Shown here: positions 1 to 64,000 of the stretch, in pieces
Position numbering within the stretch: position 1 is the first letter of the stretch
How the letters are laid out: the number at the start of each line of letters is the position of its first letter
Notes under the pieces: generated by a model
The model's database searches: none
What the model was told of the DNA's origin: nothing
The model's input: only the letters and a program-made list of their open reading frames with translations
Assembly: GCA_965227515.1 (NCBI GenBank)
Contig: CBDDFZ010000001.1
Span: forward strand, 3,188,797-3,252,796
Length of the DNA: 64,000 bases
Direction: 5' to 3'
Origin: Alphaproteobacteria bacterium
Lineage (GTDB): Bacteria; Pseudomonadota; Alphaproteobacteria; CALKHQ01
Program-made: the position numbers and the translations under genes

Positions 1-2597
1 GCGAACGGGCCATTGGCCTCGCGCTCGGCAACCAGGTCCTCCATCGCCTGGCGGCCGACGCCCTTGATTGCGCACAGCGCATAGCGGATGGCGGGCTTGC
101 CCCCGGCATCGTTCTCCACCGCGAACGACGTGTGGGAGGCATTGACGTCGGGCGGCAGGATCGCGATGTCCTGGCGCAAGAGCTCGTTGCGATAGCCGGC
201 CAGCTTCTCGGTGTTGCCCATGTCGTGGGTCATCGACGCGGCAAAGAACTCGACCGGATAGTTCGCCTTCAGATAGGCGGTCTGGTAGGCGACCAGGGCA
301 TAGGCCGCCGCGTGGCTCTTGTTGAAGCCGTAGCCGGCGAACTTGTTCACCTGGTCGAAGATGCGCCGCGCGGTGTCCGGCCCCACCTCATTGCGCTTGG
401 CGCCCTCGACGAAGCTCTCCTTCTGGGCATCCATCTCCGCCTGGATCTTCTTGCCCATGGCGCGGCGCAGCAGGTCGGCGTCGCCCAGCGTGTAGCCGGC
501 CAGCACCTGGGCGATCTGCATCACCTGTTCCTGGTAGATCATGATGCCGTGGGTCTCGGCCAGAATAGGCTCCAGGCTGCCATGCATGAAGTCGGGCGCC
601 TCGCGCCCGTGCTTGCGGTTGATGTAGCTCGGGATGTTTTCCATCGGGCCCGGGCGGTAGAGCGCCACGACGGCGATGATGTCCTCGAACCGGTCCGGTT
701 TCAGGCGGCGCAGCACGTCGCGCACGCCGCCGCTTTCCATCTGGAACACGCCGGTTACATCCGCCTTGGTCAGCATCTCGAACGTGTGCCTGTCGTCGAG
801 CGGGATGTGGTCGATGTCGATGGTGGTGCCGCGCGCCGCCAGGATGTCGCACGCTTCGCGAATGACAGTCAGCGTCTTCAGGCCCAGGAAGTCGAACTTC
901 ACCAGCCCGGCCTTCTCGACCAGCTTCATGTTGAACTGGGTCGCCGGCATGTCGGAGCCGGGGTCCTTGTAGAGCGGCACCAGCTCGGTCAGCGGCCGGT
1001 CGCCGATCACCACGCCGGCGGCGTGGGTCGAAGCGTTTCGGAACAGGCCCTCCAGTTGCAGCGCGGTCTCCAGCAGGCGCTTCACCGCCTCTTCCTTGTC
1101 GCGCATCTCCTGCAGCCTGGGCTCGCCCTCGATCGCCTGCTTCAGCGTCACCGGCTTGGCCGGGTTGTAGGGGATCATCTTGGCGATGCGGTCGACCTGG
1201 CCGTACGGCATCTCCAGCACGCGGCCGGCATCGCGCACTACGGCGCGCGCCTCCAGCTTGCCGAAGGTGATGATCTGGGCGACCCGGTCGTGGCCGTACT
1301 TGTCCTGGACGTAGTGGATGACCTCGTCGCGCCGGTCCTTGCAGAAGTCGATGTCGAAGTCGGGCATCGACACGCGCTCGGGGTTCAGGAAGCGCTCGAA
1401 CAGCAGGCCCCAGCGCAGCGGGTCGAGGTCGGTGATGCCCAGCGACCACGCGGCGACGGAGCCGGCGCCGGAACCGCGTCCGGGGCCGACCGGAATGCCC
1501 TGCCCCTTCGCCCACTGGATGAAGTCGGCGACGATCAGGAAGTAGCCTGGGAAGCCCATCTGCACGATGACGTCGAGCTCGTGGACCAGGCGGTCGCGGT
1601 ACGGCTTGGTCCAGTCGCCCTCAGCAGGCTTGTTCTCCGTCCGCGCGATGTCGGCGAGCCGTCGGTCGAGCCCCTGCTCGGCCATGGCGCGCAGCGCGTC
1701 CGCCTCGTCCAGGCCCTCGGCCGACTGGAAGCGCGGCAGGATCGGGTCATGCTCGGTCGGGTAATAGGCGCAGCGCCTGGCGATGACGAGCGTGTTGGCA
1801 ATCGCCTCCGGCAGGTCGGCGAAGGCATAGGCCATCTCCTCGGCCTTGCGGAAACGGTGCTGACGGGTCAGGCGCCGGCGCCTGGTGTCGGAAACGTGGG
1901 TACGGTCGGCGATGCACAACAGCGCGTCGTGCGCCTCGTACATCTCCTGCTCGGCGAAATAGACCTCGTTGGTGGCGACCAGCGGCAGGTCCATGTCATA
2001 GGCCAGCTCGACCAGCCCGTCCTCGATCATCGCCTCCAGGTCGGTGCCGTGTCGGGTGATCTCCATGTAGAGCCGGCCCGGAAACAACGTCGACAGCGAG
2101 GTCGCGAGCTGCCGAGCGCGGTCCTTCTGCCCCTCCGCCAGCGCACGGCCGATGCCGCCGCCAGTGCCGCCGGTGAGCGCGATCAGCCCGTTGGTCCGCC
2201 CCTCCAGCACGCCGTAGCCGTCCAATGACGGGGCTCCGGCGGCGGGGGTCACGTAGCCTTCGCTCACCAGGGACAGCAGGTTCAGGTAGCCCGCCTCGTC
2301 CTGCGCCAGCAACGGCAGCGCCTCGATGCAATGGCCGCCATTGCCGTTGCTGGAATGGCCCTCGCCGGCATGCGAGACCGCGATCGGCAAGGTGCACCCG
2401 ATGATCGGCTGGACCCCGGCCTTCACGGCGGCCAGCGCAAATTCCAGCGCGCCGAATAGATTGCCGTTGTCGGTCACGGCGACGGCCGGCATCGCATCCG
2501 CCGCGCACAGCTTCGGCAGATCGGCGACCTTGATCGCGCCCTCCGTCAGCGAATAGGCAGAGCGGACGCGAAGGTGTACAAACGGGGCGTGGGCCAT
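1..2597 (-). CDS. dnaE: DNA polymerase III alpha subunit, N-terminal 865 aa (C-terminus beyond window edge)
   Basis: Minus-strand translation begins MAHAPFVHLRVRSAYSLTEGAIKV, aligning to the E. coli DnaE N-terminus (MSEPRFVHLRVHSDYS). PHP and polymerase core motifs follow. The plus-strand ORF 132..2228 is a shadow ORF. Confidence 0.9.
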   Translation of the reverse strand, partial: MAHAPFVHLRVRSAYSLTEGAIKVADLPKLCAADAMPAVAVTDNGNLFGALEFALAAVKAGVQPIIGCTLPIAVSHAGEGHSSNGNGGHCIEALPLLAQDEAGYLNLLSLVSEGYVTPAAGAPSLDGYGVLEGRTNGLIALTGGTGGGIGRALAEGQKDRARQLATSLSTLFPGRLYMEITRHGTDLEAMIEDGLVELAYDMDLPLVATNEVYFAEQEMYEAHDALLCIADRTHVSDTRRRRLTRQHRFRKAEEMAYAFADLPEAIANTLVIARRCAYYPTEHDPILPRFQSAEGLDEADALRAMAEQGLDRRLADIARTENKPAEGDWTKPYRDRLVHELDVIVQMGFPGYFLIVADFIQWAKGQGIPVGPGRGSGAGSVAAWSLGITDLDPLRWGLLFERFLNPERVSMPDFDIDFCKDRRDEVIHYVQDKYGHDRVAQIITFGKLEARAVVRDAGRVLEMPYGQVDRIAKMIPYNPAKPVTLKQAIEGEPRLQEMRDKEEAVKRLLETALQLEGLFRNASTHAAGVVIGDRPLTELVPLYKDPGSDMPATQFNMKLVEKAGLVKFDFLGLKTLTVIREACDILAARGTTIDIDHIPLDDRHTFEMLTKADVTGVFQMESGGVRDVLRRLKPDRFEDIIAVVALYRPGPMENIPSYINRKHGREAPDFMHGSLEPILAETHGIMIYQEQVMQIAQVLAGYTLGDADLLRRAMGKKIQAEMDAQKESFVEGAKRNEVGPDTARRIFDQVNKFAGYGFNKSHAAAYALVAYQTAYLKANYPVEFFAASMTHDMGNTEKLAGYRNELLRQDIAILPPDVNASHTSFAVENDAGGKPAIRYALCAIKGVGRQAMEDLVAEREANGPF

Positions 2598-2724
2598 GCC
2601 CAAGTGTGCCATGCCGGCGCCGCGAAGTCAGCCCGTCTGCGTGCGCCGAGCCACAACATCTTGTGGATAACTGGGCCAGCCGCGCACATCATGGGCCATT
2701 GACACGATGACTGGGGAGACTGCC

Positions 2725-3342
2725 ATGCGATCGTTCGAGACCGAGGCCGCACTGCGCGAGGTGATGGGCGAGGCCATGGGGGTGGCGGTCGAGAAGGTGC
2801 TGGATCATGTCGACCAGCACATCCGCCACTTCATTTCGCTGTCCCCGTTCCTGACCATCGGTACCTCGCGCGCCGACGGCCAGGCCGATGTCAGCCCGCG
2901 CGGCGACCCGCCCGGCTTCGTGATGGTGGTCGACGAGCGCACCTTGCTGATCCCGGAGCGGCCCGGCAACCGCCGCCTGGACACGCTGACCAACATTATC
3001 GCCAACCCGCAGGTGGGCTTGCTGTTCTTCGTGCCCGGCATCAACGAGACCGTGCGTATCAACGGCACGGCCGAGGTGGTGGACGATCCGGAGCGGCTGG
3101 CGGCGCTGGCCGTGCGGGGCAAGGTGCCGCAGGTCGGCCTGCTGGTCCACGTGCAAGAGGCCTTCATGCACTGCGCCAAGGCGCTGGTGCGCTCCAAGCT
3201 GTGGACGGACGAGCACAAGGTCGAGCGGTCGTCCTATCCGAGCCTGGGACAGATCATCGTCGACCAGGCCAAGGAGCCGTCGCTGTCGGTCAGCGAGGCC
3301 GACGAGCTGGTCGAAGAAAACTACCGAACCGAACTCTATTGA
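2725..3342 (+). CDS. pyridoxamine 5'-phosphate oxidase family (FMN-binding split-barrel) protein
   Basis: The sequence pattern is typical of PPOX-related proteins (PRGDPPGFV...LLIPERPGNRRLDTLTNI). A GGGGAG SD lies 8 nt upstream of the ATG at 2725. The ATG at 2707 lacks an SD. Confidence 0.6.
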   Translation: MRSFETEAALREVMGEAMGVAVEKVLDHVDQHIRHFISLSPFLTIGTSRADGQADVSPRGDPPGFVMVVDERTLLIPERPGNRRLDTLTNIIANPQVGLLFFVPGINETVRINGTAEVVDDPERLAALAVRGKVPQVGLLVHVQEAFMHCAKALVRSKLWTDEHKVERSSYPSLGQIIVDQAKEPSLSVSEADELVEENYRTELY

Positions 3343-3343
3343 G

Positions 3344-4216
3344 ATGGCGCCCGAAATGACGACCGAAATGACCACCGAGATGACGACGCAATCGTACGAG
3401 GACCAGGGTTTCCAGGCGCCGATCCGCGTGATGTCAGCGGAGGCCGCGGCGGCGCTTCACGCGCGGATGGAAGCGTTCCGCCGCGAGCACCCGGACGACT
3501 TCGCCTTCGCGTTCAACGCCAACTGCCAATACCTGTTTCCGTGGCTGTTCGACCTGACCCTGAACGACACGGTGCTGGATGCCGTGGAGCAGGTCATCGG
3601 CCCCAACATCCTAGTCTGGTCGGCCATGTTCTTCGCCAAGGACCCCGGCGACGGCAAGTTCGTCAGCTGGCATCAGGATTCCACCTACTGGGGCCTGGAG
3701 CCGCCGGACATCGTGACCGCCTGGATCGCGCTGACGCCGAGCACGCCCGAGAGCGGGTGCATGCGCGTGGTGCCCGGCAGCCACCAGTGGGGCCAGCTTG
3801 GCCACGCCGACACCTTCGGTGACGACAACCTTTTGAGCCGCGGTCAGGAGATCGCCGTCGACGTATCGGAGGACCAGGCACACGACGTGGTCCTGCAGCC
3901 AGGCGAGATGAGCCTGCATCACGTGCGCATCGTGCACGGGTCGAACCCGAACACGTCCACCCTGCCCCGGGTCGGCTTTGCCATTCGCTACATCCCGACC
4001 TACTGCCACCAGGCCAACGGCCGCACCTTCGCCGTGCTGGCGCGCGGCAAGGACGAGTTCGGGAATTTCGAACCGGGCCGCAGGCCGGACGCCGACTACG
4101 ACGACGCCAGCCGGGCGTTCCATCGCAAGGTGCTGGCCAGCGTCAACGCGATCCTGATGGCGGATGCGGCGTCGGACAGCCATTCGCCTGGTCACCGGGT
4201 GATGGCGGAGTCGTAA
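3344..4216 (+). CDS. phytanoyl-CoA dioxygenase (PhyH) family Fe(II)/2-oxoglutarate oxygenase
   Basis: A WHQDSTYWGLEPPD...TAWIAL motif and an H-x-D...H facial triad context are present. It is tightly coupled to the upstream gene (stop, 1 nt, ATG). The N-terminus carries the MTTEMTTEMTT repeat. Confidence 0.75.
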   Translation: MAPEMTTEMTTEMTTQSYEDQGFQAPIRVMSAEAAAALHARMEAFRREHPDDFAFAFNANCQYLFPWLFDLTLNDTVLDAVEQVIGPNILVWSAMFFAKDPGDGKFVSWHQDSTYWGLEPPDIVTAWIALTPSTPESGCMRVVPGSHQWGQLGHADTFGDDNLLSRGQEIAVDVSEDQAHDVVLQPGEMSLHHVRIVHGSNPNTSTLPRVGFAIRYIPTYCHQANGRTFAVLARGKDEFGNFEPGRRPDADYDDASRAFHRKVLASVNAILMADAASDSHSPGHRVMAES

Positions 4217-4243
4217 CCCCGACATCTCGGCCGTAGGGCGAAC

Positions 4244-4666
4244 CTAGAGATAGACGGTGTTGGGCCCACCCTGGGGGGCGTTCTTCAGAAGCGGCGCCAG
4301 GCAGTCGCGCAGATCGTCCAGCTTAGCCGGGGTTTGCAGGATCGAGGTCTGTCGCGCGATGGCGGACTGGGCCGCCTCGGGCGTGCTGGATAGGATGACC
4401 AGCTTGGGTTGCCGGTCGAGGTGGCTGTCCACCCAGGTCACGACGGCCTGGGCATCCACATCGGGGTAGTGCTCGTGGACAAACACCAAGGCGTATGTGT
4501 GCTCGCCGAGCATCTGGATCGCATTGGCCGTGCTGTCGGCGTCGTCGTGGTCGAAAGTGGCGGGCAGGAATGAAAGCGACCGGACCAGGTCAGCGGTTGC
4601 CCATGGCAAACAGCCGACAACCAGGGTCCTGATTGTCGGCAACGTCGCCCATGAATTCTCCCCCAT
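4244..4666 (-). CDS. hypothetical protein, atypical receiver-like (pseudo-receiver) domain
   Basis: The beta-alpha pattern RTLVVG...ALVFVHEHYPDVD...LVILSSTPE...PAKLDDL resembles a REC fold but lacks the canonical phospho-acceptor Asp. An AGGAGAG SD precedes the MGENSW start. Confidence 0.35.
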   Translation of the reverse strand: MGENSWATLPTIRTLVVGCLPWATADLVRSLSFLPATFDHDDADSTANAIQMLGEHTYALVFVHEHYPDVDAQAVVTWVDSHLDRQPKLVILSSTPEAAQSAIARQTSILQTPAKLDDLRDCLAPLLKNAPQGGPNTVYL

Positions 4667-5133
4667 CTCTTCGGCTCTCCTAGCGAGGGTCTGCACGAAA
4701 ACTGTTCGAGGCGGACGCAGCCTGCTCCAGCTTTGCCATGACCATGCCTGGCGGCGCGCGGAACATACAGTTTGTTACCGTTAGACACGGTTACATTTTG
4801 CCGAGCCCAGGTGCGGAGGCTAGAGCGTGTTCAATGTCATCGCGGTCATTCTGCCGGCGAGCCATTGGCCGGAGGTTAGGAGCGAGGACGAAGGACATGC
4901 AAAAGCATATTCGAGGACGAGCGACGCGGCCTCCGGCAAATGGCGCCCGGCCCGTAAGGGTTTCCACCCGGCGGGCATCCGCTACGTCGCGCCCCTTGCC
5001 CGATGCTTCGGCATCGCGCTGCGAACCGCTCCTGGCGGGCTGTCGCGCCGGACTGGAAACAGAATTGATCACGATTACACTGAATACGCTCTAGGCAAGT
5101 TCAATTCCGCGGAAGTCTTGCGTCCCCTGGGGA

Positions 5134-6969
5134 ATGAGTGCAGACGTAACAGCGCACCGTCGCATCAACGCGAAAAACATGGCCGTGAACCCAAGCGAAA
5201 TAGAGCAAAAACTCAACGCCATCTTGGCGTCGCCCGAGTTTGCGTCTTCGCCGAAGATGCAGGCGTTGCTCCGATATATTGTTGAAGCAAGCGTGAATGG
5301 CGACGGAGATAAACTCAAGGGTTACACGATTGGCCTGGACGTCTTTGACAGGGGCGAAGACTTCGATCCGCGCACCGACTCCATCGTGCGTGTGCAGATG
5401 GCGCGCCTGAGGGAGCTGCTGCAAAAGTAGTACCGCGGCACGGGCGCCGATGACGCCATTCGAATCGACCTGCCCAAGGGAAGCTACGAAGCGGTGTTCG
5501 TGTCGGCGGAACAGGACAGCGACCACGCTGCCGATGCTGCCGCCGCGTCGACGGAGGACATCGCCCACGTCGAAACGGTCGTGTTCGCGGAACACAGGCG
5601 CACGCGGCGGCGCGCCGTGGCGGCAATTGCCGGTGCCGGCGCCCTGGTGGTCGGTGCCTTGATCCTGATCTACGTCGTGTTTCTGCAGGATCGTCAGGGC
5701 CCGCAGGATCCCGACAGCACCGGCCCAGCACAGCTCGTCGAGGGCCAGGACGGCGTCGCGCTTGCCGTACTGCCGTTCGCCAATCTGACCGCCGATCCGG
5801 AACAACAGCCCTTCGCCGACGGCCTGACCGATGCGCTAACCACCTCGCTGTCCCGGTTGCCGGGGCTGTCGCTTGCGTCGCGGACCGCGGCGTTCCAGTT
5901 TCGCGACGCGGCCGACATCCGCGAAGTCGGCCAGGAGCTCGGCGTGCGCTATCTGGTCGAGGGCGGGCTGCAGTGGGACAACGACAGGGTCAGGGTTACG
6001 GCCCAGCTGATCGACGTCCAGACCGGCACCCACATCTGGGCCAATGCCTATGAGCTGGTGGCCGACGACTACTTCGCGGCGCAGGACCAGATCGTATCCG
6101 CTATCTCGACCGACCTGGAGCCTCAGGTCTTCAACGCCGCGCGGGCGGTGCTCGCCGACACCCCGGTCGACGAACTGACGCCGTGGCAGCTCTATCTGCT
6201 CGCGACGTGGGTGATCGGGGAACCGAACAGCAGCCTCGAGGACGAGTGGATGCGGGTCGACATGGCGCAGCGGGCGGTGGCGCTGGACCCCGATTTCGCA
6301 CTCGCGCACGCCGCGCTGGCGGACAAGCTGGCATACCTGTCGAACTTCGACAGGCAGACCGAGTTCCAGGCCGCGCGCGACGAGGCGGCGATGCACGCCA
6401 ACGCGGCATTGGACCTGGCGCCCGAAAACCCCAGCGTGCTGTTCAACGTGTCGGTCTACCACTGGCATCTGGGCGACACGGACAAATCGGTGAAGCTGCT
6501 GAGCCGGGTGCTGCAGATTCAGCCGGCCCATCCGCTGGCGCAGTTCCTGGTCGAGGTGCAGCCATACACCTGCGTGGCGGCTCCCCGCGAGGCGGTCGAT
6601 GCCCTGGCGGCATTTGACGCGTCGTTGACGCAGGACAATCCGTTGCACTGGTTGACCCAGCAGTGGATCGCACTGCTGGCGCTCAATCGCGGCGAGGCTG
6701 CCCGGGCTAGCGAGGCGGCCGAGCTCTCGGCGCAGATCTACCGGTCCCCCTACACCGTGTTCGTGTTGGCGAGCGCCCGTATGCAACTGGGGGACATGGC
6801 CGGCGCGACCGAAGCGATGGACAGCCTGCATCGGACATGGCCGACGCTGGATGCAGGGCGCTATGCCAATGAGGTGGCGCCATCGCGATGCGGCGATGCG
6901 GACAGCTCGGTGTACACCCGGGCTATCCAGGACCTGGATGCGGCGCTGGGTGAGGACGCCGGCGGCTGA
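5134..6969 (+). pseudogene. OmpR/CadC-type winged-helix + TolB-N-like + TPR domain regulator interrupted by an in-frame TAG (5428-5430)
   Basis: ORFs 5134..5430 and 5494..6969 are in the same frame and separated only by the single in-frame stop TAG at 5428-5430. The stop falls inside the winged-helix domain (LRELLQK * YRGTGADDAIRIDLPKGSYEAVF). Confidence 0.6.
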
Positions 6970-7188
6970 ACGGCGGTGGCCAAAGGGCGACGGCCCATTC
7001 GCCTTACTGCCATCACATTCCTTGGATACACCGGCTGCGGGAATGCGGTTGATGCCCTTGCATCGAGCCGCGCGCACGTTCGACGTCGGCCATTCAGGCC
7101 CCGTGGAATTGACGGGACTTGGCCCTTGTGGTGCTGTCACGCACGGGGTGGGCCATTGTTGGCGGTCGCGACATTGCAGGGAGTCTGA

Positions 7189-7917
7189 ATGATGGTCTCT
7201 ATGGTTTCGGTGAGACGGCGCCTGACGGCAGGTGTGGCGGCGATGGCCATGGTCGCGGGTGCGGCCGGCGCGGCGTGGGCGGCGGACGGTGCGCGGTCGC
7301 AGAGCGCGGCGGCGGTGTCGGTGCAGACGCTCGCCATGGCGCAACGCGTCGCTGCCTATGGCATCGAGACCGGCGACCCGATCCTGCTGATCGCGGCGGC
7401 GCGCATGGCGCGCCCGTTCGAGGTCCGGACATCCGACATCGTGCCGCTGGGCGACACGGCTGAAGCCCAGGGCAAGCCCCTGCCCGCCTCGAGCGACGAA
7501 ATGCTGGAGGTCGCGCGCGAACTGGCCGGCGACCGCGCCGACCTGATCGGCCTGATCGAGGACATCGAGGCCGAAAGCTCGCGCGGCAGCGTCTATGCCG
7601 CCATGCTGGAAGGCCTCGCCGTCGACGGTGCCGCCCTCGGCGCCGGCAGCTACCAGGGCTATATCCAGCCCGGTGCCAAGGCCGAGTTCGCCGATGCCTT
7701 CGTCGGCGGCGAGCCTGCCGTCATCGCGTTGACCGGCGAGGCAACGGCCGACATTTGGTTCCGTGTCGTCGACGACGAAGGCAACGAGCTGTGCATCAGC
7801 GACTTCGCAGCCGACCAGGGCTGCGAGTGGCTGCCGGCCAAGACCATGGAAGTCACCATCATCATCGAGAACGGCAGCAACGCCGACGGCAGCAATTTCA
7901 CCCTGTGGACGAACTGA
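7189..7917 (+). CDS. secreted hypothetical protein (signal peptide)
   Basis: N-terminal RRRLTAGVAAMAMVAGAAGAAWA signal-like segment. No recognisable catalytic motifs. Confidence 0.5.
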   Translation: MMVSMVSVRRRLTAGVAAMAMVAGAAGAAWAADGARSQSAAAVSVQTLAMAQRVAAYGIETGDPILLIAAARMARPFEVRTSDIVPLGDTAEAQGKPLPASSDEMLEVARELAGDRADLIGLIEDIEAESSRGSVYAAMLEGLAVDGAALGAGSYQGYIQPGAKAEFADAFVGGEPAVIALTGEATADIWFRVVDDEGNELCISDFAADQGCEWLPAKTMEVTIIIENGSNADGSNFTLWTN

Positions 7918-8039
7918 CGCCCTGTATCGATTGAGGCGGGCGCGGGGCAAAATCTCGACCGGCGATTGAACCTGCCGTCCGGCGGGCGCGACGTACCTCC
8001 CAACAAGCGGAATTGGCCGCCTTATTGGGAGTTTGGATC

Positions 8040-8414
8040 ATGCGCATCGCCACCCCGGCCCGTGTCACCGCAATTGCTGTCGCCGCAATCGCCACTGTCG
8101 CCAGCGCCGCGACGGCCAGCGCCCAGGACAGCACGCCCTACGATACCTCCCCGCCGGACCGCGTGGCCCCCGTCGGCCCCTCCGGCCCCGACCTGACGCC
8201 GCAGAACATCAGGCCCGTCGTCGGCGATACGGAAATCGTCGTCCCGATCATCATTCTCGGCCCCGCGCCGGGCGATACCGACTTCGAACTCGATGCCATG
8301 CTCGGCGTCGGCCCTCAAGCGCCGGCGGAAGGCGACCATGCGATCCTGGTGGCCGACGACGGCACCTGCTGGGATCTGGACACCTTCTTCCCCGAGCAGG
8401 TGCCCTGCCCGTAA
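8040..8414 (+). CDS. small secreted hypothetical protein
   Basis: Signal peptide MRIATPARVTAIAVAAIATVASAATASA. SD GGGAG lies upstream of the ATG at 8040. The protein is Pro/Asp-rich and ends CP. Confidence 0.45.
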   Translation: MRIATPARVTAIAVAAIATVASAATASAQDSTPYDTSPPDRVAPVGPSGPDLTPQNIRPVVGDTEIVVPIIILGPAPGDTDFELDAMLGVGPQAPAEGDHAILVADDGTCWDLDTFFPEQVPCP

Positions 8415-8426
8415 GCTTGATCGCTA

Positions 8427-8575
8427 AGTCGGCACCGGCCCTCTCCCATATCCATGCGGTCGCGCATCCGCGCTCTCTTTTGGCACCCGGCCACCCACGA
8501 GAGTATCCAGCGGGGTGGCCGGGTGGGGGCGAGGGCTGGCGCAGACTACAGCGTAAGCTGATCCTGATCTAAGTC
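8427..8575. repeat. family A hairpin intergenic repeat, copy 1 (longer variant)
   Basis: It shares TCGGCACCGGCCCTCTCCC...GGCCGGGTGGGGG(A/C)GAGGGCTGGCGCAGA...GCTGATCCTGATCTA with the copies at 23283 and 46441. The internal inverted repeat is CCCTCTCCC / GGGAGAGGG. It overlaps the stop codon of the DMT gene. Confidence 0.8.
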
Positions 8576-9465
8576 TTCCGACCTGATGTCGTGATCAGCA
8601 CCATGCCGGCGACGATCAGCGCCGCGCCGGCCGCGGCCAGCACATCTGGCACCGTGCCGAATAACGCGAAGTCGTAGAGCGCCGCGAACACCAGCGTGAC
8701 GTAGAGGAACGGTGCTACGTAGCTCGCGGTGGCACGGCGCATGGACTGAATGAACAACCACTGCGCCGTGACCATGGCGCCGCCCAGTGCGGCCAACAGC
8801 AGCCATTGCTCTGTCGTCGGCGCGGTCCACACAAACATCGCCGCCGTACATGAGAGGCACGCGCCGATCGTGTTGTTGATCAGCAGGATGCGCAGCGGCG
8901 GCTCGCGGTCGCTCAGCCGCTTGATCAGCACCATCTCCAGGCCCATGAATGCAGCCGCCGCCAGAGCCAGCAGCGCGGCAGGGCGAAATGCCTCGGTCCC
9001 CGGCCGAATCAACACGATGGTGCCGGCGACCGCGATGCCGGCGGCCAGCCACCGGATGGCCGGCACCCGCTCGCGCAGGAACGCCATCGCCAGCGCCATG
9101 GTCACCAGCGGACTGAGGAAACTGATTGCAGTCGCGTCCGACAGGGGGATGCGGGCGGCGGCCGCGAACATGCAGGTCACCCCCAGCCATCCGCAGGCCG
9201 ACCGCCCGGCGTGCACTGTCCATGCTGCACCGGCCAGCGAGGGCCTGCGCCACGCCGCCACGGCGACGAGCACCGCCAGCGCGAACGCGAACCGGCCGGC
9301 ACTGATCTGCAACGGGTGAAGCGGCGGCCCGGCCGTATCCAACCCCAGGGCCTTGGCGATCAGCGTTGTTGCGGCGATCAGGGCGGTGGCCGCCAGCATC
9401 GCCACGACGGCAACGTTCTGTATTGATCGACGACTTGCGCCAGCTTGGATTTGACCAGTTACCAC
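8569..9465 (-). CDS. DMT superfamily (EamA-like) transporter
   Basis: About 10 TM helices in two duplicated EamA-like halves. The start (GTG at 9465 or ATG at 9399) is uncertain. Confidence 0.7.
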   Translation of the reverse strand: MVTGQIQAGASRRSIQNVAVVAMLAATALIAATTLIAKALGLDTAGPPLHPLQISAGRFAFALAVLVAVAAWRRPSLAGAAWTVHAGRSACGWLGVTCMFAAAARIPLSDATAISFLSPLVTMALAMAFLRERVPAIRWLAAGIAVAGTIVLIRPGTEAFRPAALLALAAAAFMGLEMVLIKRLSDREPPLRILLINNTIGACLSCTAAMFVWTAPTTEQWLLLAALGGAMVTAQWLFIQSMRRATASYVAPFLYVTLVFAALYDFALFGTVPDVLAAAGAALIVAGMVLITTSGRKT

Positions 9466-9613
9466 TATGCTACACCGATTCCACGCATCATTGTTGTATT
9501 ATCATCGATTTCGGAGCTAGGTTGTGAGTTGCCATGTGACCGAAATAGCAATTCGATGCTACGTCTAGGACGCTGTGGCCGTTTGGTGCCGGCATTATAT
9601 TGGGAGGTCGTCT

Positions 9614-10966
9614 ATGAACCTAGATAGCGACTATATTGCTCGCGGTGAGAAATCTCGCCTTTTTCCAATTCTGTCGGAAACTTCCAAAGAAGGGCGTTCG
9701 CTTTCAATATTCCTAGCTTGTTTGGCATGCGTGAATGAGTTTGGGGCCGCGTTATTAGCCGACATAGGTCAAAGGATAGGCAAGCGTACATCAATTGCAA
9801 CTTACACTGAAGTCGTATTGCGGAAAGGGGGCGAAAAATTACGTCGACCCGATGGCCTGATAACCTTGTCAACCGGTTCAAGGAAATGGACTGCTCTTGT
9901 CGAGGCCAAAGTTGGGAGCACTGAGCTTTCCTCAGAGCAGCTTGAGGATTATATTGAAATTGCAAAACTAAATCAGATTGATGCGTTGATTACCATATCG
10001 AATCAGTTTGCAGCCCTTCCAACACACCATCCTATTGCCTTATCTGCTAGTACGCGCAAAAAGGTCGACATATATCATTGGTCGTGGATGTATGTTGTTA
10101 CTCAGGCCAGCCTTCTTCTGTCTGATGATAGTATAAATGATCGAGATCAGAAGATAATTTTGAAGGAAATGGTGCGTTTTCTCACCCACCCTAGCGCTGG
10201 TGTGAAGAATTTTGATCAAATGCCTGCTGTGTGGGCCGATGTTGTCAAGAAGATACAATTAGGTGGGGCGATATCGCCAAGTTCTGATGAAGCGAGAGAG
10301 GTTGTCGGGGCTTGGCATCAGGAACTGAGGGACTTAACCCTAATCCTTTCCAGACAGCTTGGTGCAGACGTCGCACTACAAATTTCTCGCGCGCATTCCT
10401 CGGACCCTGTGGCTCGCCAAAAGGCAGGCGTTACGGAGCTTGTTGATAAACTCTGCCTAACGGCGGTCGTCATCGTTCCAGATGCGGCGTCGCCGATTGA
10501 GATATGTGTGGACCTACAGAAGCGATCTGTCTCCGTGTCGATGAAATTGAGGGCTCCGACGGATCGAAAGAGTACTAAGGCGCGAGTAAATTGGTTGCTC
10601 AGACAGCTTCCTGAGGATTGTGGCACAGATGTTCATGTGCGGCTTCTTTGGCCAGGCCGAGCGGCGCATACGCAGTATCCTATTAAGAATTTGCGGGATG
10701 ACCCCGCTCTATCCTCAAATGAGCGAGAAAATCTCGTAGTCTTATCTTTCCAGATCGTACTTATTCGAGATTTGGGTGGCCGCTTTGGACAACGAAAGAA
10801 CTTCATTAAGGAGCTGGAAGCTGCAGTGCCTGACTTTTATGAGTCAGCAGGTCAACACCTCAAACCTTGGCAGGCCCGACCTCCGAAGTTGGCAGAGGAC
10901 AAGACGGGGCCAGAAACTGTCAACCCGGAAGCGATCTACGAAGAGGTGGAGAAGTCCGCAACCTAG
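9614..10966 (+). CDS. hypothetical protein with N-terminal PD-(D/E)xK nuclease-like motif, encoded on a low-GC islet
   Basis: GGGAGG SD 6 nt upstream of the ATG. Motif RRPDGLITLSTGSRKWTALVEAKVG (PD...ExK). Local GC is about 45% against a 67% background. Confidence 0.7.
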   Translation: MNLDSDYIARGEKSRLFPILSETSKEGRSLSIFLACLACVNEFGAALLADIGQRIGKRTSIATYTEVVLRKGGEKLRRPDGLITLSTGSRKWTALVEAKVGSTELSSEQLEDYIEIAKLNQIDALITISNQFAALPTHHPIALSASTRKKVDIYHWSWMYVVTQASLLLSDDSINDRDQKIILKEMVRFLTHPSAGVKNFDQMPAVWADVVKKIQLGGAISPSSDEAREVVGAWHQELRDLTLILSRQLGADVALQISRAHSSDPVARQKAGVTELVDKLCLTAVVIVPDAASPIEICVDLQKRSVSVSMKLRAPTDRKSTKARVNWLLRQLPEDCGTDVHVRLLWPGRAAHTQYPIKNLRDDPALSSNERENLVVLSFQIVLIRDLGGRFGQRKNFIKELEAAVPDFYESAGQHLKPWQARPPKLAEDKTGPETVNPEAIYEEVEKSAT

Positions 10967-10981
10967 CGATGAGCCACTGAA

Positions 10982-12973
10982 TCAGATATCCAGGCTCTCG
11001 GCGTAGGCGGCGTTCTGCTGGATGAAGGCGAGCCGGCGTTCCGGCTTACGGCCCATCAGCGACTCCACCAGCGCGGCCGTGCCCTCCGGCGCCACCACCG
11101 CGTCCTCCACGACAGAAACACGCAGCAGGCTGCGGGTCGCGGGGTCCATGGTGGTCTCGCGCAATTGCTTCGGCGGCATCTCGCCCAGGCCCTTGAAGCG
11201 GCTGATCTCGACCTTGCCGGTACCCTTAAAGTGCTTGGCGATCAGCCGGTCGCGGTCGGCCTCGTCGCGGGCATAGACGGTGTCGCCGCCACGGCTCAGC
11301 CGGTAGAGCGGCGGGATCGCGAGATAGAGGTGCCCGTCCTCGATCAGCTTCGGCATCTCGCGGAAGAAGAAGGTCATCAGCAGGGCTGCGATATGGGCGC
11401 CGTCCACATCGGCGTCGGTCATGATGATCACGCGCTCGTAGCGCAGGTCGTCGCCGCGATAGCCCGCACCGCTGCCGCAGCCGAGCGCCTGGATCAGGTC
11501 GGCCACTTCCTGGTTCTGGCGCAGTTTCTCAGCCGAGGCGCTGGCGACGTTCAGGATCTTGCCGCGCAGGGGCAGAATCGCCTGGGTGTGGCGGTCGCGC
11601 GCCTGCTTGGCCGAACCGCCGGCGCTGTCGCCCTCGACCAGGAAGATCTCGCTGCCCGCCGCCACGTTGGAGGCGCAGTCGGCCAGCTTGCCCGGCAGGC
11701 GCAGCTTGCGCGAGGTCGCGGTCTTGCGCGCCAGTTCGCGCTGCTGGCGGCGGCGCTGGCGCTCCTCCGCACGCTCCAGGGCGTGGGCCAGCAAGGCATT
11801 GGCGGTGGCGGTGTCGCTGGCGATCCAGTGGTCGAAATGATCCTTAATCGCGGCATCGACCAGGCGCACCGCGCCCGGCATCGCCAGCCGCTCCTTGGTC
11901 TGGCCCTGGAATTGCGGGTCGCGGATGAACAGCGACAGCAGCACATGCGCCCCATCGACGATGTCCTCGGTGGCGATCTGGCCGCCGCGCTTGTTGCCGA
12001 CCAGCTCGGCATAGCCGCGCAGCCCCTTGGTCAGCGCGTTGCGCAGGCCCTGCTCGTGGCTGCCGCCCTGGGGCGTCGGCACCGTGTTGCAGTAGGAGCG
12101 CAGCGCGCCGTCCTGGTCCAGCGGCCAGGCGATGGCCCATTCGACCTTGCCCTGCCCCTCGCCCAGCTCCACGGCGCCCGAGAACGGCGTGCCGGTAACC
12201 TGCTGGCGGTCGCCGAGTGTGGCGGCCAGGAAGTCCGCCAATCCGCCCGGGAAATGCAGGGTCGCTTCGGCGGGCGTGCGGCTGCCGTCGTCCAGCAGCG
12301 CCGAGTCGCAGGTCCAGCGGATCTCGACGCCCCGGTGCAGATACGCCTTGGAGCGCGCCATCTCATAGAGGCGCTGCGGCTTCAGGGACTGGGGGCCGAA
12401 GATCGCCGGGTCGGGGCGAAAGCGCACCAGCGTGCCGCGGCGGTTGTTGACCGCGCCCTTGTCCTGCAGCGGCCCGGTCGGCACGCCCTGGCGGAACGAC
12501 TGGGTCCACAGACGGCGGTCCCGCGCGACCTCCATCTCCAGCTCTTCCGACAACGCATTCACCACTGAGAGGCCGACGCCGTGCAGTCCGCCCGCGGTGG
12601 CGTAGGCCTTGCCGCCGAACTTGCCGCCGGAATGCAGCGTGGTGAGGATCACCTCCAGCGCCGACTTGTCAGGGAACTTCGGATGCGGGTCGACCGGAAT
12701 ACCGCGCCCGTTGTCGCGCACCGTGACCGCGCCGTCGGCGGCGAGGTCGATGGCGATCCAACTGGCGTGGCCGGCCACCGCCTCGTCCATCGCGTTGTCG
12801 AGAAGCTCGGCGACCAGGTGATGCAGCGCGCGCTCGTCGGTGCCGCCGATGTACATGCCCGGCCGGCGGCGGACCGGCTCCAGCCCCTCCAGAACCTCGA
12901 TGTCCTGGGCGGTGTAGTCGGTGTCCCGCGCGGTGGCGGAGCCGAACAGGTCGGCAGCTTCGGCATTGCTCAT
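10982..12973 (-). CDS. parE: DNA topoisomerase IV subunit B
   Basis: N-terminus MSNAEAADLFGS...EVLEGLEPVRRRPGMYIGGTD with GHKL ATPase, TOPRIM and EGDSAGG motifs. At about 664 aa it lacks the GyrB insertion. The ORF-track extension to 13435 is upstream read-through. Confidence 0.8.
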   Translation of the reverse strand: MSNAEAADLFGSATARDTDYTAQDIEVLEGLEPVRRRPGMYIGGTDERALHHLVAELLDNAMDEAVAGHASWIAIDLAADGAVTVRDNGRGIPVDPHPKFPDKSALEVILTTLHSGGKFGGKAYATAGGLHGVGLSVVNALSEELEMEVARDRRLWTQSFRQGVPTGPLQDKGAVNNRRGTLVRFRPDPAIFGPQSLKPQRLYEMARSKAYLHRGVEIRWTCDSALLDDGSRTPAEATLHFPGGLADFLAATLGDRQQVTGTPFSGAVELGEGQGKVEWAIAWPLDQDGALRSYCNTVPTPQGGSHEQGLRNALTKGLRGYAELVGNKRGGQIATEDIVDGAHVLLSLFIRDPQFQGQTKERLAMPGAVRLVDAAIKDHFDHWIASDTATANALLAHALERAEERQRRRQQRELARKTATSRKLRLPGKLADCASNVAAGSEIFLVEGDSAGGSAKQARDRHTQAILPLRGKILNVASASAEKLRQNQEVADLIQALGCGSGAGYRGDDLRYERVIIMTDADVDGAHIAALLMTFFFREMPKLIEDGHLYLAIPPLYRLSRGGDTVYARDEADRDRLIAKHFKGTGKVEISRFKGLGEMPPKQLRETTMDPATRSLLRVSVVEDAVVAPEGTAALVESLMGRKPERRLAFIQQNAAYAESLDI

Positions 12974-13091
12974 GGCCGCGTTATAGGCACGCGACTCACG
13001 GCGCGGCAAGCGGGGCGATGGCAGCGGCGCTGCGCCATTGATCCCGCCGGTCGGTACCGCGACAATGCGTGGAACAGTCTTGAGGAAACAT

Positions 13092-13493
13092 ATGCCGGAC
13101 AAACCGTCCCAGTCGCCCGGCGACGGCCCGCGCGGCCAGCTCGCCACCCAGACCATCGCCATGCCGGCGGACACCAACCCGTCCGGCGACATCTTCGGCG
13201 GCTGGCTGCTCAGCCAGATGGACCTGGGCGGCGCCGTGGTGGCGCGCGAGCGTGCCGGCGGCCGGATCGCCACCGTGGCCATCGACTCGATGACCTTCCG
13301 CCGCCCGGTGCATGTCGGCGACCTGGTGAGCTGCCATGCCGAGGTCATCAAGGTCGGGCGGACCTCGATCCGCGTGGCGGTGGAGGCCTGGGCAACGCGC
13401 GCCAACGGTGTGCGCGACCTCGTCACCCAGGGCACCTATACCTATGTCGCCATCGACGAGGATCGCCAACCCCGGGTGATTGGGCCAAGGTGA
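13092..13493 (+). CDS. acyl-CoA thioesterase (YciA-like hotdog fold)
   Basis: TIAMPADTNPSGDIFGGWLLSQMD motif. The start is taken at MPDKPSQ. Confidence 0.75.
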   Translation: MPDKPSQSPGDGPRGQLATQTIAMPADTNPSGDIFGGWLLSQMDLGGAVVARERAGGRIATVAIDSMTFRRPVHVGDLVSCHAEVIKVGRTSIRVAVEAWATRANGVRDLVTQGTYTYVAIDEDRQPRVIGPR

Positions 13494-13558
13494 TCTGCCC
13501 CGCCCCCTGCCCCTGACCCCTTCCCTGCCCACCGACAACCCTTCGAACAGGAACCGAC

Positions 13559-13861
13559 ATGATCAGACACATGGTTTGCGTGCGCTATCGCAGCGACGTG
13601 ACGGACGCACAAGTACGTGACATCCAGCAGGCGCTGGCGGCGCTGAAGGACCGCATCGGCGGCTTTCAATCCATTGAATTCATGAGTAATTTGAGCCCGG
13701 AGGGCATGGACCACGGGTTCAGCGAGGGCTTCCTGATCACCTTCGACGGCGTTGCCGCCCGCGATGCCTATCTGGCAGACAGTGAGCACGCGAAGGCCGG
13801 CGAGAAGCTGGTCGCGGCGGCAGAGGGCGGAAAGGATGGCATCTTTGTCTTCGATTTCTAA
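13559..13861 (+). CDS. Dabb (stress-responsive dimeric alpha/beta barrel) family protein
   Basis: 100 aa with an MIRHMVCVRYRSDVTDAQV...GFLITFDGVAARDAYL pattern. Confidence 0.65.
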   Translation: MIRHMVCVRYRSDVTDAQVRDIQQALAALKDRIGGFQSIEFMSNLSPEGMDHGFSEGFLITFDGVAARDAYLADSEHAKAGEKLVAAAEGGKDGIFVFDF

Positions 13862-14228
13862 GGCGCTGAGTGCTGTGGTCGTGGCGGCGGCGCTGGCCGT
13901 GCCGTCGTCGCTGGCCCTGGCCGGCGAAGCCGACGTGGTGGCGGTGGAAGCGCACATGACGGCACCCGGCGTCTACCGCTTCGACGTGTCGGTGCGCCAT
14001 GACGACACCGGCTGGGACCACTACGCCAACGCCTGGGAGGTGGTGGCGCCCGACGGCACCGTGCTCGGCACCCGCGAGCTGCTGCACCCGCACGAAAACG
14101 AGCAGCCCTTCACCCGCTCGCTCTCCGGCGTCGAAATCCCCGACGACATCGCCACGGTCACCGTGCGTGCCGTCGACAGCGTGCACGACCGCGGCGGCGC
14201 CGAAATGTCGGTGGACCTGCCGCGCTAG
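13836..14228 (+). CDS. secreted hypothetical protein
   Basis: Signal peptide MASLSSISKALSAVVVAAALAVPSSLALA. It overlaps the 3' end of the Dabb gene by 26 nt in a different frame. Confidence 0.5.
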   Translation: MASLSSISKALSAVVVAAALAVPSSLALAGEADVVAVEAHMTAPGVYRFDVSVRHDDTGWDHYANAWEVVAPDGTVLGTRELLHPHENEQPFTRSLSGVEIPDDIATVTVRAVDSVHDRGGAEMSVDLPR

Positions 14229-14302
14229 CATCCTGGATATGCGTCAGTCGCATGGGTAATGCCGCCGCGATGTGCTACGCAGCACGCAGCGGGAGGGGCC
14301 TC

Positions 14303-15277
14303 ATGCGCATCGTATTCCACGGATTGTTCGCCACCAGCTTTGCCGACGGCATGGCCGACGTGCTGCCATCTGGCGCCGAGGTCGCTTGCCTGCCGGACGA
14401 TCTCGCGTCGGATGCCGACCGCGCAACCTATGCCGCGGCCGAGGTCATCGTCTCACCGGTGTTCAAGGAGAGCTTCCCGCGCCCCGATGGGCTGAAGCTG
14501 TTCCACATTCCCGGCGCCGGTTTCGATGGGGTGGCGTTCGATGCGCTGCCGCCGGACGCGGTGGTCTGCAACTGCTTCGGCCACGAGGATGCGATGGCCG
14601 AGTACGTGATGGCGACGCTGCTGGCGCGCACGATACCATTCGCTGAGGCAGACCGCGACCTGCGCCAGGGCGTGTGGACCCATCGCTCCGGCCCCATCGA
14701 AACGCTGCACGGCGAACTCGGCAGCCAGACCATGGGGCTGCTCGGCTACGGCCACATCGGCAAGGCGGTGGCGGTGCGGGCTAAGGCGTTCGGCATGCAG
14801 GTGCACGTCGCCAATCGCAGCCCGGTCGCCCCGTCGGATGTGGTGGACACGGCATTCGGCCTCGACCGTCTGGACGAGTTCCTGGGCTCGGTCGACGTGG
14901 TTGTGGTCAGCGTGCCGCTGGTGCCGGAGACCGAGGGCCTTGTCGACGCGGCCGCGCTGGCGACCATGCGGCCGAACGCCGTGCTGATCAACGTCGCGCG
15001 CGGCCCGGTGGTGGACGAGAACGCGCTCTACGCGGCGCTACGGGACAACCGGATCGGCGGCGCGATCATCGACACCTGGTATCGCTATCCCACCGCCGAC
15101 ACGCCGCAGCCGTTGCCGTCGACCGCCCCGCTGCACGAGCTTCCCAATATACTGATGACGCCCCATATGTCGGGATGGACACAGGGCATGCGCGCGCGGC
15201 GGCAGCGCGTTATTGCGGACAATGTTGCGCGGCGCTTCGTGGGCGAGCTGTGCATCAATCGGATCTGGCCCCGGTAG
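14303..15277 (+). CDS. D-isomer-specific 2-hydroxyacid dehydrogenase family, NAD-binding
   Basis: GLLGYGHIGKAVAVRAKAFGMQV Rossmann motif. The start is taken at MRIVFHG. Confidence 0.75.
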   Translation: MRIVFHGLFATSFADGMADVLPSGAEVACLPDDLASDADRATYAAAEVIVSPVFKESFPRPDGLKLFHIPGAGFDGVAFDALPPDAVVCNCFGHEDAMAEYVMATLLARTIPFAEADRDLRQGVWTHRSGPIETLHGELGSQTMGLLGYGHIGKAVAVRAKAFGMQVHVANRSPVAPSDVVDTAFGLDRLDEFLGSVDVVVVSVPLVPETEGLVDAAALATMRPNAVLINVARGPVVDENALYAALRDNRIGGAIIDTWYRYPTADTPQPLPSTAPLHELPNILMTPHMSGWTQGMRARRQRVIADNVARRFVGELCINRIWPR

Positions 15278-15340
15278 CGCGCTTTTACGCGCTGGGGTAC
15301 ACCGGCGCCGCTGCTTCGGCGGCGCACTGACCATACAGGT

Positions 15341-15356
15341 TGTGACGCGCCTCACA
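15341..15356. promoter_or_regulatory. CRP/FNR-type palindrome TGTGA-N6-TCACA upstream of the peroxiredoxin gene
   Basis: Perfect TGTGACGCGCCTCACA about 155 nt upstream of the Prx ATG. Confidence 0.3.
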
Positions 15357-15510
15357 GTCGTGCCGGCATGTTCGCCAATTCCGACGAATTGCGGACATTA
15401 TCGCCCGATAACCAACGTCGCGGCTAGCCCCACGCACTTTGGGGGTGGCCCGTCAACATCGGTTCTTGCCGGCCCAAAACCGCGGTCGGCCTATTGCCAG
15501 GGAGCAAAAT

Positions 15511-16170
15511 ATGTCGCTAAGGATCAATAGTGTAGCGCCGGACTTTGAAGCCGAAACCACGGAAGGCCGGATCAAATTCCATGACTGGATCGGTGACGGT
15601 TGGGCGGTGTTGTTCTCGCACCCGAAGGACTTCACGCCGGTCTGCACCACCGAACTCGGTTACATGGCGCGCCTCAAACCGGAATTCGAAAAGCGCAACT
15701 GCAAGATCATCGGACTGAGCGTCGACCCGGTGGACAACCACACCAAGTGGGCGCAGGACATCGCCGACGTCATGGGGGCAGCCCCGAACTATCCGATGAT
15801 CGGTGACACCGACCTGAAGGTGGCCAAGCTCTACAACATGCTGCCGGAGGAGACTGCCGGTGGATCCGAGGGCCGAACTGCTGCCGACAATGCCACCGTA
15901 CGCTCGGTCTTCGTCATTGGGCCGGACAAGCAGATCAAGCTGATCCTGACCTATCCCATGAGCACGGGCCGTAACTTCGACGAGATACTGCGCGTGTTGG
16001 ACAGCATGCAGCTCACCGCCAAGCACAAGGTGGCGACGCCCGTGAACTGGCGGAACGGCGAAGACGTGATCATCGTACCGGCGGTGTCGGATGACGACGC
16101 CAAGAAGGCATTTCCAAACGGCTGGGACGCCAAGAAGCCATATCTGCGTGTGGTGCCACAGCCCCGATAG
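15511..16170 (+). CDS. peroxiredoxin (1-Cys/Prx6-type)
   Basis: MSLRINSVAPDFEAETTEGRIKFHDWIGDGWAVLFSHPKDFTPVCTTELG, with the peroxidatic Cys in the FTPVCTTE context. Confidence 0.85.
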   Translation: MSLRINSVAPDFEAETTEGRIKFHDWIGDGWAVLFSHPKDFTPVCTTELGYMARLKPEFEKRNCKIIGLSVDPVDNHTKWAQDIADVMGAAPNYPMIGDTDLKVAKLYNMLPEETAGGSEGRTAADNATVRSVFVIGPDKQIKLILTYPMSTGRNFDEILRVLDSMQLTAKHKVATPVNWRNGEDVIIVPAVSDDDAKKAFPNGWDAKKPYLRVVPQPR

Positions 16171-16210
16171 GCGTTAGGGAATACCCGGTGATGGCGTCTC
16201 GTCCTGGAGC

Positions 16211-17479
16211 TCAAGACTCCGGTGCGAACACCATCACCAACCCCTCGGTCTCACGCACCGCCTCCTCGGTCGTATCCTCGTAGAGCACGATCGCATCCTC
16301 GGTCATCGTGATGCTGACCTCGCCGTCGATGGTCATGTACCCCGTGGCAGCGATCCTGCCGTCTGGCAGGACCGTAACATCGTTGAAGTTGCTGCTCAGC
16401 GGATGGTCGGATTCGAACCGCCAGACCACGTCTCCCGCCGCGTCGAAGCGCACGGCGAGCGCCCGCGAGCTCGCGTCGGCATCGTCCTTCAAGTAGCCGA
16501 CCGCGACCGCCCCACCGTCCGGCATCGCGGCCACGGCGTCTATTATGACCGACCAGGCATCGTCGAGCGTGGCCTGGGTGGTGACCGCGCCATCGTCGTC
16601 GGTCCACAGCACGACGCCATGAAACGCCCGCACCTCCGGGTTCGGCCAGTGAAAGCCGGCCATGACCGCGCCGCCGTCGGGCAGTGCGGCCACCCCGTTC
16701 AGCCGGCCGATGAATTCGAAGGTCTGTTCCGAAACGACGGTGCCGGACCGGTCCAGGCGCACCGCCCACTGCTGCTCCAACTCCTCCGTACCGGTCCAGC
16801 CCACCGCGAGCACGTCGCCATCCGGCAGACCCGCCACATCGCCGATGCCGGTGTCCTCCGGCCCCTGGAATTGCTGGTGCGCTCTCACGCTGCCAGACGG
16901 CGCGAACCAGATCAGGAAAGCGTCGGCGGCGAGCGAACCGCCGGGCGAGTACGGCTGGGCGAGCACGAAGTTGCCGTTCGCCGTCGTGTCCAAGGACGCC
17001 GAGAACGAGTTCCTCGCAAGCTCGATCGTGCCCTTGTAGATGTTGGCGAGGTGGTTGGCGTCGAAGATGACGAGACCGGCGACGTAGCTGTCGCCCGGTT
17101 GCCAGCGGTCGAACGTGAGGCCGGTGATTCCGCTCGGCAAGATCGCGACGTCGGTCGACTTGGCGCGCATGCCGTCGCCGGTCAGTTGCTCGAACTTCAC
17201 GACGTCGCCCTCGGGCGACAGAATCGCGTAAAGCGCGGTGAACCCGGCATCGATGATGCCGCTGCCGACAGCCACGATCCCGCCGTCCGGCCGCACGTCG
17301 ATGCCGTGGAACGATTGAAGCCCGGCCATTTCGGTCAGGTACGACCATGCGATGTCAGGGGCGTCTTGGGTTTGCGCGCCTGCCGGCGCCGAGGCGACCG
17401 CCAGCCCCAGTGCAAACAGGCCGACAGCCGCCGTTCGACACCGGCTCCATCGCTCGCTCATCACTCGCTCCCTGCTCAT
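16211..17479 (-). CDS. secreted repeat protein (delta-60/beta-propeller-like LPDGG repeats)
   Basis: Signal peptide, then about 7 repeats every 50-60 aa with a [LM]PDGG[IA]V[AM]VG-like core. Confidence 0.5.
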   Translation of the reverse strand: MSRERVMSERWSRCRTAAVGLFALGLAVASAPAGAQTQDAPDIAWSYLTEMAGLQSFHGIDVRPDGGIVAVGSGIIDAGFTALYAILSPEGDVVKFEQLTGDGMRAKSTDVAILPSGITGLTFDRWQPGDSYVAGLVIFDANHLANIYKGTIELARNSFSASLDTTANGNFVLAQPYSPGGSLAADAFLIWFAPSGSVRAHQQFQGPEDTGIGDVAGLPDGDVLAVGWTGTEELEQQWAVRLDRSGTVVSEQTFEFIGRLNGVAALPDGGAVMAGFHWPNPEVRAFHGVVLWTDDDGAVTTQATLDDAWSVIIDAVAAMPDGGAVAVGYLKDDADASSRALAVRFDAAGDVVWRFESDHPLSSNFNDVTVLPDGRIAATGYMTIDGEVSITMTEDAIVLYEDTTEEAVRETEGLVMVFAPES

Positions 17480-17523
17480 GGCCGCACCTCCCGAACGCGT
17501 CGGGCACAGGGTAGATTGCCGCC

Positions 17524-17564
17524 AGGCAAAGAGAAACCCCGCCGGAGAGGCGTCCGGCGGGGTT
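17524..17564 (-). terminator. Rho-independent terminator of glnA
   Basis: Minus-strand GC-rich hairpin AACCCCGCCGGACGCCTCTCCGGCGGGGTT followed by TTTCTCTTT, 70 nt after the glnA stop. Confidence 0.6.
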
Positions 17565-17634
17565 CTCGTAGGCTTCCGCTGTGGGCCCTGCCAGGCAGGG
17601 CCCTTGGGGAGCGACTAGCAGGCCGTCAATACGA

Positions 17635-19044
17635 TCAGCACGAGTAGTACATCACGTACTCGATCGGATGCGGCGCGGTCTCGAAGGTCACCAGGTCCTC
17701 TTCCTTCAGCGCGATGTAGCCGTCGATCATGTCGTCGGTGAACACATCGCCCTTGGTCAGGAAGCTGCGGTCGGCGTCCAGCGCCTCCATGGCCTGGCGC
17801 AGCGACGAGCACACCGTCGGCACGCCCTCCAGCTCTTCCGGCGGCAGGTCGTAGAGGTCCTTGTCCATCGGCTCGCCCGGATGGATCTTGTTCTGGATGC
17901 CGTCCAGGCCCGCCATCAGCATCGCCGCGAACGCCAGGTACGGGTTGCTGGCCGGATCCGGGAAGCGGACCTCGACGCGCTTGGCCTTCGGGCTGGAGCC
18001 GAACGGAATACGGCACGACGCCGAGCGGTTGCGCGCCGAATAGGCCAGCAGGATCGGCGCCTCGAAGCCCGGCACCAGGCGCTTGTAGCTGTTGGTGGTG
18101 GAGTTGGTGAACGCGTTGATGGCGCGCGCGTGCTTGATGATGCCGCCGATGTAGTAGAGCGCGGTCTCCGACAGGTCGGCGTACTGCGAGCCGGCGAAGG
18201 TCGGATCGCCGCCCTTCCAGATCGACTGGTGCACGTGCATGCCGCTGCCGTTGTCGCCGAACACCGGCTTCGGCATGAAGGTCGCGGTCTTGCCGTAGGC
18301 ATGGGCCACATTGGCCACGCAGTACTTGTAGATCTGCAGCTCGTCGGCACCCTTCAGCAGGGTGTTGAAGCCGCAGCCAAGTTCGTGCTGCGACGGCGCC
18401 ACCTCGTGGTGGTGCTTCTCGATGGTCAGGCCCATCTCGCCCATGGTCGACAGCATCTCGGCGCGCAGGTCGACGCCGCTGTCCACCGGCGGCACCGGGA
18501 AATAGCCGCCCTTGGGCCGCGGCCGGTGGCCGTGGTTGCCTTCCTCGAAGCGCTTGGCGCTGACGTAGGGGCCTTCCTCGCTGTCGATCTCGAAGCCCGA
18601 GCGGTTCATGGTCACTTCGTAGCGCACGTCGTCGAACACGAAGAACTCGGCCTCGGGGCCGAAGTACGCGGTGTCGCCGATGCCGGTCTGGGCCAGATAG
18701 GCTTCCGCCTTCTTCGCCACGCCGCGCGGGTCGCGCTCATAGGGCTGGCCGGTCAGCGGCTCCAACACGTCGCAAAACAGGATCAGGGACGTCTGCGCCG
18801 CGAACGGATCGATGACCGCGGTCGACAGGTCCGGCATCAGGTTCATGTCGGATTCGTTGATCGCCTTCCAGCCGGCAATCGACGAGCCATCGAACATGAT
18901 GCCGTCGGTCAGCAAGTCGGCGTCGACGCTGTCGACGTACTGCGCCGTGTGTTGCCATTTGCCGCGCGGATCGGTGAAACGGAAGTCAACGTACTTGACC
19001 TCGTTCTCCTCGATCATCTTCATTACTGTATCGGCATCCGACAT
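17635..19044 (-). CDS. glnA: glutamine synthetase type I
   Basis: 469 aa, starting [32 protein letters not shown] with GS-I catalytic motifs. GGAGAGGGGAA SD. Confidence 0.9.
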
Positions 19045-19134
19045 CTTATGTGTTCCCCTCTCCGTTGAATGGGTCAGTGGCTCCGGTCAAACCGGAATGC
19101 CTTGGGTCTTGTGGCTGGGTGAATTGGCAGACGG

Positions 19135-19524
<390 letters not shown>

Positions 19525-19605
19525 TCAGGCGTCGGCCAGGCACGCGCAGCGAACTCAGGCACAGCCGCAGTGTCGCATGTCGTTTCGAACCAGCGCCGTC
19601 ACGAA

Positions 19606-19620
19606 GCATGCTCCGTGCCA
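19606..19620 (-). promoter_or_regulatory. candidate sigma54 (-24/-12) promoter upstream of glnB
   Basis: Minus strand reads TGGCACGGAGCATGCT (GG-N10-GC), about 135 nt upstream of the glnB ATG. Confidence 0.4.
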
Positions 19621-19732
19621 ACATTGGCCGGGAATTGCCCGGCACGCGAAACCCGCGCCAATTGCCGCCGAATGCCCGCGCTTTCGGCTAAGCATGCCTT
19701 CTAAACGATCAATCGCCCAAAAAATAGGCACA

Positions 19733-20908
19733 CTATCGCGACAGATATGAGCGCATCTTCGTCATCGCCGCCTCGATGTTCTCGACCGAGTTGGCGTAGG
19801 AGAAGCGGATATAGCCCTCGCCATTGGCGCCGAAGCTGGTGCCGGAGATGGCGGCGATGCCGAGTTCCTCCAGCAGTGTGTGCTGCAGTTCGCGCGATGT
19901 CTTGCCGGTGCCGGTGATATTGGCGAAGGCATAGAAGGCGCCGCCGGGCTCGATGCAGGTCACGCCCTCGATCTGGTTGAGCGCGCGGGTGATGACCTTG
20001 CGGCGCTGGTCGAAGGCGCGGACCATCTCGCCCACCGCATCCTGCGGGCCCTCCAGGGCGGCGATGCCGGCGTATTGGGTGGCGGCGTTGACGCAGGAAT
20101 GGCAGTTGATCGACAGCCTGGTCGCGTGCGGGGCCAACTCCTTCGGCCAGATCGCATAGCCCAGCCGCCAGCCGGTCATGGCATAGGTTTTCGACCAGCC
20201 GTCCAGCATGATCACCCGGTCGCGGATCGCCGGGTAGCTCAGCATGCTGGTGTGCTCGCGCCCGTCATAGGTCATCTGCGAGTAGATCTCGTCGCTCAGG
20301 ATATGGACATGCGGGTGGGCCTCCAGCCCCGCCGCCAGCTTGTCCAGTTCCTCCTTCGGCACCGCGCCGCCGGTGGGGTTGGCCGGGGTGTTCAGGATGA
20401 TCAGGCGGGTCTGCGGCGTGATCAGGTTCAGCACTTCCTCGGCGCTGAATGAGAAGCCGTTCGATTCATAGAGCGGGATCGGCACCGGGGTGGCGCCGGT
20501 GAACTTGATGACGGACTCATAGATCGGGAAGCCGGGGTTCGGATACATGATCTCCACCCCCGGCGTGCCGAACATCAGGGTGGCGAAGAACATGGTGACC
20601 TTGCCGCCCGGCACCACCACCACCGTATCGGGGTCGATATCAAGGTCGTGGCGCTTGTTCAGGTCGTTGGCGACCGCCTCGCGCAGCGGCAGGATGCCAT
20701 TGGCGGGCGTATAGCCGTGATGGCCGTCCTTCAGCGCCTTGCAGGCGGCATCGACAATGTGCTCGGGCGTACGGAAATCGGGCTGGCCGATGCCGAGATT
20801 GATGATTTCGCGGCCTTCCAGTTCCAGCGCCTTGGCGCGCGCCAGCACCTCGAATGCCGTCTCCGTACCCAGCCGGCCCATGCCGGGCGCCAGCAAGTCC
20901 ATGTCCAT
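19733..20908 (-). CDS. class I/II pyridoxal-phosphate-dependent aminotransferase (AspC/AlaA-like)
   Basis: INLGIGQPDF, PLRE, and a Lys in the LDGWSKTYAMTGWRLGY context. The start is taken at MDMDLL (SD AGGAAA). The ORF extends to 20965. Confidence 0.75.
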   Translation of the reverse strand: MDMDLLAPGMGRLGTETAFEVLARAKALELEGREIINLGIGQPDFRTPEHIVDAACKALKDGHHGYTPANGILPLREAVANDLNKRHDLDIDPDTVVVVPGGKVTMFFATLMFGTPGVEIMYPNPGFPIYESVIKFTGATPVPIPLYESNGFSFSAEEVLNLITPQTRLIILNTPANPTGGAVPKEELDKLAAGLEAHPHVHILSDEIYSQMTYDGREHTSMLSYPAIRDRVIMLDGWSKTYAMTGWRLGYAIWPKELAPHATRLSINCHSCVNAATQYAGIAALEGPQDAVGEMVRAFDQRRKVITRALNQIEGVTCIEPGGAFYAFANITGTGKTSRELQHTLLEELGIAAISGTSFGANGEGYIRFSYANSVENIEAAMTKMRSYLSR

Positions 20909-21053
20909 CGTTTCCTGCCCCATTGGATTTGTTGCGCGCGAGAGAATGCGCAAATCCACCGCCAACGCAAGCCGCAGCTATTGGGGAGCTGTTGGGGCCG
21001 GCTGGTCCGCCGGTTGCACGGCAGCGCCACATAGCTGTCATCCGGTGGGGGCC

Positions 21054-21734
21054 ATGGACCTGCGCTTCTTCGAAATCTACCGCAACGAGGAATACCTGCT
21101 GCTGCTGTTGGAGGGCGCGATGACCAGCGCGGGCCTGACCATAGGCGGCGGCGTGCTGGGCTTCGTGCTGGCGGTGCTGCTCGCCTTCGCCCGGCATCGC
21201 GCCGTGCCGGTGCTGGCCCAGGTCGCGGCCGCCTATGTCGAGTTCATCCGCAACACGCCGCTGATCGTGCAGATGTTCTTCGTCGCGTTCGGGCTGCCGA
21301 TGCTGTTCGGCTATCAATTGCCGTTCTGGGGCCACGCGCTGCTGGCGCTGACCCTGAACTTCTCCGCCTACTTCGCCGAGATCCTGCGCGCCGGCTTCGC
21401 GACCGTCGACGAGGGCCAGGGCGAGGCCGCGGCCGCGCTGGGTCTGAGGCCGCTGACGATCTTCCGCAAGATCGTGATGCCACAAGCGATCGGGCGGATG
21501 TTCCCGTCGCTTTCCAGCCAGTTCATCTTCCTGTTCCTGACCACGGGCATCATCGCCGAGATCGGCGTGCGCGACCTCGCCAACGCCGGCATGTACATCG
21601 ACAGCCGGACGTTCCGCACGTTCGAGGTGTTCCTGACCCTGACCGCGATCTACATCGTGCTGTCGCTCGGCTTCAAGGCGGCGATGGCGCGCATCTATGT
21701 CCGCGTCTTCCCGTGGCGGGCGGTAAGCCGATGA
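21054..21734 (+). CDS. amino-acid ABC transporter permease (polar amino acid, HisM/GlnP-like)
   Basis: EAA-like loop FAEILRAGFATVDEGQGEAAAALGL. Confidence 0.75.
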   Translation: MDLRFFEIYRNEEYLLLLLEGAMTSAGLTIGGGVLGFVLAVLLAFARHRAVPVLAQVAAAYVEFIRNTPLIVQMFFVAFGLPMLFGYQLPFWGHALLALTLNFSAYFAEILRAGFATVDEGQGEAAAALGLRPLTIFRKIVMPQAIGRMFPSLSSQFIFLFLTTGIIAEIGVRDLANAGMYIDSRTFRTFEVFLTLTAIYIVLSLGFKAAMARIYVRVFPWRAVSR

Positions 21735-21744
21735 CGGCCCGGCG

Positions 21745-22452
21745 ATGACGGAGTGGCTCAACGGTCTGCTCGGCGCGCCGCAGGGCACGGTGCTGGCGCA
21801 GCTTCTGGAGGCGACCCAGTTCACCATCTACCTGTCGCTGATCGCCTTCGCCGGCGGCGGCCTTGTCGGTGCGCTGATCACGCTGGTCCGCATCTCGCGC
21901 CGCCGCTGGGCCAAGCGGGTCGCCATCGCCTACATCTGGTTCTTCCAGTCGACGCCGCTGTTGATGCTGCTGTTCCTGGCCGGCCTTGGCATCCCGCGGG
22001 TGCTCGGCTTCGACCTGTCGCCCTGGGTCGCCGCCTCGGTGTCGCTGACGATCTATGCAAGTGCCTATCTTTCGGACGTCTGGCGGGGTGCCGTGGAATC
22101 CATCCCGGATGGCCAGTGGGAAGCGTCGCGCAGCCTGGGAGTGCGGTTCCTGCCCATGCTGCGGCTGGTGATCCTGCCCCAGGCCATCCGCGTTGGCCTG
22201 GCGCCAACCGTGGGTTTCATGGTCCAGATCATCAAGGGCACATCGCTTGCATACATCATCGGGTTCGCCGATCTCATGCTGATCGGCAAGCGCTGGGCGA
22301 ACTCACCGGTGGAGGGCACCGAGCCATTCATCATCTTCCCGCTGATGGCATTCATCTATTTCGCGTTGTGCTTTCCGTTGTCGGTGGCGTCGCGTCGCCT
22401 GGAGAAGCGCCTCGGCGGGATCGGCCGAACGACAACCCCGACCGCCGCATGA
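21745..22452 (+). CDS. amino-acid ABC transporter permease
   Basis: Second permease with an ASAYLSDVWRGAVESIPDGQWEASRSLGV EAA loop. Confidence 0.75.
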   Translation: MTEWLNGLLGAPQGTVLAQLLEATQFTIYLSLIAFAGGGLVGALITLVRISRRRWAKRVAIAYIWFFQSTPLLMLLFLAGLGIPRVLGFDLSPWVAASVSLTIYASAYLSDVWRGAVESIPDGQWEASRSLGVRFLPMLRLVILPQAIRVGLAPTVGFMVQIIKGTSLAYIIGFADLMLIGKRWANSPVEGTEPFIIFPLMAFIYFALCFPLSVASRRLEKRLGGIGRTTTPTAA

Positions 22453-22486
22453 GCCATTCGTCCAGCCAACCAACAATGGAGGCCAC

Positions 22487-23275
22487 ATGACACATCAGAA
22501 GACCTTTGGCGCTTGCGTGGCGCTGGCCATGGCGACCCTGGTGCCGGGCACGGCGTCGGCGGACCTTGCCGATATTCTTGAGGAAGGCACCATCAGCATC
22601 GGTGTGCCGGAGAGCTTCCCGCCGTTCGGCTCGTTGGGCGCGGAGGGCGAGTATGTCGGCTACGACATCGACATGGCGACCCTGGTGGCCGAGGCGATGG
22701 GCGTCGAACTCGAGCTGGTGCCGATCACGTCCGACCAGCGCATTCCGTATCTGGAGACCGAGCGCGTGGACCTCGTGATCTCGTCGATGGGCGCCAATCC
22801 GGAGCGCGCCAAGTCGATCTGGTTCTCCAGCGCCTATGCCCCGTTCTACTCAGGCGCGTTCGCCGCACCCGAGCTGGACATTTCCGCGGTCGCCGACCTT
22901 GGCGGCTACACCATCGGGCTGACCGGCGGCACGCTTGAGGACCTGGCGCTGACCGAGGAAGCGCCGGAGGACGCGGAGATCATTCGCTTCGGCGACAACG
23001 CCGCGACCCTGGCGGCCTACACCTCCGGCCAGGTCGATGTGCTGGTCACCGGCAACACGGTTGCGGCGGAGCTGGCGGCCACTAACCCGGACCTCGGCGT
23101 CGAGACCAAGTTCATCCTGCGCAACTCGCCGTGCTTCATCGGCGTCAAGCAGGGCAACATCGACCTGTTGCAGTGGGTCAACGTGCTGATCCTCACCAAC
23201 AAGCTCTCCGGCACCATGGACGAGATGGCCGTCCAGTGGTTCGGCGAGCCGCTGCCCGACCTGCCGACGTTCTAG
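22487..23275 (+). CDS. amino-acid ABC transporter substrate-binding protein (family 3)
   Basis: Signal peptide plus SBP_bac_3-like LEEGTISIGVPESFPPFG...GYDIDMA. Confidence 0.75.
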   Translation: MTHQKTFGACVALAMATLVPGTASADLADILEEGTISIGVPESFPPFGSLGAEGEYVGYDIDMATLVAEAMGVELELVPITSDQRIPYLETERVDLVISSMGANPERAKSIWFSSAYAPFYSGAFAAPELDISAVADLGGYTIGLTGGTLEDLALTEEAPEDAEIIRFGDNAATLAAYTSGQVDVLVTGNTVAAELAATNPDLGVETKFILRNSPCFIGVKQGNIDLLQWVNVLILTNKLSGTMDEMAVQWFGEPLPDLPTF

Positions 23276-23282
23276 CGCATGA

Positions 23283-23403
23283 TCATTTAAGTCGGCACCG
23301 GCCCTCTCCCCCACCCGGCCGCCCCGGTACCATACTGACGTGGTCGGCCGGGAGCGGGAGAGGGCTGGCGCAGACTTCCGCGCAAGCTGATCCTGATCTA
23401 GTC
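23283..23403. repeat. family A hairpin intergenic repeat, copy 2
   Basis: TCGGCACCGGCCCTCTCCCCCACCCGGCCGCC...GGCCGGGAGCGGGAGAGGGCTGGCGCAGACTTCCGCGCAAGCTGATCCTGATCTAG. Confidence 0.8.
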
Positions 23404-23475
23404 GGCAGCCTGTTACACTCTCCCTGGCCGGCGTCTGCGTATGCGACAAATGCCGGCCGGGGGCTTGCGCATCAC

Positions 23476-23504
23476 TTGACCTGGAGCATCGCGAAGCGTA
23501 GGTA
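23476..23504 (+). promoter_or_regulatory. candidate sigma70-like promoter for tRNA-His
   Basis: TTGACC-N17-TAGGTA about 48 nt upstream of the tRNA 5' end. The -10 hexamer is weak. Confidence 0.2.
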
Positions 23505-23552
23505 ACCGCGCTGGATCGCCCGCCGCATTGCGGTGGAGCGCCCGATCTTTGT

Positions 23553-23630
23553 GGTGGCTGTAGCTCAGCTGGTGAGAGCGCTGGTTTGTGGTACCAGAGG
23601 CCGTGGGTTCAAATCCCATCAGCCACCCCA
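23553..23630 (+). tRNA. tRNA-His (anticodon GTG) with encoded G-1 and CCA
   Basis: Cloverleaf: acceptor GTGGCTG/CAGCCAC, D arm GCTC/GAGC, anticodon stem CTGGT/ACCAG with loop TTGTGGT. T arm GTGGG-TTCAAAT-CCCAT. Discriminator C, 3' CCA, extra 5' G. Confidence 0.9.
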
Positions 23631-23685
23631 AACTCCACCCGTCATTTCCCCAACTTGAGAAACACAGCTTGCGGGCCGGAGCCGG

Positions 23686-24072
23686 TCAGCGCACCTGCCA
23701 TTCACCGGCGGCGTCGCGGCAGGCGACGTGTTCCTGTCCTGTGGCGCTGCCTGCGGTGTGCTGATAACGCCGGCAATAGGCGCCATCGGCCGCCTGAAAG
23801 GTCGTGCGGACGATGATGGCGCCACGCGCGCCATTGGGCTCGGTCCACTCCAGCGTCTCGCCATCGGGCAGATTTTCCAAGGCGACCGGCAACGCGATCT
23901 CGCCAGCCGGTGTCGGAGCCGCTGTCTGGGAGCCTCCGAAAGAGGCAGAACGCGGGTTCGCACACGCCGCCGTGGCAAGGACAACGACAAGAGCCGTCAG
24001 CGCCAGCGCCCCACGCGCGCGCTTGCAATCCTGCGATGCGTTGCCAGGGATCACCTCACCGCCCCCTTCCAT
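23686..24072 (-). CDS. 17-kDa surface-antigen-like lipoprotein
   Basis: Lipobox-like LATAAC. The C-terminal LEWTEPNGARGAIIVRTTFQAADGAYCRRYQHTAGSATGQEHVACRDAAGEWQV resembles the rickettsial 17-kDa antigen C-terminal domain. The start is uncertain. Confidence 0.5.
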   Translation of the reverse strand: MEGGGEVIPGNASQDCKRARGALALTALVVVLATAACANPRSASFGGSQTAAPTPAGEIALPVALENLPDGETLEWTEPNGARGAIIVRTTFQAADGAYCRRYQHTAGSATGQEHVACRDAAGEWQVR

Positions 24073-25195
24073 CGCCCTCAGCCGGCCCCGGCGCCTCCAC
24101 GGCGGGCGGACCAACATCGCCATAGTTGATAATGAGGGTTTCGCTACTCGACGAATCGCTGCTCGACACGTTCGAGCCGACCCTGGACACGCTTTGCTGT
24201 GGCGCCCCGCTGCTCGGCGCAAGGTTCAGAAGATTGCCGGCCCCGCCGGTCGCATCCTCGATTGTATCGGTGATGCCGCCGGTCGTGTCTTCGATTGTAT
24301 CGGTCACCCCGCCGGTCGTGTCCTCAATCGTATCGGTGAGACCGCCGGTCGTGTCCTGAAGCGTCTCCGTGGCTCCGCCGGTTGCACCGTCGAGGGTTTC
24401 GTCCAGCGTATCGGTCACGTCCTCCAGGGCGCCCGCCGCCCCTTCGGTCACGGTGTTGAGCAACTCGTTGAGGGGCTGGATGCCGGATTGCGGCAGGATC
24501 TCGTTGGCGGCTTCGTCCAGCGGATCGGATATCGCGCTCGCTTCGTCCGGGCTGAGCGGCCGTAACTCGATGGTGTCCGGGCAAGGGTCGTCGACCGATA
24601 CCGTGAAACCGGCCGGCACATCGACCGCGGCGCAGCCTTCGATGCTGCGCACGTTGACAACACCCTCCGTCACGCTCACCGATGAGGCGTCATTGGTAAT
24701 CGCGAACTGGGTCCCCTTCACACCGGCGATCAGGAACTCGGCGAACACCTCGAACGAGGGCCCACGCCGTGGCGACACCAGGTAATAGACATTGCCGCCC
24801 TGCTGATTGATGCGCGTGTCGGCCCCGCCCGCAGCCGGTGCCGGCAAGGCAAGTGTCGTGTTCTCGCGTATGCGGATGATGTCGCCGCCGCGGGCCAGCA
24901 CGACCTCGCTGCCGGAACTCACGGTGATGGCCTGGTATGGGCCGATCAGGTCGCCCGGGGCCATGGGGCCTGGCTCGTTCCAGGGGTTGGAGCCTGCGGC
25001 AAGGTCGGCACTGCCGCGCACGTCGATCACGGTCCAGTACTCGCTCAGCGAAACGCCAGCGTCCTGGGCTGCGGCCTGTACGGCGGCGAGTACGCCAATC
25101 AGGGCAGCCGCGACAGCGGCCACGTGACGCTCCATCGAGCGCCACCGCATCGCCCCCAAGGCGCCATCTCGCATGCCGCGTTGCCGCCGTTCCAT
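24056..25195 (-). CDS. FecR-domain secreted protein with C-terminal TDTIEDTTGG decapeptide repeats
   Basis: Signal peptide MERHVAAVAAALIGVLAAVQAAAQDA and a FecR-like core (GSEVVLARGGDIIRI...GNVYYLVSP...GTQFAI...VSVTEGVVNV). The start is ambiguous (M at 25195, 25150 or 25135). Confidence 0.65.
   Translation of the reverse strand: MERRQRGMRDGALGAMRWRSMERHVAAVAAALIGVLAAVQAAAQDAGVSLSEYWTVIDVRGSADLAAGSNPWNEPGPMAPGDLIGPYQAITVSSGSEVVLARGGDIIRIRENTTLALPAPAAGGADTRINQQGGNVYYLVSPRRGPSFEVFAEFLIAGVKGTQFAITNDASSVSVTEGVVNVRSIEGCAAVDVPAGFTVSVDDPCPDTIELRPLSPDEASAISDPLDEAANEILPQSGIQPLNELLNTVTEGAAGALEDVTDTLDETLDGATGGATETLQDTTGGLTDTIEDTTGGVTDTIEDTTGGITDTIEDATGGAGNLLNLAPSSGAPQQSVSRVGSNVSSSDSSSSETLIINYGDVGPPAVEAPGPAEGDGRGR
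24240..24400. repeat. five 30-bp tandem repeats inside the FecR-like CDS
   Basis: Units CGCCGGTCGTGTC(T/C)TCGATTGTATCGGTCACCCC encode T-D-T-I-E-D-T-T-G-G on the minus strand. Confidence 0.75.
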
Positions 25196-25461
25196 GCTTG
25201 CTCTTACAATATTTCGACCCGGTCGCGTAAGGCAACTCGCCTTTGAATGATGGATATCATAACGACACTGGCCGGTTGTTGTCCTAGATTGGGTTGGGAA
25301 CGCAACGGCTCGATGGTTGCTGGGTGATTCAATTCAGGCGTGCAATCACGCTGGCAGCGTGACCTGGCCAACGCCCCCCATGATGTCGAACTGGTCCGCC
25401 GGGTCGCGGCCAGCGTCATCGCGCAGGAGACAGAGCTTCCAGGCTCTCCAACGTCGATAGC

Positions 25462-28077
25462 ATGTCCGGTCCGCAGCGCGACACGTTTCGGTTCCTGCCG
25501 CGTCCCGTTTGGGGCGGCATCGGCATTGCGCTGGTGCTGGGCCTGACGTTGCTGGCCCACAGCGCGGGCCTGACGCGCGCGGTCGACAATGTCGTGCGCG
25601 ATGCGGGCTTTGCCGCGTTCCCGCAGCCGACATCGGGGCAACTGGCGATGGTCGTCATCGACCAGGGCAGCATCACCGCACTCGGCACGTGGCCCTGGCC
25701 GCGCGGTTATCATGCCGCGGTACTGTCGCGTTTGCAGGACGCCGGCGCCCGGCGGATCGGGTTCGACATTACCTTCTCGTCCCCTTCCCAGCCCGACGAG
25801 GACGACAGTTTCGCGCAGGCTCTGGAACGCGCCGGTGATGCGGTCGGGCTGCCGATGTTCGCCTCCGCGCCGCTCGATTTCGGCTCCGGGGGCATTGTCG
25901 TCAGCGCGCCGCTGGCCGGCTTCTCCGAGCACGCGGAGACCGTGGCGATCAACCTGCGGCAGGGGGCCGACGGATTCGTCAGGCAACTGCCCTATGCACT
26001 GGCGTATGACGGCGAGACATATCCGTTCATATCGACCTGGCTTGCCGGGCTGCCGGTTCCGGACGACGCCGGACGGACCTATCTCCTGGACCTTGCGCTC
26101 AATCCCGACGACATCCAGCGCCTGTCCTACTACGACGTCATGACCGGCGCATTCGACCCGGCCGCCATTGCCGGTCGCGACATCCTGATCGGCGCGACGG
26201 CCCTGGATGTGTCCGACGACAAGAATGTGCCGCTTTATGGCAGCCTGCCCGGCCTGGCCGTGATCGCGCTGGGTTACGAGGCCCTGGTGCAGGGACGCGC
26301 CCTGCAAGAAGCGTCGCCGGTCGTGACCTATCTGTCGGTCGTGGTGATGGCCTTCGGTGCGATCATGGCATTCTCGTCGATGCGGGCGCTGAATTGCGCA
26401 CTGTCGATGCTGGGTATCGCGATCGTCCTACTGGCGGCCTATCTCTTCTTCTATCTGGGCAGCGCCGTGGCGATCGAGGTGGCGCCGCCCGCGTTGGCGG
26501 CGTTGCTGGCGTTCGTACTGGTGATCGCGCTGCGCTATGCCGAGCAGCACTGGCGCTTGGCCGCGCAGAGCCGCGCGATCATCGACCGGCAGAACCTGTT
26601 CCAGACCATCTTCGACAATGTCGCCATGGGGCTGCTGACCGCGGACAAGAGCGGCCGGGTGATCAGTGTCAATCCTGCGATGCTGCGGATATTTCGCTGC
26701 GAGGAAGCTGATGTTCTGGGCCAGAACATCAGCACGTTCATTCAAAGCCCGGATCTGGCGTTGGATGGCGGCCAGGATACGGCCGCCGGCACCTGGCAGA
26801 CCGTCGCGGCGCGGCGCAAGGGCGGAGGCAACTTCAAGGCGGAAATCCTGGTGGTCGGCGCGCATACCCACGACCGCGAGATCAATGTGGTGTGGCTGCG
26901 CACGCAAGCGCCGCACGATGAATCGGAAGCTGCCGTTCAACAGTCGCACAAGCTGCAGTCCCTGGGCCTGCTGGCCTGGGAGGTGGCACGCAAGACGAAC
27001 GAGTACTTCGCGTCGCTGCAGGCCTATGCCGCGCGCGGACGCGAGGTGGCCGCCGCGGCCGACCCCGCCTCCCCGGTCCTCGCCGAGATCGCCAGGGTGG
27101 CTGACCGCGGCGCCGATCTTACCGAGCACCTGCTGAAGCTTTCCGACGTTGACGAGGTTGCCGGCCAGGCGACCGACGTCAGCGTTGTCGTCAACCAATT
27201 GGCTCCATTGCTGCGGCATGCTTTCGGCGACCGGTTTCAAGTGACGCTGACGCTGGCGGACGACACCAACGTCGTGGCCGTCAGCCCGGCGCAGCTCGAG
27301 ACGATCATCATCGCGATTTGCGTCAGTGCGCGCGACGCGATGCCGGATGGCGGGTTGATCGCCATCGAGACCGCGCGTTTCGACTACGTGGCCGAGCAGG
27401 ACTTCGTCCACGAGGGTCCTTTCTCCGTGATCTCGGTCACCAGTGCTGCCACCGGCCTGGACGGCATTCGACCCGCCCCGTCGGCGCCCAGTACGGTTGC
27501 GGCGCACTTGTCGGCCAGCGGCGCAAGCCTGGGCAGCATCTATCGGTTGGTGAACGAGATCGGGGGCCGGATCCAGATCGAGAGCGAACTCGGCGGAGAG
27601 ACCACGGTGCGTGTGTACCTGCCCGAGCGGCCTGCCGGCGACGCCCCGCCGCCCCTGGCCGATTTCGACATTTCCCGGCTGCCCAGCGGCTCGGAGAAAA
27701 TCCTGATGGTGGAAGACGATGCGGTGTCGCGCCGCCACAGCACCACCGTGCTGCGCTCGCTCGGCTACAACGTGGTGGAGGGCGGCAACGTCGACATGGC
27801 GCTCGGGCTGATCGACCAGGGGGTGGAGTTCGACTTGCTGGTTGCCTCGACGACATTGTCGGAGAGCAGGGATGGCCAGACACTGGCCGCCTCCGCCCAG
27901 CGGCGCTGGCCGTCGGCCAGGATCCTCTACACGGCACCCAGAGCCAAGGCCGGCATGGTCGCGAAGACGCTGTTCGACCGCAACGCGGCCGTCGTCGCCA
28001 AGCCCTATACGCCATCCGACATGGCAACGGCCGTCCGCGCCCTGCTCGATGGCCGGCCAGGGGCCAGCCGGATATAG
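25462..28077 (+). CDS. CHASE2-domain hybrid sensor histidine kinase/response regulator (CHASE2-TM-PAS-HK-REC)
   Basis: A periplasmic CHASE2-like N-domain is flanked by TM segments. PAS-like FQTIFDNVAMGLLTADKSGRVISVNPAM, an HATPase_c G-box region and a C-terminal receiver (KILMVEDD...DLLVASTTL...K) are present. The DHp/H-box is non-canonical. Confidence 0.7.
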   Translation: MSGPQRDTFRFLPRPVWGGIGIALVLGLTLLAHSAGLTRAVDNVVRDAGFAAFPQPTSGQLAMVVIDQGSITALGTWPWPRGYHAAVLSRLQDAGARRIGFDITFSSPSQPDEDDSFAQALERAGDAVGLPMFASAPLDFGSGGIVVSAPLAGFSEHAETVAINLRQGADGFVRQLPYALAYDGETYPFISTWLAGLPVPDDAGRTYLLDLALNPDDIQRLSYYDVMTGAFDPAAIAGRDILIGATALDVSDDKNVPLYGSLPGLAVIALGYEALVQGRALQEASPVVTYLSVVVMAFGAIMAFSSMRALNCALSMLGIAIVLLAAYLFFYLGSAVAIEVAPPALAALLAFVLVIALRYAEQHWRLAAQSRAIIDRQNLFQTIFDNVAMGLLTADKSGRVISVNPAMLRIFRCEEADVLGQNISTFIQSPDLALDGGQDTAAGTWQTVAARRKGGGNFKAEILVVGAHTHDREINVVWLRTQAPHDESEAAVQQSHKLQSLGLLAWEVARKTNEYFASLQAYAARGREVAAAADPASPVLAEIARVADRGADLTEHLLKLSDVDEVAGQATDVSVVVNQLAPLLRHAFGDRFQVTLTLADDTNVVAVSPAQLETIIIAICVSARDAMPDGGLIAIETARFDYVAEQDFVHEGPFSVISVTSAATGLDGIRPAPSAPSTVAAHLSASGASLGSIYRLVNEIGGRIQIESELGGETTVRVYLPERPAGDAPPPLADFDISRLPSGSEKILMVEDDAVSRRHSTTVLRSLGYNVVEGGNVDMALGLIDQGVEFDLLVASTTLSESRDGQTLAASAQRRWPSARILYTAPRAKAGMVAKTLFDRNAAVVAKPYTPSDMATAVRALLDGRPGASRI

Positions 28078-28423
28078 CCCCACAGCTTGCCTGCCGTGTG
28101 CCGCTGCGCTGTTCGGCGCATGCCCTATCGTTCAATTATTGCGAACACTTGAGTTCACAAGAAGTTGTGGATGGCTAATCGTGGCCGACTAGTGGAGAAT
28201 TTGTGAATTGTGACGGTCGTCACTCGCAAACTTCCCTAACGATTTCTAAATAAGCAAACCGGTTTACCTTAATGGTTAATTCATCGGCATGGTTAATGAT
28301 GAACCAATTGGGGGCAGCGGAAGAAAGGTTTCGCCAACACGCCGAGACGGGCACTGAATACTGAGTTTGATCGTTGTCCGGAACGGGCACGGCGCGAACC
28401 GTACAGCCATTGCGAGGTGTTCC

Positions 28424-29209
28424 ATGGCTTTGACATTCGACGACCGCCCACGCGCAGCACCTGAGTTCGCTGCGTTCGACCGACTGACCGACCCGCTGCA
28501 GACGCCTTGGCGTCCGACTATTGGCTTGCGCCAGATCGCCGAGGCGATGACGCGCAACCAGCACCTGCTGGTGCTGCGCTTCGCCACGTTCAACATGGCC
28601 GGTATCGCCCTGTTCGCGCTCGCCTGGAGCATGGGCTGGATCGGCACCGTTGTTGCCGGCGACGACACCATGATCACCGTCGGCATCGCGCTGGTGTTCG
28701 CGGTCGGCCTGATGTTCGCGGGCCGACTGGCCTGGCGGATCAGTGCCGAGAACAACGCTGCGATCGGCCACCGGCGCGAGCGCTCGGAATGGATCGACAG
28801 CTATCTGCGCGAGGTCTCGGCAAAGGACGCGGGCAGCCGCGCGATCGCGGGTTCGGCCCTGCGGCTGCGGCTGGCGAACCGCATCGGCTCGGTCAAGCAA
28901 ATCGCCAACAGCCTGGTGCTGCTGGGCCTGATCGGCACCGTCATCGGCTTCATCATCGCGTTGTCCGGCGTCTCGGCGGAGACCGCCGCCGACCCGCAGT
29001 CCATCGCGCCGATGGTGGGCGACTTGATCCGCGGCATGTCGGTGGCGCTCTACACAACGCTGGCCGGCGCCGTGTTCAACCTCTGGCTCATGGTCAACTT
29101 CCACATCCTGGCCGGCGGCAGCGCCCGGCTGGCGAGCCAGTTGATCGAGGCCGCCGAGCGCGAGGCCGGCAGCCGCGTGGCGCCCTACCGGGCGGCCGGA
29201 GCGCGCTGA
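28424..29209 (+). CDS. MotA/TolQ/ExbB proton-channel family protein
   Basis: Signature LVLLGLIGTVIGFIIAL...MVGDLIRGMSVALYTTLAGAVFNLWLMVNFHIL with 3 TM helices. GAGGTG SD. Confidence 0.8.
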   Translation: MALTFDDRPRAAPEFAAFDRLTDPLQTPWRPTIGLRQIAEAMTRNQHLLVLRFATFNMAGIALFALAWSMGWIGTVVAGDDTMITVGIALVFAVGLMFAGRLAWRISAENNAAIGHRRERSEWIDSYLREVSAKDAGSRAIAGSALRLRLANRIGSVKQIANSLVLLGLIGTVIGFIIALSGVSAETAADPQSIAPMVGDLIRGMSVALYTTLAGAVFNLWLMVNFHILAGGSARLASQLIEAAEREAGSRVAPYRAAGAR

Positions 29210-29210
29210 C

Positions 29211-29822
29211 ATGCTGTCGCTCAGCCAGTTCGACGACTCCAGCGAGGATGACGGCACGGTCTTTCGCGATGTCATCATGCTGGTGCTGTTCGGGTTCGTG
29301 ACCATCGTCGTGCTGCTGCTGCCGCACCTGAACCCACCGGTCGAGCCGGCCGAGGACATCCAGACGCCCGGCAACATCATGGTGGAAGTGCGCTGGCCCG
29401 ACGACGTCGACGCCGATGTCGACCTTTGGGTCGAGGCACCCGGCGATGTGCCGGTGGGTTATTCCAACAAGGACGGCCAGTACTTCAACCTGCTGCGCGA
29501 CGATCTAGGCCAGCGCAACGACCCGGCCGGCCTCAACTATGAGGTCGCGTTCAGCCGGGGGGTGCCCGAGGGCGAGTACACCGTCAACCTTCACCTCTAC
29601 CGCAAGCGCGGCGACATCGGCCCGGTCGAGGTGGTGGTCGTCGTCTCGATCCGCGACGACGAGACCGACAAGACGATCCACTTGCTGGACCGCACCGTTA
29701 CCCTGTCCAACCTGGGCGAGGAACTGACCGTCGTGCGCTTCAGCCTGGACGAGGACGGCGAGATGGTCGAGGGCAGCATGCACAATCTGCAGCGCAACCT
29801 GCGCACGTCGAGTGCGGGCTGA
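29211..29822 (+). CDS. ExbD/TolR-like membrane anchor with non-canonical periplasmic domain
   Basis: N-terminal DDSSEDDGTVFRDVIMLVLFGFVTIVVLL aligns with ExbD NLDDNGEMHDINVTPFIDVMLVLLIIFMV, including the conserved TM Asp. The C-terminal 150 aa are acidic and unlike ExbD/TolR. It starts 1 nt after the MotA-like stop. Confidence 0.6.
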   Translation: MLSLSQFDDSSEDDGTVFRDVIMLVLFGFVTIVVLLLPHLNPPVEPAEDIQTPGNIMVEVRWPDDVDADVDLWVEAPGDVPVGYSNKDGQYFNLLRDDLGQRNDPAGLNYEVAFSRGVPEGEYTVNLHLYRKRGDIGPVEVVVVVSIRDDETDKTIHLLDRTVTLSNLGEELTVVRFSLDEDGEMVEGSMHNLQRNLRTSSAG

Positions 29823-29840
29823 GGCGGGCCGGAGAAACCC

Positions 29841-30314
29841 ATGGAACCTGCGATCCCGATCTTCTTCGCCATTGTCGCCCTCGGCACCGCGCTGGCGACC
29901 CTGACCATTTGGTCGCGCCGCCGGCCGGCCGCGAAGGTCGCGGCGGTCGGTCTGACGGGCGCCCTGTTCATCTCAGGTTACTTCTCGCTAGTCGAGCTGT
30001 TGGGCCGGCCAAAGCCGATCGACCTGGAATGGGGGCAGCCGGACCTGGCCGACGCCACGGTGCTTGGCTCCGACATGCGCGAGGACGAGGCGATCTATCT
30101 GTGGCTGCGTTTCGACGGCGTGGACGTGCCGCGGGCCTATGTGCTGCCGTGGAGCCAGGATCTGGCGCAGCAGCTCCAGTCAGCCACGCGCCAAGCCGAG
30201 GAGGACGGCACCGAGGTGCGCATGCGCGAACCGTTGAACGGCGATCGTCCGGACGACGAGGAGCCGGTCTTCTATGCCCAGCCGCAATCGCCGCTGCCGC
30301 CTAAGCCCGCCTGA
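29841..30314 (+). CDS. hypothetical 2-TM membrane protein (third gene of MotA/ExbD-like operon)
   Basis: Two N-terminal TM helices, then an acidic soluble domain with a Pro-rich tail. The SD GGAGAAA is 18 nt after the upstream stop. Confidence 0.5.
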   Translation: MEPAIPIFFAIVALGTALATLTIWSRRRPAAKVAAVGLTGALFISGYFSLVELLGRPKPIDLEWGQPDLADATVLGSDMREDEAIYLWLRFDGVDVPRAYVLPWSQDLAQQLQSATRQAEEDGTEVRMREPLNGDRPDDEEPVFYAQPQSPLPPKPA

Positions 30315-30566
30315 TTGCGATTACCCGAAACGACGCCAACAACCGCAATATTGATCTGGAAATTCGTGGCTGGTTGAAACTATCTGGCAATTTGTCGGCG
30401 GGTATACCGACAAACACTTGATTTCCGGGCGTTTGCGGCACATCTTCCAGACACAGCATACGATTCATTTCGGTGCCGGCACATTGCGCGTGGTTCATGA
30501 AAACTTCATCACGTCGCGCGCGCCTGCCACTTCTCATACACACTCACACCTGTTGCAGGGGGATTG

Positions 30567-32099
<1,533 letters not shown>

Positions 32100-32158
32100 T
32101 TGCCGCGCACGCCTGACGACACCAAGCCCGACGACCACCCAGACGGAGAGCGGATGTC

Positions 32159-32398
32159 ATGCAAACGATCTTTGTCATGGTGAAGTGCGAACTCGGCCGC
32201 GCCTATGACGTGGCCGACGAGGCGGTCGCGGTCGAGGGCGTTTCGGAAGTTTATTCTACATCAGGGCAGTATGACCTGTTGTTGAAGTGCTATCTGGACG
32301 ATGACGACGACATCGGCCACTTCGTCAACAACGAGGTCCAGAAGCTGAGCGGGGTGAAGGACACCTTCACCCTCATCACCTTCAAGGCATTCACCTGA
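32159..32398 (+). CDS. stand-alone Lrp/AsnC ligand-binding (RAM) domain protein
   Basis: 79 aa (MQTIFVMVKCELGRAYDVADEAVAVEGVSEVYSTSGQYDLLLKCYLDDDDDIGHFVNNEVQKLSGVKDTFTLITFKAF). Confidence 0.65.
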   Translation: MQTIFVMVKCELGRAYDVADEAVAVEGVSEVYSTSGQYDLLLKCYLDDDDDIGHFVNNEVQKLSGVKDTFTLITFKAFT

Positions 32399-32420
32399 CC
32401 GCCCCCTGGCGGCCCTTCCC

Positions 32421-33200
32421 ATGACCTCTCTGGCAGGCAAGACCGCACTGGTCACCGGCGGCAACCGGGGCATTGGCGCGGCGATTGCCGATGCGCTGGC
32501 CGGCCAGGGCGCCGATATCTGGATCACCGGCCGCGACAAGGCGGCGTTGTCCGCGACCGCGGCCGACATTGCCGCCCGGCACGGCGTCTCGGTCGAGCAG
32601 GCGGTGTGCGACGTCACCGACCGCGCGGCGATTGCCCGTCTGGCGGACGCCGTGAAGGCCACGGGCACCGACCCGGACATCCTGGTCAACAACGCCGGCG
32701 TTGCCCACAGCGCGTCCTTCGAGCGTCTGGACCCGGCGGACTGGGACCGATTGCTCGCCACCAACCTCACCAGCGTTTTCGCGCTGACCCAGGCCTTCAT
32801 CCCCGCCATGCGCACCGCCGGCTTCGGCCGCGTGGTCAATATCGCGTCGATCGCCGGGCTGCAGGGCTATGGCTACATCGCTGCCTATTGCGCCGCCAAG
32901 CACGGGCTGATCGGGCTCACGCGCGCGCTGGCCGTGGAGTACGCCCGCACCGGCGTCACGGTGAACGCGGTCTGCCCCGGCTACACCGACACAGCCCTGG
33001 TGACCGACGCGGTCGCCCGCATCGTCGACAAGACCGAGATGTCGCCCGACAAGGCCCAGGCGGCGCTGATCGCAGACATGCCGATGGCCCGCCTGGTGAC
33101 CCCGGCGGAGGTGGCGGCGGCCGTGGTGTGGCTCTGCGGGCCGGGCAGTGACGTCGTCACCGGCACCTCGATTCCGGTCGCTGGCGGCGCGGTGATGTGA
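32421..33200 (+). CDS. SDR family oxidoreductase (3-hydroxyacyl-CoA/3-oxoacyl reductase-like)
   Basis: TALVTGGNRGIGAAIA Rossmann motif and a YxxxK (YCAAKHG) catalytic pair. Confidence 0.75.
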   Translation: MTSLAGKTALVTGGNRGIGAAIADALAGQGADIWITGRDKAALSATAADIAARHGVSVEQAVCDVTDRAAIARLADAVKATGTDPDILVNNAGVAHSASFERLDPADWDRLLATNLTSVFALTQAFIPAMRTAGFGRVVNIASIAGLQGYGYIAAYCAAKHGLIGLTRALAVEYARTGVTVNAVCPGYTDTALVTDAVARIVDKTEMSPDKAQAALIADMPMARLVTPAEVAAAVVWLCGPGSDVVTGTSIPVAGGAVM

Positions 33201-33270
33201 GCCCGTGCCACGGCATTTGCCCGCGAGCCATTTACCGGTGACATTTTAGGCAGCCGCGCCATACTTCGGC

Positions 33271-34128
33271 ATGGACTCAGCCGCCTTGCCCGCCCTTGCC
33301 AGCCTGCGCTTCGCCATAGCCGACCCGGCAACCCATGCCGCCGCGCATTTCGACTGGCGGGTGGCCGGCGCGGTCGGCCATGTCACGCTCGCCCGGCCGG
33401 AGCGCAAGAACCCCCTCACCTTCGAGTCTTATGCCGAGTTGCGCGACCTGTTTCGCGCTCTGGCCGACAACCGCACCGTCAAGGCCGTCGTCATCAGTGG
33501 CGCCGACGGCAATTTCTGCTCCGGCGGCGACGTGCACGACATCATCGGCCCGCTGGTCGGCGCCGACATGTCGGGCCTGCTGGCCTTCACCCGCATGACC
33601 GGCGACCTGGTGCTGGCGATGCGTGCGTGCCCGCAGCCCATCGTCGCCGCCATCGACGGTGTCTGCGTCGGCGCCGGCGCGATCCTGGCGATGGCGTCGG
33701 ACATGCGTTTCGGCACCGCCGACAGCAAGGTCGCGTTCCTGTTCAGCCGGGTCGGCCTTGCCGGCTGCGACATGGGGGCGTGCGCGATCCTGCCGCGCAT
33801 CGTCGGCGCCGGGCGGGCGGCGGAACTGCTCTACACAGGCCGCAGCATGGATGGCACCGAGGCCGAGCGCTGGGGCTTCTACAACAACCTATTTGCGCCC
33901 CAGGATGTGGTCGATCACGCCTTGGCGATGGCGGAACGACTGGCCGGCGGCCCCAGCTTCGCGCACGCCATGACCAAGCGGATGATGCACCGCGAGTGGG
34001 ATATGTCGATCGAGGCGGCGGTCGAGGCCGAGGCCCAGGCGCAAGCGATTTGCATGCAAACGCGCGATTTCGAGCGTGCCTATCGCGCCTTCGTCGCCAA
34101 GCAGCGCCCCATCTTCGAGGGCGACTGA
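33271..34128 (+). CDS. enoyl-CoA hydratase/isomerase (crotonase) family protein
   Basis: Crotonase fold motifs ([40 protein letters not shown]). The stop overlaps the next start (TGATG). Confidence 0.75.
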
Positions 34129-35297
34129 TGGCCGACGCGGACTATCTGGACTGGCCGTTCTTCGACGACAGCCACCGCGACCTCGCCGGCGGCATCCGCG
34201 GCTGGGCGGCGGCGCATGCCGGCGGCGACCATGGCGACGATGTCGACGGGACCTGCCGCGGGTTGGTCGCCGGCCTGGGGGCGGACGGCTGGTTGCGCCA
34301 TGCGGTGCCCGATGAGGGCGACCGCCACGATGTGCGCTCCATCGCGCTGATCCGCGAGGCGCTGGCCTACCAGGACGGGCTGGCGGACTTCGCCTTCGTC
34401 ATGCAAGGGCTTGGCACCGCCGCCGTGCACCGCTTCGGCACGCCGGCGCAGCGGGACGCGATCCTGGGCGGCGCGCGGGACGGCACTGCCATCGCCGCGC
34501 TGGCGATGACCGAGCCGCAGTCCGGTTCCGACGTTGCCAACATCCAGGCCACGGCCAGGCGCACCGACGGCGGATATGTGCTCGATGGCACCAAGCGCTA
34601 CATCTCCAACGCCGGGCTCGCCGACTTCTACCTCGTGCTCGCGCGCACTGGAGAGGCACCGGGCGCCAAGGGCCTGTCGATGCTGCTGGTCCCGGCCGAT
34701 GCGCCCGGGCTGAGCTTGGGCACCCGCCACGCAGTGATGGCCCCGCACCCGCTGGGCGATATCGAATTCCGCAACTGCCAGGTGCCCGACGATGCCGTGA
34801 TCGGCGTTGCCGGCGACGGTTTCAAGATCGCAATGTCGGTGCTGGACAGCTTCCGCGCCTCGGTCGGCGCCGCCGCCCTGGGCTTCGCGCGCCGCGCCCT
34901 GGATGAGACGCTGGCCTGGAGCGAGCAGCGCCAGATGTTCGGCGGTCGCCAGAACGACCTGCAACTGGTGCAGGCCGCCATCGGCGACATGGCGACGGCC
35001 ATAGATGCCGCCGCCCTGCTGGTCTATCGCGCGGCGTGGCGGCATGATACCGGGGCTGCGCGGGTGACCCGCGAAGCCTCGATGGCCAAGCTCTTCGCCA
35101 CCGAGGCAGCGCAACAGGTGGTCGACACCGCGGTCCAGCTTCACGGCGGCGCGGGCGTGATCGCCGGAAATGTGGTGGAGCGGCTCTACCGCGAGGTGCG
35201 GGCGCTGCGCATCTATGAGGGCGCGTCGGAGGTGCAGCGGCTGATCGTCGGCGGCCAGGTCCTGCGCGCGGCGCGTGACACGGCGAACGGAGACTGA
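34128..35297 (+). CDS. acyl-CoA dehydrogenase family protein
   Basis: ACAD domains (ALAMTEPQSGSDVANIQ, catalytic-base region YEGASEVQRLIVG). Confidence 0.75.
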   Translation: MADADYLDWPFFDDSHRDLAGGIRGWAAAHAGGDHGDDVDGTCRGLVAGLGADGWLRHAVPDEGDRHDVRSIALIREALAYQDGLADFAFVMQGLGTAAVHRFGTPAQRDAILGGARDGTAIAALAMTEPQSGSDVANIQATARRTDGGYVLDGTKRYISNAGLADFYLVLARTGEAPGAKGLSMLLVPADAPGLSLGTRHAVMAPHPLGDIEFRNCQVPDDAVIGVAGDGFKIAMSVLDSFRASVGAAALGFARRALDETLAWSEQRQMFGGRQNDLQLVQAAIGDMATAIDAAALLVYRAAWRHDTGAARVTREASMAKLFATEAAQQVVDTAVQLHGGAGVIAGNVVERLYREVRALRIYEGASEVQRLIVGGQVLRAARDTANGD

Positions 35298-35299
35298 AG

Positions 35300-36955
35300 G
35301 TGCACCCCAGCGGGCATGTCGACACATTCGCGCGCGATAACCTGCCGCCGGCCGACCAGTGGCCGGTGATCGAGACCGGCGGGCTTGCCGCACTGGACTA
35401 TCCGGCCCGGTTCAACGCCGCCGATGTGCTGCTGGGCGATGCGCTGGCCGCCGGCCACGGCAACCGGCCGGCGATCCACTGGCCCGGCGGGCGCTGGAGC
35501 TATGCCGAGCTTGCCGCCGCCGTCGACCGTATTGCCCACGTCATCGTGCAGGACATGGGTGTCGTGCCCGGCAACCGTATCCTGCTCCATGGCGGCAACA
35601 GCCCGATGCTGGCGGCGGCATGGCTCGCCATCGTTAAGGCCGGTGCCATCGCGGTCGCCACTATGCCCCAGCTCCGCGCCCGCGAGCTGGCCAAGATCGT
35701 GACCAAGGCCGAGGTCGATTTCTGCCTGTTTCAGAATGACTTGAAGGCCGAAATTGATGGCATGATCGAGCTGACCGGCCGCGACGTGAAGAGCGTTGCC
35801 TTCAATGGCGATGGGGCTGGCGATGGCTCTGGCGACCTCGCCAAGCGCATGGCCGCGCACGATGCGCCGTTCGCGGCGGCCGACACGGCGTCGGACGATG
35901 TCTGCATCATCGCCTTCACCTCGGGCACCACCGGCCAGCCCAAGGGCACGCTGCATTTCCACCGCGACATGCTGACGATCTGCGACACCTTCTCCAAGCT
36001 GGTGCTGGAGCCGGTGGCCGACGACATCTTCATCGGCTCGCCGCCGCTGGCGTTCGCGTTCGGCCTTGGCGGGCTGCTGCTGTTCCCGATGCGCGCGTTC
36101 GCTTCCACCGTGCTCGGCATCAAGCCTGGCCCGCCGGCCCTGGCCGAGGCGATCGGCGTGTTCGGGGCGACGGTCTGCTTCTCCGCCCCCACGGCGTTTC
36201 GCGCCATGCTCGACCCGGCGTCGGCGCCGTACCTGAAGACCCTGCGCAAGTGCGTGTCGGCCGGCGAGACCCTGCCGGCGCCCGTCTACGAGCAATGGCG
36301 CGAGACCACCGGCATCTCGATCATCGACGGCATCGGCTCGACCGAGATGTTGCACATCTTCATTTCCGCCCGCGAAGTCGACATGCGGGCCGGCGCCACC
36401 GGCATCGCCGTGCCCGGCTACCGCGCCCAGGTCGTCGACGAGGACGGCAACCCCGTGTTCGCCGGCACGGTTGGGAAACTGGCCGTGCGCGGGCCCACCG
36501 GCTGCCGCTATCTGGCCGACGACCGGCAGTTGTCCTATGTCCAGAACGGTTGGAACCTGACCGGCGACGCCTATCTGATGGATGAGGATGGGTATTTCGT
36601 GTTCCAGGCCCGCACCGACGACATGATCGTCTCGTCGGGCTACAACATCGCCGGGCCGGAGGTTGAATCGGCGCTTCTGGAACACCCCGGCGTGTCGGAA
36701 TGCGCTGTCGTCGGCGCGCCGGACCCGCAGCGCGGCCACATTGTAAAGGCCTATGTCGTGCTGCGCGATCCGGATGAGGCCGGCCCCGAAACTGCCAAGG
36801 CGCTGCAGGATTTCACCAAGAGTGTCATCGCCCCCTACAAATATCCCCGCGCCGTGGAGTTCGTCGCCGAACTGCCGCGCACGCCGACCGGCAAGGTCCA
36901 GCGCTTCCGCTTGCGCGAAGATGCCGCCGGTCGTGGTGGGCCGGGGCGTGGCTGA
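35300..36955 (+). CDS. AMP-binding acyl-CoA synthetase (benzoate-CoA ligase family-like)
   Basis: AFTSGTTGQPKG AMP-binding motif, YGSTE-like GIGSTEM, and a C-terminal PRTPTGKVQR Lys motif. GTG start. Confidence 0.75.
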   Translation: MHPSGHVDTFARDNLPPADQWPVIETGGLAALDYPARFNAADVLLGDALAAGHGNRPAIHWPGGRWSYAELAAAVDRIAHVIVQDMGVVPGNRILLHGGNSPMLAAAWLAIVKAGAIAVATMPQLRARELAKIVTKAEVDFCLFQNDLKAEIDGMIELTGRDVKSVAFNGDGAGDGSGDLAKRMAAHDAPFAAADTASDDVCIIAFTSGTTGQPKGTLHFHRDMLTICDTFSKLVLEPVADDIFIGSPPLAFAFGLGGLLLFPMRAFASTVLGIKPGPPALAEAIGVFGATVCFSAPTAFRAMLDPASAPYLKTLRKCVSAGETLPAPVYEQWRETTGISIIDGIGSTEMLHIFISAREVDMRAGATGIAVPGYRAQVVDEDGNPVFAGTVGKLAVRGPTGCRYLADDRQLSYVQNGWNLTGDAYLMDEDGYFVFQARTDDMIVSSGYNIAGPEVESALLEHPGVSECAVVGAPDPQRGHIVKAYVVLRDPDEAGPETAKALQDFTKSVIAPYKYPRAVEFVAELPRTPTGKVQRFRLREDAAGRGGPGRG

Positions 36956-36966
36956 TTGATGGCCGC

Positions 36967-37767
36967 GTGACGACACACGATCCATTCGCACCGCCGCCGC
37001 GCCAAAAGGGGACCAGGCGGCGGGAGCCGATCTTCAATGCCAAGGGCCGCGGCTTCACCCTTGGCTTCGCGCTGGCCTGCGTTGCGGTCTACCTGTTCCA
37101 GCAGGCGGCGGGCCTGCGCGAGACCCGCGACCTGTTCGAGGCGTTCGGCCTGGTCCCCTACTACTTCCTGCTCGGCATAGACGTTACATATCATGGGGTT
37201 ATCGTCCCTTCTTGGGCCAATATCCTCACCCATATGCTACTGCACGACGGGTTCTGGCACCTGGCACTGAACATGCTGGCGCTGGTGTCGTTCGGCGGCA
37301 TGGTGGAGCGCACCATCCGCACCTGGCGCATGGCTGTGTTGTTCCTGGTCGGCGGGGTGGTGGCCGGCCTGGCCGAGGTATGGCTCAGCTCGGAGCAGTT
37401 CATCCTGATGGTCGGTGCCAGCGGGGCGATCTTCGCCGTGGTCGGCGCCTATGTGATGCTGTGGCCATTCACACGGGTCTATCTGTTGGTGATCCCGATG
37501 CCGGGCTGGGTGCTGCTGGCGGTGATCGTGGTGCTGCACCTGGTGCTCGGCTACGGCCTGCAGCTCGGCGGCATCGCCTGGTGGGCGCATATGGGTGGGC
37601 TGGCCGCCGGCATGCTGCTGATCCTGGTATTGCGGCCGCGCGGCGTGGTGCTGTTCCAGCAACCGCCGCCCCCGCCCCCGATACGCCGGCGCCGCCCGAC
37701 GATGTTCCCGCCCTCCGGCGGTTCGTCGCCCTCAGGCAAGGAGCCCGGCGGCCGCCCCCTGCCCTGA
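36967..37767 (+). CDS. rhomboid family intramembrane serine protease
   Basis: GASGAIFAVVGAY (GxSG) and HMGGLAAG catalytic His, with 6 TM helices and a Pro-rich C-terminal tail. Confidence 0.75.
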   Translation: MTTHDPFAPPPRQKGTRRREPIFNAKGRGFTLGFALACVAVYLFQQAAGLRETRDLFEAFGLVPYYFLLGIDVTYHGVIVPSWANILTHMLLHDGFWHLALNMLALVSFGGMVERTIRTWRMAVLFLVGGVVAGLAEVWLSSEQFILMVGASGAIFAVVGAYVMLWPFTRVYLLVIPMPGWVLLAVIVVLHLVLGYGLQLGGIAWWAHMGGLAAGMLLILVLRPRGVVLFQQPPPPPPIRRRRPTMFPPSGGSSPSGKEPGGRPLP

Positions 37768-37864
37768 CTTGGCCGATACCTGATCGCACCCGGGCTCCCG
37801 CATTCGGCTGCATGGCCGGGGCCGCAACCCGTGTATACTCGGGGGGATTCGGAGGGGAGCGCGC

Positions 37865-39355
<1,491 letters not shown>

Positions 39356-39397
39356 TGCCGCTATCCCCCGCCCCCCTGGCCAACCCCCCGAAGGTGC

Positions 39398-41086
39398 ATG
39401 CCTGACGACACAGCCCTGACACATCTGGTGATCCTGTTCGCCGCGGCGGTCATCGTGGTGCCGCTGTTGCGTTACGGCAAGGCGAGCCCGGTGCTGGGCT
39501 TCCTGTTGGCCGGCGTGATCGTTGGGCCTTCGGGTTTCGAGCTCGTGCCGGAATCGGAGCTGACGGCCACGCTGGCCGAGTTCGGCGTGATGTTCCTGCT
39601 GTTCGCCATCGGGCTGGAACTTTCCATCGAGCGCCTGCGGGCCATGCGCTACCTGGTGTTCGGGCTGGGCGCGGCGCAGTGCGCGGCCTGCGCCATCGTC
39701 ATTGGCGGGTTTGTCTATCTGATGGGGGCGGGCGGAGCGGCGTCCATACTTATCGGTGCGGCCCTGGCCTTGTCGTCCACGGCGTTCGTCATGCAACTCC
39801 TGGACGAGCGCGGCGAGCTGGCCTCCCAGCACGGCCGATCCGCGTTTGCCATCCTGCTGTTCCAGGACCTGGCCGCCGTGCCGCTGATCGCGTTGGTCGG
39901 CGTCCTGGGTGGCGATGCCGCCGAGATCGGCATGGCGGTGCTGACCACGTTCGGTGTCGCGCTGGGCGTTTTCGCCGGCATCCTGATTATCGGCCGGGTG
40001 GTGCTGCGCCCTGCCCTGCGGCTGGTCGCAACCAGCCGCAGCGCGGAGATCTTCACCGTCGTGACCCTGCTGCTTGTGATCGGTACCGGCTGGCTGACCC
40101 ACCTGTTCGGGCTCTCCATCGTGCTCGGCGCGTTCCTGGCCGGCATCCTGCTGGCCGAGACCGAATACCGGCACCAGGTGGAGGCCGACATTCGGCCATT
40201 CCGCGGCGTGCTGCTGGGGCTGTTCTTCACCACCATCGGCATGTCCATCGACCTGTCGGTGGCGATGGAGCGCTGGGGCGAGCTGGTCCTCATCGTGCTG
40301 GGCCTGATGCTGACCAAGGCGCTGCTGATAACCCTGGTGGCCTGGGTTTCGTCCCGGCGATGGACCGATGCGGTGCGCACTGGCGTATTCCTGGCCCAGG
40401 GCGGCGAGTTCGCCTTCGTCGTTTTCGAACTGGCCGGCCGCGAGGGCCTGATCGAGGCCGACTTGCGGCAGATCCTGGTCGTGTCGGTCGCGGTCTCAAT
40501 GCTGCTGACGCCGCTGTTGGTCGGTGGGGCGGCGCGCGCTATCCGTCATGTCGAAGCGAAGCGGCGCGGCGACCAGAAGTTTGCGGCGCCGGATGCCGAG
40601 GACGTCCAGAACCATGCCCTGATCGCTGGCTTTGGCCGCACCGGGCGCACGATCGCGGAGATCCTGGTGCGCCAGGGCTTCAACTACGTGGCGCTGGACC
40701 AGGACCCCGCCGCCGTGGCGGAGGCGCGCAGCAAGGGCTTGCCGGTCTACTACGGCAACGTGAACCACTCCCACGTCTTGGAGGGCGCCGGCATCGCCCA
40801 TGCCCAGGTCGCCATCGTCACCGTCAACGACACCATCGCGGCCGAGCGCACCGTGCACGCCATCAAGCGGGATTGGCCGCGCCTGCCGATCATTGCACGC
40901 GCCAAGGATGTTCCGCACGCCGAGCATCTGCAGCGCGCCGGCGCCGCCGTGATCGTGCCGGAGGTGCACGAGGCGAGCCTGCGCCTGGGCACCGAGGCAT
41001 TGACCAAGATGGGCCTGAGCCGCGAGGAAGCGCATCTGGTGATCGAGGACTACCAGACGCTGTTCAAGGACGCATGGCCGCATTGA
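39398..41086 (+). CDS. CPA2 family monovalent cation:proton antiporter with C-terminal RCK/TrkA-N domain (KefB/KefC-like)
   Basis: 12-13 TM Na_H_Exchanger core, then a IAGFGRTGRTIAEIL Rossmann RCK domain. Confidence 0.8.
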   Translation: MPDDTALTHLVILFAAAVIVVPLLRYGKASPVLGFLLAGVIVGPSGFELVPESELTATLAEFGVMFLLFAIGLELSIERLRAMRYLVFGLGAAQCAACAIVIGGFVYLMGAGGAASILIGAALALSSTAFVMQLLDERGELASQHGRSAFAILLFQDLAAVPLIALVGVLGGDAAEIGMAVLTTFGVALGVFAGILIIGRVVLRPALRLVATSRSAEIFTVVTLLLVIGTGWLTHLFGLSIVLGAFLAGILLAETEYRHQVEADIRPFRGVLLGLFFTTIGMSIDLSVAMERWGELVLIVLGLMLTKALLITLVAWVSSRRWTDAVRTGVFLAQGGEFAFVVFELAGREGLIEADLRQILVVSVAVSMLLTPLLVGGAARAIRHVEAKRRGDQKFAAPDAEDVQNHALIAGFGRTGRTIAEILVRQGFNYVALDQDPAAVAEARSKGLPVYYGNVNHSHVLEGAGIAHAQVAIVTVNDTIAAERTVHAIKRDWPRLPIIARAKDVPHAEHLQRAGAAVIVPEVHEASLRLGTEALTKMGLSREEAHLVIEDYQTLFKDAWPH

Positions 41087-41124
41087 TGGCGCCATCGCTT
41101 GCACTGCAAACGAAAAACAGACTT

Positions 41125-41306
41125 GTCGCCCTCGCCCTTGTGGCGAGGGCCCATTTATGTCCGATACGCCAATGGGTTATCGCAATGACATTGGCTGAGG
41201 GGGCAGCCGTATGCCGGGCGCTGATGCACCATGATCGAACGCCATGAAGCACCGTTCGAGCCCCGCATTTGGGAGGGGCCCTTGCCACAAGGGCAAGGGC
41301 GACGAG
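41125..41306. repeat. family B MITE-like element, copy 1
   Basis: Terminal hairpin modules TCGCCCTCGCCCTTGTGGCGAGGGCCCATTTATG ... CATTTGGGAGGGGCCCTTGCCACAAGGGCAAGGGCGA form a long TIR. Confidence 0.7.
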
Positions 41307-41333
41307 GTATGACGGCTGAGACGTGAGCTTGGA

Positions 41334-42899
41334 TTGGTAGACGTAACCCAAATCGCCTCAGAGCATGCCGTTGTCGCCGCCGGGCACCGGCTGGCGTGCG
41401 ATGCCGCGGCCGCGACCATGGGCGATGGCGGAACGGTGGCGGATGCCGCAGTGGCCGCAGGTTTCGTGCTGGCGGTCGTGAACCCGCATGCGGCCACGTT
41501 GGGCGGCGACGCGTTCGTGCTGGTCCGCGACGGGGCAACAGGCCAGGTGCATGGCGTCAATGGCTCCGGCGCCGCGCCAGCGGGTGTCGACCCGGCGATG
41601 TTTCCCGAGGGCATGCCGCGCGCCGGGCCGCAGGTCTCCACGGTGCCGGGTTTCGTTGCCGCCATGGGCGAGATGCACGAACGCTTCGGGCGCCTGCCTT
41701 GGGCGGAACTGTTGGCGCCTGCGACCGCCCTCGCCCACGATGGCTTTGAGGTCAACGCATACCTGGCGGCGAACGCTGAGCGCTGTGCCGCGTTGCTGGC
41801 GCCGAACATGCGTGCCGCCGAATTGTTCCTGCCTGGCGACACGCCATTGGCCGCAGGCGACCGGCTTGTTCAGCCCGATCTCGCACGCACGCTGGAAGCG
41901 GTGGGTGCCGACGGTGCGCAGGCATTCTATCGCGGCGCGTTGGCGGAACGGCTTGCCGCAGGCATTGCGGACACTGGCGGCCTGGTGACGGCGGCCGACC
42001 TCGCCGCCCACCGCACCCTGTGGCAAGACCCGGTCTCCGCACCCTTCTGCGGGCGCGAGGTGGTGACCATGCCGCCGAACTCCTATGGGCTGACCATGCT
42101 GTTGCAACTTCTGCTGCTGGAGCGCGTCGGCGTCGCCGACATGGAGCCGGACGGGCCAGAGTTCGTGCTGGCGGGGTTGGCGGCGCGGCGCCGCGCCTAT
42201 GCCGCCGCGGCGGATGCGATCTGCGACCCGGTGGACGGCGAAGCGGCCGCCTGGCGGCTGCTCGACCGCGCCATCGACGGCGACCTCGCGGACGGCCCCA
42301 CGCCAGCCGAGGCCGAGGGCGGCACCACCAACATCTGCATCGCCGACCGCAACGGCAACGCCGTCTCGCTGGTCGCCAGCGTGTCGGCGCCGTTCGGCAA
42401 CTGCGTGATCGCGGGCGACACCGGCGTGTTGATGAACAACCGGCTTCGGGGGTTCTCCCTCGATGCCGCCAGTCCCAACCGGCTGGCACCGGGCCGGAGG
42501 CCCGCGCACACCCTGACGCCGGCCATGGTGCTGCGGGACGCGACACCGGAATGGATCATCGGCTCGCCCGGAACCGCCGGCCAGACCTGCGTGATGGCGC
42601 AACTGATCGCCCGCCTTGTCGCCTGCAATCTGGCGCCGGCGCAGGCCCTGGCCGCACCACGTTGGTCGGTCGATTTGCAGGGCAAGCCCATTGTCGAAAC
42701 GTCTCTTGATAACAATGTATTCGACGCTATTTCTGCCAAGGAAGCCGAACTGCGCCGCATGCCAGTTGGCTGGCAGACATTCGGGTCGGCCAAGGCCTGC
42801 CACTACGGCCCCAACGGCCTGACCGCCTATGCCGATCGCCGTCGCGCGGCCGATGTTGGCGCACTGGATCGCACTCTGGACCGGGCGCCCGGGCCATAG
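41334..42899 (+). CDS. gamma-glutamyltransferase family protein (no signal peptide)
   Basis: GGT motifs (GGTVADAAVAAGFVLAVVNP, nucleophile region GGTTNICIADRNGNAVS). TTG start 28 nt after the MITE copy. Confidence 0.75.
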   Translation: MVDVTQIASEHAVVAAGHRLACDAAAATMGDGGTVADAAVAAGFVLAVVNPHAATLGGDAFVLVRDGATGQVHGVNGSGAAPAGVDPAMFPEGMPRAGPQVSTVPGFVAAMGEMHERFGRLPWAELLAPATALAHDGFEVNAYLAANAERCAALLAPNMRAAELFLPGDTPLAAGDRLVQPDLARTLEAVGADGAQAFYRGALAERLAAGIADTGGLVTAADLAAHRTLWQDPVSAPFCGREVVTMPPNSYGLTMLLQLLLLERVGVADMEPDGPEFVLAGLAARRRAYAAAADAICDPVDGEAAAWRLLDRAIDGDLADGPTPAEAEGGTTNICIADRNGNAVSLVASVSAPFGNCVIAGDTGVLMNNRLRGFSLDAASPNRLAPGRRPAHTLTPAMVLRDATPEWIIGSPGTAGQTCVMAQLIARLVACNLAPAQALAAPRWSVDLQGKPIVETSLDNNVFDAISAKEAELRRMPVGWQTFGSAKACHYGPNGLTAYADRRRAADVGALDRTLDRAPGP

Positions 42900-42943
42900 C
42901 ATAACTACGCCCTCGCACCGACCAGGGGGAGACGCATACCGCG

Positions 42944-44011
42944 ATGGCCGAACAGCTCAACTACGAGGTTGCCTGCCTGCAAACCCGCTCGCGGCAGGTC
43001 TCGCGCGACGACGACGCCCAGCGCGACGCCGATATCCGCGCCAACCTAGAGCGGATCTTCGAGCTCATCGACTACATCACAGCGTTCGGCAATTCCGAGG
43101 TGCGGCTGATCGTGCTGCCGGAATACGCCATCAACGCGCGCTGGCACCGCATGGAACTGGAAGACTGGATGCGCATCTGCACCACCATTCCGGGCCCCTA
43201 CACCGACCTGATCGGCGAGAAGGCGAAGGAGCGCAAGGTCTTCATCGCGGCCAACCTGTTCGAGGTGCACGAGGCCTATCCGGGCCGGTTCTTCAACTGC
43301 TCCTGCCTGATCGGGCCCGACGGGAAGGTGCTGATCAAACACTGGAAAAACAACAACAATGCCTGGGTCTTCCCCTACACCACGCCGTCCGACATCTATT
43401 CCGACTTCGTCGCCCGGTTCGGGCGCGAGAACCTGTTCCCGGTCGCACGCACGGAGATCGGCAACATCGGGCTGTTGACCTGCGGCGAGCTCGGATTCCC
43501 CGAGAACGCCCGCTGCACCATGCTGAACGGCGCCGAGGTGCTGCTGCACCTGACGTCGGAGCCGCACAACCTCAGCCACGGCGACGTACGCAACTGGGAG
43601 GCGCTGCGCACCGCGCGCGCCTATGAGAACAAGTGCTTCTTGGCGATGGCCAATATCGGCATGTACGAGGGCGCGCTGCGTGGCCTGCATGGCAGCCACG
43701 GCGACAGCGCCATCCACAATTTCGACGGCTCGATACTGAACAAGATCAATGGCGGCGGCGAAGGCACCATCAAGGGGCCGATCGACCTGAACGCCCTGCG
43801 CCGGGTGCGCGCCAAGCCGTTCCACCCGGTGACCCTGCGCGCCGAGATGTATGCCAAGGAGTACGAAGCCACCGTGAGCTGGCCCAATGACGGCTTCCTG
43901 GAAAAGCCGATCGAAAGCATTGAGGAGACGCGCGCCCAGTTCCGCCGCCTGGTGGAGGAGCGCCGCGCCCGCGGCATCGACAAGGCCCCCCGCGACTATG
44001 CCCCCGAGTAG
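42944..44011 (+). CDS. carbon-nitrogen hydrolase (nitrilase superfamily) amidase-like protein
   Basis: E-K-C triad context (VLPEY, HWK, LLTCGELGFPE). Confidence 0.7.
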   Translation: MAEQLNYEVACLQTRSRQVSRDDDAQRDADIRANLERIFELIDYITAFGNSEVRLIVLPEYAINARWHRMELEDWMRICTTIPGPYTDLIGEKAKERKVFIAANLFEVHEAYPGRFFNCSCLIGPDGKVLIKHWKNNNNAWVFPYTTPSDIYSDFVARFGRENLFPVARTEIGNIGLLTCGELGFPENARCTMLNGAEVLLHLTSEPHNLSHGDVRNWEALRTARAYENKCFLAMANIGMYEGALRGLHGSHGDSAIHNFDGSILNKINGGGEGTIKGPIDLNALRRVRAKPFHPVTLRAEMYAKEYEATVSWPNDGFLEKPIESIEETRAQFRRLVEERRARGIDKAPRDYAPE

Positions 44012-44063
44012 CGCCTTGCCCCCTCGCCGCCGCGTCAGCGTTCATCTGAAATCGAAGGAATGT

Positions 44064-44216
44064 TGACGCCCTCGGCCCTGTGCCGAGGGCCCATTCATCA
44101 CGCGTTCACTTGGCTTGCGGTCCTGGCTCGCTATCGCCCGCAGGTGCGGCGCGAATCTTGTAACCGATTGGGCATCGGACAAAAATGGGCCCTCGGCACA
44201 AGGCCGAGGGCGTCAA
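44064..44216. repeat. family B MITE-like element, copy 2
   Basis: TGACGCCCTCGGCCCTGTGCCGAGGGCCCATTCATC ... AAAAATGGGCCCTCGGCACAAGGCCGAGGGCGTCA. Confidence 0.7.
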
Positions 44217-44280
44217 GATGGTGGGTTGATATGCCGATAGAGGCAACATGCGCGCTCTGTTGTATCTCAAGGTCGCTCAA

Positions 44281-44850
44281 ATGCGCCGCCTGATCGTCGG
44301 CATCACAGGCGCGTCCTGCGCCATCTACGGCATCCGCGCGCTGCAGGTTCTGCAGACCGTGGACGATGTTGAGACCCACCTTGTGCTCTCGCCCTCGGCC
44401 CTGCGCACCATTGTCGACGAAACCGACGTGCCTGCGGCTGATGTCCGCGACATGGCCGACGTGGTGCACGACTACCGCGACATCGGCGCCGGGCCGGCCA
44501 GCGGATCGTTCCTTGCCCACGGCATGCTGGTCGCCCCCTGCTCCATCAAGACGCTGAGCGGCATCGCCAATTCCTACGACGACAATCTGATCGTGCGCGC
44601 CGCCGACGTGTGCCTGAAGGAACAGCGCCGCCTGGTCCTGATGTTGCGGGAGACCCCGCTGCATGCCGGCCATCTGGAGTTGATGCTGCGCGCGGCGCGC
44701 ATCGGTGCGGTCATCGCGCCGCCGATGCCGGCGTTCTACCCCCGGCCGCAGACGCTGGACGACCTGATCGACCACGCGGTCGGTCGCGCGTTGGACCTGT
44801 TCGACATCGATGCAGGTGTGGTGAAGCGCTGGAAGGACAGCGCGGGATAG
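44281..44850 (+). CDS. ubiX: UbiX/Pad1 family flavin prenyltransferase
   Basis: MRRLIVGITGASCAIYGIRALQVL and SYDDNLIVRAADVCLKEQRRLVLMLRETPLH. Confidence 0.85.
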   Translation: MRRLIVGITGASCAIYGIRALQVLQTVDDVETHLVLSPSALRTIVDETDVPAADVRDMADVVHDYRDIGAGPASGSFLAHGMLVAPCSIKTLSGIANSYDDNLIVRAADVCLKEQRRLVLMLRETPLHAGHLELMLRAARIGAVIAPPMPAFYPRPQTLDDLIDHAVGRALDLFDIDAGVVKRWKDSAG

Positions 44851-44869
44851 CTCGGCGACTGCGTAGATG

Positions 44870-46110
44870 GGCTAACGGCCCTTGTTTGGTGGCGTGCATG
44901 AGTGGTCGTCCCTCAAGATGTCGGTGTCATACACGGAGTCGGGTTTGCCGCTCCAAGACATCGAGGAGAGACGACCATGAACTACTATGCCGGGATTGAC
45001 GTTTCTTTGGAATGGTCATCGGTGTGCGTTGTTGACGGCGCGGGCGGGATTGTCTGCGAGGCTCGTATTGCGAGCACGCCGGCGGGTTTGTTGTTGTGGT
45101 TTGGGTCTTTGGGGATTTCGGTTGAGCGGATTGGTCTTGAGGCGGGGCCGTTGTCGCAATGGCTTGTGCGGGGATGTAGCGAGGGCGGTCTTTCGGTTGA
45201 GTTGCTGGAGACGCGTCATGTTGCGCGAGCGCTTTCGACGATGCCGGTGAAGTCGGACCGCTCGGACGCACGCGGGATTGCTCAGCTGATGCGTGTGGGC
45301 TGGTTTCGGCCGGTTCACTGCAAGTCTTTGGCGGCCCAGGAGATGCGGGCCCTTTTGAAGGGTCGCGACCAGCTCCGCGCGAAGCTGCACGATCTTGAGA
45401 TGCACCTTCGTGGTCAGCTGCGGAACTTCGGGCTGAAGGTAGGGCACACCACCAGGCGCAGCTTTTCGACACGTATTTCGGAGCTTGTGGCGGGGCATCC
45501 GGTACTGGAGGCGGTGGCGGGGGCGCTGCTGTCGGCACGCGATGGCCTGTTGCTATCGTTCACGGCGCTGGACCGGCAGGTCCGGGCGGCGGCGCAGGCC
45601 GACGATCGCGCTCGCCTGCTGATGACGGTGCCGGGCGTGGGGAGCATTGTCGGACTGACCTACTTGTCGGGAGTGGACGACCCCGGGCGGTTTGCCTCGT
45701 CGCGCCTGGTGGGTGCGCACTTCGGCCTGACGCCGACCAAGCGCCAGTCGGGCGAGAGCGAGGTGATGGGGCGGATATCGAAGGTAGGGGACGCCGATGT
45801 GCGCTCGGCCCTCTATGAGGCGGCACACGTGGTTCTGACCCGGCCGATCGAGGGCGGCTGGCTGAAGAGCTGGGCGATGAAGCTGGCCAGGCGTGCGGGC
45901 ATGAGGAAGGCGAAGGTCGCGCTGGCGCGCCGGCTCGCCGTGATCATGCACCGGATGTGGGTTGACGGCACACCGTTCAACCATGCCGGACCGGTGCGCC
46001 CGGCGATGGCGACAGCATGATGGCCGCGGCATAAGGAGAACCGACACACGAGCTTCGACGGGCACCGACACCGGCCCGTCGAGCGCCGTCCCGCGCCGGG
46101 ACGATGGATC
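44870..46110 (+). mobile_element. IS110-family insertion sequence (boundaries approximate)
   Basis: Contains the DEDD-type transposase. IS110 elements lack clear TIRs, so ends are not assignable from sequence. It separates ubiX from the downstream decarboxylase-like gene. Confidence 0.5.
44977..46020 (+). CDS. IS110 family transposase
   Basis: N-terminal MNYYAGIDVSLEWSSVCVVD (DEDD RuvC-like) and a C-terminal Transposase_20-like MTVPGVGSIVGLTYLSGVDDPGRFASSRLVGAHFGLTPTKRQSGE. Confidence 0.85.
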   Translation: MNYYAGIDVSLEWSSVCVVDGAGGIVCEARIASTPAGLLLWFGSLGISVERIGLEAGPLSQWLVRGCSEGGLSVELLETRHVARALSTMPVKSDRSDARGIAQLMRVGWFRPVHCKSLAAQEMRALLKGRDQLRAKLHDLEMHLRGQLRNFGLKVGHTTRRSFSTRISELVAGHPVLEAVAGALLSARDGLLLSFTALDRQVRAAAQADDRARLLMTVPGVGSIVGLTYLSGVDDPGRFASSRLVGAHFGLTPTKRQSGESEVMGRISKVGDADVRSALYEAAHVVLTRPIEGGWLKSWAMKLARRAGMRKAKVALARRLAVIMHRMWVDGTPFNHAGPVRPAMATA

Positions 46111-46440
46111 AGGTCAGGCCGCCATCCGGGATGTCGCCTCGCATGAGAGCACGCTTCCGTAGATTGGACCGACCGATCCTCGCATATCCATCTTGGCGGC
46201 GGCCCTGCGCCGACCCCGTACAGAAGCATGACCCAGGCGCCGGGACGACGAAAAAGGGATTGACCAACAATGGCCCGTTACAGAAGCCTGGGTGAAGCGC
46301 AGCGAAACCCGGGTTCCACTTCGTTCCACCCAGGCTACGAGCCTGAGCGAGGCCGCCACCTCCTCACAAAATTACCTTTGTAATTTCGCGAAAGAAAAAA
46401 GCTATTGTTCCGCGCCATTTTTCGTTAGCCTTGATGCATG

Positions 46441-46560
46441 GTCATTTCATTCGGCACCAGCCCTCTCCCCCACCCGGCCGCCCAACGACAGTATCCTGCT
46501 GGGTGGCCGGGTGGGGGAGAGGGCTGGCGCAGATTCAGCGCAAGCTGAGCTTGAGCTAGG
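46441..46560. repeat. family A hairpin intergenic repeat, copy 3
   Basis: TTCGGCACCAGCCCTCTCCCCCACCCGGCCGCC...GGCCGGGTGGGGGAGAGGGCTGGCGCAGATTCAGCGCAAGCTGAGCTTGAGCTAG. Confidence 0.8.
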
Positions 46561-46635
46561 CACCAATCGTGCCGATGAGGCCGCCGCGACGGGTGCATCC
46601 GCCTGGCGCCGGTGCCGTGAAACGAGGAGATTGTC

Positions 46636-47820
46636 GTGCGTAAGGGATTCCGGGTCATCGACGTAGACAGCCACGTGACGCCGTCGCTTGAGGTGCTGCA
46701 CAAATACGCCAGCCAGGCACTCAAGGACCGCTGGGACGAGTTCAATCCCTATCTGCGCGAGATGAACTCACCCCCGGGCCGCGGCCACCCGACCGGACCC
46801 TGGCACACCATCAAGGTCAACCCGATCCCCTACAACCGCATTGCCGGCGAGAAGCCCGGCGTGGAGTTCGCCGAAAAGGGCGGCAAGGGCGCCTTGGAAT
46901 CGCGGGTCAAGAATATCTCGAAGTACGAGTGTGCCGAGCGCATCCAGCACGACAATCCCGATGGCCGTGTCGCCGACATGGACACCGAGGGCGTGGACGT
47001 GAACGTGCTGATCCCGGGCACCTGGGCCTCGGCCTCCACCGCACTCGATCCTGGCCTGTCGTCGCTGCTCTACGGCGCCTATCACGACTACATGGCGGAT
47101 TTCTGCAGCGGTCACCCCAACCGTCTGCTGGGCCTGTTCCTGGCGCCCGGCAACAACATCGAATGGGCGGTGGAGAACCTAAAGAAGCGCGGCGAGGAAG
47201 GCTGGGTCTCGTGCGTCTGGCCGTGCCTGCCCGAGGGCATGCCGATCGACGACCCGGACCTGGAGCCGTTGTGGGAGGTGATGAACGACCTGCACCTGCC
47301 GATCATCCACCACTCGTTCTTCTATGAGCCGCCGTACTTCCCGGGGTATCGCGACATCTGGGGCAACGCCGCCATCGCGCGCACCGCCGCCCACCCCTGG
47401 GGCGCGCAGCGCCTGCTCGCCTACGTGATTGCCGGCGGCATCCTGGACCGGCACCCCAACATCAAGGTGGGCTTCGCGGAAACCGGACACGGCTGGCTGC
47501 CCTACTGGGTGAAGCGTCTCGACAGCCAGGTGACCTATGTCGCCGGCACCGTGCGCCCGCTGAAGTACCTGCCCAGCGAATACGTCAAGATGGGCCGGGT
47601 GTTCTGCTGCATCGAAAGCCACGAGGGCCCGGAGATGACCAAGGCGGTGATCGACGTGCTGGGCGACGGCTGCCTGATGTATGCCTCCGACTTCCCACAC
47701 CCGGAGTGCGACTGGCCGCATTCGGTCGACAACGTGATCGCGTGGGAGAACCACCTGGGCAACGAGCCGCTGCGCAAGCTGTTGGGCGCCAACGCCGACA
47801 ATTATCTGCGCGTCGCCTGA
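46636..47820 (+). CDS. amidohydrolase-2 family metal-dependent hydrolase/decarboxylase-like (ACMSD/LigW-type TIM barrel)
   Basis: N-terminal VIDVDSHV metal-binding start, then the HHSF and ETGHGWLPY...ASDFPHPE motifs of PF04909-like enzymes. AGGAGA SD and GTG start. Confidence 0.65.
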   Translation: MRKGFRVIDVDSHVTPSLEVLHKYASQALKDRWDEFNPYLREMNSPPGRGHPTGPWHTIKVNPIPYNRIAGEKPGVEFAEKGGKGALESRVKNISKYECAERIQHDNPDGRVADMDTEGVDVNVLIPGTWASASTALDPGLSSLLYGAYHDYMADFCSGHPNRLLGLFLAPGNNIEWAVENLKKRGEEGWVSCVWPCLPEGMPIDDPDLEPLWEVMNDLHLPIIHHSFFYEPPYFPGYRDIWGNAAIARTAAHPWGAQRLLAYVIAGGILDRHPNIKVGFAETGHGWLPYWVKRLDSQVTYVAGTVRPLKYLPSEYVKMGRVFCCIESHEGPEMTKAVIDVLGDGCLMYASDFPHPECDWPHSVDNVIAWENHLGNEPLRKLLGANADNYLRVA

Positions 47821-47872
47821 TCGGCAGGCGTGGCGTAGACTGCGGGCTTCGGCGAACAGCGGGACACCGGTC

Positions 47873-48700
47873 TTGGATTACGAGGACGCGCACCGCTACG
47901 TCGCCCGCGCTCGGGCGGAAGGGGCAGCCCGAGACACCAAGGTGACGGTGGCGATCCTGGATGCGGCGGGCCACCCGGTGCTGGTGGCGCGCGGCAAGCC
48001 GGATACGTGGCACGGGCCGTACATGGCCATGGGCAAGGCGCGGCTGGCGGCGGCGTTTCGCAAGCCGACCGCCGACCTGCTGGAGCGCTGGGAGGACCGG
48101 CCGCTGTTCGCCCAGAGCCTGACCGAGGTCATCCCCGGCGGCGTGACCCTGAACAAGGGTGGCTACCCGATCTTCCGCGACGGCAAATGCGTCGGTGCGA
48201 TCGGGGTTGGCGGCGGGTCGCCAGATATCGATGATGCGGTGGCCAGGGCGACGGTGGAGGCGCTGGCGGATGATGCGCCCGATGATGCGAGCAATGAGGC
48301 GGAAGTGACTGATAATTTGGAAAAGACGCCGATCCACACCGATGGCGCGCCGACGCCGACCGGGCCGTTCAACCAGGCCATGGTCTGGAACAATCTGGTG
48401 TTCACCTCGGGCCAGGCCGGGCGCAACCGGGAGACCGGCCAGATGGGCGACATCTCCGATCAGGCGCGGCGCTGCATCACCAACATCGGCAATGTGCTGG
48501 AGGCGTCGGGCAGCTCGCTCGCCCACCTGCTGAAGGTGACCGTGTTCCTGAAGGACGCCGCCGACTGGAAGGCCTTCAACGAGGTCTACGTCGAGTTGGT
48601 GCCGGAGCCGCGCCCTGCCCGCTCCTCCGCGGTCGTGCAGCTCAAGAACCCGGACATGCTGGTGGAGATGGAGGCCGTGGCCTACGTGCCCCAGAAATGA
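47873..48700 (+). CDS. fusion protein: GlcG/HbpS-like (DUF336) domain + RidA (YjgF/Endoribonuclease L-PSP) domain
   Basis: The N-terminal half (VTVAILDAAGHPVLVARGKPDTWHGPYMAMGKARLAAAF...GGVTLNKGGYPIFRDGKCVGAIGVGGGSPDIDD) matches GlcG-type proteins. The C-terminal half (PTPTGPFNQAMVWNNLVFTSGQAG...VTVFLKDAADWKAFNEVY...MLVEMEAVA) matches RidA. TTG start. Confidence 0.6.
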   Translation: MDYEDAHRYVARARAEGAARDTKVTVAILDAAGHPVLVARGKPDTWHGPYMAMGKARLAAAFRKPTADLLERWEDRPLFAQSLTEVIPGGVTLNKGGYPIFRDGKCVGAIGVGGGSPDIDDAVARATVEALADDAPDDASNEAEVTDNLEKTPIHTDGAPTPTGPFNQAMVWNNLVFTSGQAGRNRETGQMGDISDQARRCITNIGNVLEASGSSLAHLLKVTVFLKDAADWKAFNEVYVELVPEPRPARSSAVVQLKNPDMLVEMEAVAYVPQK

Positions 48701-48732
48701 TGACAGCACGGCACCACCACACCCACCCGTCA

Positions 48733-48905
48733 TCCTCGCCCTTGTGGCGAGGATCCATTCATGGCCAGCGCGCGAGCCGCGGGCTCGGCTTGCGGCGCAC
48801 CGTGGTGGAGCGCATAGATGTCCTTGCAGGACCGGCAATCACGAACAAGGCCCGCAATCGCGCCCTGCACAGCGATGGGTCCTCGGCACAAGGCCGAGGA
48901 CGACG
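48733..48905. repeat. family B MITE-like element, copy 3
   Basis: TCATCCTCGCCCTTGTGGCGAGGATCCATTCATGG ... GCGATGGGTCCTCGGCACAAGGCCGAGGACGACGA. Confidence 0.7.
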
Positions 48906-48923
48906 ATATTTTGTTGGAAAAGC

Positions 48924-50045
48924 ATGCTCCGCATCGTCGACCTGAAGAAGAGCTACATCGCCGACGACGAGCGGGTCGACGCCCTGCGCGGCATCTCGTT
49001 CGAGGTCGACGAGGGCGACTTCTTCACCCTGCTCGGCCCCAGCGGCTCGGGCAAGAGTACGGCGCTGCGCTGCGTCGCCGGCCTGGAGCACGCCCAGGGT
49101 GGCGAGATCTGGATCGGCGACCAGTGTGTGTTCTCGGCCGAAAAGCGGATCATGGTGCCGCCGGATGCGCGGCCCATCGGCATGGTGTTCCAGTCCTACG
49201 CCATCTGGCCGCACATGTCAGTGTTCGAGAACGTGGCCTTCCCGCTGCGCCACGGCTCCACCGAGGGTCGCCTCGGCCGCGAGCAGATCCAGGAACGGGT
49301 CGACGAGGCGCTGGGCAAGGTGCACTTGCAGGGCTATGGCGCGCGGCCCGCGCCGCAGCTTTCCGGCGGTCAGCAGCAGCGTGTCGCGCTGGCCCGCGCC
49401 CTGGTGCGGCGGCCGAAGCTGCTGCTGCTCGACGAACCGTTGTCGAACCTGGACGCCAAGCTGCGCGAGGAAATGCGGATCGAGTTGAAGGAAATCACTG
49501 AAGCGCTTGGCATCACGGCATTTTTCGTCACCCATGACCAGATCGAAGCGCTGGCGATGTCCGACAGGATCGGCGTCATCATGGAAGGCAATTTGATCGA
49601 AATAGGCACCCCGCACGAGGTCTACACCAACTCGCCGAGCCGGGTGGTTGCGGGCTTCCTGGGCGTGGTCAACGTGATCGAGGGTCGGGTGACCGCGTGC
49701 GACGCCGATGGCTGCGTGACGGTGGAGACCGACTGCGGCCGGGTGCGCTCGACACGGGCCGGCGGTGTGGCGACGGACACCCAGGCCGCCGTGGTCATCC
49801 GCCCGGAGGCGCCGATTTGCAGCCGCATCGCCCCCGCTGACGACCCGACGGCCAGCAATGTGTTCGAGGGCACGGTGACCAGCGTGTCGTTCCTGGGCGG
49901 CTACATCGATGCCGAGGTCGAGATTGCCTCCAATGGCGCCGGCCCGCGGCAGCTCAAGGTCAGCCTCAACCCCTACGACCACTTCACGCCGGGCGAGCGC
50001 ATCTACGTCCAGGTGCCGCAGGACCGCTGCCAGGTACTGCCTTAG
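48924..50045 (+). CDS. ABC transporter ATP-binding protein (PotA/FbpC-like with C-terminal TOBE domain)
   Basis: Walker A GPSGSGKST, signature LSGGQQQRVALARAL, Walker B LLLLDEP and an H-loop. No adjacent permease or SBP. Confidence 0.8.
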   Translation: MLRIVDLKKSYIADDERVDALRGISFEVDEGDFFTLLGPSGSGKSTALRCVAGLEHAQGGEIWIGDQCVFSAEKRIMVPPDARPIGMVFQSYAIWPHMSVFENVAFPLRHGSTEGRLGREQIQERVDEALGKVHLQGYGARPAPQLSGGQQQRVALARALVRRPKLLLLDEPLSNLDAKLREEMRIELKEITEALGITAFFVTHDQIEALAMSDRIGVIMEGNLIEIGTPHEVYTNSPSRVVAGFLGVVNVIEGRVTACDADGCVTVETDCGRVRSTRAGGVATDTQAAVVIRPEAPICSRIAPADDPTASNVFEGTVTSVSFLGGYIDAEVEIASNGAGPRQLKVSLNPYDHFTPGERIYVQVPQDRCQVLP

Positions 50046-50242
50046 CGACAACGACCGGTGTGGCCTTACGTAAGAAAGGGCAGCGCCCGTCGGCACTGCC
50101 CTTTCTTGTGGCGCCTTTGCTCGCCCATCGGCGGCGTTTGCTTGCCTGTTCGCCTGCGATGCGTGGCCTGCATGTGTCGCGGCCGATGCTCACACGGCGG
50201 TCATAGGCGCCAAGAATGGTTTAGGTGGTGTGCGGTTCCCGA

Positions 50243-51004
50243 TCAGGAGCTGGTTGCGACGGCGGTGCTGCCGGCGTGGCGCCACCACATGGTCTGGTTG
50301 AGGCTGAAGTAGGGCCGGTAGTGGCTGATGGAGGACGCGCGCACCACCTGGTCGATCTGGTTGTCGAGCACGTAGGCCTCGTCGTTGTGATAGACGATGA
50401 GGATGGCGTGCACGAGGTTGAGCTGGGTGTCGTGGACCACGGCGATGCGCATGTCGCGGTCTGAGAAGCCGAGCTCGCGCAGCGTCATGTACTTGGCGAT
50501 GGCGTAGTCCTCGCAGTCGCCGGAGCGGGTGAAGAACTGGCCCGGGGTCGCCCAGTAGTCGCTGGCGCCGTAGTTGCGCGCATCCTCGATATAGGCGGCC
50601 GAGTTCATCCGGGTGTTGACCTGGACGATCTGGCTGAACCGGTCCAAGCCGCGCAGGCTTTCCACATAGACCAGCCACTGCTGCAGCTTGCAGTCGCCGC
50701 CGGCGCAGGGCTGCTCGGCCTGGGCGCGTTCGGTCTGGAAGGCGGCCAGCATCCGGGTCCACTTGGTGAACTGGGAGACGTCGGGGGACGGCGTGCCTTG
50801 CGACCCGAACAGCGGCGGCGCGGAGGCCATGAGATCGACGGCCTGTGCGGTGCCGGCAAGCCCGGTGAGGGTAGCTGTGGCAACCGCGACGGCGGCAACG
50901 AACCGGCGCACGGTGTTGGCGGGGCGGGCCGTGGCGGCCCGGCGGAGAACGCGATCGAGCCGTGAGTACCGGATCGTGTTCGGTGTGTTTTTCATCGCAG
51001 ACAT
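50243..51004 (-). CDS. bacterial transglutaminase-like cysteine proteinase (BTLCP) family secreted protein
   Basis: Signal peptide. Cys-His-Asp context SGDCEDYAIAKYMTL...AVVHD...LNLVHAIL...EAYVLDNQ. Confidence 0.65.
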   Translation of the reverse strand: MSAMKNTPNTIRYSRLDRVLRRAATARPANTVRRFVAAVAVATATLTGLAGTAQAVDLMASAPPLFGSQGTPSPDVSQFTKWTRMLAAFQTERAQAEQPCAGGDCKLQQWLVYVESLRGLDRFSQIVQVNTRMNSAAYIEDARNYGASDYWATPGQFFTRSGDCEDYAIAKYMTLRELGFSDRDMRIAVVHDTQLNLVHAILIVYHNDEAYVLDNQIDQVVRASSISHYRPYFSLNQTMWWRHAGSTAVATSS

Positions 51005-51249
51005 GAGTTTGTTTTACCTGCGACCTTTTAAATAGCGCTTAATAATTACACGACTGTTCTTCCATTATTATCTACATACTTGACAAACATTCCACATTCA
51101 CTTGATTATTATTTTCGACAAACACAGATAAAATTTGAGCGGCATTGCCGGCGGTGGCACCGGAAAGCGCTTGAATTCGGGCACAAGAGTAAGTAGTTGC
51201 TTACGCTATCGGTGGTGAGACCGCCGCGATCACGAGGGCGAGTGCGACC

Positions 51250-51588
51250 ATGGCCTATGACGAAGACCTGGCTGACCGGTTCCGGCGGGCGATCGAAGGC
51301 GTTCAGGGAACGTCGGAGAAAAAGATGATGGGCGGCATCTGCTTCTTCGTGAACGGGAACATGCTGGGCGGCGTCAGCACGGCCAAGAACGGCCGCCGGT
51401 TCATGTTCCGGGTCGGCAAGGAGAACATCGCCGAAGCCGAGGCGATGAGCGCGGGCGAGGAAGTCGTGATGGGCGCGCGCCGGATGCCCGGGTTCTTCCA
51501 TGTCGAGGCCGATGCCTGCGACGACGACCTGTTCCGGCAATGGACCTCGCTGGCGCTCAGCCACGCCACCGCCCTGCCCCCGAAGTGA
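51250..51588 (+). CDS. TfoX N-terminal domain-containing protein
   Basis: DLADRFRRAIEGVQGTSEKKMMGGICFFVNGNMLGGV matches the TfoX_N pattern. Confidence 0.65.
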   Translation: MAYDEDLADRFRRAIEGVQGTSEKKMMGGICFFVNGNMLGGVSTAKNGRRFMFRVGKENIAEAEAMSAGEEVVMGARRMPGFFHVEADACDDDLFRQWTSLALSHATALPPK

Positions 51589-51595
51589 GCGTGCC

Positions 51596-52231
51596 ATGAC
51601 CATGTTGAGCGCCGAGACCTGTACCTTCCTGCGCGACCTGAAGGCGAACAACACCCGCGAATGGTTCCAGGCCAACAAGCCCGCCTACGAGGCCGCGCTG
51701 AAGGCGCCTTCGGCGGCGTTCGCCGATGCCATGGCGGCGGCGCTGGAAGCGGCCTGCGGCGAGCCTTGCACGCCCAAGGTGTTCCGCATCCACCGTGACG
51801 TGCGCTTTTCCAAGGACAAGACGCCCTACAACGCCCACCTGCACATCTCGTTCGCGCCAGAGGGCAAGCCGCCGGCCTGGATGTTCGGGCTGGAACCGGA
51901 CCGGCTGGTTCTTGGCGTCGGCACGTTCCAGTTCGACAAGGCGGAACTGGATGCGTACCGGGCGCGCATCGACGGACCGGATGGCGCGGCACTGGCCGAG
52001 ACCCTGGCCAAGTTGCAGGCAGATGGCGTGCGGCTGAGTGATCCCGACCTGAAACGGGTACCGGCCCCCTACCCCGCCGACCATCCGCGCGGCGACCTGC
52101 TGCGGCACAAGGGTCTCGCCGCCTGGATCGACGATCTCGATCAATCGCAAGCGTTCGCAGACCAGGGCCCGGCCCGCTGCACTGCGGCGCTGGTGCGCCT
52201 GAAACCGGTGTTCGATTGGTTGAGGGGGTAG
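51596..52231 (+). CDS. TIGR02453/DUF2461 family protein
   Basis: FLRDLKANNTREWFQANKPAYEAALKAP...VFRIHRDVRFSKDKTPY hallmark. Confidence 0.75.
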   Translation: MTMLSAETCTFLRDLKANNTREWFQANKPAYEAALKAPSAAFADAMAAALEAACGEPCTPKVFRIHRDVRFSKDKTPYNAHLHISFAPEGKPPAWMFGLEPDRLVLGVGTFQFDKAELDAYRARIDGPDGAALAETLAKLQADGVRLSDPDLKRVPAPYPADHPRGDLLRHKGLAAWIDDLDQSQAFADQGPARCTAALVRLKPVFDWLRG

Positions 52232-52237
52232 ACTGCT

Positions 52238-52849
52238 CTAGCGGTCGGAGAATGCCAAGCGTGCGCTCAGTGCGGCAAAGGCGCCGGCGAAGCCGCAGCG
52301 TAGCCACAGCATCACCCGCGGGCGGGAAATGACGTAGCGCCGCGTGGCAGCGGCAAACGCACCGTAGCCCGCGAACACCACGAACGTCATTGCCATGAAG
52401 ACGCCGCCCAGCAACAGCGCCTGCCACGTGCCGTTCGTCGCGTCCGCCGGCACGAACTGCGGCAGGAAGGCAAGGAAGAACAGCGACAGCTTCGGATTCA
52501 GGATGTTGATCAGGAAGCCGTTGACGACGATGCGCAGGCCCGCATGCGGTGCCGCATTGCCGCTCACCTCCAGAGCGCCGCCGCTACGCAGCACGCCCCA
52601 GGCCATATAGAGCAGGTAGGCGACGCCCAAATAGCGCACCACCTCGAACGCCACGGCGCTGGTGTGCAGCAGGGCTGCCAGCCCGGCCACCGACGCCGCG
52701 ATATGGGGCAGGATGCCGAGCGTGCAGCCGAGGGCCGCCACCACGCTGGCCCGCCAGCCACGGCCAAGCCCGTAGGCGAGCGTGTAGAGCACGCCGGTGC
52801 CCGGCAGCAGGATGACCACCAGAGATGTCAGCAGGAATTCAGGTGTCAT
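52238..52849 (-). CDS. LysE/RhtB family amino-acid efflux translocator
   Basis: LLPGTGVLYTLAYGLGRGWRA N-terminus and a 6-TM LysE fold. Confidence 0.75.
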   Translation of the reverse strand: MTPEFLLTSLVVILLPGTGVLYTLAYGLGRGWRASVVAALGCTLGILPHIAASVAGLAALLHTSAVAFEVVRYLGVAYLLYMAWGVLRSGGALEVSGNAAPHAGLRIVVNGFLINILNPKLSLFFLAFLPQFVPADATNGTWQALLLGGVFMAMTFVVFAGYGAFAAATRRYVISRPRVMLWLRCGFAGAFAALSARLAFSDR

Positions 52850-53003
52850 GGCGATCTGCCTTTCCGTCCTATCTCGCGCCCGATACTGGCCGCAGACCGG
52901 TGTTGGCGGCAACATCGCCATGCGCGGCAATTGAACCCGCCTGCCCGTCCCGGTGACAGACGTGCATGTCCCATCCCTTGACATCGCGTCCTTGCATTCC
53001 GAT

Positions 53004-53023
53004 ATTTCTGTCATGACAGAAAT
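53004..53023. promoter_or_regulatory. perfect 20-bp palindrome ATTTCTGTCA|TGACAGAAAT overlapping the regulator start codon
   Basis: Seen directly. It is centred on the ATG at 53013 in the divergent LysE/GbsR-like intergenic region. Confidence 0.45.
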
Positions 53024-53594
53024 AACAGACAAATCCGACCTGCCCGCGCCGGTGGAACGCTTCATCCTGCAATGGGGCGACATGGGCACCGCCTGGGGGG
53101 TCAACCGCTCGGTCAGCCAGATCCATGCGCTGCTCTACCTCTCCGAACGCCCGCTGACGGCGGAGGAGATATCGCAGACCCTGGAGATGGCGCGGTCCAA
53201 CGTCTCCAACTCGCTGAAGGAGCTGATGGGCTGGGACCTGATCCGGCGGGTGCCGATCAGGGGCGACCGGCGCGATCATTTCGAGGCCGAGACCGATATC
53301 TGGGAGATCGTCAGCCGCATCGCCGCCGGCCGCAAGGAGCGCGAGCTGGACCCCGCGTTCGAGGTGCTGGCGCGCTGCGTCGACGAGGCCAAGGCGGACC
53401 GATTTGTGCATCCGGTGGCGCTGCAACGCCTGCGCGAGATGCAGGAATTCACAGCACTTGTCGACCGCTGGTACAGCCAGATGTTGCGGGTGCCGAAGAC
53501 CAAGCTCGCCATCGCGCTGAAACTGGGCGCGCGGATCATCGATTTCCTGCCGAAGGGCCGGGGCCGAAAACAAGAAAACCAAGACAAGGACTGA
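53013..53594 (+). CDS. GbsR/MarR-family winged-helix transcriptional regulator
   Basis: VERFILQWGDMGTAWGVNRSVSQIHALLYLSERPLTAEEISQTLEMARSNVSNSLKEL...HFEAETDIWEIVSRIAAGRKERELDP aligns with B. subtilis GbsR. A GTG at 52953 is an alternative start. Confidence 0.7.
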   Translation: MTEITDKSDLPAPVERFILQWGDMGTAWGVNRSVSQIHALLYLSERPLTAEEISQTLEMARSNVSNSLKELMGWDLIRRVPIRGDRRDHFEAETDIWEIVSRIAAGRKERELDPAFEVLARCVDEAKADRFVHPVALQRLREMQEFTALVDRWYSQMLRVPKTKLAIALKLGARIIDFLPKGRGRKQENQDKD

Positions 53595-53598
53595 GGCC

Positions 53599-54291
53599 AT
53601 GAGCACGCAACCGAAATGGGCCGAACCGGCCGATCCTCCCGCCCCAGCCGCCCCTGCTGCTGCCGCAGGCGAAACCGCGGCACTCGGCGACCTTCGGTTT
53701 CGCGCGCTTCTGGATGACGAGGGCTGGGCAAACCTGGCGCCGGAAGTGCGGGCGCGGTTCGCACGCAAGGCCGGCCCCGGCCAGTCCATCGTATTCAGCG
53801 GCCAGGTGACCGAATGGCACGCGACCAGGGTCGGACGCCTGCTCGCCTGGGCCTGCTGTGCCATCGGCGGGCCACTGCCGATCCGCTGCGTGGAAGGTGG
53901 CGCCAGCGTCGTCACCATCACCGAAGACCCACGTGGCGGCGGCCAGACCTGGACCCGCATGTACGCGCGGCGCACCGGTTTTCCGCAGGTGATCCACTCC
54001 TCCAAGCGTTTCGCCGGTCCCACCGGGCTGGAGGAGCACGTTGGGCGCGGCGTCGGCATGACCCTGGACGTGGCGGCCGAGGACGGCGGCATCGCGTTCC
54101 GCAGCGTGCGCTACTTCATGCAAGTGCTTGGGCGGCGCTGCTACCTGCCAAGCTGGCTTTCGCCGGGCGCGCTGACAGTGCGCCACGACCCCATCGATGC
54201 CACGCATTTTGAATTCTCGCTCACTATCGACCATCCGCGCCTGGGGTGCATCCTCAGCCAGACGGTCGTGTTTCGGGAGACGGGCCAATGA
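53599..54291 (+). CDS. hypothetical protein (DUF4166-like)
   Basis: Conserved-looking Trp/Cys-rich core. The stop overlaps the next start (ATGA). Family naming is from memory only. Confidence 0.4.
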   Translation: MSTQPKWAEPADPPAPAAPAAAAGETAALGDLRFRALLDDEGWANLAPEVRARFARKAGPGQSIVFSGQVTEWHATRVGRLLAWACCAIGGPLPIRCVEGGASVVTITEDPRGGGQTWTRMYARRTGFPQVIHSSKRFAGPTGLEEHVGRGVGMTLDVAAEDGGIAFRSVRYFMQVLGRRCYLPSWLSPGALTVRHDPIDATHFEFSLTIDHPRLGCILSQTVVFRETGQ

Positions 54292-55910
54292 TCTCCGATC
54301 TCATCTGGGCGCTGGTTGCGGTGCAGATGGCGCTGGGGCTGTTCGACACCCTCTATCATCACGAATTGACCGAGCGGCTGGCCTGGCGGCCGACCCAGGC
54401 GCGCGAACTGCGCCTGCATGCGGTGCGCAATTGGCTCTATGCCGTGCTGTTCGCGACCCTGGGCTGGCTGGTGCCGACCGGCGCCGTCGCCTGGGCGGTG
54501 ATCGCGATTCTGGCGGTCGAGGTCGTGATCACGCTGTGGGACTTCGTGGAGGAGGACCTGAGCCGCAAGCTGCCTGCCACCGAGCGGGTCGCCCACACCC
54601 TGCTGGCGCTGAACTACGGCGCGATCCTGGTGCTGCTGGCGCCGGTGCTGATCGGCTGGGCGGCCCAACCGACAGGGCTTGCGACGGCGGACCATGGCAC
54701 CTGGTCGTGGCTGTGCAGCATAGCGGCGGCCGGCACGCTGGTCTTCGGCCTGCGCGACTGGACCGCCGCCCTCCGTGCCCCCCACCTGCGCGAGGCGCCG
54801 GCTGGTGGCCTGCTCCCGTCGCTGGGTGGCCGGCGGACCGTGCTGGTGACCGGCGCCACTGGCTTTATTGGCCGGCGGTTGGTTGCAGCCCTGGTGGCCG
54901 ACGGTCACGCGGTGATCGCGCTGGTGCGCAACCCCGAGAAGGCGGCAGCCCTGCCGATGCCGATCACGCTCGTCGACGACCTCGACCGGATCGACCCGGC
55001 AACGCCCATCGACGCCATCGTCAACCTGGCCGGCGAGCCCATCGCCAACTTCTGGTGGACCAGGGCCAAGCGGCAACGGATCGTCGCCTCTCGCGTTGAG
55101 ACCACGCGCGCTGTGGTGGCGCTTGCGGGGCGGCTGGCGACGCCGCCAAAGGTGCTGGTCAATGGCTCGGCCATCGGCTGGTACGGCGCGCGCGACGGTG
55201 CCGAGACGCAGGATGAGACGTCAGGTCCCGCGCCCTGCTTCACCCACGATGTCTGCGCCGCCTGGGAGGCTGAGGCCGCGCGCGCCGAGGCTCTTGGCGT
55301 CCGTGTGGTGTGCCTGCGCATCGGGCTGGTGCTCGGCCAGGGCGGCGGCATGCTGAGCCAGATGCTGACGCCGTTCGAGTTCGGCCTGGGCGGGCCGATG
55401 GGCGATGGCCGTCAGGTCATGTCCTGGATCGCCCGCGACGATCTGGTCGGCCTGATCGGCCACGCCATCGCGACGAAAGACCTTTCCGGCCCGGTCAACG
55501 CGACCGCGCCAGAGCCTGTCACCAACCGGGCGTTCTCGCGCGCCCTGGGTCGCGCCCTCCACCGCCCTGCCCTGCTGCCGGTGCCCGCCTTCGTGCTGCG
55601 CCGGCTGGCGGGCCAACTGGCGGAGGAGTTGCTGCTCGGCGGCCAGCGCGTGCTACCGGCCAAAGCGCTGGCCTCAGGCTACCGCTTCCGCCACGCCACT
55701 ATCGATAGCGCATTGGCGGATGTCGTTGGAAGCAAGCAACGACGCGCGTTCAAGGATGCCACGCTTGTGGGGGGCGGTGCGCCGCGGCGACGCACCACCG
55801 CCAATGGCGCCTACTCGAACAGGCTGCTGCCGCCCTCGGCTTCGTCCTCTGCGCCGCCGTCGCTCGCGACGTCGCCCAACGTCCCCTCACCCACCGCGTC
55901 GGAGAAGTAG
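54288..55910 (+). CDS. membrane-anchored TIGR01777/YfcH-like NAD-dependent epimerase family protein
   Basis: N-terminal 4-TM domain, then VLVTGATGFIGRRLVAALVADGHAV Rossmann and a DUF1731-like C-terminus. The 3' tail may be run-on that overlaps the convergent gene. Confidence 0.6.
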   Translation: MISDLIWALVAVQMALGLFDTLYHHELTERLAWRPTQARELRLHAVRNWLYAVLFATLGWLVPTGAVAWAVIAILAVEVVITLWDFVEEDLSRKLPATERVAHTLLALNYGAILVLLAPVLIGWAAQPTGLATADHGTWSWLCSIAAAGTLVFGLRDWTAALRAPHLREAPAGGLLPSLGGRRTVLVTGATGFIGRRLVAALVADGHAVIALVRNPEKAAALPMPITLVDDLDRIDPATPIDAIVNLAGEPIANFWWTRAKRQRIVASRVETTRAVVALAGRLATPPKVLVNGSAIGWYGARDGAETQDETSGPAPCFTHDVCAAWEAEAARAEALGVRVVCLRIGLVLGQGGGMLSQMLTPFEFGLGGPMGDGRQVMSWIARDDLVGLIGHAIATKDLSGPVNATAPEPVTNRAFSRALGRALHRPALLPVPAFVLRRLAGQLAEELLLGGQRVLPAKALASGYRFRHATIDSALADVVGSKQRRAFKDATLVGGGAPRRRTTANGAYSNRLLPPSASSSAPPSLATSPNVPSPTASEK

Positions 55911-56860
55911 TACAGCGTGTAGGTGCCCGGCGTGCCGTCGGTCAGGAAGTAGAACGACTTGTCGAACGGGTCGCCGACGATGTCGCCGGAGATCGAGTTG
56001 GAGGTGCTGCGGGTCAGCACGCCCTCGCCAAGCTCCTGGCCGACCGGGATTGTCGGCAGGCCGTTGGGGCCCACGAGCTGGATCGAGTTCGTGTAGAACG
56101 AGAAGCCCTCGTAGCTGGAGCCAATCGAGTTGTACATGAGCGGCGTGATGTTGAAATCCACCCGCACCATCTGGCCGGCGCTGGGGTTCACCGTGCCCGC
56201 CACCGGCTGGCGGTAGTAGCTGTGGGCGGTCACGATGCCGTCGACCGGCGTAATGCCGGTGACCTCGAAGTCGGCGGTGTCGCCGGGCATCAACGGTTGG
56301 CTTGCGTCCTGCGGGATGTCGATCTCGACCGCATACAGCTCACCGAAGGTCAGGGTCGCGGTGGTGGCGTCGGCGGGCACCGACCAGATGTGCTCCATGA
56401 ACACGTGCTCGTCGTCCTCGGCCTCGTGGTCGGGCCAGTCGCGCGGACGCGATGCGGACAACGAGCGGGTGCCGGTCTCGAACACGCCATAGCGCTCCAG
56501 GAACCCGATCATGGTGATCGGCTCTTCCAAGCCGTCGATGGTCAGCGTCAGGTCGGTGTAGGAGACGGAAACGCGGTCCATGTCCTCCGACCACGGCACG
56601 TCGATCTCGGCGGAGATGTGCAACAGCACCTGGTCAGGATTGGACACCACATGCGGGAAACAACACGGCAGGCCCACGTCTTCCTCGGTGTTGATCAGGC
56701 TGTCGTAGCGCATGATTTCGAGTGATACGAACGGCCAGGGCTCTTGCGCCTGGGCCAGCGCACCGCCGGCCTGAAGCGTAACAAGGGCGGCGGCGGCAGT
56801 CGCACCGGCCAACGGGAAAGGTCGAGGAAGGGTCACGTTATCACTCCATAAAGGCATCAA
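55811..56860 (-). CDS. secreted hypothetical protein
   Basis: Signal peptide ...AAALVTLQAGGALAQA. No recognisable motifs. Confidence 0.45.
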   Translation of the reverse strand: MMPLWSDNVTLPRPFPLAGATAAAALVTLQAGGALAQAQEPWPFVSLEIMRYDSLINTEEDVGLPCCFPHVVSNPDQVLLHISAEIDVPWSEDMDRVSVSYTDLTLTIDGLEEPITMIGFLERYGVFETGTRSLSASRPRDWPDHEAEDDEHVFMEHIWSVPADATTATLTFGELYAVEIDIPQDASQPLMPGDTADFEVTGITPVDGIVTAHSYYRQPVAGTVNPSAGQMVRVDFNITPLMYNSIGSSYEGFSFYTNSIQLVGPNGLPTIPVGQELGEGVLTRSTSNSISGDIVGDPFDKSFYFLTDGTPGTYTLYYFSDAVGEGTLGDVASDGGAEDEAEGGSSLFE

Positions 56861-56981
56861 ACAGGGCCCCCGGATACCATGGACCGAAGTGTCAAAGAAG
56901 CAGCAATGCCGCGAAAACAGCCAAGTGCATTCGAATTGAACTTGGTGCCGGGAAACCCGGTGTCACGCGGCCACGGTGCGA

Positions 56982-58760
56982 TCAGCCGGTGCCCTGCTGG
57001 CGGCTGAACTTCACCACCATCATCCGCCCGACCACGGTGAATGCGACCAGGGCGACGATCAGCAGCACGCCGAGTGCGGTCGCCTTGCCGGGATAGCCGT
57101 CGTCCCAGGCATGCCACAGCTCGACCGACAGCACCCGGTTGTCATGGCTGGACAGCAGGACGGGGATCGAGAAGTTGCGCAGCCCGTGCGCGGCGACCCA
57201 GATCCAGCCCGAGATGAACGATGGCAGCAGCAGCGGCAGCACGATCTTGCGCATCACGGTCGCCCACTTGGCGCCGCTGGTTCGCCCCGCCTCCTCCATC
57301 TCGACATGGAGCTGCGCCACGGCACCGTTCATGGTGCGGGTGCCGAAGGCGAGGTAGTGGATGGTCAGGCCCAGCACGATGATCCAGATCGTGCCGTAGA
57401 GCTGCAGGTCGATCAGCCCTGGCAGGCTGAACACCAGCAGGATCGAAATACCGACGATCACGCCCGGAATGGCGTTCGGGAGGAACATGATGCCGTCGAC
57501 CACGCCGCGGCCGGGGAAGCGCATCCGCTGGATGCCCCATGAGACCACCAGCGCCAGCAGCATGGTCACCGTGCCGGCGACGGCCGCGACGACCAGCGTG
57601 TTCAGCGTCGTCGACCAGATGTCCGGGTCGTTGAAAATCTCCTGGTAGTTGCGCAGGGTCGAGTTCATCAGCCGGTCCCAGGTCGGCACCCGGTAGAGCG
57701 GCTGGAACGAGGTCCACAGCAGGATCAGGCACGGCGCCACGATGGTCAGCAGGGTGTAGAGCACCACGACCGCGAAACACGGATAGCGCCACTTGCCGAG
57801 CTTGATGATGCGCGGGCGGTAGCCCTTGCCGGTGATGGTGACGTAGCGGCCGAGCTTGCCGGCCTGGCGCCGGTACCACCAGACCAGCACGATCGACAGG
57901 ATCAGGAAGGTGGCGCCCAACGCTGCCGAGATGCCGTATTCCGGCGGCGAGGCGCGCTGGGTGGAGAAGAAGATGTACGACGAGAACACATAGACGTTGC
58001 CCGGCAGGCCGATGACCAGCGGCACCTCCAGCGATTCCAGGCTGGTCATGAACGAATAGATGCCGCCGGCCAGGATGGCCGGGGACAGCAGCGGCAGCAG
58101 GATGCGGAAGAAGGTGCGGGTGTTGCTGGCGCCGGAGATGCGGGCCGCCTCCTCCAGGTTCGGGTCCATGGTGCGGAAGGCGCCGACGATGATCAGGAAC
58201 ACCGTGGTCACGCCCCGCAGCCCGTCGAGGAAGATCATGCCCCCCATGGTGCGGATATCGAACGGGCCGGTCGTCATCTCGATCCCGAATACGCCCGCGA
58301 CGTCGCGGATCAGCACGTTGATCAGGCCGATGCGCGGCTGCAGCAGGAAAATCCACGAGATCGCGTAGAGGATGCCCGGAATGGCGATCGGCACCAGCAG
58401 CAGCATCCACGCCACGTTGCGGAACGGCATGTCCGTGCGCTCGGTCAGGAACGCGAAGAACACCGCCAGGCTGACCGAGATGACCGTGCCGCTGACCGCC
58501 AGGATCAGCGTGTTGCCCAGCATGCGGTAGGTCAGGGCCTGGGAATAGGCGCCGGTGTAGTTACCGAGAGTGAAGTCGCCGGGGTTCCAGGGGGTGCCTT
58601 GCCGGAAGCTGAAGATCAGCAGCACGGCCAGCGGCACCAGCACCATCAGCACCGACACGGCGATGATGAAGCCGGGCAGAAGGTTGCCGGATCCGCTGAA
58701 GACGTACCGGCGCCAACCGCCGGTCGCTGGATGCGTCATTGTCACGGGCGCACCCGCCAC
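56982..58760 (-). CDS. ABC transporter permease with two fused transmembrane domains (FbpB/ThiP-like)
   Basis: Two BPD_transp_1 modules with EAA loops (EAARISGASNTRTFFRILLPLL and EMEEAGRTSGAKWATVMRKIVLPLL). It is last in the MarR-HpaB-cupin operon. Confidence 0.75.
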   Translation of the reverse strand: MAGAPVTMTHPATGGWRRYVFSGSGNLLPGFIIAVSVLMVLVPLAVLLIFSFRQGTPWNPGDFTLGNYTGAYSQALTYRMLGNTLILAVSGTVISVSLAVFFAFLTERTDMPFRNVAWMLLLVPIAIPGILYAISWIFLLQPRIGLINVLIRDVAGVFGIEMTTGPFDIRTMGGMIFLDGLRGVTTVFLIIVGAFRTMDPNLEEAARISGASNTRTFFRILLPLLSPAILAGGIYSFMTSLESLEVPLVIGLPGNVYVFSSYIFFSTQRASPPEYGISAALGATFLILSIVLVWWYRRQAGKLGRYVTITGKGYRPRIIKLGKWRYPCFAVVVLYTLLTIVAPCLILLWTSFQPLYRVPTWDRLMNSTLRNYQEIFNDPDIWSTTLNTLVVAAVAGTVTMLLALVVSWGIQRMRFPGRGVVDGIMFLPNAIPGVIVGISILLVFSLPGLIDLQLYGTIWIIVLGLTIHYLAFGTRTMNGAVAQLHVEMEEAGRTSGAKWATVMRKIVLPLLLPSFISGWIWVAAHGLRNFSIPVLLSSHDNRVLSVELWHAWDDGYPGKATALGVLLIVALVAFTVVGRMMVVKFSRQQGTG

Positions 58761-58790
58761 GTGGTTTGCTGCCGTCGGGCCGTGACCGGC

Positions 58791-59174
58791 CTACTCATCA
58801 TTGTCGTAGTAGTGGATTTCCAGCAGCAGGCAGCCCTTCTCGGACTTGAAGGGGCCGTGGTGCACACCCGGCGGGCGGCAGGCATAGGTGTTGGGGTCGA
58901 AGCTCTCGCCGCCCCGTCCCTGGTCGTCATTGCCGACGATCAGGTCTCCCGACACCAGATAGACCTCTTCCCAATAGTCATGCACGAAGGGCGCGGTGGT
59001 GAAGGCGCCCGGCTGAAACCTGAGCAGGCGCGTGCGGGTGCCCGATTTGGCCTGCTCGTCGAGCGCTCCGGTCAGGATCTTCTGCTCCAGCCCATCGGGA
59101 TAGCCGGGCGGCGTCTCCCAGCCGACGGCCAGGTCGACCGGATGGAACTCCAAATGGTCCTTGTTGATCGTCAT
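58791..59174 (-). CDS. cupin domain protein
   Basis: 127 aa with a conserved cupin barrel (EEVYLVSGDLIVGNDD...YACRPPGVHHGPF). Confidence 0.55.
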   Translation of the reverse strand: MTINKDHLEFHPVDLAVGWETPPGYPDGLEQKILTGALDEQAKSGTRTRLLRFQPGAFTTAPFVHDYWEEVYLVSGDLIVGNDDQGRGGESFDPNTYACRPPGVHHGPFKSEKGCLLLEIHYYDNDE

Positions 59175-59198
59175 GCGTCGCCCCCGTATGGCCTGCAA

Positions 59199-60692
59199 TC
59201 AGGCCGCAACCCCTTTGGCCTTGGCCGTGCTCGTCTCGTCCTTCAGCGTCCCTTCCAGGTCGTAGCCGGCCAGGAAGTCGTCCAGCATCGCCTTCGACCG
59301 CTCCCAATCGAAGCAGCGGAAGGCGTGCCCCTTGGTCACGAACGCGGCGCCGGCATAGAACATCTCGTACTGCAGGTGGCGCGAGGCGAACTCCGACCCG
59401 ACGGCGTCCCACGCCAGGCGGTAGAACTTCACCTTGTCCTCGGCATCGGCGGCCGGCGATTGCTGGGTCTTCTCGATCAGCGCGGCCAGCTCCGGATTGG
59501 CGAAGTCGCGCGCGGAAGACGGCTGCATGATCATGCCGCCGCCGGCCAGTTCGCGGATGGCGGTGGTGAACTTGGGATAGAGCTGCTGGGTCAGCACCTG
59601 CGCGGTGTAGAGCGTGTGCTTGTCCGGAATGAAATAGGCGCCGACCTGGCTGCCCTTCGCCTCCATGCCGGCGACCAGCCCCTCCACCATGCCGACCTCC
59701 GCGGAGATCTGGCCGAGCATCTCGCGGACCTGCGGGAACCCCATGGTGCCGTTGATCTCGGCGATGCGGTGGGCGATGCCGGCCAGGAAGCGCAGCTTCA
59801 CCATCAGGCGAATTTGCGCCTGGTAGTTCTGGTAGACGTGCGCCGGCGTGGCGTGGAACTGAGCCATGCAGCGCTTCACGTCGTTGGCGACGAAGACCCG
59901 GTCCCACGGCACGTGTACGTCGTCGAAATAGAGCACCGCGTCGTTCTCGTCGTAGCGGGACGACAATGGGCTGTCGAACACGTTGTCGGCGCCCGCCTCA
60001 TACGACTTGCGCGACAGGATTTTCAGCCCGCGCACGTTCATCGGCACCGCGAACGAGACCGCGTAGCGCTCCTCGCCTTCCTTCAGCGGCTGGATCGTGG
60101 TGACCAGCACCTCGTTGGCCATGATGCCGGCGGTCGACAGCATCTTGGCGCCGCGCACGGTAATACCCTCGGCATCCTCGTCGACGATGCCGGCCACGAA
60201 ATCCTCGGTCTGCTGGTCGCCGGCGGAGCCCGCGCGGTTGGCCTGCGGGTTGATGATCACATAGGTGAGGTAGAGGTCGTTGTCGCGGGCGAAGCGGTAA
60301 TAGTCGGTCAGCGCCCTGCCGCGCTCGTCGCCGAACACCTCTGGCGCCATCGCCATGCCGGTGATGCACGACGCCACGTGATCGGGCGAGCGCCCCAGGA
60401 AGCCGGCATGCAACGACGACCACCGCTCCAGCGCCTCGCGGCGCGACACCAGTTCCCGATAATCGGCGGGCATCTGCCACATGCGGTTGGCCGGGCCGTC
60501 GCCGTCGGCCGGGGTCCAGGTCAAGAGCTTGCCCAGCGCCGGATCGTGCTGGGCGTCGTACAGCCCGCATACCGAGGCAATGGCATTCTTGAAGGCCGGG
60601 TCGGTGGTGACGTCCCTGACCAGCCCACCGTCGATATAGACCTTCCGTCCATCGCGGAGCGAAGCCAGGTGTTGCGCGCCGGTCTTGATCAC
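59199..60692 (-). CDS. 4-hydroxyphenylacetate 3-monooxygenase oxygenase-component (HpaB) family flavin-dependent monooxygenase
   Basis: HpaB-family length, with N-terminal LASLRDGRKVYIDGGLVRDVTTDPAF. GTG start. Confidence 0.7.
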   Translation of the reverse strand: MIKTGAQHLASLRDGRKVYIDGGLVRDVTTDPAFKNAIASVCGLYDAQHDPALGKLLTWTPADGDGPANRMWQMPADYRELVSRREALERWSSLHAGFLGRSPDHVASCITGMAMAPEVFGDERGRALTDYYRFARDNDLYLTYVIINPQANRAGSAGDQQTEDFVAGIVDEDAEGITVRGAKMLSTAGIMANEVLVTTIQPLKEGEERYAVSFAVPMNVRGLKILSRKSYEAGADNVFDSPLSSRYDENDAVLYFDDVHVPWDRVFVANDVKRCMAQFHATPAHVYQNYQAQIRLMVKLRFLAGIAHRIAEINGTMGFPQVREMLGQISAEVGMVEGLVAGMEAKGSQVGAYFIPDKHTLYTAQVLTQQLYPKFTTAIRELAGGGMIMQPSSARDFANPELAALIEKTQQSPAADAEDKVKFYRLAWDAVGSEFASRHLQYEMFYAGAAFVTKGHAFRCFDWERSKAMLDDFLAGYDLEGTLKDETSTAKAKGVAA

Positions 60693-60710
60693 GGCCGTGT
60701 CTCCCCTGCC

Positions 60711-61346
60711 CTATTTTTGATCCCGGATTGCCGCCGCCGGGTTGGCAACGCCGCCGGCCAGGTAGTCGACCAGCGCCACCGCCTCGTCACCGGAGCTGAT
60801 CAGCTTGCCCATAAGGGCGCTCAGCTCCTGGAACATCTCGCGGTCCAGCGGGCGGAACAGCAGATCGTTCACCTCGCTCTGCGCCGGCGCCAGTTCCGCC
60901 AGCAGCGCCATGCCCTTTTCCGTTACGCGCAGGCGCACCCGGCGCCGATCCTCGGGATCGGGCTGCTTCTCCACCAGGCCAAGCTTGACCAGCTGCCCGC
61001 TGACCAGGGTGACGAACGACCCGGTCAACCCCAGATCCTCGGCAATGCGGGTCACGCCCACCCGCTCGCCGTCTTGCAGGTGCGCGATCGAAATCAGCGT
61101 CGTGTACTGGATGCCGGTCAGCCCGATGATGGAGCCGAAACCGGAACGCACCGCCTCCAGCCGTGCCGAGAACGCCAGCAGGCGATGCACGAAGGTTCGA
61201 AAGGCCTGGTCGGACCCGTCGACGAGCAGCGCCGGCGACGTTACGGTGGTCTGCGCCGCGGTCGGGGTGGATTTCTGGTCTTTGGTCAAGGGGCTGATCC
61301 GGTTTGGTTTTCGTTGGCATGCGCAGCGATCGAAGCGTGCGAGCAT
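60711..61346 (-). CDS. MarR family transcriptional regulator
   Basis: Winged-helix LTGIQYTTLISIAHL...VTRIAEDLGLTGSFVTLVSGQLVKLGLVEKQPDPEDRRRVRLRVTEKG. The start is uncertain. Confidence 0.75.
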   Translation of the reverse strand: MLARFDRCACQRKPNRISPLTKDQKSTPTAAQTTVTSPALLVDGSDQAFRTFVHRLLAFSARLEAVRSGFGSIIGLTGIQYTTLISIAHLQDGERVGVTRIAEDLGLTGSFVTLVSGQLVKLGLVEKQPDPEDRRRVRLRVTEKGMALLAELAPAQSEVNDLLFRPLDREMFQELSALMGKLISSGDEAVALVDYLAGGVANPAAAIRDQK

Positions 61347-61358
61347 TGCGAATGCCTG

Positions 61359-61375
61359 CTCAAATTAGCTTTGAG
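61359..61375. promoter_or_regulatory. inverted repeat CTCAAA-TTAGC-TTTGAG nested in TTGCGAA...TTCGCAA, candidate MarR operator
   Basis: Seen directly in the divergent MarR / downstream hypothetical-gene intergenic region. Confidence 0.3.
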
Positions 61376-61471
61376 ACTTCGCAAAGTTCTAAAGGTATCT
61401 TATCCTGGCTGTCAACGGTCAGCGCCACCTGGCGCCGCTGATCGAACCCGGTTCAAACCGACATTACATGA

Positions 61472-62170
61472 GTGCACCCCATGCAGAATCCGCCCCTAAG
61501 GTTCGTATGCATATCCGGCGACCGCGAGGAAGAGCGCACGGTCGCCATACACACGCTGATCATCGCCGGATGGACCGGGCGCGACCAGGCCAAGGTCGAT
61601 GCCCACATCGCCGAGTTGGCGGCACTGGGGGTGGCGCCGCCGGCAACCACGCCGTGCTACTACCGGGTCGCCGCGAACCAGCTCACCACCGCCGATGAGA
61701 TCCAGACCGCCGGGCGTGCCGCCACCGGAGAGGCCGAGGCCGTGGTGATCGCCATGGACGATGGCATGTGGGTGGGTGTCGGCTCCGACCACACCGACCG
61801 CGAACTTGAGGCGACCGGGGTCACGCTCTCGAAGCAGCTTTGTGCGAAGCCGGTCAGCCCGCAATTGTGGAAGCTGGACGATATCGCGGACCACTGGGAC
61901 CGGATTGCGCTCACCGCCGATGCCACGATTGGCGGTGCGGTGCGCCGCTATCAGGACGGCACGCTGGCGGCCATGCGCACGCCGGACGACCTGATCGCGC
62001 GCTACGGCCAGGGCCCGCTGGCGCCGGGGACCGCGATGTTCTGCGGCACGCTGGCGGTGCAGGGCGAGATCACATTCGCCGACCGCTTCGCCGTCGCGCT
62101 GGAGGACCCGGTGCTCGGCCGGCGACTGGAACATGCCTACGATATCGAGGCCCTGCCGATTGCGGGGTGA
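61472..62170 (+). CDS. hypothetical protein (possibly DUF2848 family)
   Basis: Conserved-looking 232-aa ORF with high-GC codon bias, divergent from MarR. Family naming is from memory only. Confidence 0.4.
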   Translation: MHPMQNPPLRFVCISGDREEERTVAIHTLIIAGWTGRDQAKVDAHIAELAALGVAPPATTPCYYRVAANQLTTADEIQTAGRAATGEAEAVVIAMDDGMWVGVGSDHTDRELEATGVTLSKQLCAKPVSPQLWKLDDIADHWDRIALTADATIGGAVRRYQDGTLAAMRTPDDLIARYGQGPLAPGTAMFCGTLAVQGEITFADRFAVALEDPVLGRRLEHAYDIEALPIAG

Positions 62171-62203
62171 CGGCCGCGCGTCGCACCAGGGTGCCGCGGG
62201 CGA

Positions 62204-63031
62204 TTACCACACCCTTGGCAGTACCGTGGTGACACCCATATGGCGGCGGTCTTCGCCCTCGAAGCCGAAGCTCGCCACGTCCACCAGCACCAGCATGACC
62301 AACTCTTCGTAGCAGCAGGCCGCCTGCTCCGGCAGGCCCGGCGCGTACACGATCACGCTGTGGATGCGATAGCCGGTGGCGCACCCTCGGCTTTCGGGCA
62401 GCGTGGTGTCCTCCTGCAGGATCATGAGGCGGTCGTAGCCGTGGAAGTAGAGTTCCAGCGACATCATCGCCACCTGCCCCAGGTCTTGCGCGTCGCAGGC
62501 ATGGCCTGTGATCGGGCGCTCGGTCACGGTCAGGGTCTGGCGGTCGCCGCCATAGGGTGAGAATGCTGCGTCGATGGCGAAGTCGACCACATGGTCAGGT
62601 GCCGTGAGGTCGCTCAACGGATGGTGGATCAGCGTCGTCCCGGTTTCGCCGGCGACGATGCCGTGGCGGTCTAGCAGCGGCTGCGCCGCGGCCATCGCGC
62701 GGTCGCGGGCCATGCCGACCTCATCCTCGACGGCGCTCCAGTCCTCGGCGTCATCGAAGTCCAGCTCGACCCGGATCGGAGAACCCGGCACCCAAGCGTT
62801 GGCCGCCACGTCGATCACATGGACGATCGAATAGGGCAGCCCCTCGTTGAAGGTGCCGTAGTCCTCGAACGCCACGTACCGGCCATCGAGGGAGAAGCCG
62901 ATCAGGACCGGCCGGGCGATATCGCCGGCACCTGCCGCACCCGGCCACATGCCCAACGCGACAGCCGCAGCCACCAGCATCGCGGCCAGCCGGACGGCCG
63001 GCGTGCAAGAAGTTCTGTGGCGTTGCCGCAT
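62204..63031 (-). CDS. secreted hypothetical protein, tandem paralog 2 (possibly DUF2259-like)
   Basis: Signal peptide. Shares GHACD...GPVSMMSL...DSRGC.TGYRIHSV.VYAPG.P.Q..CC...L.MLVL...SFGFEG.D.RHMGVTT.L with the upstream paralog. Confidence 0.55.
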   Translation of the reverse strand: MRQRHRTSCTPAVRLAAMLVAAAVALGMWPGAAGAGDIARPVLIGFSLDGRYVAFEDYGTFNEGLPYSIVHVIDVAANAWVPGSPIRVELDFDDAEDWSAVEDEVGMARDRAMAAAQPLLDRHGIVAGETGTTLIHHPLSDLTAPDHVVDFAIDAAFSPYGGDRQTLTVTERPITGHACDAQDLGQVAMMSLELYFHGYDRLMILQEDTTLPESRGCATGYRIHSVIVYAPGLPEQAACCYEELVMLVLVDVASFGFEGEDRRHMGVTTVLPRVW

Positions 63032-63059
63032 CGGGTCGCTCCTGATCTGTCCGGAACAG

Positions 63060-63884
63060 CTAGAGCAGATCGTGCAGCATGGTCGTGACGCCCATGTGGC
63101 GGTAGTCGGGTCCTTCGAAGCCGAAGCTCGACATCGACAGCAGAACCAGCATGGCCAGGTCGTCATGGCAGCACACGCTCTGGTCGGGCGTGTTGGGTGC
63201 GTACACGTAGACGCTGTGGATCCTGTAGCCGGTGACGCAGCCGCGACTGTCCGGCAGCCGGGAGTCCTGCTGCATGGTGATGGTCCGGCCCTGGTTGGGC
63301 ATGCTGAGCTGCAGCGACATCATCGAGACCGGGCCCAGGTCGTAGCGGTCGCACGCGTGACCGGTCACCACCTGCTCGCTCAGAATCAGGCTCTGGCTGT
63401 TCCCGCCATAGGGCGAGTAGCCGCCCATGATGGAGAAATTGGCCAGGTGGTCGGCCGCGTCGAGGTCGCTCAGCGGGCGATAGACCAGCAGGGTGCCGGT
63501 CTCCCCCGCGACGATGCCGTACTGGTTCAGGGCCGCCTGGGCCTGGCCCATCGCCTGGTCGCGGGCGCGGGTCACGCCGTCGACGATCAATTCGGGGTTC
63601 GGCAGCGACTCGATGTCGAGCTCGACCCGGATCGGCGTACCCGAAACCCAGTCATTGGCGGCGACATCGATGACGTAGATGGTGGAATAGGTGAAGCCGG
63701 AGGCATCCTGCATGCCATAGTCTTCGTAGGCGACATAGCGGCCGTCGCGCGAGAAGCCGATCACCTCCGGCCGCGCAAGATCGCCGGCCTCGGCCGCGCC
63801 CGTCGCCAGCCCGGCCGCCAGCCCGGCCGCCATCGCGATTGCAGCACCGGTCCGAATCAATGCTGCGGCTAGGGTCCGTTTCAT
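63060..63884 (-). CDS. secreted hypothetical protein, tandem paralog 1
   Basis: Signal peptide MKRTLAAALIRTGAAIAMAAGLAAGLATGAAEA. Roughly 50% identical to paralog 2 across the full length. Confidence 0.55.
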   Translation of the reverse strand: MKRTLAAALIRTGAAIAMAAGLAAGLATGAAEAGDLARPEVIGFSRDGRYVAYEDYGMQDASGFTYSTIYVIDVAANDWVSGTPIRVELDIESLPNPELIVDGVTRARDQAMGQAQAALNQYGIVAGETGTLLVYRPLSDLDAADHLANFSIMGGYSPYGGNSQSLILSEQVVTGHACDRYDLGPVSMMSLQLSMPNQGRTITMQQDSRLPDSRGCVTGYRIHSVYVYAPNTPDQSVCCHDDLAMLVLLSMSSFGFEGPDYRHMGVTTMLHDLL

Positions 63885-64000
63885 TCCCGTGATCCTCCGA
63901 CGACCTGTAAGTGACGACGCCATTGCCAAGACGCCGCGCCCATTGGAACGCAAATGTGAACGCGCCGACCACTATTGAGACGCCGCCGGGCGACTTCATG

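Follow-up and report, generated by a model that had tools for sequence, protein, structure and literature searches.

A single gene encoding a 450-aa nuclease-family protein lies between an EamA/DMT transporter gene and parE (topoisomerase IV subunit B) in the 64-kb stretch of DNA analysed here, hereafter referred to as the window. The features of the locus, and the evidence used to delimit each of them, are listed below.

8569-9405, minus strand: EamA/DMT transporter gene, left flank (Pfam EamA, E 3e-30; start-codon candidates; GC boundary)
~9410-10990, no strand: low-GC islet forming a single-gene cassette with foreign base composition (fine GC profile, window-wide distribution and 54-locus meta-profile)
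9466-9613, plus strand: low-GC upstream region travelling with the gene, presumed promoter region, with the Shine-Dalgarno sequence GGGAGG at 9602-9607 (sequence reading; meta-profile)
9614-10966, plus strand: gene for the 450-aa nuclease-family protein, stop codon included (ORF; 100% identity to P0001; homologue alignment)
9614-10123, plus strand: PD-(D/E)xK restriction-endonuclease-like nuclease domain, residues 1-170 (predicted fold)
9851-9910, plus strand: putative catalytic motif, with D80 at 9851-9853, E97 at 9902-9904 and K99 at 9908-9910 (codons read; invariant in alignments A1, A2 and A6)
10124-10378, plus strand: acidic helical linker domain, residues 171-255, with invariant W207 and a conserved RFL-H-S-G-V..F..M..W motif (secondary structure, conservation, mean pI 5.0)
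10379-10849, plus strand: basic C-terminal domain with a type III secretion chaperone/YbjN-like fold, residues 256-412 (predicted fold)
10850-10963, plus strand: acidic tail of low confidence, residues 413-450, after a conserved W-x3-(A/P)P(K/R)(L/I) motif (pLDDT 51-68; tail alignment, charge)
10982-12973, minus strand: parE, right flank, encoding topoisomerase IV subunit B, 663 aa (ORF and start; gyrase-B type Pfam domains on P0271)

The ORF listing places the reading frame at 9575-10966 on the plus strand (463 aa from a GTG), while alignment of homologues favours the ATG at 9614, which follows the strong Shine-Dalgarno sequence by 7 nt. From this start the reading frame is intact and the product is 450 aa long, not 451 aa as given in a preliminary description of the locus, and it is identical (100%) to the 450-aa database protein P0001. 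The upstream region contains an interrupted palindrome at ~9504-9557, and a search for a sigma-70 consensus upstream of the gene found none. Because the GC boundary falls at ~9410, the EamA/DMT gene likely starts at 9399 or 9405 rather than at 9465. On the other side, the nuclease gene is convergent with parE across a spacer of 15 nt; ParE (P0271) carries the Pfam domains HATPase_c, DNA_gyraseB, Toprim and DNA_gyraseB_C. The EamA and gyrase-B type matches thus bear out the setting that the preliminary description had assigned to the gene.

The islet is the sole GC trough within the window. It extends over ~1.57 kb at 49% GC and spans exactly one gene, with background composition regained on both sides, as had been claimed. 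In 300-nt windows, GC content is 0.71-0.74 over 9000-9450, 0.43-0.54 over 9450-10950, and 0.65-0.70 beyond 10950; in 1350-nt windows across the 64 kb it averages 0.659 (sd 0.031), compared with 0.48 in the islet and 0.61 in the next-lowest window elsewhere. The gene itself has a GC content of 0.489 vs 0.661 and 0.675 in its flanks, and a GC3 of 0.467 vs 0.911 for parE. The earlier proposal of a solitary, horizontally acquired gene is supported by this foreign composition together with the lack of any conserved neighbour in 80 homologous loci, and we consider the islet a supported case of recent horizontal acquisition, in which the gene arrived with ~200 nt of the DNA that precedes it.

Neither flanking repeats of note around the islet nor an adjoining tRNA gene were found, and the neighbouring genes scanned in the window include no methyltransferase or integrase, which agrees with the preliminary description on all of these absences except the tRNA gene, which it did not mention. 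A 13-nt direct repeat was rejected as an islet terminus, as its copies are internal to the coding sequences of the DMT gene and parE and do not coincide with the GC boundaries. No ParE relatives at ≥90% identity were found. In the three closest relatives, whose ParE proteins share 75-77% identity with this one, parE is followed by a DEAD-box helicase gene, and both the DMT gene and the nuclease gene are absent there; in this comparison the DMT-parE site is a synteny breakpoint, with no clean empty site.

Domain architecture and likeness to known nucleases

The sequence RRPDGLITLSTGSRKWTALVEAKVG is present in the protein as first described, with PD-x16-EAK spacing and D80, E97 and K99 at the expected positions. 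The predicted structure of the nuclease domain has the alpha-beta-beta-beta-alpha-beta core fold of the PD-(D/E)xK superfamily. No substitution of D80, E97 or K99 occurs in 110 family members sharing as little as ~30% identity or in 26 TerD-fused relatives, and P79, G81 and N130 are also invariant across >130 diverse sequences, which is the pattern predicted for an active site under selection. Predicted fold and invariance support the nuclease reading put forward at the outset, and the protein is probably a metal-dependent DNA endonuclease of the PD-(D/E)xK class.

The remaining ~350 aa had been reported to match nothing recognisable. This holds for sequence comparison and not for the fold of the C-terminal domain, whose predicted structure has an alpha-beta3-alpha-beta2-alpha two-layer arrangement like that of type III secretion class I chaperones (SicP, CesT, SrcA, ExsC, SycN/YscB) and of the YbjN family (AmyR, DR_1245, Tll0839). 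The Pfam CesT and YbjN models match neither the protein nor 61 family members (a subset of the 110-sequence alignment, used for all family-wide Pfam and PADLOC scans). Type III secretion chaperones are small acidic dimers, and both they and the YbjN proteins are dimeric ligand-binding modules; here, by contrast, the fold makes up one domain of a longer nuclease polypeptide, is basic throughout the family (mean pI 9.6), and has no secretion-system context, none being present among 139 immediate neighbours of family members. The combination of a restriction-type nuclease with a secretion-chaperone/YbjN-like domain is not described in the literature searched, in which no description of the family was found either.

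Nucleases of the Mrr/AF1548/NucS type, among them the nuclease domains of AspBHI, MspJI, FokI, Can2, Card1 and Cap4, have this core fold as well, their catalytic D...E-x-K likewise lying on strands 2 and 3, and share a common logic in which a nuclease and a separate recognition or sensor domain are joined in one polypeptide. Mrr-type genes are, like the gene in the window, solitary and without a cognate methyltransferase, but in Mrr-type enzymes an N-terminal DNA-binding domain precedes the nuclease, whereas here the nuclease is N-terminal and its partner has no winged helix, SRA, CARF or SAVED match by fold comparison. Defence proteins that consist of one PD-(D/E)xK polypeptide, such as Shedu (SduA, DUF4263), likewise combine a nuclease with a regulatory region and need no partner gene; their domain order differs, and the family has no match to SduA, DUF4263 or another defence model and shows no enrichment in defence islands by neighbour count. 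The comparison with Shedu/Mrr-like nucleases drawn in the preliminary description does not extend to family membership by sequence, as no SduA, DUF4263, Mrr_cat or other curated PD-(D/E)xK model matched the protein or the 61 members (Pfam, PADLOC). Modification-dependent endonucleases of the PvuRts1I/AbaSI type carry their PD-(D/E)xK-type nuclease at the N-terminus and their recognition domain at the C-terminus; they appear to resemble the window protein in this domain order and in being encoded by a solitary gene without a methyltransferase, and differ from it in that the C-terminal fold here is chaperone-like and not SRA-like.

Family distribution and genomic contexts

Far from being an orphan, as had been thought, the protein has >1000 homologues, and the family comprises 2083 clusters at 50% identity. 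Searches of Pfam, PADLOC, NCBIfam and PHROGs with the window protein gave no meaningful match (none in Pfam at E<=1), nor did Pfam and PADLOC searches with the 61 members (none in PADLOC v2), apart from weak Pfam echoes of PDDEXK_4 and VRR_NUC (E ~0.004, 2/61 members each). Weak matches to OAS1 and CtlX were dismissed as chance-level, and no solved relative was found in the PDB by sequence or by profile. The family is thus large (>2000 clusters) and uncurated, being unmodelled in Pfam, NCBIfam, PADLOC and PHROGs and lacking a solved structure.

Distribution is patchy and cross-phylum, covering at least seven phyla at 50-63% identity; carriers include Alpha-, Beta- and Gammaproteobacteria, Thermodesulfobacteriota, Dadabacteria, Rhodothermales, Acidimicrobiales and Dehalococcoidia. 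A pattern scan, which yields a lower bound, placed the family in at least 404 of 185,579 species representatives. No homologue was found among 50,697 phage records, so these provide no evidence of arms-race exchange; BFVD gave domain-level fold echoes only.

Homologues in Actinobacteria carry the entire module behind a fused N-terminal TerD domain (Pfam E 1e-47), which in ter systems binds calcium and senses stress. These homologues are 30% identical to the window protein over 95% of its length and retain the full module and the catalytic residues, whereas the window protein carries no TerD domain by Pfam, this domain being confined to the actinobacterial homologues. The TerD-fused branch is chromosomal and spans dozens of Nocardia, Rhodococcus and Prescottella species (79-96% identical), in which the gene has native GC content and a core-gene context (cmk-der ... 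peptidase M3 - gene - ECF sigma factor); such composition and context are unlike those of a typical defence gene. No ter operon (terZABCDE or similar) was found in the window scan or around the TerD-fused homologues. Database records name these proteins after the accessory TerD domain ('TerD family protein', 'Stress response protein SCP2') and leave the nuclease module itself unannotated; the actinobacterial members are therefore mislabelled, and this naming is also the reason why some proteobacterial homologues are called 'Stress response protein'.

A meta-profile of 54 homologous loci places the GC trough over the gene and ~250 nt upstream only, with a median gene-minus-flank GC difference of -0.061 (lowest -0.167). 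The 139 immediate neighbours, drawn from 80 genomes, are overwhelmingly metabolic or housekeeping genes, with two integrases, one or two methyltransferase matches, two exonuclease VII matches and a handful of PADLOC matches, and the wider contexts of several homologues are purely housekeeping. By raw count of these neighbours, there is no enrichment beside known defence systems, which does not agree with the defence-type setting anticipated in the preliminary description. Some copies do adjoin toxin-antitoxin, insertion sequence, integrase or conflict-type genes. Gene position is kept within genera, as seen at the Thermodesulfobacteriota, Nisaea and Neomegalonema loci. Upstream regions share no LexA box or other motif across the family, the only shared k-mers being those of the Shine-Dalgarno sequence, which rules out SOS regulation and a shared operator.

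Each locus holds one copy. Terminal direct and inverted repeats at 74 loci were no longer than in shuffled controls (8.9 vs 8.3 and 8.5 vs 8.3), and no conserved end motifs or insertion target were found across the family loci; a 24-nt repeat at one locus (L026) was dismissed as a cassette end because it is a multi-copy REP-like element. The hallmarks of an insertion sequence or integrative element were not found, with no integrase among the flanking genes scanned, no tRNA gene next to the islet, no significant terminal repeats in the window or across the 74 loci, and one copy per locus; nor is there the adjacent cognate methyltransferase of a classical Type II restriction-modification pair. 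The one-gene GC trough recurs in dozens of genomes and exemplifies single-gene horizontal transfer without visible mobility machinery.

Proposed role and alternatives

Our best guess is that the protein serves in conflict or stress as a DNA endonuclease gated by a signal. The N-terminal domain, given its predicted fold and invariant residues, would cut DNA at D80-E97-x-K99. Since double-strand cleavage requires two nuclease domains, the C-terminal domain may dimerise the protein and so pair them. The same domain could also serve as a regulatory or recognition module that binds a protein or peptide signal or, as its basic charge suggests, nucleic acid, and the acidic linker and tail may keep the enzyme off until triggered. 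In Actinobacteria the module is fused to TerD, which would couple it to an N-terminal sensor and suggests that the module is an effector under control and not one that is constitutively active. In this alphaproteobacterium, the protein would act without a partner gene, by attacking foreign DNA directly or through abortive infection.

We tentatively regard the islet as a recent one-gene cassette encoding an active nuclease, whose likeliest role here is that of a self-contained weapon against invading DNA, although we hold this with less than even confidence. For the family as a whole, it is possible, if rather doubtful, that it constitutes an unrecognised single-gene immune or abortive-infection system in which binding of a protein or peptide from a phage or plasmid by the chaperone-like sensor activates the nuclease, TerD having been added as a calcium/stress sensor in Actinobacteria. 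On this reading the family would have been missed by discovery because a lone 1.6-kb cassette enters ordinary chromosomal sites and not defence islands. An anti-phage defence role is plausible, and given the lack of a defence-model match, the lack of a defence-island setting and the native TerD branch, we advance it as a hypothesis.

Observations that count towards a mobile nuclease with a role in conflict are the foreign composition, the family-wide one-gene trough, the patchy spread, the lack of a conserved neighbour, the nuclease fold with its invariant residues, the basic chaperone/YbjN-like domain with its acidic linker and tail, the TerD fusion, the conflict-type neighbours of some copies, the intact reading frame with its strong Shine-Dalgarno sequence, and the association of Ter operons with phage inhibition and stress (PMC8123226). 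Counting against such a role are the absence of PADLOC matches for the protein and the 61 members, the housekeeping neighbours, the absence of phage homologues and the native TerD branch; identities of 50-60% between phyla are, in addition, unusually high for an immune gene.

Several other explanations were weighed. A stress-response or DNA-processing nuclease acting on the cell's own DNA (repair, recombination or damage) under envelope, ion or chemical stress, with the TerD-fused form ancestral and the proteobacterial copies laterally spread accessories, seems to us somewhat unlikely. It would account well for the widespread and conserved TerD-fused branch of the Nocardiaceae in its core context with native GC, for the mostly housekeeping neighbours of the stand-alone form, and for high sequence conservation and stable position within genera; YbjN-family proteins have also been associated with stress phenotypes (PMC3181261). 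It fits less readily with the very patchy occurrence seen in the pattern scan, repeated acquisition as a foreign one-gene cassette, absence from the parE region of the three nearest relatives, the lack of a LexA/SOS box or common upstream motif, and a repair-gene association limited to the exonuclease VII matches. A Type IV-like, modification-dependent solitary endonuclease, in which, with the domain order of PvuRts1I/AbaSI, the basic C-terminal domain reads modified bases and the nuclease cuts nearby, constitutive and harmless to the unmodified host, is unlikely. Single-gene horizontal spread is typical of Type IV enzymes, and the lack of a methyltransferase partner in the window and the family and the basic C-terminal domain agree with it, but the fold of that domain is of the protein-binding chaperone/YbjN type and matches no SRA, winged-helix or other modified-base reader. 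Mrr_cat and other restriction-enzyme Pfam models, as well as PADLOC, which includes Type IV models, gave no match, and the TerD fusion and acidic tail suggest a gating that Type IV enzymes do not need.

The integrase-free arrival of the gene could in turn be explained by a selfish cassette whose nuclease promotes its own insertion, in a homing-like or recombination-promoting manner. This would suit a foreign unit of one gene and its upstream 250 nt at dozens of unrelated chromosomal sites, the scarcity of integrases among immediate neighbours, and the tight packing between host genes (e.g. 15 nt from the parE stop codon). With no conserved insertion target, neighbour or end motif, terminal repeats at shuffled-control length, one copy per locus, stable position within genera and a TerD-fused branch without sign of mobility, we consider it very improbable. 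Least probable, to the point of being barely credible, is that the protein has kept the fold but works as a scaffold or regulator, being catalytically dead or no nuclease at all; PD-(D/E)xK folds are sometimes recruited to non-catalytic roles, and beyond this general precedent nothing specific favours it, while the strict invariance of D80, E97 and K99 and of P79, G81 and N130 opposes it.

Should the protein prove to be an immune protein, it would provide a new sensor fold for the nuclease-effector repertoire, and it would mean that approaches relying on association with defence islands overlook systems which spread on their own. If it is instead a stress or DNA-processing enzyme, it would supply a concrete DNA-cutting effector for the long-enigmatic Ter/TerD systems.

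Composition and surroundings of the islet

The nuclease gene is foreign in composition and solitary. GC content in 300-nt windows is 0.71-0.74 immediately before 9450, 0.43-0.54 over 9450-10950, and again 0.65-0.70 past 10950, while 40-nt windows place the islet boundaries near 9410 and 10990; both profiles bear out the preliminary description, in which the drop covered exactly one gene before returning to background. The gene has a GC content of 0.489 vs 0.661 and 0.675 in its 5-kb flanks, and a GC3 of 0.467 vs 0.911 in adjacent parE. Across 1350-nt windows over the 64 kb (mean GC 0.659, sd 0.031), the islet (0.48) is the sole such trough, nearly six standard deviations from the mean, the next lowest value being 0.61. 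In its longest ORF form (9575-10966, +) the gene opens with GTG and encodes 463 aa; ATG 9614 makes a better start codon, given that a GGGAGG Shine-Dalgarno lies 7 nt before it and that homologue N-termini align there. From this ATG the product has 450 aa, one fewer than first counted, and is identical to a database protein (P0001).

Domain matches identify the left neighbour as an EamA/DMT transporter and the right neighbour as ParE, with parE convergent and 15 nt separating its stop codon from that of the nuclease gene, in keeping with the flanks originally proposed. As had also been noted, there is neither a methyltransferase nor an integrase among the neighbouring window genes scanned, and a repeat search of the window gave no meaningful flanking repeats; no tRNA was found near the islet. 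The longest ORF of the DMT gene opens at GTG 9465, yet the GC boundary lies near 9410; its real start is probably ATG 9399 or GTG 9405, which would mean that the foreign cassette has taken the place of the promoter region native to the transporter. The low-GC stretch preceding the nuclease gene contains an interrupted palindrome (ATCGATTTCGG ... CCGAAATAGCAATTCGAT; about 9504-9557), perhaps an operator or stem-loop; it is absent from the upstream regions of homologues. Elsewhere in the window, two adjacent ORFs of 242 and 133 aa (7189-7917 and 8013-8414, both +) lack a Pfam match and have alanine-rich N-termini resembling signal peptides; they are flanked by a TPR protein and the DMT gene and belong to a segment that differs from the nearest relatives. 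A 698-aa ORF (132-2228, +), which in a genome this rich in GC may be a shadow ORF instead of a real gene, likewise lacks a Pfam match.

The source of the window is a 4.07-Mb contig from an uncultured alphaproteobacterium whose ParE has no relative at ≥90% identity; in the parE regions of its three nearest relatives (L086, L087, and L088), ParE is 75-77% identical. The divergent 4HBT thioesterase gene upstream of parE is kept in L086 and L088, not L087, while 3' of parE all three carry a DEAD-box helicase gene followed by an AsnC-type gene and an SDR gene where the window has the nuclease cassette and DMT gene. The nuclease gene is thus absent from this position in the relatives, but the DMT gene is missing too, and since the 3' side of parE (window 10982-13493) is a synteny breakpoint, the comparison suggested for the DMT-parE junction does not amount to a clean empty-site test.

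Domain anatomy of the window protein

The catalytic codons and the helical segment are placed as follows.

9851-9853, + strand, codon of catalytic D80
9902-9904, + strand, codon of catalytic E97
9908-9910, + strand, codon of catalytic K99
Residues 171-255 of the protein, helical and acidic segment, mean pI 5.0

The AlphaFold model (31 sequences, mean pLDDT 86.8) confidently predicts an N-terminal PD-(D/E)xK fold, whose matches include Card1, Cap4, and McrC, among others, and Foldseek against viral models returned solely PD-(D/E)XK, Mrr-like, and restriction-endonuclease entries. D80, E97, and K99, correctly numbered at the outset, do not vary across 110 diverse members, with identities as low as about 30%, or across 26 TerD-fused relatives, as is characteristic of an active site kept by selection; Y113, H155, W158, and W207 are likewise invariant in the 110 members. 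Both fold and conservation thereby sustain the nuclease motif first recognized.

The remainder of the protein had been said to match nothing, and this holds for the libraries: Pfam, PADLOC, NCBIfam, PHROGs, and PDB sequences do not recognize the protein. It does not hold for the fold, as residues 256-412 modelled alone (pLDDT 89.7) match almost exclusively type III secretion class I chaperones and YbjN-family proteins (YscB, Spa15, ShcA, and InvB; Tll0839 and DUF2170, among the matches listed), and are predicted to adopt a chaperone/YbjN-like fold. A second nuclease domain was ruled out here, since the fold search gave no nuclease matches. Unlike these chaperones and YbjN proteins, with which it shares no detectable sequence family, context, or charge, the domain is basic (mean pI 9.6); the tail after it is acidic and poorly ordered.

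By fold and motif the protein is a PD-(D/E)xK superfamily member, but every sequence test run excluded the Mrr_cat family, Shedu, and any PADLOC system, although Shedu/Mrr-like nucleases had initially been named as examples of the architecture; the protein lacks the domain order of Mrr, and its family lacks the defence-island setting of Shedu.

Family distribution and genomic context

Far from being an orphan, as the preliminary description had it, the protein belongs to a real and widespread family that is unmodelled in the libraries searched. A large protein collection holds more than 1000 homologues (~455 aa, 50-63% identity, nearly all labelled "hypothetical"), including a Dehalococcoidia member, and an exhaustive profile search yielded 2083 clusters at 50% identity, 712 of them at E<1e-30; with few exceptions the clusters are full-length (430-500 aa). 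When one genome per species was scanned for a sequence pattern, at least 404 of 185,579 species proved to be carriers, spanning Alpha-, Beta-, and Gammaproteobacteria, Thermodesulfobacteriota, Dadabacteria, Rhodothermales, and Acidimicrobiales; none of 50,697 phage records carries a homologue. The domain combination is unreported in the full-text literature covered, although a 2012 comparative analysis of Ter systems may mention it. Some members (P0125, P0174, P0220, P0222, and P0223) have C-terminal extensions of 100-170 aa, and one of 61 members scanned contains a GYF_2 domain (Pfam E 1e-6), a proline-rich-peptide binding module.

Across 80 homologous loci, gene GC is a median of 6 points, and up to 17, lower than the flanks, and when 54 loci having ≥6 kb of flanking sequence on each side are combined in a meta-profile, the trough is limited to the gene, 250 nt upstream, and <250 nt downstream, with background GC farther out. 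All-against-all ORF clustering within 6 kb revealed no conserved neighbour, the largest cluster comprising 7 loci from related genomes. As to whether homologues sit in defence islands, the 139 immediate neighbours are mostly metabolic or housekeeping (ThiC, 3-hydroxyacyl-CoA dehydrogenase, GNAT, GST, exonuclease VII, and others), with two integrases and a handful of defence-model matches. Pfam annotation of the wider surroundings gives a mixed picture: L081, L083, and L093 have housekeeping contexts, L092 contains an IS fragment and ParD, and the L094 homologue lies on the edge of an integrase/methylase/SNF2 island. In Coralloluteibacterium (L095, 8400-14631), the homologue has a 494-aa AAA ATPase on one side and a 1028-aa HD-CE/HATPase_c_3 protein on the other, possibly a conflict-system neighbourhood. 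In L083, a gene for a HicB-like antitoxin (9618-9899) precedes the homologue by 100 nt on the same strand, an arrangement not seen at other loci. Upstream regions of homologues share no common motif or LexA box, and direct or inverted repeats at cassette ends do not exceed chance, two outliers having mundane explanations. In a Lysobacterales genome (L026), three copies of a 24-nt element (CAGCCCGCGTAGGATGCGGTGAGG; at 9761, 11378, and 11728) bracket the homologue; the element resembles an intergenic repeat of the REP type more than the end of a cassette.

In Actinobacteria, the whole module is fused to TerD, which accounts for the "Stress response protein" label on some proteobacterial homologues. 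Searching plasmids with tblastn identified 11 from Streptomyces and Rhodococcus with a "TerD family protein" gene that aligns with 90-95% of the query (about 30% identity). The 660-680 aa products comprise an N-terminal TerD domain (Pfam E 1e-47), a proline-rich linker, and the complete nuclease-linker-chaperone-like module, in which PD...E-x-K is preserved. This branch occurs in dozens of Nocardia, Rhodococcus, and Prescottella species (79-96% identity), mostly on chromosomes and with no GC anomaly, the Nocardia farcinica gene being placed among core genes. Plasmid copies occupy accessory regions near RES-type and polymorphic toxins, and have no conserved partner and no ter operon around them. 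In two Rhodococcus plasmids (L084, 4540-5999; L089, 8515-9789), a RES-family NAD+ phosphorylase toxin and its partner gene lie 0.2-1.3 kb from the homologue. A ThiF/MPN/DUF6602 cluster in L084 and a radical-SAM/dTMP-kinase/MazG-like cluster in plasmid locus L085 resemble known conflict systems.

Possible functions

We infer that the protein cleaves DNA, that its C-terminal domain is responsible for dimerisation, ligand recognition, or both, and that the acidic regions and TerD gate nuclease activity; the ligand may be a protein or peptide, by analogy of fold, or a nucleic acid, given the charge. That the gene is a self-mobilising cassette is very improbable: recombinase-free single-gene islets would fit, but end structures, target preference, and multiple copies are lacking. 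A Type IV-like modification-dependent enzyme, in line with the solitary gene and basic C-terminal domain but not with the C-terminal fold, is also unlikely. The main rival, still rather doubtful, has the nuclease act on the DNA of the cell itself, in stress or DNA processing, and draws considerable support from housekeeping neighbourhoods and from a TerD branch that is native, conserved, and in core context. Repeated lateral acquisition, patchiness, an architecture that needs no partner, and the association of Ter systems with phage inhibition (PMC8123226) lead us to favour, tentatively, a signal-gated endonuclease, which would act against invading DNA or in abortive infection.

Follow-up and report, generated by a model that had tools for sequence, protein, structure and literature searches.

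A conserved three-gene unit of the MotA/ExbB type with a predicted TerD-like periplasmic domain in bacteria and phages

Results

Three tightly coupled genes lie downstream of a low-GC spacer

The window, by which we mean the whole stretch of 64,000 nucleotides analysed here, holds three consecutive genes on the plus strand. Gene 1 (28424–29209) encodes a putative minimal channel ("A") subunit of the MotA/ExbB type with 261 aa. It is followed by gene 2 (29211–29822), which encodes a candidate "B"-type subunit of 203 aa with, in order, an acidic N-terminus, a single TM helix carrying Asp20, a linker of approximately 15 residues and a predicted TerD-like periplasmic beta-sandwich, and by gene 3 (29841–30314), which encodes an accessory 2-TM protein of 157 aa with a small acidic domain predicted to be periplasmic. 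The reading frame of gene 1 extends over 28367–29209; its ATG at 28424, with GAGG 6 nt upstream, gives the product of 261 aa, and an identical protein is called in public collections. An exact-sequence look-up of the gene 2 product of the window returned no contig on record. A single base separates the stop codon of gene 1 (TGA, 29207–29209) from the ATG of gene 2 at 29211, while gene 3 starts 18 nt past the gene 2 stop with GGAG ahead of it. An earlier note on this DNA had described a tightly coupled trio with a 1-nt first junction and a third gene 18 nt further on with its own SD, and all of these features are present in the sequence. No second copy of the trio was found within the 64-kb window.

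The trio is preceded by a spacer of 346 bp (28078–28423) with a GC content of 0.52–0.53, compared to 0.64–0.70 in the flanking DNA. The earlier note had called it a low-GC promoter region of about 340 bp. Its length and composition agree with that description, while a promoter or regulatory function can only be presumed from the GC contrast, since neither a sigma-70 consensus site nor an Rfam match was found in the operon and its surroundings. A consensus scan placed a terminator-like hairpin on the plus strand at 30391–30414, 77 nt past the gene 3 stop, with 8 pairs followed by a T-rich tail. It could mark the end of the operon, although it is weak evidence because 2 such sites were found in the region against 1.8 expected from shuffled sequence. 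Repeats in the region were trivial only. Further upstream, Pfam matches identify genes for a CHASE2-PAS-REC protein, a FecR-domain protein and a 17-kDa-antigen-like lipoprotein, the block directly after which the trio had been placed by the earlier note. Also as stated there, TonB/TolA/Pal/OmpA-like and flagellar genes are absent from the ORFs read between approximately 19.7 and 37 kb.

Gene 1 is a predicted four-helix channel subunit with a short cytoplasmic loop

A MotA/TolQ/ExbB signature had been noticed in gene 1, and profile search confirmed it: the protein matched Pfam MotA_ExbB (PF01618) above threshold (34.9 bits, cut-off 22.9; E = 1.5e-8) over residues 147–239, with the channel Gly/Thr motifs kept. 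Residues G168, G171, G175, A208, T212, G215 and W221 are found in at least 95% of 120 homologues and include the near-invariant G168xxG171(T172)xxG175 motif and T212; at position 172, T occurs in 100 of the homologues and N in 18. Judged by its sequence, gene 1 is a member of the MotA/ExbB family. Four TM helices are predicted, with a short cytoplasmic loop whose median length is 57 aa in genomes versus 31 aa in viral loci (minimum 11–13), a constant periplasmic loop of approximately 23 aa and a C-tail with a median of 20 aa. The best NCBIfam match was PomA, very weak and partial. The best PADLOC matches were ZorA models (E = 6e-6), also weak and partial and covering mostly the TM3–TM4 stretch.

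Gene 2 joins a conserved membrane aspartate to a predicted TerD-like sandwich

The predicted model of gene 2 (pLDDT 90.4) places the TM helix at residues 12–40. D20 is kept in 120 of 122 homologues and R19 in 109, so that the loss of the TM Asp, which the earlier note had named as evidence against its reading, is not what the alignment contains. The ExbD/TolR-like N-terminus described in that note stands only in part. The membrane Asp is conserved, whereas the likeness to ExbD is one of register only, given that hhalign paired D20 with ExbD D25 at a probability of 1.2%; the ExbD/TolR profile PF02472 gave no match (E up to 1). The window protein matched no Pfam family, plug-helix and OmpA-family profiles included, and no NCBIfam or PADLOC family, and in 60 family members we found no match to ExbD, TonB_C, TolA or OmpA profiles even at E up to 10. 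One family member had a faint match to MotB_plug (E = 0.035), and a profile search of the family against PDB sequences returned nothing meaningful.

The periplasmic part (residues 44–203) contains 32 D+E versus 14 K+R and has a pI of 4.3. It had been described as acidic and unrelated to the ExbD/TolR/MotB domains, in agreement with the profile searches and with the predicted model, in which it folds as a beta-sandwich of the TerD type and not as the alpha/beta fold of ExbD/TolR. We take the TerD-like fold of this domain as established at the level of the model. The TerD profile PF02342 matched neither the window protein nor the 60 family members. The link to TerD is structural only, since hhalign of the gene 2 family against the sequence of 2KXT (TerD) gave an insignificant probability of 0.85%, Smith-Waterman alignment to TerD reached a z of 2.4 with 29 of 1000 shuffles equalling the score, and matches to DUF2135 (PF09906) stayed below threshold. 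The latter occurred in 11 of the 60 family members (best E = 1.3e-4) and not in the window protein; the one inspected covered residues 115–143 and scored 17.1 bits, where 22 are needed. On visual comparison, gene 2 and TerD/DUF2135 share the collinear pattern N-x-x-V-x-x-x-W ... D-x-D ... (G/R)-D-(N/D). The gene 2 alignment has 35 columns with at least 95% identity and invariant acidic clusters at D69/D71 and R96-D97-D98...D104...N109-E111. The invariant residues D69, D71, D97, D98, D104, N109 and E111 are suggestive of Ca2+ binding.

Gene 3 is a predicted two-helix protein with a small acidic domain

The AlphaFold2 model of gene 3 (pLDDT 83.8) shows helices at residues 4–24 and 29–55, followed by a beta3-alpha-beta domain. 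The loop between the helices carries a mean of 2.75 K+R versus 0.08 D+E, which suggests that the loop is cytoplasmic and the C-terminal domain periplasmic. With its two predicted helices, a soluble part of pI 4.2 and 13 Pro, and the C-terminus ...PQSPLPPKPA, the protein is as the earlier note had described it (2-TM, acidic domain, Pro-rich tail). Conserved residues include P57, K58, W88, P97, W104, F144, P148 and K155, and the conserved C-terminal motif reads F-Y-A-x-P-x4-P-P-K. The family alignment contains neither a conserved His nor an SHLS motif, and the periplasmic part has only about 100 residues. Gene 3 matched no Pfam, NCBIfam or PADLOC family, and no fold match was obtained at E up to 1e-3.

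The trio is conserved as a unit in unrelated neighbourhoods

Relatives of gene 2 number 4,611 among 90%-identity clusters and 1,579 among 50%-identity clusters. The earlier note had proposed a check of neighbourhood conservation. Approximately 120 independent loci (82 genome and 36 viral/phage; GC 35% to 69%) were fetched. The trio was complete in 82 of 82 genome loci except at contig ends and in 36 of 36 viral/phage loci, with gene 3 after gene 2 in every locus. Gene calls show the genes of the trio overlapping one another by 14–26 nt and 4 nt. This joint recurrence and the thousands of gene 2 relatives indicate that the genes are not chance ORFs. The three proteins also co-diverge, as seen from their pairwise identities (rho 0.84–0.91; 5,995 locus pairs), and gene 2 has a mean identity of 53%, reaching 56% between a 65%-GC genome and a 35%-GC phage. 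A fourth conserved gene was not found across the 82 genome and 36 viral loci, and this includes the Pal/TonB-box partner that the earlier note had considered damaging to its interpretation. Together, these results demonstrate a strictly conserved, co-diverging trio without a conserved partner gene.

Using two narrow peptide patterns, we detected 344 matching stretches in 185,579 species representatives, a patchy distribution indicating that the trio is accessory and not core. Paralogous copies occur within one genome, and Azospirillum brasilense Sp7 carries the trio on chromid p1 (NZ_CP012915.1, at approximately 985.5–987.3 kb). The chromosomal neighbours (162 Pfam families among 120 proteins) are ordinary housekeeping genes, for example GlmS (7), Sel1 (6), dehydrogenases and transporters; TolB/Pal/CpoB and TonB-dependent receptors are not among the 25 commonest neighbour Pfam families. 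PADLOC gave 9 matches in the 120 immediate neighbours, all generic, and a location of the chromosomal copies in prophages or defence islands is unsupported by these neighbourhoods. One genome copy lies amid transposases and a DruA gene. A link to type 1 secretion (compare SiiAB) was rejected, as the ABC-exporter-type genes that 16 of 82 loci have within 8 kb vary in side, strand and distance, and so was a trypsin-like protease as partner, whose conservation does not extend beyond the 16-3-like phage group (11 loci).

Phages carry the trio

Carriage by phages, which is new relative to the earlier note, was seen in 34 IMG/VR contigs with a gene 2 relative and in 19 isolated rhizobiophages, including the temperate Rhizobium phage 16-3. 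In this Rhizobium/Sinorhizobium phage, genes 1, 2 and 3 are represented, in that order, by p038, p040 and p042. The T4-like rhizobiophages RHph_I1_18 and RHph_I1_9 carry diverged versions, and the trio is also present in low-GC metagenomic phages. On phage contigs it is flanked by genes for UvsX, DNA helicase, DNA polymerase, clamp loader and SbcCD, and thus sits within replication/recombination modules, in temperate as well as lytic phages. PHROGs v4 gave no match for the trio of the window or for two phage-contig trios (E up to 0.01).

Discussion

We propose that the products of the trio assemble in the inner membrane into a single self-contained complex of the MotA/ExbB plus MotB/ExbD ("5:2 motor") type, an architecture that we consider likely. 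Gene 1 would form the channel ring as a stripped-down 4-TM subunit almost without a cytoplasmic domain. Gene 2 would provide the central helix, whose buried Asp20 would take up and release protons against the Thr/Gly face of gene 1, and its TerD-like, probably Ca2+-binding sandwich would be set on the periplasmic mouth of the ring by the linker of approximately 15 residues. The TM hairpin and small periplasmic domain of gene 3 would dock on the complex as a coupled partner. We infer the 5:2 stoichiometry and the proton coupling from family membership; Ca2+ binding, gene 3 docking and the biological role are likewise put forward as proposals. The cytoplasmic parts appear dispensable, since the gene 1 loop shrinks to 11–13 residues in phage versions, and the periplasmic domains are too short for the outer membrane, which would place the work or gating at the periplasmic face of the inner membrane. 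The stator-unit reading of the earlier note, with partners other than the known ones, is supported by our results, including the points on which it might have failed, with proton coupling as a presumed property of the family.

Proton-driven 5:2 motors power flagella, Ton/Tol systems, gliding and type 9 secretion, and Zorya defence. The trio resembles ExbB-ExbD(-TonB) and TolQ-TolR(-TolA) in its PF01618 channel gene, its Thr/Gly motifs, its translationally coupled genes and their order, namely channel, single-TM protein with acidic N-terminus and membrane Asp, and third membrane protein. However, ExbB/TolQ have three TM helices whereas gene 1 has four, as in MotA, and a tiny cytoplasmic loop; ExbD/TolR have an alpha/beta periplasmic domain in place of the predicted TerD-like sandwich of gene 2, which has no ExbD profile match; and TonB/TolA have one TM helix with the SHLS His, a long spacer and a TonB_C/TolA domain, none of which is seen in the 2-TM gene 3. 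The trio further differs from Ton/Tol in having no linked outer-membrane partner genes and in being present in phages. With MotAB/PomAB it shares a four-TM A subunit and a single-TM B subunit with a critical Asp, but it lacks the large cytoplasmic torque domain, the OmpA-like peptidoglycan-binding domain and flagellar genes nearby, and the wall is out of reach of the short gene 2 linker. Zorya ZorAB is, like the trio, a MotAB-type complex outside motility with a mobile, patchy distribution, and ZorA was the best PADLOC match of gene 1. In contrast to the long cytoplasmic tail of ZorA, gene 1 (261 aa) has a C-tail of median 20 aa; the peptidoglycan-binding domain of ZorB is absent from gene 2, no ZorC/D/E-type effectors lie by the trio, and the trio is not enriched near defence genes. 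TerD is a soluble cytoplasmic protein of the ter operon, whereas in gene 2 the sandwich is fused to a TM helix of the stator type and has a predicted periplasmic location. Synteny and structure prediction have recently led to the proposal of TolQ-like motors whose "force transducers" contain vWA domains (Mol Biol Evol 2025, PMC12204202). They are comparable to the trio as uncharacterised 5:2-type genes with non-TonB/TolA periplasmic partners, but the partner domain is vWA instead of a TerD-like sandwich plus small beta-barrel, the transducers keep a TonB-like His-containing TM helix and, unlike the trio, they are not reported from phages.

The trio appears to be autonomous and mobile, occurring in unrelated contexts on chromosomes and chromids and in the replication/recombination modules of temperate and lytic phages. 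We suggest with low confidence that it acts as an exclusion or protection device that shields the inner membrane from the entry of phage DNA or from toxins that attack membranes. This role is tentative, and the explanation as a whole, a 5:2-type complex with an exclusion or protection role, has in our judgement slightly less than an even chance of being correct. The T4 proteins Imm and Sp are small inner-membrane or periplasm-facing exclusion proteins expressed early and encoded among phage replication genes. We compare them to the trio as having the same kind of role as we propose, but they are single proteins without a proton channel and have no sequence or fold relation to it. A published account (PMC8123226) implicates the ter operon, to which TerD belongs, in the inhibition of phages and in resistance to colicins. 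A defence role is weakened by the housekeeping neighbours, by PADLOC matches that are few (9 of 120) and generic throughout, by the absence of an effector, and by a gene 2 that, at 53% mean identity, is unusually conserved for an arms-race protein.

These same observations bear on the possibility that the machine serves upkeep, as a Tol-like proton-driven system for inner-membrane and periplasm homeostasis that would handle lipid, cell-wall precursors or divalent cations sensed by the TerD-like domain, and that phages would use as auxiliary genes to keep the envelope of the infected cell working until lysis. Chromosomal copies amid housekeeping genes and the few defence matches around them are in line with such a function, as are the paralogous copies in one genome, which recall multiple Ton/Exb sets, and the strong purifying selection on gene 2, which fits invariant ligand or partner binding. 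The patchy spread, by contrast, is that of an accessory and not a core function, the carriers are unrelated phage types and once a transposon-rich region, and envelope-biogenesis genes are never linked to the trio. We regard envelope upkeep as doubtful and exclusion of invaders as tentative.

A gated proton leak seems improbable. Here the channel of genes 1 and 2 would be closed by the TerD-like domain as a cap until a signal in the periplasm (loss of Ca2+ or an invader perturbing the membrane) removed the plug and the membrane potential collapsed. Infection would then be aborted, DNA entry that depends on the PMF blocked, or the timing of lysis altered. MotAB leaks protons and arrests growth once the MotB plug is removed, which counts for this mechanism; the complex would also have neither a cytoplasmic output domain nor reach to the wall or outer membrane, its short linker would set the sandwich above the channel mouth, and the faint MotB_plug match in one family member points the same way. 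However, a strictly conserved third protein with its own periplasmic domain is not obviously needed for a leak, the plug-helix profile does not match the window protein, and an early depolarising channel would harm the replication of a lytic phage itself.

We find it very improbable that a canonical ExbD/TonB or TolR/TolA pair, diverged or split, is hidden in genes 2 and 3 and that the trio is an ordinary extra Ton/Tol energiser for outer-membrane receptors with genes elsewhere, an outcome that the earlier note had set against its own reading. The gene order does mimic exbB-exbD-tonB (channel, single-TM Asp protein, Pro-tailed membrane protein), and gene 2 is ExbD-like in its acidic N-terminus and in the register of its Asp, but profile search and fold speak against such a pair: the 60 family members are free of ExbD, TonB_C, TolA and OmpA matches, the gene 2 domain is modelled as a beta-sandwich, two TM helices, a short periplasmic part and the lack of a conserved His set gene 3 apart, no TonB-dependent receptor, TolB or Pal is linked, and the trio is present in phages. 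Equally remote is the notion that the trio is the output or input device of the CHASE2 hybrid kinase/FecR/lipoprotein block, which adjoins it on the same strand across the 346-bp spacer, since among 82 other loci tblastn detected the kinase beside the trio once, the lipoprotein twice and FecR not at all, and the trio has its own low-GC upstream region; the signalling link raised in the earlier note is therefore unsupported and the block incidental.

Our searches of the literature on 5:2 motors, TerD with MotA/ExbB, DUF2135, phage 16-3 and stator-like proteins found no description of the trio, and genes 2 and 3 are not covered by any Pfam, NCBIfam, PADLOC or PHROGs family. Each newly characterised branch of these motors has revealed a new way to spend membrane energy outside the cytoplasm, and the trio represents a large uncatalogued branch with at least 1,579 clusters at 50% identity. 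It would bring a new periplasmic module, a TerD-like sandwich instead of a wall-binding or TonB-binding domain, and the near-minimal channel of its phage versions may show how little of an A subunit is needed. Azospirillum brasilense Sp7 and the classical Sinorhizobium phage 16-3 offer tractable hosts. In its boldest form, which we think rather unlikely, this reading would make the trio a hitherto unrecognised class of proton-driven rotary machine and the smallest known of the 5:2 type, lacking any cytoplasmic domain in its phage versions, with which phages and bacteria alike would keep out phage genomes or membrane-attacking toxins from the periplasmic side of the inner membrane; if true, it would be the first virus-encoded stator-type motor and would exclude superinfecting phages or defend the cell in a new way. 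Carriage by phages points to phage-host or phage-phage conflict or to survival of the infected cell, and either would be new biology.

Organisation of the locus

Three genes were found on the forward strand (+) at the coordinates reported in the earlier note, as confirmed from the ORFs of the window: gene 1 (28424-29209, 261 aa, TGA stop at 29207-29209), gene 2 (29211-29822, 203 aa), which starts one base past the gene 1 stop, and gene 3 (29841-30314, 157 aa), which lies 18 nt past the end of gene 2 with GGAG ahead of its start. Public annotation calls gene 1 with this 261-aa product, and the window holds a single copy of the trio. A 346-bp low-GC spacer precedes gene 1 on its 5' side (GC 0.52-0.53 vs 0.64-0.70 around it), in which neither a sigma-70 consensus site nor an Rfam match was found. 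Downstream there is a terminator-like hairpin (30391-30414, +), a kind of site not above chance in this region.

The trio is flanked upstream by genes for a CHASE2-PAS-REC protein, a FecR-domain protein and a 17-kDa-antigen-like lipoprotein, and downstream by a DEAD-box helicase gene and fatty-acid metabolism genes. No TonB, TolA, Pal, OmpA-like or flagellar gene was present in the ~17 kb of ORFs read, in agreement with what had been noted from the sequence alone. The CHASE2-PAS protein (25462-28077, +) has a receiver domain and a weak HATPase_c match (E 0.014), with no HisKA-type domain among its Pfam matches; adjacency of its gene to the trio is not kept in other genomes. In the FecR-domain protein gene (24056-25195, -), a 33-nt tandem repeat (24239-24386, ~4 copies, 82-85% match) encodes T-D-T-I-E-D-T-T-G-G-type peptide repeats in the C-terminal half, and in the helicase gene (30564-32099, +), 15-nt tandem repeats (31800-31859) encode E-S-R-(T/S)-T units within the protein's basic C-terminal tail. 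The only tRNA gene of the window, tRNA-His (GTG) (23554-23630, +), lies ~5 kb upstream of the trio, with no integrase or other island sign beside it in the ORFs read.

The three proteins

Gene 1 scored above threshold against Pfam MotA_ExbB (34.9 bits; threshold 22.9), while NCBIfam and PADLOC gave weak partial matches only, the best of them to PomA and ZorA models and far under the cut-offs. Gene 1 is a divergent branch of the MotA/ExbB family; as read from its sequence, four hydrophobic helices are arranged as in MotA. Across 120 homologues, G168-x-x-G171-T172-x-x-G175 and, in the last helix, T212/G215/W221 are near-invariant. In genomes the cytoplasmic loop has a median length of 57 residues, and in many phage versions it is down to 11-13; the length of the periplasmic loop is steady at ~23 residues.

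Gene 2 had no match in Pfam, NCBIfam, PADLOC or PHROGs. Its AlphaFold2 model (60-sequence alignment, pLDDT 90.4) consists of a helix at residues 12-40, a linker of ~15 residues and an eight-stranded beta-sandwich, and the periplasmic domain is TerD-fold. By sequence, gene 2 is at most marginally similar to TerD (hhalign probability 0.85%), and a collinear Smith-Waterman alignment gave z 2.4, its score being reached by 29/1000 shuffles. DUF2135 matches occurred in 11/60 family members (best E 1.3e-4), and the single one inspected fell under the gathering score. Asp20 in the transmembrane helix is kept in 120/122 homologues; hhalign aligned it to ExbD Asp25 without statistical support. Invariant acidic residues on the sandwich suggest Ca2+ binding.

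The model of gene 3 (pLDDT 83.8) shows two transmembrane helices and, after them, a small beta3-alpha-beta domain, against which a conserved C-terminal F-Y-A-x-P...P-P-K segment packs. Because the inter-helix loop is strongly positive, this domain should be periplasmic. Fold searches with gene 3 returned no convincing relative. The soluble parts of both partners are acidic (pI 4.3 for gene 2 and 4.2 for gene 3).

Conservation and genomic context

Relatives of gene 2 number 4,611 at 90%-identity clusters, every one unnamed or 'hypothetical', and 1,579 at 50%-identity clusters. Scanning a single genome from each species with two peptide patterns yielded 344 stretches encoding such relatives, by record title mostly from Alphaproteobacteria (Geminicoccaceae, Kiloniellales, Rhodospirillales, Azospirillum), with some in bins labelled Gammaproteobacteria, Nitrospiraceae or Phycisphaeraceae. 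At 82 genome loci, gene 2 is flanked by genes 1 and 3 wherever the contig permits, and the window's own neighbour genes adjoin the trio in just 0-5 of them. Gene calls on other contigs overlap by 14-26 nt (genes 1/2) and 4 nt (genes 2/3). Pairwise identities of the three proteins over 110 loci are strongly correlated (rho 0.84-0.91), gene 2 having the highest mean identity (53% vs 39% and 37% for the other two). Clustering of all ORFs recovered as conserved the three genes and their shadow ORFs, nothing else; among the 120 immediate neighbours, 162 Pfam families are represented, the commonest being GlmS (7) and Sel1 (6), and only 9 of these neighbours have a PADLOC match, generic in every case. 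These results show that gene 3 is obligatory and that the trio is inherited as one unit with no further conserved gene.

Some genomes have two copies. Two complete trios lie ~6 kb apart on one contig each in loci L001 (1-1535, 7268-9118) and L008 (10-1617, 7394-9067), two MAGs have copies on separate contigs (L030/L047 and L043/L079), and Azospirillum chromids carry the trio in two places each. ABC-exporter-type genes were found within 8 kb in 16/82 genome loci, on varying sides and strands (for example L033 4932-7001, L037 1682-5571 and L044 10567-12744), some with HlyD-type neighbours; this proximity possibly exceeds chance and recalls the SiiAB/type 1 secretion pairing, although the link is inconsistent. 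Locus L003 (591-1517, 1469-7082, 9689-11250) has a chromosomal trio amid IS66/IS21/rve transposase genes, adjoining a DruA (Druantia) gene with a caspase-like peptidase near, and is the sole defence-island-like setting encountered.

Carriage by phages

The same two patterns applied to IMG/VR gave 34 loci, each holding the complete trio; identity of gene 2 is as low as 36%, and GC spans 35% to 69%. Two low-GC contigs are clearly phage; there, the trio is bordered by a UvsX-like recombinase on one side and a DNA helicase on the other, or lies amid genes for DNA polymerase, clamp loader, SSB and SbcCD. A gene 2 homologue also occurs in 19 records of isolated rhizobiophages, annotated hypothetical throughout. 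In temperate phage 16-3, genes 1, 2 and 3 correspond to p038 (a minimal version of 138 aa, E 1e-6), p040 (41% identity) and p042 (E 1e-8), the cluster sitting between immX and attP; small ORFs p039 and p041 are inserted within it (L117 6678-6968, 7498-7683). In RHph_X2_25, an HNH endonuclease separates genes 2 and 3 (L118 6544-7086). Phage trios are broken up by selfish or small ORFs, yet retain all three genes. A trypsin-like serine protease with a signal peptide is encoded just upstream in 16-3 (p036, L117 5217-6116) and 10 related loci, throughout the 16-3-like group and not in other phages or genomes.

T4-like RHph_I1_18 and RHph_I1_9 carry a very diverged trio (147/198/146 aa) adjoining a late sigma factor and SbcCD, in which the transmembrane Asp and D-x-D / R-D-D-x-G motifs are recognisable by sequence. 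RHph_I1_18 also encodes, past a tRNA cluster and ~2 kb downstream of the trio, a protein with a von Willebrand factor A domain (L120 6332-7561); vWA proteins have lately been put forward as partners for other TolQ-like motors (PMC12204202).

Relation to known systems and biological role

The combined results show a MotA/ExbB-family subunit and a partner whose membrane Asp is conserved and whose periplasmic domain has the TerD fold, encoded together on chromosomes, chromids and phages. The trio would work like the Ton/Tol/Mot/Zorya class, family membership being demonstrable for gene 1 only. Gene 2 fails all ExbD/TolR, MotB and TerD profiles, its resemblance to these families being confined to single features (transmembrane Asp, fold); gene 3 lacks every TonB/TolA feature tested, and the tail, wall-binding domain and effectors that define Zorya are missing. 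The earlier interpretation as a stator-type unit with non-canonical partners survived the refutation tests set for it. Assembled as in other family members, five gene 1 subunits would surround two gene 2 helices, and protons would pass via Asp20. Energy would be spent at the inner membrane's periplasmic side, because the cytoplasmic parts are dispensable and both periplasmic domains are short-linkered, neither being able to span the periplasm.

The role of the trio is the least certain point, and we only tentatively favour exclusion or protection, since unrelated phages carry it within gene modules for replication/recombination, the cassette is autonomous with a patchy distribution, one copy lies amid transposases and a DruA gene, and PMC8123226 connects ter operons with the inhibition of phages and with resistance to colicins. 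The housekeeping neighbourhoods of the trio, and the fact that gene 2 evolves slowly, argue for a homeostatic envelope function borrowed by phages, an alternative of almost equal, low probability; that the trio is a gated proton leak appears improbable. The boldest reading, a minimal rotary motor encoded by viruses and serving exclusion, is rather unlikely.

Motor-diversity surveys (PMC12505986, PMC12204202) list other unexplored motor-partner combinations, this trio not among them, and our search of open-access papers and preprints found no description of it. The genetically tractable model bacterium Azospirillum brasilense Sp7 carries a complete trio on plasmid ABSP7_p1 (NZ_CP012915.1; L119 5382-7070), where the collection's plasmid table has no annotated feature. 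The trio is a further form of a known machine class, and its connection with phages is unexpected.

Follow-up and report, generated by a model that had tools for sequence, protein, structure and literature searches.

Head-out doublets of a CGTC-tagged REP in an alphaproteobacterial genome, candidates for mobilisation by a GIY-YIG nuclease encoded elsewhere

Three short repeats with inverted ends lie between the genes of a 64-kb stretch of alphaproteobacterial DNA, analysed as a whole and referred to here as the window (source genome 66% G+C), and they raise the question of what they are and which enzyme might move them. The initial annotation had placed the copies at 41125-41306, 44064-44216 and 48733-48905, where they are indeed present, and their limits were refined from the arms of the inverted repeats (Table 1). 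Our preferred reading, to which we assign a probability of roughly 60%, is that each element is a doublet of a CGTC-tagged REP in head-out (HH) arrangement, moved by a GIY-YIG nuclease that is encoded elsewhere.

The window contains six copies of one hairpin, all of them within the three inverted pairs. Each terminus had been described as a stem-loop in its own right, and in all six a loop of 5 nt (CYTGT) caps a stem of 9 perfectly paired bp. The heads follow the form (C/T)G(T/A)C (in order TGTC, CGTC, TGAC, TGAC, CGTC, CGTC), and the tail is CCA in five copies and CCC in one. The left hairpin of c3 is the canonical form, of the same type as the Brevundimonas copies, and it alone has a stem of the form AT...AT, the other five being GC...GC or GT...AC; in the right stem of c1, pairing is kept by a compensated C-G to T-A change. 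When the window was searched with the pattern CCTCGSCCYTGTGSCGAGG, allowing at most three mismatches, only the six termini were matched, a seventh match being the same palindrome read on the other strand, while shuffled sequences gave a mean of 0.42 matches and none of 100 shuffles reached seven. In the minimum-free-energy fold of each of the three intergenic regions, the left and right ends are base-paired to one another.

Table 1 Positions and structure of the three doublets and their six hairpins in the window. Doublet limits are those refined from the inverted-repeat arms; minus-strand hairpins are given in their minus-strand reading.
Feature	Position	Strand	Structure	Flanking genes (upstream / downstream)
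Doublet c1	41122-41306	.	Two inverted REP hairpins, heads outward, unrelated spacer of ~127 nt; arms 31 nt, 90% complementary (inverted-repeat search)	KefB-like gene (stop 41086) / GGT gene (earliest start 41334)
c1 left hairpin	41128-41150	+	TGTC-GCCCTCGCC-CTTGT-GGCGAGGGC-CCA, then TTTATGT	
c1 right hairpin	41278-41300	-	CGTC-GCCCTTGCC-CTTGT-GGCAAGGGC-CCC	
Doublet c2	44060-44219	.	Inverted-repeat arms 36 nt, 94%	CN-hydrolase gene (stop 44011) / ubiX (probable start 44281)
c2 left hairpin	44068-44090	+	TGAC-GCCCTCGGC-CCTGT-GCCGAGGGC-CCA	
c2 right hairpin	44189-44211	-	TGAC-GCCCTCGGC-CTTGT-GCCGAGGGC-CCA, then TTTTTGT	
Doublet c3	48728-48906	.	Inverted-repeat arms	HbpS/L-PSP fusion gene (stop 48700) / ABC ATPase gene (start 48926)
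c3 left hairpin	48732-48754	+	CGTC-ATCCTCGCC-CTTGT-GGCGAGGAT-CCA	
c3 right hairpin	48879-48901	-	CGTC-GTCCTCGGC-CTTGT-GCCGAGGAC-CCA	

The spacers between paired hairpins measure 98-127 nt and are unrelated to one another. The cores had been called only loosely related, which is correct and, if anything, generous, since nearly all core pairs in the window are no more similar than expected by chance in a comparison with shuffles. The sole significant core similarity is a 26-nt stretch adjoining the left end of c1 and the right end of c2 (score 30 versus 14.2 ± 2.3 for shuffles); these two ends have 44 nt in common at 91%, suggesting amplification inside the genome. Because the cores are unrelated, the conserved unit is the hairpin end of ~35 nt and not an element of 150-180 bp.

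All three doublets are intergenic, as initially noted, and each is flanked by two genes on the same strand. The statement that they sit immediately upstream of start codons captures half of the arrangement: they begin 28-49 nt past the upstream stop and end ~16-62 nt ahead of the downstream start, and could equally be said to lie just downstream of stop codons. For ubiX, comparison with related sequences makes a start at 44281 more likely than one at 44248. In related genomes the same junctions look different. The CN hydrolase-ubiX junction of the relative L095 has an 18-nt spacer where the window carries c2, and in L092 and L093 the L-PSP and ABC genes overlap or are separated by 6 nt where the window carries c3; doublets of a different CGTC family occupy both junctions in L094. 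Since relatives have compact junctions at these sites, the window doublets are insertions. The description of this region as a plasticity zone was also borne out, for the relatives lack both the IS110 element and the family A repeat and have compact junctions or other repeats instead.

Neither the three copies in the window nor a set of 86 doublets showed direct repeats indicative of a target-site duplication. G is scarce in the 5' flank and C in the 3' flank, a composition that is complementary and not identical, so one flank cannot have been duplicated from the other; past position -7 their complementarity falls to chance. Among the compared loci we found no precise empty/filled pair at high identity. 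The comparisons show that the inverted pairs entered short spacers separating co-directional genes, with no duplication of the target.

Hairpins of this kind are not confined to the three sites in the window: a genome scan found the exact motif in more than 91 genomic loci, mainly of Caulobacter and Brevundimonas. Across 92 distinct variants, picked without reference to the stem, eight stem pairs are at least 98% paired and five of these show two to four Watson-Crick pair types, so that many stem changes are compensatory. Close hairpin pairs in related loci have the +/- orientation, with the tags outside, in 70 of 71 cases, and loop, head and tail are conserved across genera. Among 214 related hairpins, G at position -5 (198) and C at -3 (188) prevail; CGTCAT heads (74) and ATCCAT tails (76) occur in about a third each, AT being the commonest form in Brevundimonas-type relatives. 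These counts establish a module of ~35 nt (head CGTC, 9-bp stem, loop CTTGT, tail CCAT) as the conserved unit, and show that its hairpin form is maintained by selection or by a templated process.

The term REP-like element, which the initial annotation had offered for these hairpin-containing inverted ends, proved right, as the repeats fit the definition of the CGTC-tagged REPs (Di Nocera, De Gregorio & Rocco, BMC Genomics 2013, PMC3733652). In that description an unpaired CGTC head (variants TGTC and CCTC) precedes a stem of 8-9 bp with a loop of 4-5 nt and a short unpaired tail with the consensus CCA; A-T pairs occupy the first and second stem positions "almost invariably"; HH dimers, with tags outside, predominate and have spacers of 20-100 bp; and the repeats occur mostly in Alphaproteobacteria, between co-directional or convergent genes with no transposase nearby. 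In the window, four of the six heads fit CGTC/TGTC and two are the variant TGAC, stem and loop lengths agree in every hairpin, the CCA tail is present in five, and all three pairs have their tags outside, like the related pairs counted above. Furthermore, back-translation of CGTC-3 REP-encoded peptides from Oligotropha and Rhodopseudomonas gave the loops CTTGT and CTTGA; CGTC-3 resembles the window repeats in its unpaired head, 9-bp stem, 5-nt loop, CCA tail and HH dimers. Some features fit less well: the window spacers lie at or above the published range, and the two TGAC heads, together with the five stems of six that start with G-C, unlike the A-T typical of CGTC REPs, count against this reading. 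Taken by themselves, the three window repeats are unremarkable members of a repeat class already catalogued.

No dedicated enzyme is reported for the published CGTC REPs, and their present-day mobility was left open (PMC3733652); here, in contrast, a GIY-YIG gene was found bracketed by the same hairpins in other genomes. The search for an enzyme cognate to these ends thus yielded a candidate, although not the transposase of any known IS family. In loci selected by their REPs, all five GIY-YIG genes lie within ~110 nt of hairpins, four of them between two doublets. A reciprocal test used 80 metagenomic loci selected only by the ~99-aa GIY-YIG protein. With a strict detector, 119 hairpins were found in 37 kb near the gene versus one in 289 kb elsewhere; with a relaxed detector the densities were 5.2 and 0.055 per kb, and hairpins were present in 72 of the 80 loci. 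Enrichment within 250 nt of the gene was about 90- to 900-fold. Moreover, some loci have the GIY-YIG gene inside a unit of ~390 bp whose 32-nt hairpin ends are perfect inverted copies of each other, and one such unit with perfect inverted ends (locus L135, 3934-4319) carries the hairpin type of the window. Co-occurrence within one genome was observed in Caulobacter endophyticus BI (locus L003 and nine solo loci) and in the Caulobacter MAG BIN43 (L062 and five solo loci).

The ~99-aa protein has a predicted fold (pLDDT 91.6) closest to UPF0213, Slx1 and UvrC-N, and its orthologues conserve the catalytic residues under purifying selection (pN/pS = 0.24). The GIY-YIG genes examined are fixed, vertically inherited loci, which fits a RAYT-like domesticated partner and equally a housekeeping nuclease that merely attracts REPs. 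The 64-kb window contains no GIY-YIG gene, and its doublet spacers hold no remnants of one that would indicate derivation by internal deletion. The preferred reading of the window doublets is as partners of the hairpin-GIY-YIG-hairpin unit that lack the gene. No link between these GIY-YIG proteins and dispersed palindromic repeats was found in the literature searched, and the tight association of CGTC hairpins with a small GIY-YIG nuclease gene is apparently unreported. The association by itself does not reveal a direction: the gene could parasitise the doublets or could process them for the host.

By analogy with REPINs, the doublets would be non-autonomous mobile DNA. The foot of the hairpin would be recognised by the Slx1/UPF0213-like GIY-YIG nuclease instead of a RAYT or DDE transposase, and the gene of this nuclease would reside elsewhere in the genome, bracketed by the same hairpins in a minimal unit of REP(+), ORF and REP(-). 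Where a hairpin or cruciform is extruded, the nuclease may cleave the DNA at its unpaired head and tail, and host repair, recombination or replication would complete the copying after the cut. It speaks against such a role that a GIY-YIG nuclease, being hydrolytic, cannot rejoin DNA unaided and that a transposition chemistry is not known for this fold. Effects on neighbouring genes, such as stabilisation of transcript 3' ends or weak termination, would be secondary.

A possible, though distinctly less probable, alternative is that these are the same CGTC REP doublets, not mobilised by the GIY-YIG nuclease, whose hairpins are kept for a host function: they may, for instance, stabilise mRNA 3' ends, terminate transcription weakly, or be sites for proteins or cruciforms. 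The nuclease gene may then be a free-standing, homing-endonuclease-like gene using doublets as landing sites, or it may encode a structure-specific nuclease for the resolution of hairpins at replication forks, with the REPs on either side of the gene regulating it. Such a role is consistent with fixed orthologous gene positions under purifying selection, with the predicted likeness of the fold to Slx1, a resolver of branched DNA, with the placement of doublets just past the stop codons of co-directional genes, with the T-rich tails on two hairpins, and with the argument that REPs in many cases function as RNA elements (Di Nocera et al. 2013, PMC3733652). However, most hairpins lack a U-tract, and a function in cis alone leaves unexplained the insertions relative to compact junctions, the occupation of one junction by different families in close relatives, the fact that genomes otherwise poor in hairpins have them almost exclusively at the gene (the single strict hairpin in 289 kb) and the perfect 32-nt inverted ends around the ORF.

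It is improbable that one or more copies are a small RNA gene (mmgR/suhB-like, minus strand 44174-44251) or plain intrinsic terminators. The right hairpin of c2 underlies a full-length match to Rfam RF00519 (mmgR) of 29.7 bits (E = 0.005 in an 8.2-kb region, 0.0002 in 301 nt); this score falls short of the gathering threshold (41), the family's anti-SD core, CCUCCUCCC, is replaced by CAACCCACC, the region is absent at the same junction in the relatives L094 and L095, and no Rfam family reaches threshold anywhere on the elements. Terminator-like matches do occur at c1-left and c2-right (minus strand), but four of the six hairpins have no T-run. As to the initial suggestion that the repeats may supply promoters or terminators, no sigma-70-like promoter was found in the region, and only these two hairpins of the six have a T-rich, terminator-like tail.

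Even less probable is a MITE in the classical sense, an internally deleted derivative of a DDE-transposase IS that moves by cut and paste with target-site duplication. Terminal inverted repeats of 31-36 nt, a length of 160-185 bp and the intergenic position speak for it; unrelated cores, and flanks that carry no direct repeats and are complementary in composition, not identical, speak against it. In addition, some 1.1 Mb of related loci contained no IS with these ends, the IS110-family element, which is the sole IS nearby, lacks them, and the only coding unit sharing them is the GIY-YIG unit. A chance likeness of generic GC-rich palindromes, common as these are at 66% G+C, can be dismissed given the shuffles, the more than 91 motif-bearing loci, the cross-genus conservation of loop, head and tail, and the fixed pair orientation.

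Whether the CGTC REPs and the ~99-aa nuclease constitute a second, mechanistically distinct REPIN-like system, with the window doublets as gene-less satellites, appears evenly balanced to us. If so, the ~390-bp selfish unit would be among the smallest autonomous-looking elements known, and a hydrolytic, structure-specific nuclease would join the classes of enzyme by which dispersed repeats spread in bacterial genomes. Confirmation would mean at least two origins of REPIN-like repeat populations, with enzymes unrelated to each other, and would provide a function for the unnamed "GIY-YIG nuclease family proteins", a very large family of at least 3,293 clusters. The GIY-YIG association makes the questions of enzyme and mobility in CGTC REPs open to concrete experiments, while the effects of the window doublets themselves on the flanking operon are likely to be modest.

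Among known systems, the nuclease itself is closest to Slx1, UPF0213 (YhbQ-like) proteins and free-standing GIY-YIG homing endonucleases, with which it shares fold and catalytic residues, but unlike I-TevI or Slx1 it has no DNA-binding extension and no Slx4 partner. Slx1 cuts branched and hairpin-like DNA, and the genes of homing endonucleases are selfish elements that propagate through break repair. Bacterial MITEs (Correia, ERIC, RUP and others) are likewise small, intergenic and non-autonomous with terminal inverted repeats, whereas the window doublets lack a target-site duplication, TA ends, a conserved core and a DDE parent element. IS200/IS605 and other single-strand transposons with hairpin ends share (sub)terminal hairpins, a short unpaired tag beside the stem and the absence of a duplication; they differ in having unlike left and right ends and an HUH TnpA, in place of the symmetric ends and GIY-YIG protein seen here. 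A tblastn search with eight RAYT/TIRYT queries found no RAYT in the window and none next to the CGTC hairpins of 94 loci, the sole match, in L094, being frameshifted and flanked by GTAG-type REPs. REPIN-RAYT systems (Bertels & Rainey 2011, PMC3116915; Nunvar 2010, PMC2817692) differ in their GTAG tag, as opposed to CGTC, and in flanking the gene of an HUH/Y1 tyrosine transposase and not that of a hydrolytic GIY-YIG nuclease. In both cases, however, two inverted REPs form a doublet able to fold into one long hairpin, no target-site duplication is made, and many gene-less copies accompany one nuclease gene that is inherited vertically at a single locus and has the same REPs on its flanks.

The three sequences that the initial annotation had described as MITE-like or REP-like elements, with hairpins in their inverted ends, were confirmed in the window DNA, and the limits of the corresponding doublets, c1, c2 and c3, were refined (see table). 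A repeat finder paired the two ends of the doublets as inverted repeats of 31-44 nt with 90-94% complementarity, and assigned all left ends, and likewise all right ends, to direct-repeat families. Allowing at most 3 mismatches, a degenerate pattern of the terminal hairpin matched only the six termini in the 64 kb, a count that none of 100 shuffles reached (mean 0.42 matches). Common to all termini in a structural scan were a four-base head, (C/T)G(T/A)C, a perfect 9-bp stem and a 5-nt loop, CYTGT; the head reads TGAC in two of the six hairpins, a CCA tail is present in five of six, and all three pairs are oriented with heads outward and tails inward. When the cores were compared, only a 26-nt stretch adjoining c1-left and c2-right stood above shuffled controls, all other comparisons being at chance level. 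Since the cores of c1-c3 are not copies of one another, the repeated unit is a hairpin module of ~35 nt arranged in inverted pairs, not an element of 150-180 bp.

Features of the window, and the state of two gene junctions in the window and in related loci (L092-L095)
Feature	Position or locus	Description
Doublet c1	41122-41306	Refined limits
Doublet c2	44060-44219	Refined limits
Doublet c3	48728-48906	Refined limits
IS110-family element	44851-46366	In the ubiX-to-amidohydrolase spacer; transposase ORF 44902/44978-46020, PF01548 + PF02371
Back-to-back GTAG-like REP pair	46285-46336	GAAG/GTAG-CCTGGGTG...CCCGGG; just past the IS110 3' region
Family A repeat	8414-8571, 23277-23400, 46436-46560	~100-150 bp; folds as a long hairpin (GCCCTCTCCCCCACCCGGCCGCCC / GGGTGGCCGGGTGGGGGAGAGGGC)
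CN-hydrolase to ubiX junction	Window	269 nt, holding c2
CN-hydrolase to ubiX junction	L094	Doublet of a different CGTC family, ATTGCGAG...GCAAT stems
CN-hydrolase to ubiX junction	L095	18 nt
CN-hydrolase to ubiX junction	L092/L093	Not comparable; cluster without ubiX
L-PSP to ABC junction	Window	225 nt, holding c3
L-PSP to ABC junction	L094	Doublet of a different (ATTGCGAG...GCAAT) family
L-PSP to ABC junction	L095	Outside the contig
L-PSP to ABC junction	L092/L093	Overlap / 6 nt

CGTC REPs, as described by Di Nocera et al. (2013), are repetitive extragenic palindromes with a terminal CGTC (or TGTC, CCTC), a stem of 8-9 bp usually beginning A-T, a loop of 4-5 nt and a CCA tail; they occur mostly as head-out (HH) dimers with spacers of 20-100 bp, are prevalent in Alphaproteobacteria including C. 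crescentus, and have no associated transposase gene. The window elements share all of the defining features except the A-T stem start, which is found in only one of the six hairpins, and they are therefore placed in this class as CGTC REP doublets. We file them as CGTC-3-like: REP-encoded CGTC-3 peptides in Additional file 3 of the same study, e.g. VIAGLDPAIH (Rhodopseudomonas) and WMPGTRPGMT (Oligotropha), would back-translate to CGTC-AT-stem-CTTG(T/A)-stem-AT-CCA. As the class has been known since 2013, the window contributes a new member, in an uncultured alphaproteobacterium.

Other assignments were rejected. The elements are not classical MITEs, one of the two readings offered in the initial annotation, for they have neither target-site duplication nor shared core, and no IS with these ends was seen in ~1.1 Mb of related loci. 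They do not belong to a REPIN-RAYT system: the tag differs, and a search with published RAYT/TIRYT sequences found none adjoining CGTC hairpins. For the CIR repeats of Caulobacter, which a review describes as two arms and a linker carrying a GANTC site, there is no evidence of identity, since a GANTC site (GAATC) is present in c2 alone. The IS110 element was discarded as the cognate enzyme, being a separate insertion that is missing in relatives and lacks these ends.

The genes of the region all lie on the + strand, in the order KefB-like antiporter, gamma-glutamyltranspeptidase (GGT), CN-hydrolase, UbiX, IS110-family transposase, amidohydrolase, HbpS/L-PSP fusion and ABC ATPase, and each doublet separates two co-directional genes and lies 28-49 nt past the upstream stop codon. 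No sigma-70-like promoter was predicted in 40900-49100, and a T-rich run follows the hairpin only at c1-left and, on the minus strand, at c2-right. For the whole window, Rfam at the gathering threshold returned nothing but a tRNA. At an E-value threshold, over an 8.2-kb region, it gave only spurious miRNA-precursor matches to the family A hairpin and a sub-threshold match to the mmgR/suhB sRNA (RF00519). The latter, a full-length match at 44174-44251 on the minus strand, was rejected because its 29.7 bits fall short of the threshold of 41 and it lacks the characteristic CCUCCUCCC motif; the REP hairpin together with CCATTTTTGT imitates the terminator of this sRNA. Megablast of 41000-49000 against a plasmid collection gave no match. 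The HbpS-like and L-PSP domains form one 275-aa ORF (47873-48700) in the window and in L094, and separate neighbouring genes in L092 and L093. Elsewhere in the window, one family A copy adjoins a tRNA gene (23554-23627), and 24208-24405 holds five to six 33-bp units in tandem (CCGCCGGTCG-YRTCYTCGATTGTATCGGTGA-like), probably a coding repeat.

An exact-pattern scan for the hairpin, with one genome per species, identified at least 91 loci (L001-L091), most of those listed coming from Caulobacter and Brevundimonas and others from Labrenzia, Rhizobium, Ferrovibrio and an Acetobacteraceae MAG. Among the loci listed, 70 of 71 close hairpin pairs have the orientation seen in the window and none is in tandem; their spacings cluster at ~75, 84 and 109 nt. 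The hairpin structure is conserved, with loop, head and tail maintained and changes in the stem interior compensated (CGCC/GGCG, CGGC/GCCG, TAGGC/GCCTA, TGGGC/GCCCA, CGGG/CCCG). In 92 distinct variants, picked solely for their loop, head and tail, pairing is kept in at least 98% of cases at eight stem pairs; five of these show two to four Watson-Crick pair types. Complementarity of the outer flanks falls to chance past position -7, and thus the element ends there. No target-site duplication was found at the three window copies or at 86 doublets in L001-L091. At 86 doublets in these loci, from genomes of ~66% G+C, the 5' flank contains only 3-8% G over the ~10 nt outside the end, and the 3' flank is correspondingly C-poor. 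All three window copies have such flanks (e.g. 48712-48727 and 48907-48923), which may reflect a preference for certain targets or belong to the element as an outer part so far unrecognised.

The closest named relative is a MAG from an uncultured alphaproteobacterium. The comparison covered four related loci that share the gene cluster (L092, L093, L094 and L095), the coding DNA of which is 72-87% identical to that of the window over most aligned blocks and 64-71% in the weakest. Because the junctions are compact in L092, L093 and L095, the window doublets are insertions into ancestrally compact junctions. Similarity between the window doublets and those of L094 at the same junctions is at chance level. 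Different hairpin families have settled in these junctions, either independently or by renewed colonisation. The inserted doublets and the different families at the same junctions support the earlier description of 41-49 kb as a plasticity zone. A different palindromic repeat (…CCTCGCCCTTCGACAAGCTCAGGGTGAGGCCCTCATCCCCGGATTTAATCCGGGG…), filling the GGT-to-CN-hydrolase spacer of L093 (9819-10001), likewise indicates that small repeats accumulate in the spacers of this gene cluster.

The ubiX-amidohydrolase spacer has also received an IS110 element and the third family A copy, neither of which occurs there in any of the relatives, L094 and L095 included. With its long 3' non-coding part (~265-345 nt), the IS110 element may be laid out like IS1111, with a putative 3' guide (bridge) RNA. 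Since IS110-family elements are known to target REPs, the neighbouring GTAG-like REP pair may have been its insertion target. GTAG-type REPs (GTAGCCCGGATGGAGCGCAGCGCAATCCGGG) flank a frameshifted RAYT gene in L094 (2990-3345; MAG GCA_041396705.1) that has, over two frames, 43-62% identity to E. coli RayT; hence GTAG/RAYT and CGTC systems coexist in this lineage.

In the loci selected by hairpin, an ORF of ~99 aa with a GIY-YIG catalytic domain (PF01541) recurs between neighbouring hairpins. All five copies in the loci listed lie within ~110 nt of window-type hairpins, and four of the five lie between two doublets. As these loci had been chosen for the hairpin, the test was repeated in reverse with 80 metagenomic loci picked solely by similarity to the GIY-YIG protein. 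A strict detector (perfect 8-bp stem, loop of 4-6, CGTC-like head, CCA tail) found 119 hairpins at up to 250 nt from the gene (37 kb in total) versus 1 in the other 289 kb. When no tail was required, the densities were 5.2 versus 0.055 per kb, with a flanking hairpin in 72 of the 80 loci; most of the eight others bear, on inspection, degenerate or differently built REPs. CGTC-class hairpins are thus linked tightly and specifically to one GIY-YIG subfamily. The flanking hairpins comprise several stem families, including that of the window and, in L175, the ATTGCGAG family of L094; all keep the CGTC head, and with few exceptions, such as the ATTGCGAG type, the CTTG-type loop as well.

Two layouts were observed: a doublet on either side of the gene, complete on both sides in 13 loci, or the gene enclosed in a doublet, whose '+' hairpin lies 16-50 nt ahead of the start codon and whose '-' hairpin follows the stop by 4-45 nt. 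The two ends are identical in L135, L131 and L118, and L135 contains a 386-bp unit (3934-4319) whose 32-nt ends carry exactly the window hairpin type. The gene lies between the same two conserved host genes in eight Brevundimonas-like contigs, and another variant occupies one genomic context only among the 10 matches listed. Orthologues show a pN/pS of 0.24 and conserved GIY, YIG, Arg, His, Glu and Asn positions, and both by sequence and by predicted structure (pLDDT 91.6) the protein is nearest to UPF0213 (1ZG2), Slx1 (6SEI, 7CQ3) and the UvrC N-domain. The family comprises at least 3,293 clusters, which the sources label no more precisely than 'GIY-YIG nuclease family protein' or 'putative endonuclease'.

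By analogy with the action of RAYTs on GTAG REPs, the nuclease would act on CGTC hairpins, and the window doublets would presumably depend on a copy of its gene elsewhere in the genome. The same facts would be accounted for with the dependence reversed or removed, if doublets serve as homing sites for the nuclease gene, or are resolved by it on behalf of the host, and are themselves retained for cis-functions. We consider this main rival less likely. Mobilisation by the nuclease has weak points: when the window spacers were searched for traces of the GIY-YIG gene, by tblastn with 80 proteins and by a profile HMM on six-frame translations, matches stayed at chance level; a hydrolytic nuclease would need host functions to complete copying; and the loci compared include no exact filled/empty pair for mapping ends and target, the indels seen belonging to other elements. 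A full-text search of incomplete coverage found no literature linking GIY-YIG proteins to REPs, REPINs, MITEs or palindromic repeats, nor a mention of GIY-YIG in the REP/RAYT literature retrieved, and the nuclease-hairpin link is apparently unreported. Mobilisation by the nuclease remains our preferred reading, and the arrangement closely resembles REPIN-RAYT systems, in which many gene-less doublets likewise accompany a single, stable nuclease gene that the same repeats flank on both sides.
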